From: a virus
Lineage: Duplodnaviria; Caudoviricetes
Reading direction: 5' to 3' (one strand)
Length of the DNA: 27,258 nt
IMG/VR virus record: IMGVR_UViG_3300040985_001450
Location: 1 to 27,258 of that record
Position numbers and translations under genes: made by a program. The notes under the pieces are model-generated. The model had not been told where the DNA came from. It saw only the letters and a program-made list of their open reading frames with translations, and did no database searches. Each line of letters begins with the position of its first letter. The stretch's first letter is position 1. Positions 1 through 27,258 of the stretch are shown here, piece by piece.

Positions 1-3000
1 GACTGGCTCGGCGTAGAGTCGCTCGACGACATTATGATCTACAAGACCGACGACGAGGCCACGGTCGCAGCGAAGACGAAACTCCACGAGCAGTTCGCTG
101 ATGGATTCATCATGTACATGGCAGAGGGCAACGCGCCGAGCAGCGAGCTGAAAATCATCTTCGACAAGTTCCGCGACTTCCTGGTGGAAATCACGAAGCG
201 CCTGATGGAGCGAGCAGACTTCGAGCTGTCCGACGAGGTGCGCGATGTCTACGGCAAGATGGTACACAACGAAGCAGAACTCTCCTCGGCTCGAGACATC
301 CTCAGCGCTCACCCTCTGAGCCAGGACCAGCTCGGGATGAGCGACATTCAATACGACAAATATCGCCGGCACATCACGAACGCCATCCAGGAAGCCCGTC
401 GCAAGATGGACGAGAGCGTGGGCAAGAAGGCGAACAAGGTGAAGTCGAAGGCATACGCGCAGCGACAGAGAGAGATCACGAAACTGGTCAACGCGGAACT
501 CGACGACGAGCCAGCGTTCCAGCTCCGCTCGATGCTGATGACTCCAGGCAGCCAGGTGAAGCTCGACGCTGCCGAAGTCGAAGCAGAGATGAAGGGCGAA
601 CCCAGGGCTGCGGAAATCATGCGAGCCACGAAGTCAGCCTTCAACAAGAAGGGCGAGACCTCGGCTGCGATGATTGCAGAAGACTACGGCTACGACAGCG
701 TCTACTCGATGCTGCGCGACATGGCGGACTCGGGCAAGAAGCCGGACGCAGTCAAGCGCATCGTGAAGGAGCGCATGGACGCGGAGGAGCTTGCTGACCC
801 GTCGATCGCTCGCCTGGAAGACTTGACCACGGACGAAGCGATGGACGCCATGCACAACGCATCCTGGGAGCACACGCTCCTGGCAGAAATCACAGCCCTC
901 GAGAAGGTCACAGGCCGGAAGCGGTCCTTCCCTGTCCAGGTACTCAAGGTGAACGCTGCGCGGATGATTGCCGGCATGAGACTCAAGGACCTCAGCCCTG
1001 GCCTTTACCTTCGGGCAGAGCGCAAGGCAGCGAACGGGGCGATGCGAGCACTGGAGAACGGAGACCAGGCTCTCGCGCTCGAGGAGAAGTCGAGGCAGCT
1101 TATGAATCAGTACCTCTACCGCGAGGCTGCCAGGAAGCAGAAGAAGGCCGACAAGGACCTCCAGGACATCCAGCGATACAACACCGTCAAGGGTCGCAAG
1201 GGAATCGATACCTCCTTCCTCCCGCACATCGTCGGAGTGCTTCGCCGGTTCGACCTCCGCAAGACCGCGCCGGTTCCCCAGGAGCCAGAGGCGTCCGCCG
1301 AGGAGACCAGAGACTTCGTCGCCGGTCGCGAGAACGAGGAGTCACTCGTGAACCAGGGCGAGGCCGTCCGAATCCGCGACGACAATCCTGTGTACTCGGA
1401 CCAGCCGACACCGTGGCACCAGCTCACGGTCGAGGAGTTCGAGACCTTCGTCGAGGCCATCAAGAACCTGGTGGCGATCGGGAAGCAGGTCGAGACAGTA
1501 GTGCTCAACGGAGAGCGCATGGACAAGGCCGACACCGCCGCCCGAGTGACCGACAACCTCGTGGAGAACGTACCCGAGAAGCCGGCAGTCATTCCCAAGG
1601 AAGGCACGAAGCTGTCCCTCCTCACGTACTGGACCGAGCTGCGGAAGCGCCGGAACATCGCGAGGAAGATCGACGGCTACAAGGACACCGGCGCAGCTCA
1701 GGACATTCTGATCGCGAGCATGAGCCGAATCCAGGGAGAGGAGGAGAATCGTCTCGCTCAGGAGTTCGAGGCGCTCCGCACGATATTCAGCAAGTACGAC
1801 CTGGACGCTCGGGCCATGAAGAAGAAGCACATCTTCGCAGGTGGCCGCATCGAGATGACCCAGGAACAAGTTTTATCCGTCGCGCTCAATGCAGGGAACG
1901 AGGAGAACCGCCAACGTATAACAGAGACAATAGGGTTCTATCTTCGCCCTGGAGCGGGACGTGATAATGACAGCGCCCAGAACGTGCTCGAGGAAATCAT
2001 CGGGACCGTCAGCGACGAGAACTGGACGATGGTGCAGGAGGTCTGGGACTACCTGGATTCTTACTGGCCGGAAATCGCAGCCCTCGAGGAGCGCACGACC
2101 GGCGTGATTCCGAAGCGCGTGGAGCCTGTCGCGTTCACGACTCCGACGGGCCGACAGATGCGAGGCGGCTACTACCCGATCGCATACGACGCTCGAGTCA
2201 CGGACAAGTCCAGGGGAGACGCGACACGCCTCGAAGCGATGCAGAACATGGCCGGCTTCGCTGGCTCTGCGATGACCGCACACGGACACGCGAAGGAGCG
2301 CGTGGGTTCCGGTGGCCGAATCGTAAAGATGGACCTGGCGGTGATGTTCAATCACGTCGGCTCTGTCGTTCACGACATTACTCACCGCGAGACCCTGGTC
2401 GGCATCCATCGAATCCTTCGGGACCCAGAGCTGGCTGCCGAGATGCAGGGACGCCTGGGCCAAGACGACTACAACCAGTGGATGCACTGGATTCAACGCA
2501 CCGCTGCCGGCGACGAGCGGGCTGCGACTTCGGTCGAGAAGTTCGCTGGAGTCCTACGCGGTCGCGTTACTATCATGGGCATGGGCCTGAACTTCTCCAC
2601 GGCTTCCTTGCAGATGATGGGCCTGACCCAGTCGGTGCAGAAGATCGGCGGGAAGTGGGTCGGCGCAGCGATGGGAACCTACCTGGCGAACATGGCGAAC
2701 CTGGGCGAGTGGCGCGGCGCCATCAACGAGAAGTCTTCGGTGATGGAACGACGTGGCGAGACTTTCAACCGCGACGTGCGCGAGCTGAGCCGGCAGGTGT
2801 CGAAGTCGAAGAAGCTGTCGCTCTGGGAGAACGCGCTGTTCAGCCCGATCGTGGCTATGCAGTCGATCGTAGACGGCATCACCTGGACAGCGGCATACAA
2901 CAAGGCTGTCCACGAGGGGGAGACCGAGGAGAAGGCTGTACAGCGAGCAGACGACGACGTCGTGCTGACGCAGGGCTCGGGTCGCATCTCGGACCTCTCC

Positions 3001-3630
3001 GGCATCGAGGGGCGCTCTCCGTTCCTCAAGCTGTTCACGACGTTCTATTCGTTTATGAACACGATGTTCAACCTGTCCGTCGATGAGTACAACCGGATCT
3101 GGAACGAGGACCGACCGACAGCCATCAAGATGGCAAAGTCGGCCCAGGCCGTGTTTATGATCTACGTGCTGCCGGCAACGCTGACCAACTACGTACTCGA
3201 CATTCTCATCGCCGGCGAGGAGCCGGAGGACGAGGAGGAGTGGATGAAGTGGATGGGTCAGCAGAACATGAATTACTTTGTGGGCCAGTTCCCGTTCATG
3301 CGCGAGGCTGTGCCGACAGGATTCCGATACTCGGGTCCGGCAGGTCTTCGCTTCTTCGAGAACCTCCAAAAGGGCTGGGCAGCAGGAACCGATCTCATCC
3401 CAGGAGGCGAGCAGTTCGGGGGCGACGATGCGCCTGAACTTTTCGAGGACCCGATCGGACTACTTGACACAGCCGACTCAAGAGCTATAATTGACGCACT
3501 TGGCGTAATGGGACCAATACCGACCGTCGAGATCAAGCGTATGATTCGAGGACTACATCGTATACAAGAGGGCGAGACCGAAGGATTTTTAGATGGAGCA
3601 ACAGGATTATTTTTCAGGAAGGCTAATTAG
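1..3630 (+). CDS. Large internal virion / DNA-ejection protein (Bbp10-like), 5'-truncated by the window edge
   Basis: The frame is open from base 1 (GAC TGG CTC...) into the ATG at 34, giving more than 1200 aa, mostly helical. The motif HEQFADGFxxYMAEGNAPS resembles the large internal proteins of BPP-1/epsilon15-like phages. It lies directly upstream of the tail fiber. Confidence 0.7.
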   Translation, partial: DWLGVESLDDIMIYKTDDEATVAAKTKLHEQFADGFIMYMAEGNAPSSELKIIFDKFRDFLVEITKRLMERADFELSDEVRDVYGKMVHNEAELSSARDILSAHPLSQDQLGMSDIQYDKYRRHITNAIQEARRKMDESVGKKANKVKSKAYAQRQREITKLVNAELDDEPAFQLRSMLMTPGSQVKLDAAEVEAEMKGEPRAAEIMRATKSAFNKKGETSAAMIAEDYGYDSVYSMLRDMADSGKKPDAVKRIVKERMDAEELADPSIARLEDLTTDEAMDAMHNASWEHTLLAEITALEKVTGRKRSFPVQVLKVNAARMIAGMRLKDLSPGLYLRAERKAANGAMRALENGDQALALEEKSRQLMNQYLYREAARKQKKADKDLQDIQRYNTVKGRKGIDTSFLPHIVGVLRRFDLRKTAPVPQEPEASAEETRDFVAGRENEESLVNQGEAVRIRDDNPVYSDQPTPWHQLTVEEFETFVEAIKNLVAIGKQVETVVLNGERMDKADTAARVTDNLVENVPEKPAVIPKEGTKLSLLTYWTELRKRRNIARKIDGYKDTGAAQDILIASMSRIQGEEENRLAQEFEALRTIFSKYDLDARAMKKKHIFAGGRIEMTQEQVLSVALNAGNEENRQRITETIGFYLRPGAGRDNDSAQNVLEEIIGTVSDENWTMVQEVWDYLDSYWPEIAALEERTTGVIPKRVEPVAFTTPTGRQMRGGYYPIAYDARVTDKSRGDATRLEAMQNMAGFAGSAMTAHGHAKERVGSGGRIVKMDLAVMFNHVGSVVHDITHRETLVGIHRILRDPELAAEMQGRLGQDDYNQWMHWIQRTAAGDERAATSVEKFAGVLRGRVTIMGMGLNFSTASLQMMGLTQSVQKIGGKWVGAAMGTYLANMANLGEWRGAINEKSSVMERRGETFNRDVRELSRQVSKSKKLSLWENALFSPIVAMQSIVDGITWTAAYNKAVHEGETEEKAVQRADDDVVLTQGSGRISDLSGIEGRSPFLKLFTTFYSFMNTMFNLSVDEYNRIWNEDRPTAIKMAKSAQAVFMIYVLPATLTNYVLDILIAGEEPEDEEEWMKWMGQQNMNYFVGQFPFMREAVPTGFRYSGPAGLRFFENLQKGWAAGTDLIPGGEQFGGDDAPELFEDPIGLLDTADSRAIIDALGVMGPIPTVEIKRMIRGLHRIQEGETEGFLDGATGLFFRKAN

Positions 3631-5745
3631 ATGCTGAGTAACACAGACGTAGTTTCAGACATATACACCGGAGACGATGCGAACACCGACTTCGACTATC
3701 CGTTCAAGACGACAGCGGATTCCGAGATCAGGGTCTTCGTCAAAGACACTTCGGTCACGCCGAACACGGTGACAGAGAAGACGAACTTCACCGTCCAGGC
3801 CAACTCTCACGACAACAACTCGGGCGGGAGCATCACGTACCCGAACGACGCATCGGACGAGCTGACGACGACCGAGCGCATGGTCATCGTCCTGAACCTC
3901 CCGCTGACCCAGGCGACGACGTTCACGAGCCGAGACAAGCACACATCGATCGAGGCTGCGCTCGACGTTTTAACGAAGAAGGTCCAGGTACTCGACGAGC
4001 AGGTCGCTCGATCTATCAAGCTGAACATACTGGACCAGGCTCTCATCACGACGGACGAGCTGGCTGCGGAGATGGACAGCCCTCCGACCGACGAATACTT
4101 CATTCAATGGAACGCGACCAGCGGACGCGTGGAGTGGACTCTGACTGCGAACACCGAAGTCCCTCTCTCTGAACTCACGCAGAGCGGCGCATCGACTGGC
4201 AACGTCGTTCGATGGGACGGGGCTTCATGGGTGCCTGACGGAGACCTCACCACCGCCGAGGCTGACATCATAACCAACGCAGCGGCGATAGCACTCAACA
4301 CGACACACCGCTCATCCGACGGCAGCGATCACAGCGACGTAGTATTAAACACTACGCATCGAAGTTCCGACGGCAGCGATCACAGCGACGTAGTATTAAA
4401 CACGACGCACCGAAGTTCTGCCGGCAGCGATCACAGCGACGTAGTATTAAACACGACGCACCGAAGTTCTGCCGGCAGCGATCACAGCGACGTAGTATTA
4501 AACACGACACACCGCTCATCCGACGGCAGCGATCACAGCGATGTAGTATTAAACACGACACACCGCTCATCCGACGGCAGCGATCACAGCGATGTAGTAT
4601 TAAACACGACACACCGAAGTTCTGCCGGGACAGACCACAGCGATGTAGTATTAAACACTACGCATCGAAGTTCCGACGGCAGCGATCACAGCGACGTAGT
4701 ATTAAACACGACACACCGATCATCGGATGGGACAGACCACAGCGACGTAGTATTAAACACGACACACCGAAGTTCCGACGGCAGCGACCACGGCTTCCTG
4801 GACCAGGCCGTTACGATCGCGGCGAGTCCGACGTTTGCCGCCATCACGTCGGCGAGCGGAACCATTACATCCGACGGAGCAACGACCGAGACGAACCACC
4901 TGTTCTCTCACACGACTCCGGCGATTGACTGGGTGATCGGCTACGACCCTACAGACACGAGATATAAAATATCGAAAGGAACTTCTCATTCAGGAGGAAC
5001 TACGGCGGTGGAGTTCCGCGACGTAGACGGGAGCGCAAAATTCTACGGCTACATCGATATGGCTGATTTTGCGGTTCGCGGAATGGGCGGCGACAGATTT
5101 AACCCTGCCTTCGTGCCCAGCGGCACCGACGGGGATACAGGAATTTTTTCGAACTCGGCTGGGTACGTGAAGTTCTCCTCGAACAGCACTGAGGCTTTCA
5201 AGATCAGCTCGAGCGGAACGACCTGCATTTTCGACTTCGACTGCCAAGCCCAGATTCAGGGACAGGCGGGGAGTGCAGTTGGCGACCTGGCCTTCAACAC
5301 CTCGGACGACACCGATACCGGCTGGTACGCGATCGGCGCGAACAACTTGGGAATCGCCGCCGGCGGAGTGCTACAGGTAGACATCAACACCGCCAGGGCA
5401 GCCTTCAAGCAGCAGATTAGAGTCGTGAAGCAGACCAGGTACGACGTGCTGACGACGCTCTCGACGACCGGCGCAGTGTCCTGGGACATCCAGGCGGAGC
5501 CAGTCGCGAAGCTCGACATCACCGACAACGTGACACTCACCATCAACAACATAGAACAGGGTTCGAACGCGTGTATGCACTTCATCCAGCACTCGACCGC
5601 CAGGACAGTCACCTGGCCGGCGGCAGTTAAATGGGCTGGAGGCTCAGCGCCGGACCTCTCGACAGTCAACGCAGAATATCTCATCAGCTTCTTCTCGCCG
5701 AACGGGACGGACTTGATCGGGTCTACAATATTGGATTATTCATAA
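3631..5745 (+). CDS. Tail fiber protein
   Basis: Podovirus fiber-attachment N-terminus (YTGDDANTDFDYPF...EIRVFV...IEAALDVLTKKVQ), a central 17-aa repeat, and a C-terminal fiber domain (FIQ...RTVTWPAAVKWAGGSAP). The ATG directly follows the upstream stop. Confidence 0.85.
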   Translation: MLSNTDVVSDIYTGDDANTDFDYPFKTTADSEIRVFVKDTSVTPNTVTEKTNFTVQANSHDNNSGGSITYPNDASDELTTTERMVIVLNLPLTQATTFTSRDKHTSIEAALDVLTKKVQVLDEQVARSIKLNILDQALITTDELAAEMDSPPTDEYFIQWNATSGRVEWTLTANTEVPLSELTQSGASTGNVVRWDGASWVPDGDLTTAEADIITNAAAIALNTTHRSSDGSDHSDVVLNTTHRSSDGSDHSDVVLNTTHRSSAGSDHSDVVLNTTHRSSAGSDHSDVVLNTTHRSSDGSDHSDVVLNTTHRSSDGSDHSDVVLNTTHRSSAGTDHSDVVLNTTHRSSDGSDHSDVVLNTTHRSSDGTDHSDVVLNTTHRSSDGSDHGFLDQAVTIAASPTFAAITSASGTITSDGATTETNHLFSHTTPAIDWVIGYDPTDTRYKISKGTSHSGGTTAVEFRDVDGSAKFYGYIDMADFAVRGMGGDRFNPAFVPSGTDGDTGIFSNSAGYVKFSSNSTEAFKISSSGTTCIFDFDCQAQIQGQAGSAVGDLAFNTSDDTDTGWYAIGANNLGIAAGGVLQVDINTARAAFKQQIRVVKQTRYDVLTTLSTTGAVSWDIQAEPVAKLDITDNVTLTINNIEQGSNACMHFIQHSTARTVTWPAAVKWAGGSAPDLSTVNAEYLISFFSPNGTDLIGSTILDYS
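4297..4791 (+). repeat. In-frame tandem repeat, 51 bp x 9 full units plus 36 bp, encoding NTTHRSS(D/A)G(S/T)DHSDVVL
   Basis: Units start every 51 bp from 4297 (4348, 4399 ... 4501 ... 4756). Differences between units are mostly synonymous. Confidence 0.97.
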
Positions 5746-6497
5746 TGACACCTCTTGGAATGGCAGGGAGCGTAATGGTCGGAGGCCATCCGACACCACA
5801 ATACGACGCACCAGTAGTCAATATCAGCGATCCCGCACCAGCTTCGGGTGTCGCAGGAACAGTTGTTGTTGATTGGACAATCACCTACACAGGCACAGTA
5901 ACCTCGGCTGATATTAGTAGTGGAAGCACCACTACTAACAACATCGGAAAAGTGTGGCACTCCTCAACAACGAGTGGCGCGGCCCAAGGAACTTGGAGTT
6001 TAATCAATCCAACAGCAACAGACGGCACAGCGAAAGTTCGGTTCACTTCCACGAATGGGAGTGGTGGGTTTGTGCGAGTTCTTATGTTAGCAGATGCCGC
6101 ATACAATAGTACCGCAGGGAGTGCACAAACTGAATGGAATACGCCCAACGCATCCGTTAGCGCAACACCACCTATTGTGACCATTGGTTCACCGAGTCCA
6201 TCTTCGGCAGAGGAGGGTTCAGCAGTTATAAATTGGGGCATAACTTACTCATCTTGGGCAGACACATATAGTTTAATAACCTCAGAAATTACAGCTAATT
6301 TTACTGGCTCAACAGCAGGTACTTGGTCTGTTATAAATGGCACAACAGCAACACCTACAGTTCGATTCACATCAACATCTGGATTCGGTACTGTTGGATT
6401 CGATGTTCTTTCAGGAGCGTGTCAGAGTGGTGGAGTAAACAATGCACCCTCAAGCGCATCAGCTACAGCAACTATTACAGAAGATGGGGGTAAATAA
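5745..6497 (+). CDS. Putative receptor-binding/tail-tip protein with two tandem beta-rich (Ig-like) domains
   Basis: The ATG at 5745 overlaps the fiber stop (TAATG). The protein is Ser/Thr/Gly-rich with an internal duplication (PVVNISDPAP..WTITY..GTWSLIN..VRFTSTNG vs PIVTIGSPSP..WGITY..GTWSVIN..VRFTSTSG). Codons are AT-richer than the flanks. Confidence 0.6.
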   Translation: MTPLGMAGSVMVGGHPTPQYDAPVVNISDPAPASGVAGTVVVDWTITYTGTVTSADISSGSTTTNNIGKVWHSSTTSGAAQGTWSLINPTATDGTAKVRFTSTNGSGGFVRVLMLADAAYNSTAGSAQTEWNTPNASVSATPPIVTIGSPSPSSAEEGSAVINWGITYSSWADTYSLITSEITANFTGSTAGTWSVINGTTATPTVRFTSTSGFGTVGFDVLSGACQSGGVNNAPSSASATATITEDGGK

Positions 6498-7036
6498 TGA
6501 GGACTCATGTAACCGCACAAGACATCTGGGACTTGAATCCATGTTCGGATTTTACGTTAGAAAAACTACAACAGGGCATGGGTATTGAACCTATTACGTT
6601 AGAAGAATACGCTGAAACGGATTATTCTGATTATGGAATTCCGACTCGAGCCGAGGGTCAAAAGCGTGACCAACTATGGGTGTTCACAAGTCTAATGTCC
6701 CGACAAGAACGAATTCAACTTGGGGTTGATATTATTGATACGGCTGAACTATTGACACCAAATGAGGTGGTGCGTGATTCGCTTGTTCTTATGGAGTCAT
6801 TTCCCAGCGCTGAACAAGTAGCTGCTCAACGAAATATTGTAGAGACATTATTGCTAGAATCGGGTCAGGGGACTTCCTTGTATAACATTATAGATTCAAC
6901 GCGACAACTTTTGAATCCGTCCGAATCGCAGAAATCAGTGATGCGTATATGTAGATTCATCGAGGGTCATACCGTGGATTCAACGTACCAAAAATTCACG
7001 GATTTAGCCGTGAGCATCCTGAAAAAAGTAGTTTAA
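6497..7036 (+). CDS. Hypothetical protein (AT-richer, coupled to the tail-tip gene)
   Basis: 179-aa ORF with TAATG coupling and a GGGGG SD-like sequence upstream. Confidence 0.75.
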   Translation: MRTHVTAQDIWDLNPCSDFTLEKLQQGMGIEPITLEEYAETDYSDYGIPTRAEGQKRDQLWVFTSLMSRQERIQLGVDIIDTAELLTPNEVVRDSLVLMESFPSAEQVAAQRNIVETLLLESGQGTSLYNIIDSTRQLLNPSESQKSVMRICRFIEGHTVDSTYQKFTDLAVSILKKVV

Positions 7037-7077
7037 TAAAAGGAGAATAGAATGACGGGTACACCGAGGAGAAGACC

Positions 7078-7362
7078 ATGAGCGAAGAACGAAAAATATT
7101 AGATCCAAAGACACCGGCGGGAGCTTACGCTATCGTCGAGGAGCTGGCCGGCAAGGAACCTCTTGAGCGGAAGGCAGGACTGGCTCGAGAGGCGGCGCTC
7201 GAAACTGTACGTAAATTCATGCAGTACGCGATCAGCGCAGCCGAGAAGGAAGCCGCCGAGAATGAGGCTGCGGAGGAGGAAGTAGACTTGTCCTCAGTCC
7301 GCGCTTCGATCGAAATGTTCGACAAGAAGGAATCGGAAGGGGGTGATGATAATGTTGAGTAG
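7078..7362 (+). CDS. Hypothetical acidic protein
   Basis: GAGGAG SD; 94 aa; codon usage typical of this genome. Confidence 0.7.
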   Translation: MSEERKILDPKTPAGAYAIVEELAGKEPLERKAGLAREAALETVRKFMQYAISAAEKEAAENEAAEEEVDLSSVRASIEMFDKKESEGGDDNVE

Positions 7363-7546
7363 TATTATTTTACTTGTCCTGGGATTCGTCCTGGGCGCGA
7401 TCGTGACTGCGGTCGTGCTGAACAACCAGCACCGGAAATGGTTCGCTCGAATCATCATGGAGGTGGACGAGTACGTGGACCGAGCCGAAGAACTTTCGAC
7501 ATCATCCTGGAAGCGAATCAAGCAACGATTAACCAACGACCTATAA
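7352..7546 (+). CDS. Small single-pass membrane protein (possible lysis accessory)
   Basis: Hydrophobic N-terminus IILLVLGFVLGAIVTAVVL. The start could be 7343-7352. Confidence 0.6.
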   Translation: MLSSIILLVLGFVLGAIVTAVVLNNQHRKWFARIIMEVDEYVDRAEELSTSSWKRIKQRLTNDL

Positions 7547-7559
7547 GTAAAGGATTCAC

Positions 7560-8084
7560 ATGAGTGACGATGACCGTGCCATATCAGACGACCACGGCAC
7601 CAGCATCAAGTCCCTGTTCGGCATCACGAGAAAACTGAGCACGGACCTGGCTTCTGTCGGCGCACAACTAGATGGGCTGACAAATTCGTTCTCACGCATC
7701 GAGAGCAATCTCCAGGATAAAAGCCAGCCGCCATACCAAGCGATCGGGCTTATCGTGATCCTGGGGACTTTCTTCTGGGGAGTGGTTGTCACGTTCATGT
7801 CGGCCATCGGCTACCTGTTTTACGATTCGGTGAAGGCGGACGCGATGAGGAACGAGGGAGCAATCCTTCGCCTCGTCGAGGCCGACCATAAAAACCAGAA
7901 GAACATCGCGGCGCTGACGACTTACGTCCAGATGAACCAGCGCGAAAGCGAGCAGCATAGAGAATGGTTGCAGCGCACCAGCGATAGTAACCGGATCGCG
8001 AGGGAGTTCTCGCTGGAGGGCCATGCTCGCCAGGATGAGCGGCTCGACGAACTGGAAAGGCAGAGCTATGGGTCTCCTGACTAA
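7560..8084 (+). CDS. Membrane protein with coiled-coil flanks (possible holin/antiholin/spanin-like)
   Basis: AAAGGA SD; hydrophobic segment AIGLIVILGTFFWGVVVTFMSAIGYLFY. Confidence 0.65.
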   Translation: MSDDDRAISDDHGTSIKSLFGITRKLSTDLASVGAQLDGLTNSFSRIESNLQDKSQPPYQAIGLIVILGTFFWGVVVTFMSAIGYLFYDSVKADAMRNEGAILRLVEADHKNQKNIAALTTYVQMNQRESEQHREWLQRTSDSNRIAREFSLEGHARQDERLDELERQSYGSPD

Positions 8085-8484
8085 CACCATTAAAGACGAG
8101 CACGGCAAGGAGCAGGAAGTCCTGAACGGTAACGCGAAGCTACTCATCGCTCTTTTTTTTGGCGGCGGGGTCATCGGGACCAATACGCTGAGCTGGAACC
8201 TGTCTCCAACAGAGCAGGTCCAGTCTGCGCCGATCGCGGTCGTAGAGAAAATGCTCGAGGACAAGGCGGACTCGATGGAGCAGATGCTCGACACGAAGCT
8301 CATCCAGAAAGACGCGGCGGACCAGGAGGTCGAGATAGAGCAGATGAAGGCAGACATCATCGACCACTTCAATCGCGATTCGCGCATCACAACGAACGAG
8401 CGCAGAGTGCAAATTATGGAGGATAACTACATCGTTCAGCAGAAGGTCCTACTGGAAATTCGAGACGCAACCAAAGAGGAATAA
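8068..8484 (+). CDS. Membrane-anchored coiled-coil protein
   Basis: GGAAAGG SD before the ATG at 8068; hydrophobic LLIALFFGGGVIG followed by a charged helix. Confidence 0.6.
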   Translation: MGLLTNTIKDEHGKEQEVLNGNAKLLIALFFGGGVIGTNTLSWNLSPTEQVQSAPIAVVEKMLEDKADSMEQMLDTKLIQKDAADQEVEIEQMKADIIDHFNRDSRITTNERRVQIMEDNYIVQQKVLLEIRDATKEE

Positions 8485-8488
8485 TATC

Positions 8489-8995
8489 ATGTCTGGAGTA
8501 GTTGGGGTAATCCGAGGACTGTTCGGTGGTGGTGGTGGCTTCGGGCAGTTCGCCGAGAAGACCGTCGGCATCGTCGGCAAGTTCATCAAAGACAAGGACG
8601 CGGCGAATCTACAGATGACCCAGGTTGATATGGCGCAGCTCGCGGCAGAACTCGAGGTCGCGATGGCAGAGTTCGGCGTCGAGGAAAAAGTTCTCGAGCT
8701 GGAGAAGACGGCCAGCGAAGGCATCACCGCACAGAACCTCGCGGATGCAGAGTCGAGTGACCCAGTGCAAAAGCAGTGGAGACCGAAGGCATCGCTGCGC
8801 CTGGTAAATCTCCTCATCGGTGTCGTGCTCGCGGAGTTCGGACTCAAGCTCACGCAACAAATTTATTTTCCAGAGAGCGAGATGGATCTCACCTTCGAGT
8901 ACACGCGTGAACTTCTGTTCGGAGTGTTCTCTCTGCTCGGCGTCTACATGGGTGGACGCAGCTTCGAGAAGCTCAAAGGAATCTCGCACAAATAG
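8489..8995 (+). CDS. Holin, GTA 3TM-holin-like family
   Basis: Motifs ESSD..WRP and LLGVYMGGRSFEKLKG typical of the 3TM holin family; GAGGA SD. Confidence 0.75.
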   Translation: MSGVVGVIRGLFGGGGGFGQFAEKTVGIVGKFIKDKDAANLQMTQVDMAQLAAELEVAMAEFGVEEKVLELEKTASEGITAQNLADAESSDPVQKQWRPKASLRLVNLLIGVVLAEFGLKLTQQIYFPESEMDLTFEYTRELLFGVFSLLGVYMGGRSFEKLKGISHK

Positions 8996-9064
8996 AACGC
9001 GGCCAGGGACTCCCGGGGAGTCTACCTGGCCAACCCATCGGTATCCGTTGCCTGGGCCGATGGT

Positions 9065-9110
9065 GGAGAGCGCCGGTTTTTTACAGCTTACCGGCGCTCT
9101 CCCTTTGTTT
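9065..9110 (+). terminator. Intrinsic terminator ending the structural/lysis transcript
   Basis: 13-bp perfect stem GGAGAGCGCCGGT / ACCGGCGCTCTCC followed by CTTTGTTT. Confidence 0.75.
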
Positions 9111-9141
9111 ATAGGCCATTCCTGAATCGCAATCGCTGGGC

Positions 9142-9190
9142 TGCAATCCTACACAAAAAGGTTGCAATCCTGCACAAAAAGGATTAAACT
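9142..9190 (+). promoter_or_regulatory. Sigma70-type early promoter overlapped by two operator-like repeats
   Basis: TTGCAA (9162-9167), a 17-nt spacer, then TAAACT (9185-9190). The direct repeat TGCAATCCTRCACAAAAAGG occurs at 9142 and 9163. Confidence 0.7.
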
Positions 9191-9231
9191 AACTAAAACT
9201 AACCAAAGCAGCATAAAGGGAGGTGATCAAA

Positions 9232-9471
9232 TTGACCAAAAAAAAAGAACCGAGCAACATCACACTGGGAGCTGCGGCTCAGCTCGTCAGTGAACTCGGG
9301 CGCGACCAACCGTCGCCTGGAACGATGTCTAACTGGCACACGAAGGGATGCTTCGGTGTGAAGCTGAAAGTGAATCGCATCGGACATCGCATCTACACAA
9401 CGAAGCCTGACCTTGAGAAGTTCCTTGAGCAGGTAAAAGAAGTAGTCGAAAAGAAATACGCGAGAGCGTAG
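9232..9471 (+). CDS. DUF1580-like winged-HTH / excisionase-like DNA-binding protein
   Basis: Pattern ITLGAAA...PSPGTMSNWHTKGCFGVKLKVNRIGHRIYTTKPDLEKF. A strong SD GGAGGTGAT precedes TTG at 9232 (alternative GTG at 9223). Confidence 0.7.
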   Translation: MTKKKEPSNITLGAAAQLVSELGRDQPSPGTMSNWHTKGCFGVKLKVNRIGHRIYTTKPDLEKFLEQVKEVVEKKYARA

Positions 9472-9483
9472 AAAGGAAACACC

Positions 9484-10485
9484 ATGACCGAACAAACGGA
9501 CTCCCCAACAACCGAAGAAACAAAAACGAAGAAGACGAGCGTCAAGGAATTGCGATCGCAAATCGCAGACCTCGAGCAGCTCATCGAAGATCGAGATCAA
9601 GAAGCATCGACGCTCGGCGCACGACTCAAGAAGGCAGCAACGCAACTCACCTCTCTCGAGAACGACGTCGCGGAACGAGACGCGACCATCGACACTCTGG
9701 AGAAAACCGGCCCGAACATCTACGAGCGGATGCTCGCCATCATGGAAGAGGTGAAGTACCTCAAGAAAGACTTCAATAAAAACCTCGGACATCCAGCGAC
9801 AACGCATGACGATGTCAGTGAGGCGATCCGTAAGGCCGCCGTGAACCACAAGGTCTTCATCCATACGACGACGATCGAGAACAGCACCGAGCTGATTCCT
9901 CGCCCGTCAAAGTATGATTCAGACCGTCGGGTGAGCTACACGAACGTAGACATCCTCGTGACCTTCATCAACGTGGACGATCCCGATGATAACTGCTCGT
10001 GTCGATTCATCGGTGCCGGCGAAGGTGCAGACAACAAGACACCAGGCGCAGCGTACAGCTTCGCGGTGAAGACGGCTCTGCTCAAGACCTTCCTGATTCC
10101 GACCGGCGAGGAAGAAGAAGAAGCACACCTCGAGAAGTCTATGACTGACGAGGAGAAGTCTGCGTCCGAAGCGAAGAAGGCTGCTGTCCTCCAGGAGAAA
10201 CAAGCGAAGGAACTCAAGCAGCGTATCGCGAAGTCCGACACAATGCTCAAGGATCTCGTCAGCCAGCGAGGCTTCCACCTGGTAGACACCGTCACCTGGA
10301 TCGAGCAGATGCACGAGAAGAAGTGGGTGGACATGGACCTCAACGAGCGCCAGCGAGCGTTCAAGCACGTCCGCTCCGACTACAAGGGAACGGCTGACGC
10401 CAAGCCCGAAAATGAAGAAGAAGCGCAGTCCGAAATGGAAGGCCACTACGAAGGCGAGCAGCAAGGCTGGCAAGACCAGGGATAA
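9484..10485 (+). CDS. erf: ERF-family single-strand annealing recombinase with an N-terminal coiled coil
   Basis: NIYERMLAIMEEVKYLKKD...HDDV...FINVDDPDD...GEGADNKTPGAAYSFAVKTALLKTFLIPTGE, matching the ERF G-x-A-x-S/T-Y/F-A-x-K motif. Confidence 0.85.
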   Translation: MTEQTDSPTTEETKTKKTSVKELRSQIADLEQLIEDRDQEASTLGARLKKAATQLTSLENDVAERDATIDTLEKTGPNIYERMLAIMEEVKYLKKDFNKNLGHPATTHDDVSEAIRKAAVNHKVFIHTTTIENSTELIPRPSKYDSDRRVSYTNVDILVTFINVDDPDDNCSCRFIGAGEGADNKTPGAAYSFAVKTALLKTFLIPTGEEEEEAHLEKSMTDEEKSASEAKKAAVLQEKQAKELKQRIAKSDTMLKDLVSQRGFHLVDTVTWIEQMHEKKWVDMDLNERQRAFKHVRSDYKGTADAKPENEEEAQSEMEGHYEGEQQGWQDQG

Positions 10486-10515
10486 CAACAGGCCACAGGC
10501 CGAAAGGAAAGACCA

Positions 10516-11466
10516 ATGAGTACACTGAAAGAGAGAGTAATCGACCAGGCTCGGCGCGTCCGAGTCATCGACGGCGGCGGGTACGCTGTCTTCAATCACG
10601 AAGGGGACGACTACGAGATCCATATCAAGCAATCCGAGGATTATGTCCTCGCCTTCAAGCAGTTTGACGACGATGGATTCCCTACGATCGATCTCAAGTA
10701 TCCATCGGTGAAGTGTAGGTTCCGCGAGGTGTTCCCGAAGAATACGAAGCCGACCGAGGCGACCCAGGTGGCACCCATGCCGGACGAGGTCACGCTCCAG
10801 GTGCCGACCGAGGCGATGCTTTCGCACCTCAAGGGTGAAGTCGCAATCGTCGTCCAGGAAGCGAAGGACATCGTGGTGAGGAACGACGAAGACTTCAAGC
10901 GCATCGAGACCATCGCGGCGAACTCCGCCGGCTACATCAAAGAGGTTGCGAAGTTTATCGAGCCGTATAAGAAGGCAGCGAAGGCCGTACACTCGAATAT
11001 CTGCGCTCTGGAGTCTTCGCTTCTCGATGAGGCGAAGGAGGCGAAGTCTATCTCGACGCGCAAGGTCGGGCTACACCTCGAGGATATGGAGCGCCAGCGC
11101 CGCAAAGAACAAGCTGCTGCGGACGAGGCTGCTCGGCTTGAGAAAGAAAAGGAGGAACGCGAAGAAACGGAGATGCTTCGCAAAGTCGCCGGTGATGAGG
11201 TGGCTGACGCATACAAGGAAGAAGCCGCAGCTCAGCCAGTCATCTCCCATAAGGTGGACAGCTTTGCGCCTACCACCAGGAAGGGGACCGGCGGTCGCAA
11301 AAACTACAGCGCTCGCGTCGTAGACGAGAGTCTCATCCCTCTGAAATACCGACCCATCGACATGAAGCTGCTGAACTCAGAGGCGCGGCAGTTCAAAGAA
11401 AAGTTTGATGTCGAAGGCGCGAAGCTCGTAGTCGAAACCACCGGCGTAGTCCGAGGAGGTAAGTAA
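10516..11466 (+). CDS. Phage coiled-coil protein of the recombination module
   Basis: GAAAGGA SD; long charged helix; C-terminus RKNYSARVVDESLIP..IDMKLLN. Confidence 0.7.
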   Translation: MSTLKERVIDQARRVRVIDGGGYAVFNHEGDDYEIHIKQSEDYVLAFKQFDDDGFPTIDLKYPSVKCRFREVFPKNTKPTEATQVAPMPDEVTLQVPTEAMLSHLKGEVAIVVQEAKDIVVRNDEDFKRIETIAANSAGYIKEVAKFIEPYKKAAKAVHSNICALESSLLDEAKEAKSISTRKVGLHLEDMERQRRKEQAAADEAARLEKEKEEREETEMLRKVAGDEVADAYKEEAAAQPVISHKVDSFAPTTRKGTGGRKNYSARVVDESLIPLKYRPIDMKLLNSEARQFKEKFDVEGAKLVVETTGVVRGGK

Positions 11467-11468
11467 CC

Positions 11469-11573
11469 ATGAAGATCACATTATTGAACCTGACAGCTAT
11501 CGTTTTATGCGACATCTGCTGCACCATCCTCGGCTGCGTTCTCGCGCTGTGGCTCGCGGGGGTGATCACATGA
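11469..11573 (+). CDS. Small Cys-containing hydrophobic protein (34 aa), not in the ORF track
   Basis: GGAGG SD; MKITLLNLTAIVLCDICCTILGCVLALWLAGVIT; the stop overlaps the next start (ATGA) and the ORF fills the intergenic gap. Confidence 0.6.
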   Translation: MKITLLNLTAIVLCDICCTILGCVLALWLAGVIT

Positions 11574-12421
11574 AGGCTAAAACCATCAAGGCCATCCTAC
11601 GAAAGAAGACGGACGACTGGCTCTCGACTATCGAGGACGACGCGGTCCGCGCACTGGCTCGGAAGAACACCATCATCACCGGCGGCTGCATCGCGTCTAT
11701 GCTCCTACAGGAGAAGGTGAACGACTATGACCTGTACTTCCGCAACGCCGAGACCGCCTACCAGGTGGCGAACTACTATATCACGAAGTACAACGACGAG
11801 GTCGGTGGAGACATTAGTCTCATCGATGACCGCGAGGAAGACAGGATCGCAATCATGGTACAGTCCGTTGGCATCGAAGGGACGAAGGAAGACGAGGCAG
11901 GGTCTCCCGATGTCCAGGGCGATGACCTCGAAGTCCCGACGCAGGTTGAGACCGGCAGGTATCGTCCGGTCTTCTTCTCAATGAACGCGATCTCATTGAG
12001 TAACAAGATTCAGCTCGTGACTCGGTTCTACGGCGAGCCTGACCAGATTCACGAGAACTATGACTTCGTCCACTGCACGAACTCATGGGACTCGTGGACA
12101 GGCAAGCTCACGCTGCGACCAGACGCTCTGGAGTCGCTCCTGACGCGAGAACTCCGGTACGTCGGGTCGAAGTATCCCCTATGCTCCATTATACGCACAC
12201 GGAAGTTCGTGGCGCGTCAGTGGACCATCAACGCCGGACAGTACGTGAAGATGGCGTTCCAGCTCCAGGAGCACGACCTCAACGACCCAGCGGTCCTCGA
12301 GGAGCAGCTCACTGGAGTAGACATACACTACTTCTTCGAGGTCATCACGGCATTGAAGGAGCGAGACTCAAAACGAGTCGATACGGCTTACCTCATGGAA
12401 GTCATCGATCGTATATTCTAA
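11570..12421 (+). CDS. Putative nucleotidyltransferase (pol-beta superfamily, class II CCA/poly(A) polymerase head-like)
   Basis: IITGGCIASMLLQEKVNDYDLYF (GG...DxD) plus a downstream NYDFVHC motif. The start at 11570 follows a GGGGGTGAT SD. Confidence 0.7.
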   Translation: MKAKTIKAILRKKTDDWLSTIEDDAVRALARKNTIITGGCIASMLLQEKVNDYDLYFRNAETAYQVANYYITKYNDEVGGDISLIDDREEDRIAIMVQSVGIEGTKEDEAGSPDVQGDDLEVPTQVETGRYRPVFFSMNAISLSNKIQLVTRFYGEPDQIHENYDFVHCTNSWDSWTGKLTLRPDALESLLTRELRYVGSKYPLCSIIRTRKFVARQWTINAGQYVKMAFQLQEHDLNDPAVLEEQLTGVDIHYFFEVITALKERDSKRVDTAYLMEVIDRIF

Positions 12422-12451
12422 CCGCGCATCGCGCACACAAAGGAAAACGAC

Positions 12452-13150
12452 ATGAAGACGAGACAACAATTTGATCGACGCTTCGGCAAGACGAAGACCC
12501 AGCAGGTGAACTGCTGTAAAATGAAATCGGCAGAAATAATCGGGATGGCGGTCGCGGCACAGGAAGCCGCTGAGAAAATTCCCGAGAACTACCGAAGCCG
12601 AGAAGACAAGGTCCTCATCTCGACAGCGGTCGAGTGTGCTGAGAAGTACACCTCTCGAGCCATTCGATTGACCGAGTCGAAATACATGGCGCTCGCCAGC
12701 GAAGCCAATCTGGCTCTCAATATGAGGCGTATACTAAAGTCCGCCGCGAGTGACGAACAGAAGCAGGTTGAACTCAAGGCGCTCGCGGAATTCAGGCTCG
12801 ATAATCTCTGGGAATGTATCGAGCCAGATGAAGACGCCGATGTAGTAATGGATGAAATCTTTGGGACACTGTTCGATATTTTCGAGGTGGTCCGCGACAA
12901 AGTGAAGAAGGGGAAAACTGATGAAGCATCCGAACAAGTTCGTGGATACGATGAACCAGAGCGAGCTGCACAATCGACGAGTGGAACTAAATATGATACA
13001 GATGTCTCTGGTGAGCACACTGGGAACGATGAATCGTATAATAGAGGGGGCACTGGACGTGAGCCAGCAACCTCCGCATCAGCAGGAAATAATTCAGCAA
13101 GCCAGGAAGGAGGCGCTGAATCTAGCGATGACAGTCGCGGACGAGGCTGA
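12452..13150 (+). CDS. Hypothetical protein (its low-complexity tail overlaps the next gene)
   Basis: AAAGGA SD; the first ~156 codons look like ordinary coding sequence. Confidence 0.65.
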   Translation: MKTRQQFDRRFGKTKTQQVNCCKMKSAEIIGMAVAAQEAAEKIPENYRSREDKVLISTAVECAEKYTSRAIRLTESKYMALASEANLALNMRRILKSAASDEQKQVELKALAEFRLDNLWECIEPDEDADVVMDEIFGTLFDIFEVVRDKVKKGKTDEASEQVRGYDEPERAAQSTSGTKYDTDVSGEHTGNDESYNRGGTGREPATSASAGNNSASQEGGAESSDDSRGRG

Positions 13151-13388
13151 TGCAGCGCTGAATGTGATAGGAAACCAGGCCCAGCTATCTTACTTACAGA
13201 ACTGCGAGATCAAGATGATCTGCAAGGACGGAATCCTCAGTAACGCCGAGAAGATCGAGAAGGTGATGGCGATGACAGACAGGAACGCCGAACAGTTGTA
13301 CTCCTTCCTGAGTCACACCGAGTTCGACCCGAACCGGATGGACTCACTGGATTCCATAGGACTGCTCGACGAAGAACAAGACATCTAA
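12921..13388 (+). CDS. Hypothetical helical protein
   Basis: AAGGGG SD; 155 aa; ends just before the ssb RBS. Confidence 0.7.
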   Translation: MKHPNKFVDTMNQSELHNRRVELNMIQMSLVSTLGTMNRIIEGALDVSQQPPHQQEIIQQARKEALNLAMTVADEADAALNVIGNQAQLSYLQNCEIKMICKDGILSNAEKIEKVMAMTDRNAEQLYSFLSHTEFDPNRMDSLDSIGLLDEEQDI

Positions 13389-13415
13389 ATGGCCATTGGC
13401 CGAAAGGAAAACACC

Positions 13416-13895
13416 ATGAGTGATAAGAAACTCAAAATGCCAAGTATCAACAAGGTCGAGTTCTCTGGGAACATGACCAGGGACGGGGAGCTGAAATATC
13501 TGCCGAGCGGTATGGCAGTGTTCGAGTTCTCGGTCGCCGTAACCGAACGACGCAAGAACAAAAAGACGGGCGAGATGATCGAGGAGACTTCGTTCATCGA
13601 CTGCGCTGCCTGGGACAAGGCTGCGGAGTGGCTCGCGAAGGACACCAAAAAAGGATCTCCTGTAATCGTAGACGGGAAGTTCAAAACGGACACCTGGGAA
13701 GACAAGTCGACAGGACAGAAGCGCAGCAAGCTCAAGGTCACGGCGTTTCGAGTTCAGACTCTCGCCTGGGAGGACGATGGGGGTCGTCCTGGAGCGCACT
13801 CGTCCGGTGGTGGACAGCAAGGCGGCGGCTACTCAGAAGCCCCGAAGCCGCGTGTCATAGAGGAGCCAATAACCTTTGATGACATACCGTTCTGA
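13416..13895 (+). CDS. ssb: Single-stranded DNA-binding protein
   Basis: INKVEFSGNMTRDGELKYLPSG...FIDCAAW...GSPVIVDG...WEDK..GQKRSKLKV, a Gly-rich linker and C-terminal DDIPF. Confidence 0.96.
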   Translation: MSDKKLKMPSINKVEFSGNMTRDGELKYLPSGMAVFEFSVAVTERRKNKKTGEMIEETSFIDCAAWDKAAEWLAKDTKKGSPVIVDGKFKTDTWEDKSTGQKRSKLKVTAFRVQTLAWEDDGGRPGAHSSGGGQQGGGYSEAPKPRVIEEPITFDDIPF

Positions 13896-13905
13896 GGAGA
13901 TGATC

Positions 13906-14223
13906 ATGTCAATTAAATCACATATCGAACGGACGCTCGAGGAGCTGCGCGAGAACAGAGCTATGGAGCTCGAGGAGATGATTCAGCTCTCCTGCTCTCT
14001 GGTGGCATCTGGCGCGTTCAATCGCTCCACCACGAACCACTTGCAGCACGAGACCCTCATGCTGATGGCCGATGACGACAAGCTATCATTCGAGGATGCT
14101 CGGGGACGTATGTCGAAGGAAGCCGTGCAGGAGTGTGTGAGACAGGCAGCTCGGGACGTAGCGACCAGTGCTCGATTTTTACGCACTGCGATCATGGATG
14201 AGTTGGACACAGAAGGAGCGTAA
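13906..14223 (+). CDS. Hypothetical protein
   Basis: GAGGAG SD before the ATG at 13906. Confidence 0.65.
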   Translation: MSIKSHIERTLEELRENRAMELEEMIQLSCSLVASGAFNRSTTNHLQHETLMLMADDDKLSFEDARGRMSKEAVQECVRQAARDVATSARFLRTAIMDELDTEGA

Positions 14224-14233
14224 TAAACGAGGA

Positions 14234-14264
14234 GGGGCTGGCGGGTACGTAGACCGCCAGCCCC
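14234..14264. other. Strong GC hairpin without a + strand U-tract
   Basis: GGGGCTGGCGG-9nt-CCGCCAGCCCC, directly followed by AGAAAGGAG. Confidence 0.7.
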
Positions 14265-14309
14265 AGAAAGGAGTGCCAATGAGTAAGCACTACAACCGAA
14301 GGATACAGT

Positions 14310-15149
14310 ATGGGACATAATAAGTTAAAGCGCTATGAGCGCACGAAGCTGCACTCGATGTACTTCAATGCGGAGAACTGGGTGTCCTCGATGACCGTGA
14401 GGCTCCTGGGTCTCGAGGCAACCGGCGCGTACATCAATCTCCTGGCTGCTGCCTGGTTGACGGATGACTGCCACCTTCCGAAGGACGAGGATACGCTCAG
14501 GCTACTCTCAGGGTCTACATCAGAGGCTCAGTGGGCCCGAGTATGGCAAAAGCTGAGAACGTCGTTCCTGGAGGATTCTCGGGGATTCTACAACGAAGTG
14601 CAGCTCGCCGCCTGGAATAAGGCGATGGGCATCTATCAGCAGCGCGTCGAGGCATCGAAGCTCGGCGTGGCTGCCAGGGAAAACAACCGCACGGTTGACC
14701 ACACGGTACTACCGCACGGTACTACCGGAGGTACTACCAAACAGAAAACAGAAAACAGAAAGGGGTTAAAAGAGAAAAGAGAAAAACTACAGGGGGCTGT
14801 AGGGATCTCCGCCATCGTCAAGAACGCAACCAGTGACCTCACGAAAGGGACACATCCAGGCCGATTCAGGGGTCTGGTCGCTCCTGTGGTCGGGGAGCAG
14901 GACTGGGCGAGGTCTTACGGGTTCTTCTGTTGGGCCTCGGAGGAGTATCCCTATTTCCACGAAGACCTGGACCGGATGGTCGATTCACGCGATCCGGCCA
15001 TACGCCAAGCAAAAGGAATCGGTGACGCTCCCCTGGGGACGGCCTGGTTCCGCTGGAGGGTGAAGGAATGGGCATCAGAGACCCAGACCATCATCCCGAA
15101 GGATATGCAACTCAACGCTCAATACAGAGCACGAAAGGAAAACCAATGA
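14310..15149 (+). CDS. Replication initiator, DUF1376/YdaU-like N-terminus
   Basis: MYFNAENWVSS..VRLLGLEATGAYINLLAAAW....LPKDEDTLRLL; contains internal iteron-like repeats. Confidence 0.75.
   Translation: MGHNKLKRYERTKLHSMYFNAENWVSSMTVRLLGLEATGAYINLLAAAWLTDDCHLPKDEDTLRLLSGSTSEAQWARVWQKLRTSFLEDSRGFYNEVQLAAWNKAMGIYQQRVEASKLGVAARENNRTVDHTVLPHGTTGGTTKQKTENRKGLKEKREKLQGAVGISAIVKNATSDLTKGTHPGRFRGLVAPVVGEQDWARSYGFFCWASEEYPYFHEDLDRMVDSRDPAIRQAKGIGDAPLGTAWFRWRVKEWASETQTIIPKDMQLNAQYRARKENQ
14686..14786. other. Putative replication origin: four 12-13 bp iterons plus a strand-asymmetric A-rich tract
   Basis: ACCGCACGGTTG, ACCACACGGTACT, ACCGCACGGTACT, ACCGGAGGTACT, then AAACAGAAAACAGAAAACAGAAAGGGGTTAAAAGAGAAAAGAGAAAAA. 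Like the lambda origin, it sits inside the initiator gene. Confidence 0.7.
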
Positions 15150-15625
15150 GTAAGCGCAATAGAATGAAGGACAAGAAGCAGCAGATGAGCCTCAATGAAA
15201 TCATGGAGTTCATGGGGGAGGAGGGTCTCATCGACAAGGTGCGAGACTTCGACGACAATCTCATCACCCGAAAGGAAATCGAGCACAACTGGGGCTACGA
15301 GAGCGAGTACATCGGTACACTCCCGGACGCCTACGTGAACCAGCTCGTCAGACAGGGCAAGATGCCGAAGTACGTTCCAGTCAATGAACACGGTCGCGTA
15401 TGGTTCCGGTCGATGGTCCCGAAAGAGCGACCACTCCTATACATAGAGCAAAGGGCGATCGACAAGATGGCGTTCCAGGCGAAGAAACTGGAGCGCAAGA
15501 AGAAGGCTCCGGCAGAACCAAAGCCAGAGCAGAACGGTCAACTCACGATCGACGTCGCGGAGTTCAATGCGATGAAGGAACGCCTGGCGCAGCTCGAAGA
15601 AAATGTCGCATCGGCATCAGTATGA
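15146..15625 (+). CDS. Putative DNA-binding protein (AlpA/Xis-like central region)
   Basis: GAAAGGA SD; ATGA coupling; ITRKEI...YVNQLVRQGKMPKYVPV..GRVWF. Confidence 0.55.
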   Translation: MSKRNRMKDKKQQMSLNEIMEFMGEEGLIDKVRDFDDNLITRKEIEHNWGYESEYIGTLPDAYVNQLVRQGKMPKYVPVNEHGRVWFRSMVPKERPLLYIEQRAIDKMAFQAKKLERKKKAPAEPKPEQNGQLTIDVAEFNAMKERLAQLEENVASASV

Positions 15626-16155
15626 TCGTCGTCGAAATCACAGAGGAGCTACGAGAGAGGGCGAGGTGCCGGCTGGCGGCGGTGAACATCGAGAACCATC
15701 ACTTCCAGCCGGCTGATGTCCCCAGGAGTGCGATGGTCGGGATGCTCGGCGAGTATGTCGTGCTCAAGTATCTCTACGGAGACGAATCATTCGATGAGCA
15801 CCAGGACACCAAAGACTACGACATCGACTTCTTTGGGACACTGATCGACGTGAAGACCAAGAGAGGCAGCGGTAGGCCGAAGCCGTACTACAACGCGGCA
15901 GTTGTCGCAACTCAACACGAGCAGGGGTGCGACGTCTACTGCTTTGTTCGTATTCTCGAGGACATGACCGAAGGATACCCGATGGGGTGGATCAAGAAGT
16001 CAGAGTTCTACGAAATCGCGAGGATGTTCCATAAGGGAGATCAAGGCGAGAACGGGTACGTCTACCCAGCGGACTGTTACGAGGTCCGATACGATGAACT
16101 CAACCCGATGGAGCGCATGAAGGTGTACTTCAACGCGAAAGGAGAGGAACAGTGA
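15622..16155 (+). CDS. PD-(D/E)xK nuclease-family protein
   Basis: GMLGEYVV...DYDI....IDVKT motif; ATGA coupling. Confidence 0.65.
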   Translation: MIVVEITEELRERARCRLAAVNIENHHFQPADVPRSAMVGMLGEYVVLKYLYGDESFDEHQDTKDYDIDFFGTLIDVKTKRGSGRPKPYYNAAVVATQHEQGCDVYCFVRILEDMTEGYPMGWIKKSEFYEIARMFHKGDQGENGYVYPADCYEVRYDELNPMERMKVYFNAKGEEQ

Positions 16156-16637
16156 ACGAGACAATTCCGAGAATCGAAAACGACACGACGAACATCAGCG
16201 ACAAACTTTTCACTGACGTATTCATAGAGCATAACGCGGTACTCAAGAGCCTGGGCTTCCCTGCGATGCGCCAGGACGTGACTGTCATCGCAGACAACAT
16301 CCTGCCGGCAGACAAGAAGACGTCGAACTGGACCGGATACGCGGACTGGAAGAATCTGGTCATCAACCTGCACTTCAACGATAGGCTTCGAGCGGTCGTG
16401 CAGCGCAAGGACATGATGGGTGGGAATCACTGGTTCGCGCTGCACTCAACGAAGGCCATCGTGACAGACGCGTACTCGCATGAGACCGGACACATCGTAA
16501 CCGAGCATCCCTCCCAGGAGTTCCCCAGGACTCTCGAGAGGCACTCGGTCAACCGGCTCCAGGTGCGTGAGGGGCACAACACGAATATTCTCCTGGCGCG
16601 AATCGCGGTCTCTCAGATGGTCAGGGGAATATTCTAA
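16152..16637 (+). CDS. Hypothetical protein
   Basis: GGAGAGG SD; GTGA overlap with the upstream stop. Confidence 0.7.
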   Translation: MNETIPRIENDTTNISDKLFTDVFIEHNAVLKSLGFPAMRQDVTVIADNILPADKKTSNWTGYADWKNLVINLHFNDRLRAVVQRKDMMGGNHWFALHSTKAIVTDAYSHETGHIVTEHPSQEFPRTLERHSVNRLQVREGHNTNILLARIAVSQMVRGIF

Positions 16638-16703
16638 TGCAGTACGATTCTCAATACAGGGACGTGCTCAACAACCGCCGAGAGGCAGAAGAAGGAGGCT
16701 ACT

Positions 16704-17165
16704 ATGCCAAAGAAACGAGTGAACAGTAGAGCGAAGGGAATCCGTGGAGAACTCGAAGCGTGTAAGCTGCTGGCGAGCTGCGACTTCCCAGCGATTCGTT
16801 CACAGCAACACAAGGGCGCGTCCGACGCGAGTGATGTCCTGGTCCCCAGGTTCGAGCAGCTCAGCCTGTTCCCCGAGGTCAAGCGCGTCGAGCAGCTCCG
16901 CCTGAACGACTGGATGAATAAATGCCTCGAGGACATCAAGACTCACTCGATGGCCGAGGCTGAACGTGAAGGGAAGGAGATGTATGCAACGAAGCCGCAG
17001 ATGCCTGTAATCCTTCACCGACGCACGAAGGAGCCCTGGTTCATCACGATGGACGCCGTGGACTTCTTGCAGCTCATCGACCGCCTGGACGGAGAAGTCG
17101 CGCACCTCAACAAGGTGATCGCTAACGTCGAGATAAATAGCATCGTCGGCGATGGAAGGAGATAG
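16704..17165 (+). CDS. Holliday junction resolvase, Hjc-like PD-(D/E)xK type
   Basis: NSRAKGIRGELE...RSQQ..G...SDV...EVKRVEQL...PVILHRR...W; AAGGAGG SD. Confidence 0.8.
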   Translation: MPKKRVNSRAKGIRGELEACKLLASCDFPAIRSQQHKGASDASDVLVPRFEQLSLFPEVKRVEQLRLNDWMNKCLEDIKTHSMAEAEREGKEMYATKPQMPVILHRRTKEPWFITMDAVDFLQLIDRLDGEVAHLNKVIANVEINSIVGDGRR

Positions 17166-17167
17166 TA

Positions 17168-17536
17168 ATGAGAATGGCATACAACGAAATTTACCGAGAC
17201 ATGATCGTCAGGATGCAGGGGAAGGAAGCCGTCGCAGAGAAATGCCTTCGGGCTGCGGACCGGCGCGTGGAGGAACTACAGGCCATGATCACAATCATGC
17301 GGAAAGAGATGGTAAGACTGGAGGCGATGCTCGAGCAGAAGTCTCAGGCGAAGGATGAACAGCGAACCAAGCTACAGGAGCGCATCGCTGACGCCGGCAG
17401 AGGCAACGAGCGACTCAAGGGGAAGCTGAACGTATCGAGGCTGCAACATCAGCGAGCCCTACTCCAGAACAAGGACCTCATGGTTGCACTGAGCAAGGCA
17501 GAGGCTCAGAATGAGGGGTTGAAGAATATTGAGTGA
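17168..17536 (+). CDS. Coiled-coil hypothetical protein
   Basis: AAGGAG SD; heptad-rich sequence. Confidence 0.7.
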   Translation: MRMAYNEIYRDMIVRMQGKEAVAEKCLRAADRRVEELQAMITIMRKEMVRLEAMLEQKSQAKDEQRTKLQERIADAGRGNERLKGKLNVSRLQHQRALLQNKDLMVALSKAEAQNEGLKNIE

Positions 17537-17554
17537 TTGTGTATTATCAATATC

Positions 17555-17971
17555 ATGGATGAACAACAGCAAATAGCGCAAGACATCATGAAGGCAGTCC
17601 GATGCTTACTTGACCGGAATGACCAATGGGGAGCCTCGGCTATCGAGGTGAACGCCTTGCTGATGCCAGGTGTCACCATCGAGCGCACACTGTTGACGAA
17701 GCAGGAACGCGAGGACCTGATTGAGTACCTCCAGATTCTCGGCAGCACGACGGAGGCGTTCGATTATCCAGAAAATATCGTTGTCACCATCAACACGCTG
17801 GCAGCAGACGGACGAGGAAATCCAGGCGGCAGACGTCGGCCTGGGTTCCTCTCCGACTATGAGCAAATGATTTTCGATGAGGTCGCCAAGACCTTCCTCG
17901 CCGAATCATTCGCTCAAGAGAAGCACGAGCGCATCGATGAGGTCTACCAGATGCGCCACACGGTAATTTGA
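17555..17971 (+). CDS. Hypothetical protein
   Basis: ~138-aa ORF with genome-typical codon usage; start uncertain. Confidence 0.65.
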   Translation: MDEQQQIAQDIMKAVRCLLDRNDQWGASAIEVNALLMPGVTIERTLLTKQEREDLIEYLQILGSTTEAFDYPENIVVTINTLAADGRGNPGGRRRPGFLSDYEQMIFDEVAKTFLAESFAQEKHERIDEVYQMRHTVI

Positions 17972-17979
17972 ATCTGTTT

Positions 17980-18094
17980 TCAGGGGAGTAGCTCAATCCT
18001 GCGGGTAAATCGCAGACGCGGCAGCGTAGTAGAGCACAGTCGACGAGGATTCTCGGAGACTGCTGTTTCGGTGGCAGATCCGAACCCCCTGACC
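17980..18094 (+). ncRNA. tRNA-like RNA with an expanded D-loop and no anticodon loop
   Basis: Acceptor (T)CAGGGG[A]G / CCCCCTG(A), TA linker, D-stem GCTC/GAGC, anticodon stem CAGTC/GACTG, variable CTGT, T-stem TTCGG/CCGAA, 3' ACC. It lies in an intergenic gap. Confidence 0.75.
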
Positions 18095-18170
18095 TTTCTT
18101 CGACCCGCTCTTGGGACACAGTCGAACAGAGCTTCGATTCTCCTGGGAGGGGGTCTTCTTATATTCACTA

Positions 18171-18199
18171 TTGACATCCACCACAACGGGCTGTATTCT
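18171..18199 (+). promoter_or_regulatory. Sigma70-type promoter for the endolysin/packaging/head genes
   Basis: TTGACA-17nt-TATTCT with an AT-rich upstream segment. Confidence 0.75.
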
Positions 18200-18245
18200 A
18201 CCCTCGAACTGATGAGTATTCTCCAGGCAACGAGAACGGCTCAGG

Positions 18246-18653
18246 GTGCAGGTCTCACGATATTTTTACAAGCACGAACTTGAGTGTCACGGCGACAACT
18301 GCTGCGGACACTCAGTTCCCGTAGTACCCACACTGATGACCGTCCTGGACGAGTTCCGGCACCGCGTCTATCAGCCCGTATACCTTTCATGCGCCTTCCG
18401 CTGCATCATTCACAATCGAGCCATAGGTTCATATGATGGCTCGCAGCATCCGCTCGGCACAGCAGCCGACATCAAGCAGATAGACGGATGGACGCTGAAC
18501 GAGATGGCTGACCTGGCCGAGGAAATTCTCACGCACTTCGACATCCCTGGCGGCGTCGGCATATATCCCTGGGGCATCCACATGGACGTCCGCGCATACG
18601 ACGCGAGCGCTCGACCTATTGCTCCCTGGCGCGAAGATAAGAGGGCTGACTGA
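18246..18653 (+). CDS. Peptidase M15 family zinc peptidase (probable endolysin)
   Basis: YF...ELECH...LDEFR...SCAFRC..HNRAIG....SQHPLGTAADI...GVGIY...IHMDVR (H-x6-D...H zinc ligands); GTG start. Confidence 0.88.
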   Translation: MQVSRYFYKHELECHGDNCCGHSVPVVPTLMTVLDEFRHRVYQPVYLSCAFRCIIHNRAIGSYDGSQHPLGTAADIKQIDGWTLNEMADLAEEILTHFDIPGGVGIYPWGIHMDVRAYDASARPIAPWREDKRAD

Positions 18654-18892
18654 TGGCCGTCGAGAGCAAGACATACACTATCGACGGACACGATGAATCT
18701 ATCATCGGAATCTTCACAGACAGGCGGGTCGGCCTCGAGCGCTACATCTACGACGGCGAAGGAATCATTCGCTCACTCGTTCACATGGGCATGACCGACG
18801 ACGATGCTCGAGAGTATTGCGACTTCAATATCGAGGGGGCTTACATCGGGCCAGGCACTCCGCTCATCGTCTGGGACAGGTGGACTGACTGA
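18653..18892 (+). CDS. Conserved small phage protein of unknown function
   Basis: Pattern DGHDESIIG...MTDDDAREYCDFNIEGAYIGPGTP; TGATG coupling on both sides. Confidence 0.75.
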   Translation: MAVESKTYTIDGHDESIIGIFTDRRVGLERYIYDGEGIIRSLVHMGMTDDDAREYCDFNIEGAYIGPGTPLIVWDRWTD

Positions 18893-19572
18893 TGCCAGCA
18901 AATAAAAAGCCAGCGAAGAAAAAGCCAGCAAAGAAGAAGGCAGCAAAGAAGAAGGCAGCGGCAGCTCCCAGTCTGACCGAGATGGAGTTCACTCCACAGC
19001 AGGTCAACTTTATGAAGTCCTATCTCCAGGGAAACAGCGCGACCCAGGCTGCGATCGACGCCGGATACTCAGTGAAGGGGGCAGCGCAGCAAGGCTCAGC
19101 CCTATTGAGAAACCCGAAGATCACTATGATGATTGAGAAGGCTCGGGCCAGGGCGGCGAAGAAGTGTGAGGTCCATGCCGAACAGGTCATTCGCGAGACT
19201 GCGAACGTGGCGTTCTCTAATATGCTGGACTACATGAGTATCGATGAGTTCGGGCAGCCCTACCTGGACCTATCACGCATCAACAGAGACACCGGCTCCG
19301 CGATTAAATCATTCGACCAGAACCGCATCGTGCGAGTCACGAAGAACGGCGATCGCATCGAGGAGTGTAAGACGAAGATTGTCCTGCACGACAAGCTCGC
19401 AGCGCTCGACAAACTCGACATGGCTACCAGTGCGTTCAGGCAGAACAAGGGTAATGTCGAGAGCTCAGAGACCAGGCCGGTCATCAACGTCGTCTCGAAC
19501 ATTCCAGCGCATCCTCCAGGGCATAATGTACGAAGACCTGACCCGATGCTGATTGAGCACGACGATGATTGA
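18892..19572 (+). CDS. terS: Terminase small subunit
   Basis: TPQQVNF...SATQAAIDAGYS..GAAQQGSALLRNPKI...KIVLHDKLAALDKL; lies upstream of terL; Lys/Ala/Pro-rich N-tail. Confidence 0.9.
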   Translation: MPANKKPAKKKPAKKKAAKKKAAAAPSLTEMEFTPQQVNFMKSYLQGNSATQAAIDAGYSVKGAAQQGSALLRNPKITMMIEKARARAAKKCEVHAEQVIRETANVAFSNMLDYMSIDEFGQPYLDLSRINRDTGSAIKSFDQNRIVRVTKNGDRIEECKTKIVLHDKLAALDKLDMATSAFRQNKGNVESSETRPVINVVSNIPAHPPGHNVRRPDPMLIEHDDD

Positions 19573-21130
19573 TATACTCGAGGAAATAGACGAGAGCGTA
19601 CTGCTCACCGCTGACGTGGTGCTCGACGACCTGGATGAGCATGAGGCACAGTCGCGAGCGTCCTACCTTCTCGAGCCGGCGGATGTCATCGAGGAGAACC
19701 TGTGCGAGATGGGCATCGAGCCCCGCCAGGCAGACCGAGGCATCATCGAGAACGGCTACGTCCCTCACCGGCTCCAGGCAGTCGTCCACAAGGAACTCCA
19801 GAAGTATCGCTTCTTCGTTCTCGTGTGTCATCGACGCTTCGGCAAGACAGTGCTTGCGGTCAACGCTCTCTGTCATGCTGCGGTCACGCACACGACGTAC
19901 ATGGGCAAGCCTGGACGTTTCGCATATATTGCACCACTCCGCAGCCAGGCTCGAAATGTAGCATGGATGTACCTCAAGGCGTTCGCAGCCGGCGTGAAGG
20001 GAGCACGAAAGAACGAGAGCGAACTGTGGGTCGAGTTCCCGAACGGCGCGAGGGTCACACTCTTTGGAGCTAACCTCGGACAGGCTGACAACCTCCGAGG
20101 AATTTACCTCGACGGCTGCGTGTTCGACGAGCCCAGCCAGATGGACCCAGAGGTCTGGGAGGAGGTCGTGAGACCGGCCTGTAGTGATCATGACGCATGG
20201 GTATTATTCATCGGCACACCGAAGGGCATCAACCTGTTCTCTGAGCTGTACGACCAGGCAGAAGACGACCCTGAGTTCGGTCGCGCATCCTACCCAGTCA
20301 CCGAGACCTTCCTTGACTGGCTGCCCGAGAGTGAAATCGATTCGATTCAGCGCGGACTATCCGAGGCTCGCTTTCGCCAGGAAATGATGTGCGACTTCGG
20401 TGCTTCCAGCGCTGACACGATTATCTCCCTCGACACAATCAGCAAGGCCATCAAGCGGAACCATAAATCCACATCGTTCCTCAAGGGTATGCCGAAGGTG
20501 GTCGGAATCGATCCCGCGTGGATGGGAGACGACAAGACAGCGATCGCGTTTAGATGGGGGACAGAGATGTTCCCTCTAGCGTACTTCGGCAAGGACGAGC
20601 ACGACCAGATCATCGGCTACTTACAGAACCTTCGCAAGACCTACGCGCCGGACGCGTGGTTCTGCGACCAGGCATACAGTGAGGGCATCTACGCGCACTG
20701 CGAGGAGATTGGCATCCCGCTCAACCTGGTGCCCTTCGGGAGTTCTCCCCTGGATAAGACGCAGTACGGCAATCGAGTTACCGAGATGTACTTCCTTTTC
20801 GACGAGTGGTTGAACAAGGGAGGCAAGCTGCCGAACGACTACATACTGAAAGGCGACCTGTCGTCAGTCACCTACGAGTTCCGGCAAAAAAGTTTCAATA
20901 ACAAGACCTACGACGTGCGGCAACGGCACGAGAAGAAGAAAATCAAAGAGAAGATCAATCGCTCTCCTGATGGGGGTGATGCGTGTGTGCTGACGACCTG
21001 CGAGTTGGTGATGTCGAAGTCATCGAAGCACGAGGAGCATACGAACGAAGTACAAACGAGCGACGGCGGGTATCACCCGCACAACAAAATGCGCCGGAAG
21101 AATCAACGGCCAAAATCACCGAGGAGATAA
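19565..21130 (+). CDS. terL: Terminase large subunit
   Basis: Walker A HRRFGKT, YIAP, LRGIYLDGCVFDE (Walker B), FIGTPKG, and nuclease motifs GIDPAWMGDD and SPDGGDA. Confidence 0.96.
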   Translation: MIDILEEIDESVLLTADVVLDDLDEHEAQSRASYLLEPADVIEENLCEMGIEPRQADRGIIENGYVPHRLQAVVHKELQKYRFFVLVCHRRFGKTVLAVNALCHAAVTHTTYMGKPGRFAYIAPLRSQARNVAWMYLKAFAAGVKGARKNESELWVEFPNGARVTLFGANLGQADNLRGIYLDGCVFDEPSQMDPEVWEEVVRPACSDHDAWVLFIGTPKGINLFSELYDQAEDDPEFGRASYPVTETFLDWLPESEIDSIQRGLSEARFRQEMMCDFGASSADTIISLDTISKAIKRNHKSTSFLKGMPKVVGIDPAWMGDDKTAIAFRWGTEMFPLAYFGKDEHDQIIGYLQNLRKTYAPDAWFCDQAYSEGIYAHCEEIGIPLNLVPFGSSPLDKTQYGNRVTEMYFLFDEWLNKGGKLPNDYILKGDLSSVTYEFRQKSFNNKTYDVRQRHEKKKIKEKINRSPDGGDACVLTTCELVMSKSSKHEEHTNEVQTSDGGYHPHNKMRRKNQRPKSPRR

Positions 21131-21132
21131 TT

Positions 21133-21351
21133 ATGTGTATGGGTGGAGGAAGTTACAAACCGCAAGCGACGGAGCCAGTGAAGCAGCCGACAGTCTCGCC
21201 GCCTCGCGCAACACCGAAGCGAGTCGATCCCGAAGTCATCCGGCGACGGGACAAGAGCCAGGCTGACCGGCTCCGCGAGACCGCACGGCGATCGTCCGGC
21301 TCGACGGAACGTCGTGGTCCTCTGAACACCACTGACAACGAGCTGAGTTAA
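21133..21351 (+). CDS. Small pre-portal virion protein (MCMGGG-type)
   Basis: GAGGAG SD; the MCMGGGS..P start and position between terL and the portal match epsilon15/BPP-1-like phages. Confidence 0.7.
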   Translation: MCMGGGSYKPQATEPVKQPTVSPPRATPKRVDPEVIRRRDKSQADRLRETARRSSGSTERRGPLNTTDNELS

Positions 21352-21353
21352 TC

Positions 21354-22193
21354 ATGGGACTATTCGGTGGCGGCAAGCCAAAGACTCCGCAAGGGATGAA
21401 GCATATGTCCTCCGGCGAAGATAAAGTATCGACCTGGTCGCTGCGTCGCCTCGAGTCGGAACTCTCGCGCATCAAGCGAGCCAAGTCGTTCAACAGCACA
21501 CACGGCAAAGCGATCGGGGAAGCCCGTCGGAATATCCAAAATTACTACAAGCCGCAGAAGGGTAAAACCAAAAACTTCGGTGGTATCGGCGGTGTCGGGA
21601 ACTTCCGTCATCCGACGGGATTCGGCGGCATCCAGTTCGGAACGCAAGGGAGCTCGTCCTCACCATTCAGCGGAGAGAGTCCCGGCCACGGCTTCGGCGG
21701 CTATGGTAGCTACAACGTCGAGAACTATCGAAGGCAGTACCACAATCTCAAAGAAAGTAGCGAGCAGCTCAATAATGTCGGCAATATTTTCGGCTCTAAC
21801 GCCGGTGGAGGCCACATAAATGACCCTTTATACAACTTCAAGGCGCAGGGCGATCTGTTCGCAGCATACGACAGCGCAGTCGAGGCTGCCCAGGGAGATG
21901 CTGACGCTATCCGACGCAACCAGCAACAGGCGCAATCCGGCCTGGGGTTGACCGGCGTAGGCGATGAGTTCTGGGTGTCCAGGCTCGAGTCTGCCCTGGC
22001 GCAGAAGAAGGCGCAGTTCGCTGGATTCCGAAGCGAACGTAACACACCGAAGCGCGTGAGCCAAGACGCGATCGATGCTAAATCAGAAAACGAACAACGC
22101 ACTCAGCGAGCTGGAGCAGCTCGAGGTGGTGGTGGTCCAGGCCGACAAGGTCCTCTGACTACGACATCGCCTGGCGTGACAGGAGTCTTATAA
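21354..22193 (+). CDS. Gly-rich protein, apparent expanded paralog of the preceding gene
   Basis: MGLFGGGKPKTPQ start; shares TPKRV...GPL(N/T)TT with 21133-21351; TAATG coupling to the portal. Confidence 0.7.
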   Translation: MGLFGGGKPKTPQGMKHMSSGEDKVSTWSLRRLESELSRIKRAKSFNSTHGKAIGEARRNIQNYYKPQKGKTKNFGGIGGVGNFRHPTGFGGIQFGTQGSSSSPFSGESPGHGFGGYGSYNVENYRRQYHNLKESSEQLNNVGNIFGSNAGGGHINDPLYNFKAQGDLFAAYDSAVEAAQGDADAIRRNQQQAQSGLGLTGVGDEFWVSRLESALAQKKAQFAGFRSERNTPKRVSQDAIDAKSENEQRTQRAGAARGGGGPGRQGPLTTTSPGVTGVL

Positions 22194-23917
22194 TGGCACA
22201 GGTATCAAGGAACGCGAAGTATGACGAGAACGACGTCCGCGCCTACATGGGTCGCAGGATGGCGCAGCTAATGTCGGAGCGCACAGACCACGAGCCGAAC
22301 TGGAAAGAGATCCAACAGTTCATCCTTCCCAGGGCTGGTGCGTTCGCTGATGAGCACGGCAACGAGAATCGAATACCGAACTACGACGAGATCCTGAACT
22401 CGACAGCGACTAACGCGGTCAAGGTCTTCACGGCCTTCATCATGGCCGGCATGAGTTCGCCGGCGCGTCCCTGGTTCAAGCTGGTCGTCGGTCGCGTGGG
22501 CCGAGATTCCACACCGGAGGAGGCTCACTGGCTGGACAAGTTCCGCGACGTGATGCTCGAGGTTTTCGCTCGCTCGAACTTCTACCACATCCTTCCGCGT
22601 GTCTACGAGGAGGGAGGCTCGTTCGGTAATGGATGTATGTACATCTCAGAGGACATCCAGGATGTCGTTCGGTTCTACCACTACACCGTCGGCGAGTTCT
22701 ACTGGGGCCTGTCTGACCGTTTGGAGATCGACACCATCTACCGACCGTTCACGATGAAGGTCGCGCAGGTCGTGAGTAGATGGGGAGTCAACAACGTCAG
22801 CGACAAGGTGCGCCAGCAGTACGAGACGCAGAAGCTCGACGAGCTGGTTCATGTGGTTCACGCCATTGAGCCGAACGTCCGCTCCCTGCCGAAGTCGCTG
22901 CGGCCATTCGACAAGACGAAGAAGTACATCTCGGTCTACTACGAGCAGACCAACAACGGCAAGATGAACGACGTGCTGAACGTGTCCGGCTTTCGCGAGT
23001 TTCCTGCGATGCCGTTCCGCCTTCACCCGCGCTCTGATGATGCCTATGGTATCGGCGTCGGGACCGAGTGCCTGGGCGACGTGCGCGAGCTGCAACATAA
23101 AGAGTTTGAGCTGGCCAAGATTCTCGACTACGTGGCGGACCCTCACCTCAAGAGCACGGCTGGAGTCGGTCAGATATTCCGGCATCCTGGTGCAGTGAGC
23201 CAGGTGAACCCGCATCACAACGACGTTCTCGAGCCAGTGTTCCAAGCGAACTATCCCGATCGCAGCATCCGGGAGGACATCTCAGTGCTGGAGCAGCGCA
23301 TCCGCGAATGGTTTGACAACCATCTGGCGCAGCAGATTCTCAACAACGATCGCAGCAACGTGACCGCTCGAGAGATCGAAGCAGCCGAGCAGGAGAAGCT
23401 ACTCCTGGCCGGTCCGGTACTCGAGTCGGTCCAGGTGTTCCTCAAGAAGGTCATCGATCGCACGTTCGAGGTCATGCTGACGCGACAGATCGGGCCACCA
23501 CCACCAGAGTCACTCCAGGGTATAGACCTCGATGTCGAGTTCCTCGGAGTCCTGGCTCAAGCACAGAAGGCAGTCGGCATCCGCGCAATCGAGCGAGGCT
23601 GGGAGTTCGGCGCGTACTTGTCCCAGGCTCTACTGGCAGCAGGAGACCCACAGGCTGCCGTCGAGGTCTTCGACAACTACAACACGGATGAGAGTATTCG
23701 CGACTTCGTTCGCATGGTCGGTATGCCTACGGACCAGACGATCGGAGCTGACGCTGTCGGGAAGGTACGGGCCGACCGAGCGCAAGCCTCTCAACAAGCT
23801 GAGCAGATGGCCCAGGCTCAAGCGATGGCTGAGACAGGCAAGACCCTGGCCGAGACACCGACAGGCGGAGAGACGGCTCTCAGGAGCGCCCTCGACGTCG
23901 TAGGAGCGCCGTTCTAA
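22193..23917 (+). CDS. Portal / head-to-tail connector protein (podovirus type)
   Basis: 574 aa; WKEIQQFILP, MAGMSSPARPWFKL, SNFY, YGIG, VTAREI....EKL..AGPVLE, VEFLGVLAQAQK. Confidence 0.93.
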   Translation: MAQVSRNAKYDENDVRAYMGRRMAQLMSERTDHEPNWKEIQQFILPRAGAFADEHGNENRIPNYDEILNSTATNAVKVFTAFIMAGMSSPARPWFKLVVGRVGRDSTPEEAHWLDKFRDVMLEVFARSNFYHILPRVYEEGGSFGNGCMYISEDIQDVVRFYHYTVGEFYWGLSDRLEIDTIYRPFTMKVAQVVSRWGVNNVSDKVRQQYETQKLDELVHVVHAIEPNVRSLPKSLRPFDKTKKYISVYYEQTNNGKMNDVLNVSGFREFPAMPFRLHPRSDDAYGIGVGTECLGDVRELQHKEFELAKILDYVADPHLKSTAGVGQIFRHPGAVSQVNPHHNDVLEPVFQANYPDRSIREDISVLEQRIREWFDNHLAQQILNNDRSNVTAREIEAAEQEKLLLAGPVLESVQVFLKKVIDRTFEVMLTRQIGPPPPESLQGIDLDVEFLGVLAQAQKAVGIRAIERGWEFGAYLSQALLAAGDPQAAVEVFDNYNTDESIRDFVRMVGMPTDQTIGADAVGKVRADRAQASQQAEQMAQAQAMAETGKTLAETPTGGETALRSALDVVGAPF

Positions 23918-24231
23918 TGCCCGAGAAGCGTACACCAGAGGATGCACGACAGGAGCGAACCGAGCAGGAGAAGCTCGAGGAGCAGAAGCAGGTCAAGGAG
24001 ACCTTTCGCAGGGAGCAGCTCAGGGAGGACATCGACAAGCTGCTGAACTCGGGAGCGGGACGGAGATGGCTTCGGTTCTCTCTCGGGCCGCAAGTCTCGA
24101 ATCTAATGGGACCGAACAGCGAAGGCCGTATCGCGGGTGTCGCGATGGCTGACGAGCTGATGGAACATAGACCAGACGCACTGGCGATCTTATTCGCTAC
24201 ACAGGAGGAAGACGAAAATGGCTGGAATTAA
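23917..24231 (+). CDS. Bbp19-like small head-associated protein
   Basis: DIDKLLNSGAGRRWL...EGR..G; conserved position after the portal. Confidence 0.65.
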   Translation: MPEKRTPEDARQERTEQEKLEEQKQVKETFRREQLREDIDKLLNSGAGRRWLRFSLGPQVSNLMGPNSEGRIAGVAMADELMEHRPDALAILFATQEEDENGWN

Positions 24232-25156
24232 ACAACTACTAAAGGGCGGACTGAACACTCCGTTCGGATTTAATGTGTTCTGGGACGAAGACGATGGTGC
24301 CGGCAGCGGTGGCACTTCCGCAGCGGACGCGATGTTCGCGTTCAAGGACGGCGACGACGCGAACGGAGACCCGGAGTTCGGCGAGAAGGCGGACGCGATG
24401 TTCTCAGGCTTCGACCAGGGAGCCGATGGCCAGGGCGAAGACCAGGGCGAAGACCAGGGCGAAGACCAGGGCGAAGCTGAGGGCTCCCAGGATGACCAGG
24501 GCCAGGCTGACAGTCTCACCGACCAGGGAGCCGAAGACAATCAAAAAGATTCTAACTCGGAGGAGCAGGAAGGTGATGCGACAAGCCTCACCGCCGGCGA
24601 CTTCGATGATGATAGCGGCGACGATGCTGCGGCTGATGACCAGGGTGATGCTGACCCTGGTGAAGCGCAAGCCTACGACTGGGGACTGGAAGAAGGCCAG
24701 GAAATTGACGAGCTGGCAAGCGAACATCTCACTCGCGTACTGCGCGAAGTTGAAGTGGACGACGCTGACGCTCCGAAACTTGCTGCTGCCTACCTCCAGC
24801 TCCGCGAGGAGCAGGTGCAGCGCGACATCCAAAGCATCGAGCAGCAACGCAACCGAGACGTCGAGGTCATCCGTAATGATCCCGAACTCGGTGGCGAAGG
24901 TGACAATGCGACATTCGCCAGGACTATGTCTTACGTGAATCGAGCGCTGGCAGTTGGTGAAGGGAAAGCGCTGAACGCTCTCATGCGACAGCACGGACTC
25001 GACAACGACCCGACGTTCGTGAGGTTCCTCGCCAAGACGGGAGCGAACTTCGACGAGGATGTCATCGTCACCACACGCACGGCAGGAGAGGCAGAGCTGT
25101 CAGCAGCAGACGCAGCCTTCCCTGAAACCCGAAACATGAAAGCAATCGAACAATAA
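24218..25156 (+). CDS. Capsid scaffolding protein
   Basis: Very acidic N-half; DPELGG...GLDNDPTFVRFLAKTG..FDED; lies directly upstream of the capsid gene. Confidence 0.8.
   Translation: MAGIKQLLKGGLNTPFGFNVFWDEDDGAGSGGTSAADAMFAFKDGDDANGDPEFGEKADAMFSGFDQGADGQGEDQGEDQGEDQGEAEGSQDDQGQADSLTDQGAEDNQKDSNSEEQEGDATSLTAGDFDDDSGDDAAADDQGDADPGEAQAYDWGLEEGQEIDELASEHLTRVLREVEVDDADAPKLAAAYLQLREEQVQRDIQSIEQQRNRDVEVIRNDPELGGEGDNATFARTMSYVNRALAVGEGKALNALMRQHGLDNDPTFVRFLAKTGANFDEDVIVTTRTAGEAELSAADAAFPETRNMKAIEQ
24431..24476 (+). repeat. 12-bp tandem repeat CAGGGCGAAGAC (~3.8 copies; QGED)
   Basis: Read directly from the sequence; in frame within the scaffold gene. Confidence 0.9.
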
Positions 25157-25170
25157 AGGAATAGACCATC

Positions 25171-26163
25171 ATGGCAACTATCGCTAATGACAAGCTCACA
25201 CTTGTCGATCTCGCGAAGCGCCTGAAACCAGATAAGTCTCTCGACATGATCGTGGAGACTATGGACGAAGACCAGGAAATCCTCCAGGATATGCCCTGGG
25301 TCCAAGCCAATCAGGTTACAGGCCACCGCACGACCATCCGCGCAGGACTTCCCTCGGGAACATGGCGCAAACTCAACAGTGGTGTCCCGACCGAGAAGTC
25401 GCGCACCGTTCAGATTACCGAGACCATCGGTATGCTGGAAACATACCTGGAAGTGGACAAGAAACTGGCGCAGCTCTCGGGCAACGTCAACGAGTTCCGC
25501 GCTCAGGAATCCCGCGCAGCAATCGAGGGCATGAGTCAGACTCTTGCCACTACGCTGTTCTACGGCGACACCGACACGGAGCCGGAGAAGTTCCTCGGCT
25601 TCGAGGCTCGCTACGACGACAGCGCTGCTGGTAACGCCGCCAACATCCTCGACGGTGGTGGCTCTGGTTCGGACAACAGTTCGATATGGATCATCAACTG
25701 GCGTCCCGACAAAATTCACGGCATCTATAGCCGTGGCTCCGCTGTTGGCCTCCAGCACGATGACCTCGGCGAAGAACGCGTGTACGACGCGAGTAACAAC
25801 TCGTACCAGGCTCTCGTGTCTCATCTCACGATGGACATCGGCCTGTGTGTTCGTGACTGGCGCTACGCTGTACGTATTGCCAACATCGACGACAGCGCGT
25901 TGACGAAGGACGCTGCAACGGGCGCTGACCTGGTGGATCTCATCAGTGCCGGCATCGAGCGACTCAAGGACCAAAACGGTGCCGTGCGTATGTACTGCAC
26001 TCAGAACGTCCGCTCGTACCTGCGTCGTCAAATCAAGAACTCGAACAACGTCGAAGTAGCCATGCACGAAGCCTTCGGGCATCGTGTGATGCAGGTCGAT
26101 GGCGTTCCGGTTCGCAAGACTCACGCTCTGACCGCAACCGAGTCCCAGGTAACTGGACTCTAA
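25171..26163 (+). CDS. Major capsid protein (BPP-1 Bbp17 / epsilon15 gp7-like)
   Basis: LTLVDLAKR...EILQDMPW..AN..TGHRTTIRAGLPSGTWRKLN.GV...EVDKKLA...GLCVRDWRYAVRIANID...GVPVRKT.AL..TE. Confidence 0.95.
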   Translation: MATIANDKLTLVDLAKRLKPDKSLDMIVETMDEDQEILQDMPWVQANQVTGHRTTIRAGLPSGTWRKLNSGVPTEKSRTVQITETIGMLETYLEVDKKLAQLSGNVNEFRAQESRAAIEGMSQTLATTLFYGDTDTEPEKFLGFEARYDDSAAGNAANILDGGGSGSDNSSIWIINWRPDKIHGIYSRGSAVGLQHDDLGEERVYDASNNSYQALVSHLTMDIGLCVRDWRYAVRIANIDDSALTKDAATGADLVDLISAGIERLKDQNGAVRMYCTQNVRSYLRRQIKNSNNVEVAMHEAFGHRVMQVDGVPVRKTHALTATESQVTGL

Positions 26164-26192
26164 TCGCTCTCGTAGCAGAAAGGAATAGAACT

Positions 26193-26615
26193 ATGATTAT
26201 CGATGCAGAAACAGAGTTCAGTGACGCGCAAGCCCTCACCACTACGGAAGTGGGCGACAACGTCATGGACCTCATCAACACATACGGAGACATAGGAGTC
26301 GGCGAAGAAATCATCGTCGAGTTCAGTGTCCCCGTCGCTCTTACTGGCGGAACGTCCGTCACGTTTGAGATCGTCAACGACGACAACGCGTCTCTCTCGT
26401 CTCCAGCAGTCATCGCAACCTCAGAAGCAATTCTGTCGGCTACGCTGGTCGCCGGATACAAGCAGCGACTAACCATCCCTGCGGGCGCTACACAGCAGCG
26501 CTACCTGGGTGTCCAGTACACCATCGCGGGAACGTACAGCGCCGGATCGATCGACGCGTATGTGATCTCGCCTGGACCTGTTGACGAACCCGAGACTTAC
26601 CTCGGACAGGTTTAA
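26193..26615 (+). CDS. Capsid cement/decoration protein (Bbp16-like)
   Basis: MIIDAETEFSDAQALT...QRYLGVQYTIAG...AGSIDA; follows the major capsid gene. Confidence 0.85.
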   Translation: MIIDAETEFSDAQALTTTEVGDNVMDLINTYGDIGVGEEIIVEFSVPVALTGGTSVTFEIVNDDNASLSSPAVIATSEAILSATLVAGYKQRLTIPAGATQQRYLGVQYTIAGTYSAGSIDAYVISPGPVDEPETYLGQV

Positions 26616-26650
26616 CCCGCTAACACAGCGCAACATGGAGGAATAGAGAA

Positions 26651-27154
26651 ATGGCTAAAGCCGCACAACGCAAAGCACCGACGAAGAAGAAAGCAGCGGT
26701 CAGCAAGAAGGCTGCCACACGGCAGACCGGACCGAAGACTGCTGCTGAGGAGTTCAGTGAGGAGATGGGTGTTCAGGAGCCTGTCGAGGAAGAAGTCGAA
26801 GAAGAACTCGAGGAAGAACTCGAGGACGACGACGACTTGGACCTCGATGCACCTGGAGACGTGATTCCGATCGACGGCTCCGATCCCGAAGACGTAGACG
26901 AGAGTCTTCTCGTTGAGAGCTTCGAGACGAACTGCGTGTATCAGTCGAAAGTGAAGCCACCAGGAGAACGGTTCTACCTCATCAAGGAGTCGCACTTCGA
27001 CCCTCAAATGATGGTGTGGGTGAATCGTGACAACCGGAAGCACCGCTCTCGACGTAAATTCAAGCAGCGAGCAACGCGTGGAACCTTCCGCGACGCCATG
27101 CAAGAACTGGCGACCGGTGGGGGAGGCGATAGCCGAGACGAGCCTCTCTCGTAG
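26651..27154 (+). CDS. Hypothetical protein with a basic N-tail and an acidic tract
   Basis: GGAGG SD; 167 aa. Confidence 0.7.
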   Translation: MAKAAQRKAPTKKKAAVSKKAATRQTGPKTAAEEFSEEMGVQEPVEEEVEEELEEELEDDDDLDLDAPGDVIPIDGSDPEDVDESLLVESFETNCVYQSKVKPPGERFYLIKESHFDPQMMVWVNRDNRKHRSRRKFKQRATRGTFRDAMQELATGGGGDSRDEPLS

Positions 27155-27210
27155 TCGGCCTGTTGTTGGCTGCGAGCCGTAGATGCAAGTCTGCGGGTGT
27201 ATGCGATACG

Positions 27211-27240
27211 GCCGGTGGAGGGGTAACAGCCTCCACCGGC
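27211..27240. other. Strong GC hairpin upstream of the next RBS
   Basis: GCCGGTGGAGG-8nt-CCTCCACCGGC; no U-tract; followed by AGGAGAATAGA. Confidence 0.7.
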
Positions 27241-27258
27241 TGACAGGAGAATAGATAC

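Follow-up and report, generated by a model that had tools for sequence, protein, structure and literature searches.

The phage factor Gad2, the sole tested homologue of the enzyme considered here, blocks Gabija, a defence system that is licensed by exonuclease-plus-annealase and Gam-type proteins (10.1101/2023.05.01.538930, 10.1101/2025.08.30.673261, 10.64898/2026.07.10.737580). Expression of Gad2 proved toxic, and one account treats the mechanism by which it blocks Gabija as an open question (PMC12904381). Another reports that OLD is triggered from recombination loci, which bear an OLD inhibitor nearby, and that it cuts tRNA, with phage tRNAs providing rescue (10.64898/2026.07.10.737580). Among the nucleotidyltransferases that share the fold of this enzyme, the RRD motif of CCA enzymes has a role in ribose recognition, and [LIV][LIV]G[RK][RK]F after motif A is the signature of bacterial poly(A) polymerase I (PMC2910056).

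We analyzed a phage locus within a 27,258-nt window (the whole stretch of DNA studied), for which an earlier note had proposed that a CCA-enzyme-like nucleotidyltransferase and a tRNA-like RNA form a two-part system. The enzyme and its surroundings comprise the following features:

9484..10485, + strand: single-strand annealing protein of the ERF type, encoded two genes upstream of the enzyme (Pfam ERF, E 1.9e-08; phrog_155)
10516..11466, + strand: phrog_10477 coiled-coil protein (E 2.3e-14; PHROG label 'exonuclease')
11469..11573, + strand: 34-codon hydrophobic ORF, read from the sequence, whose stop overlaps the enzyme start (ATGA) and in which the possible pairing site of the RNA, 11530-11560, lies
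11570..12421, + strand: Gad2-family nucleotidyltransferase of 283 aa (PF26128, phrog_4400), whose fold resembles that of class II CCA/poly(A) polymerases, with D52-x-D54
13416..13895, + strand: single-strand DNA-binding protein, in the recombination/replication operon shared with the enzyme (Pfam SSB, E 1.2e-27)

The product of the ORF at 11570-12421 contains GGCIASMLL...DYDLYF and NYDFVHC and lacks RRD, as the earlier note had observed. M1 is nearly invariant across 120 related sequences, and we therefore place the start at 11570; a start at 11507 was rejected, since the relatives begin at the Met of 11570. G38, G39, D52, and D54 are invariant in 120/120 sequences, as are N163 and D165 in the same alignment, and motif A, including the catalytic DxD, aligns with motif A of Escherichia coli Cca. 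Sequence comparisons with E. coli Cca and PcnB gave no significant match, and a PDB sequence search with the protein and its profile recovered none. At the level of structure, every top Foldseek match belongs to the class II CCA/PAP enzymes (E 3e-05, TM 0.38-0.40), and a comparison against 48,161 chains returned Z-scores of 10.3 to 3aql and 10.2 to 3h37 (for the latter, rmsd 5.0 over 185 aligned residues). Among solved structures its nearest neighbors are thus class II CCA-adding enzymes together with bacterial poly(A) polymerase, every one of which acts on RNA. The match stops near residue 230-240 of the 390-440-residue CCA/PAP chains, and the body/tail domains that grip the tRNA elbow are absent from the phage protein. 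NYD occupies the motif B site where CCA enzymes have RRD, KYPLC replaces EDxxR at the motif D site (in a low-identity alignment anchored on an invariant P and R), and the poly(A) polymerase I signature is absent from the sequence. Speculatively, the invariant Q148 might substitute for the third class II carboxylate. The fold is that of a class II CCA/poly(A) polymerase, as the earlier note had rightly called it, with an intact DxD and without the CCA-specifying RRD and EDxxR.

PF26128 was found on all 120 relatives among the matches listed (5,834 relatives in total), and the enzyme itself carries a precomputed PF26128 assignment (atlas name Gad2, score 0.99). Profile alignment with Gad2 of Bacillus phage SPbetaL7 using hhalign gave 97.7% (E 1.6e-12, 187 columns, 24% identity), with the match spanning only residues 14-202 of the 400-aa Gad2; SPbetaL7 Gad2 in turn matches phrog_4400 at E 7.9e-27. 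Given the 24% identity and the missing C-terminal part, the anti-Gabija activity of Gad2 may not extend to this protein. The anti-defence role suggested in the earlier note stays plausible for a family that contains Gad2. The enzyme is rare (30/50,697 phage records) and its gene is patchy in distribution, with settings that include DNA-modification and MoxR/vWA clusters.

The gene neighborhoods show that the company of the enzyme is recombination genes rather than tRNA genes. The phrog_10477 protein is its commonest direct neighbor (16 of the 18 phrog_10477 family members lie at ±1 gene); this protein bears a weak likeness to Sipho_Gp157 (atlas TM 0.30/0.48), below the bar for naming. An annealing gene lies at most two genes away in 33/107 enzyme groups, against 5.2 expected from anchors placed at random within these loci (maximum 12 in 1000), the groups being de-replicated at 80% identity only and the seed families drawn from the same loci; for a wider set of recombination genes the figures are 43/107 and 9.9. 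The strand-annealing neighbors are of four kinds (ERF, RecT, Rad52/Sak, and Sak4), and only the pooled annealing count was used, the ERF and Sak4 labels being merged in the local neighbor search. In that search, 65/107 loci lacked any annealing gene over a distance of 8 kb. Recombination operons act as general insertion points for early accessory genes. We found no literature link of this Gad2-related subfamily to recombination genes.

Such a close association with annealing genes and with phrog_10477, together with the loss of the ribose-reading RRD, is what one would expect of a plain recombination or repair accessory without any part in defence, which would add tails to DNA ends or fill them on behalf of the annealing protein, perhaps in concert with the phrog_10477 product. 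We nevertheless consider this unlikely: the sole tested homologue is an anti-Gabija factor, and the patchy gene also sits in the DNA-modification and MoxR/vWA clusters. Judged from the closest solved folds, which are tRNA nucleotidyltransferases, the enzyme might instead, as the earlier note had also allowed, repair or tag host tRNA ends, for example after cleavage by an OLD-type tRNase triggered by recombination proteins, with the tRNA-like RNA a separate decoy. The tRNA cleavage by OLD, its triggering from recombination loci, and the rescue by phage tRNAs described in the OLD report (10.64898/2026.07.10.737580) fit this proposal. Yet the enzyme lacks the EDxxR template and the tail domain, tRNA genes are absent from 7 of 11 near-complete genomes that carry it, and an RNA ligase was found beside it in just 1 of 67 neighbors scanned, so that we regard a role at host tRNA ends as unlikely.

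The second element of the proposed pair lies 5,560 bases and 11 ORFs downstream of the enzyme:

17981..18094, + strand: tRNA look-alike, a cloverleaf with two D-loop hairpins, a closed 16-nt anticodon extension, an 8-nt T loop, and a 3' A-CC without the last A
18102..18155, + strand: long hairpin and, directly after it, a T-rich run, together the likely terminator of the early/middle transcript (-30.6 kcal/mol; terminator-like match at 18136-18155)
18171..18199, + strand: sigma-70-like promoter match upstream of the endolysin and terminase genes (10 of 12, a consensus match only)

The acceptor stem of the look-alike has 7 bp with one A bulged and is followed by U8-A9; the D arm combines a 4-bp stem, A14, and A21 with a 37-nt loop holding the two hairpins; the 5-bp anticodon stem closes 16 nt made up of a 2x2 GA/GA loop and a 4-bp hairpin; and a 4-nt variable loop leads to a 5-bp T stem closing an 8-nt loop that retains U54 and A58, before the end A-C-C-T. 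Within its cloverleaf the RNA thus matches the tRNA positions U8, A14, A21, G53-C61, U54, and A58. It departs from tRNA in the anticodon loop, where the 7-nt loop with U33 gives way to 16 nt that start with GA and fold as a hairpin, and in the T and D loops, the former being without TTC and the latter without GG before U20-A21. It is predicted not to decode. The minimum free energy is -48.7 kcal/mol (z -3.4; 0/200 shuffles equally stable), and 30 of 34 pairs have a probability of at least 0.75, in addition to two T-stem pairs at 0.77 or above, with weak junction pairs (0.51, 0.30). A cloverleaf descriptor in relaxed form, built around this RNA itself, matched 0/300 shuffled windows and gave one chance match in a tail-fibre repeat. 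Two short contigs of one public run, which may be the source sample, span 17930-18080 and 18055-18205 with zero differences; no RNA datasets are listed among the public runs holding the look-alike, and this is silent on expression.

ARAGORN, in agreement with the earlier note, finds no tRNA in the window, which belongs to a record ~62% complete, with tRNA genes possible outside it. Rfam gave no real match to the look-alike. In a comparison with YrlA and bacterial Y RNA, in which the acceptor runs on into a stem that binds Ro60 and a Ro60 gene lies close by, its stem ends at 7-8 bp, Rfam is blank, and TROVE is absent among the 35 ORFs of the 62% complete record. Intron readings were rejected on inspection: there is no bulge-helix-bulge, and with the inserts removed the D-loop GG and the T loop are still missing. 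Searches for relatives recovered no exact pattern match in viral contigs, and chance matches of 20-27 nt alone by blastn against 50,697 phage records. A covariance model, insensitive to diverged relatives as a single-sequence model, matched the window alone (91 sources; 45 records). The 8-nt-T-loop pattern had 63 viral matches, one of them (L062) a decorated tRNA whose T loop is ordinary, and a metagenome pattern search had 4, none with E under 0.15. No close relatives of the phage were found via its terminase genes.

Among uncultured phages, tRNA look-alikes bearing D-loop hairpins are common; we found no paper describing them in the literature searched, in which subscription journals are thinly covered. 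The CCA is encoded in 12/48 look-alikes of this kind and incomplete in 36/48; the absent terminal A, to which the earlier note had attached significance, is ordinary and common in phage tRNA genes. The deviant T loop and acceptor and the failure to find homologues would agree with a functionless leftover of a decayed tRNA gene or of an attachment site. We judge such decay improbable, however, in view of the four intact stems, the three additional perfect hairpins, and the two-sided changes in a D-loop hairpin of a related class. By analogy, the look-alike likely acts as a decoy for tRNA-binding or tRNA-cutting proteins.

The two elements lie on the same strand and probably in the same transcript region, the enzyme has a CCA-like fold, and the RNA ends in CC, all of which would suit a dedicated pair in which the enzyme matures or tags the look-alike as its own substrate. 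Their distribution does not. The co-occurrence check proposed in the earlier note found the enzyme in 0/47 records with decorated RNAs (positive control 5/5; 37 of the 47 records are <90% complete) and a decorated RNA in 0/11 near-complete enzyme genomes. A D-loop-expanded RNA was found in none of 134 further loci, and RNA-pattern matches appeared in 1/28 and 1/44, neither with a cloverleaf. A further co-occurrence count was 0/44. The 0/47 count rules out an obligate pair and is compatible with mild enrichment, the enzyme being rare. The lack of CCA-specifying motifs in the enzyme and the frequency of incomplete CCA ends in such RNAs also tell against pairing. Because each occurs without the other in other phages, an outcome that the earlier note had itself named as refuting, the pairing is not supported: enzyme and look-alike are probably not one system, the finding as first stated does not hold, and a dedicated substrate relationship is very improbable.

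A further possible link is antisense. P1 C4 RNA is a model for such regulation. Here the D-loop insert of the look-alike would pair with 11530-11560, up to the ribosome-binding site of the enzyme, and restrain a gene that might be toxic, as Gad2 is upon expression. This stretch is the best D-loop duplex partner among 5,405 windows (-41.8 kcal/mol), and shuffled D loops reached that energy there in 1/87 and 0/1000 cases. Against this, the observation is post hoc, with 3/54 shuffles doing equally well somewhere in the window; the stretch is G-rich and promiscuous (in the top ten for 21/87 shuffles); 9/28 pairs are G-U, with no long Watson-Crick seed; the longest antisense match anywhere is 10 nt, the chance level for leaders in general; and once the cost of unfolding is deducted, a net gain of just -1.7 to -4.7 kcal/mol is left. 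The ability of the D loop to pair with the enzyme leader is one weak lead, and regulation by it seems a long shot.

We give even chances to the proposal that enzyme and look-alike are separate passengers of a podovirus-like phage, the enzyme guarding the recombination module against Gabija/OLD-type nucleases and the RNA being tRNA-shaped and non-decoding. The enzyme would be made together with ERF and transfer nucleotides without a template, and this transfer would blunt the defence set off by the neighboring recombination proteins. Its acceptor might tentatively be sought in DNA ends or recombination intermediates; a defence protein is a more doubtful candidate, and tRNA ends and any other acceptor are each unlikely. 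The look-alike would likely be transcribed at the end of the early/middle region shared with the enzyme, and host enzymes would trim it and add its CCA, making the phage enzyme needless for this step and leaving what is likely a stable decoy. More speculatively, Gad2-family enzymes may be widespread 'bodyguards' of recombination operons, derived from CCA polymerases with loss of RNA specificity, that nucleotidylate DNA ends or a defence complex such that ERF/RecT/Sak modules evade Gabija or OLD. If true, this would provide Gad2 with a mechanism and with thousands of candidate relatives. The association of the subfamily with the recombination genes by which Gabija is licensed and OLD triggered offers a testable link, and the RNA is a further variant within a class of phage tRNA look-alikes overlooked by annotation tools.

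In comparison with known systems, the enzyme shares with Gad2 of SPbetaL7 a homologous catalytic region (GG, DxD, DF, and P..R..K positions in common) and a phage-borne gene; it differs in its length of 283 aa against 400 aa, with ~180 more C-terminal residues in Gad2, in an extra acidic insert, in its PHROG subfamily (4400 versus 18122), and in its linkage to recombination genes, its own anti-Gabija activity being putative. With class II CCA enzymes and poly(A) polymerase I it has in common the head and neck fold, the GG...DxD of motif A, the motif B aspartate, and the P and R on either side of motif D, whereas RRD, EDxxR, G-[RK]-[RK]-F, and the tail domain are wanting. Oad2, the OLD inhibitor, is likewise an anti-defence gene beside defence-triggering recombination genes; the likeness is one of gene placement, and the accessible part of the source does not describe Oad2 as an enzyme (10.64898/2026.07.10.737580). 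The RNA resembles 47 examples of phage D-loop-hairpin look-alikes, and species 1 and 2 of the stable RNAs of T4, in its intact tRNA body, elbow hairpins, lack of a usable anticodon loop, and often unencoded CCA, and is set apart from them, with no homologue found by sequence, by its 8-nt non-TTC T loop, bulged acceptor, two D-loop hairpins, and GA/GA-extended anticodon arm.

The 283-aa enzyme encoded by the ORF at 11570-12421 (+), whose boundaries and motifs are as the earlier note had claimed, is assigned by profile searches to the Gad2 family. It matches phrog_4400 (E 1e-68); 5,834 of 6,648 candidates were recovered as relatives (2,842 representatives after clustering at 50% identity), and PF26128, named Gad2 in the atlas, was found on 120/120 relatives among the matches listed. 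The family profile aligns with the first 200 residues of the founding Gad2 from phage SPbetaL7 (97.7% probability, 24% identity), which differs in being longer by ~180 residues at the C end. A structure model of the enzyme (pLDDT 86.6) recovered class II CCA-adding enzymes and poly(A) polymerase as its closest structures in Foldseek searches (E 3e-05, TM ~0.4), with Z scores of 10.3, 10.2, 9.8 and 9.7 in structural comparison and 9.6 for TENT5B; the likeness to class II CCA/poly(A) polymerases first noticed from the motifs is thus upheld. In the alignment, the RRD of CCA-adding enzymes is replaced by NYD and their EDxxR by KYPLC, motifs that PMC2910056 ascribes to ribose recognition and C/A templating, respectively. 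Against E. coli Cca and PcnB, sequence likeness is limited to motif A and not significant. The enzyme is not a member of the CCA-adding family; we infer that it acts like a template-independent transferase of the class II CCA/poly(A) polymerase class. PMC7824862 gives separate descriptions of the RlaP transferases and true CCA enzymes found in jumbo phages, and the Gad2 label is spreading to other phage transferases (PMC13728456, 10.64898/2026.09.15.751885).

The window is an entire virus record (27,258 bases, ~62% complete), and all its recognised genes lie on the + strand. As these include holin, ERF, SSB, RusA-like resolvase, M15 endolysin, terminase, head-tail connector, GP7 capsid and Bbp16 genes, we classify the phage from gene content as podovirus-like and tailed; searches with the terminase genes returned no close relative. 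A tail-fibre-like gene (3631-5745) holds ~10 copies of a 51-base (17-residue) repeat at 4297-4791. The early region starts with a small DUF1580-like gene preceded by two 21-base direct repeats (9142-9182), possibly operator or promoter elements, and its genes at 9484, 10516, 12452, 13416 and 15146 share a AAAGGAAA-N-ACC-ATG leader; the enzyme start differs, with a G-run leader and an overlap with a 34-codon ORF.

In the window the gene order is ERF, phrog_10477, enzyme and SSB. Across 162 loci (158 with the enzyme ORF, forming 107 groups at 80% identity), the recurrent neighbours were phrog_10477, SSB, ERF, Sak4-like, RecT, Rad52-like, RecE/YqaJ-type exonucleases, Gp157 and NinB. A strand-annealing gene lay at most one gene from the enzyme in 20/107 groups, versus 2.6 for random anchors (maximum 10 in 1000 draws), and at most two genes away in 33/107, versus 5.2 (maximum 12 in 1000 draws), the seeds coming from the same loci, the groups not being phylogenetically independent and the ORF calls being mechanical. 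Such a gene occurred anywhere in the locus in 42/107 and was absent from 65. Because the annealing partners span different families, the link tracks function rather than a single inherited cassette; a tie of Gad2-family enzymes to recombination modules is apparently unreported. The phrog_10477 protein adjoins the enzyme in 16/18 occurrences; the window copy (10516-11466) is labelled 'exonuclease', yet has a coiled-coil look with a Gp157-like tail, and the family may be an unrecognised Gam-type end-binding one. In another locus (L006:8087-12205) the enzyme lies, unlike in the recombination context, within a DNA-modification cluster (hmdU kinase, sulfotransferase/glycosyltransferase).

The tRNA-like RNA with which the enzyme had been paired lies in the following setting:

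17981-18094 (+): window RNA, 3' of the last early/middle ORF and 5' of a long hairpin and a promoter-like site
18102-18155 (+): long hairpin with a T run, beyond the window RNA
downstream of the window RNA (+): promoter-like site

The RNA folds into a full cloverleaf. Its D loop (37 nt) bears two hairpins, tandem GA pairs and a 4-bp hairpin close the 16-nt anticodon loop, the T loop measures 8 nt and the 3' end reads A-C-C-T, as described earlier; the fold is better than that of 200/200 shuffles (z -3.4). ARAGORN and Rfam did not detect it, and searches for its homologues came up empty in viral contigs, 50,697 phage records and a metagenome pattern search, while a covariance model built from this one sequence recovered the window alone in 91 sources and in 45 records. 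A pattern describing a tRNA body whose D loop is long, run on 14/64 parts of the viral collection, recovered 121 stretches (~570 estimated overall). Screening 185 loci and excluding duplicates, D-arm duplications and chance folds retained 47 cloverleaves (D loop 18-48 nt), and with these the window RNA appears to form a class of phage tRNA look-alikes with expanded D loops. Among the resulting 48, 14 have a 7-nt loop beginning pyrimidine-U and 19 an insert folding better than 95% of shuffles; as CCA is encoded in only 12/48, and in 55/114 distinct ARAGORN calls from the fetched viral loci, an incomplete CCA is ordinary. One family of 11 shows two-sided changes at 10/29 predicted pairs, including D-loop hairpin pairs. 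In a look-alike family from large phages (L134, L140, L142, L151, L163, L171, L174, L175, L182, L189, L211; ~282-380, - strand), the acceptor is bulged, the D-loop hairpin covaries and the anticodon loops, of 5-8 nt, retain a TGAA core. Two 55-kb phages (L062:1-705 and L104) carry near-identical-type look-alikes, in which the D loop spans 40-41 nt and the anticodon loop is the 6-nt CTCACG, set within a run of other degenerate tRNA-like elements. A 239-kb phage (L153:286-520, - strand) has two in tandem with two D-loop hairpins apiece, one of which, with a 19-nt anticodon loop containing an inner hairpin, is nearest to the window RNA in architecture.

Searched both ways, enzyme and decorated RNA were found apart. 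The enzyme profile (control positive in 5/5) matched 0 of 47 records with decorated RNAs, 10 of them at least 90% complete; conversely, 0/11 enzyme-bearing records at least 90% complete and inspected whole (G027 among them with a partial gene only) held such an RNA, with ordinary tRNAs in four and none in seven. A further 134 enzyme loci, of which 90 extend 5.8 kb or more downstream, contained no D-loop-expanded RNA; two of these loci (L260, L261) hold tRNA genes with over-long anticodon or variable arms. Whole-record RNA patterns gave 1/28 and 1/44 matches, neither a cloverleaf and at the level of reversed-pattern controls. As the enzyme is rare (30/50,697 phage records), these counts rule out an obligate pair but not mild enrichment. 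We consider it most improbable that the RNA is linked to the enzyme gene through antisense pairing of its D loop with 11530-11560: this site, ending at the enzyme's ribosome-binding site, outranks every other among the 5,405 sites compared across the window, at -41.8 kcal/mol, a value reached there by 1/87 and 0/1000 shuffled D loops, but 3/54 shuffled loops pair equally well somewhere in the window, and the G-rich site forms a duplex with 9/28 G-U pairs and a net gain of no more than -4.7 kcal/mol. Of the earlier note's reading, the fold and the anti-defence flavour stand, while the dedicated enzyme-RNA pair goes unsupported.

An anti-defence role for the enzyme would fit its gene context. 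Knocking out Gad2 renders SPbetaL7 Gabija-sensitive, a homologue blocks Gabija, and Gad2 expression is toxic (10.1101/2023.05.01.538930); its mechanism is called an open question in PMC12904381. We propose that the enzyme subfamily lies in recombination operons because it would counter the host defences, such as Gabija and OLD, that are triggered there. Its acceptor, at a guess, would be DNA ends first, a defence protein second and tRNA third. In the known systems, Gabija is licensed by an exonuclease plus an annealing protein, or by Mu Gam (10.1101/2025.08.30.673261), and OLD, a related nuclease that cuts tRNA, is triggered from recombination loci near which an OLD inhibitor is encoded (10.64898/2026.07.10.737580).
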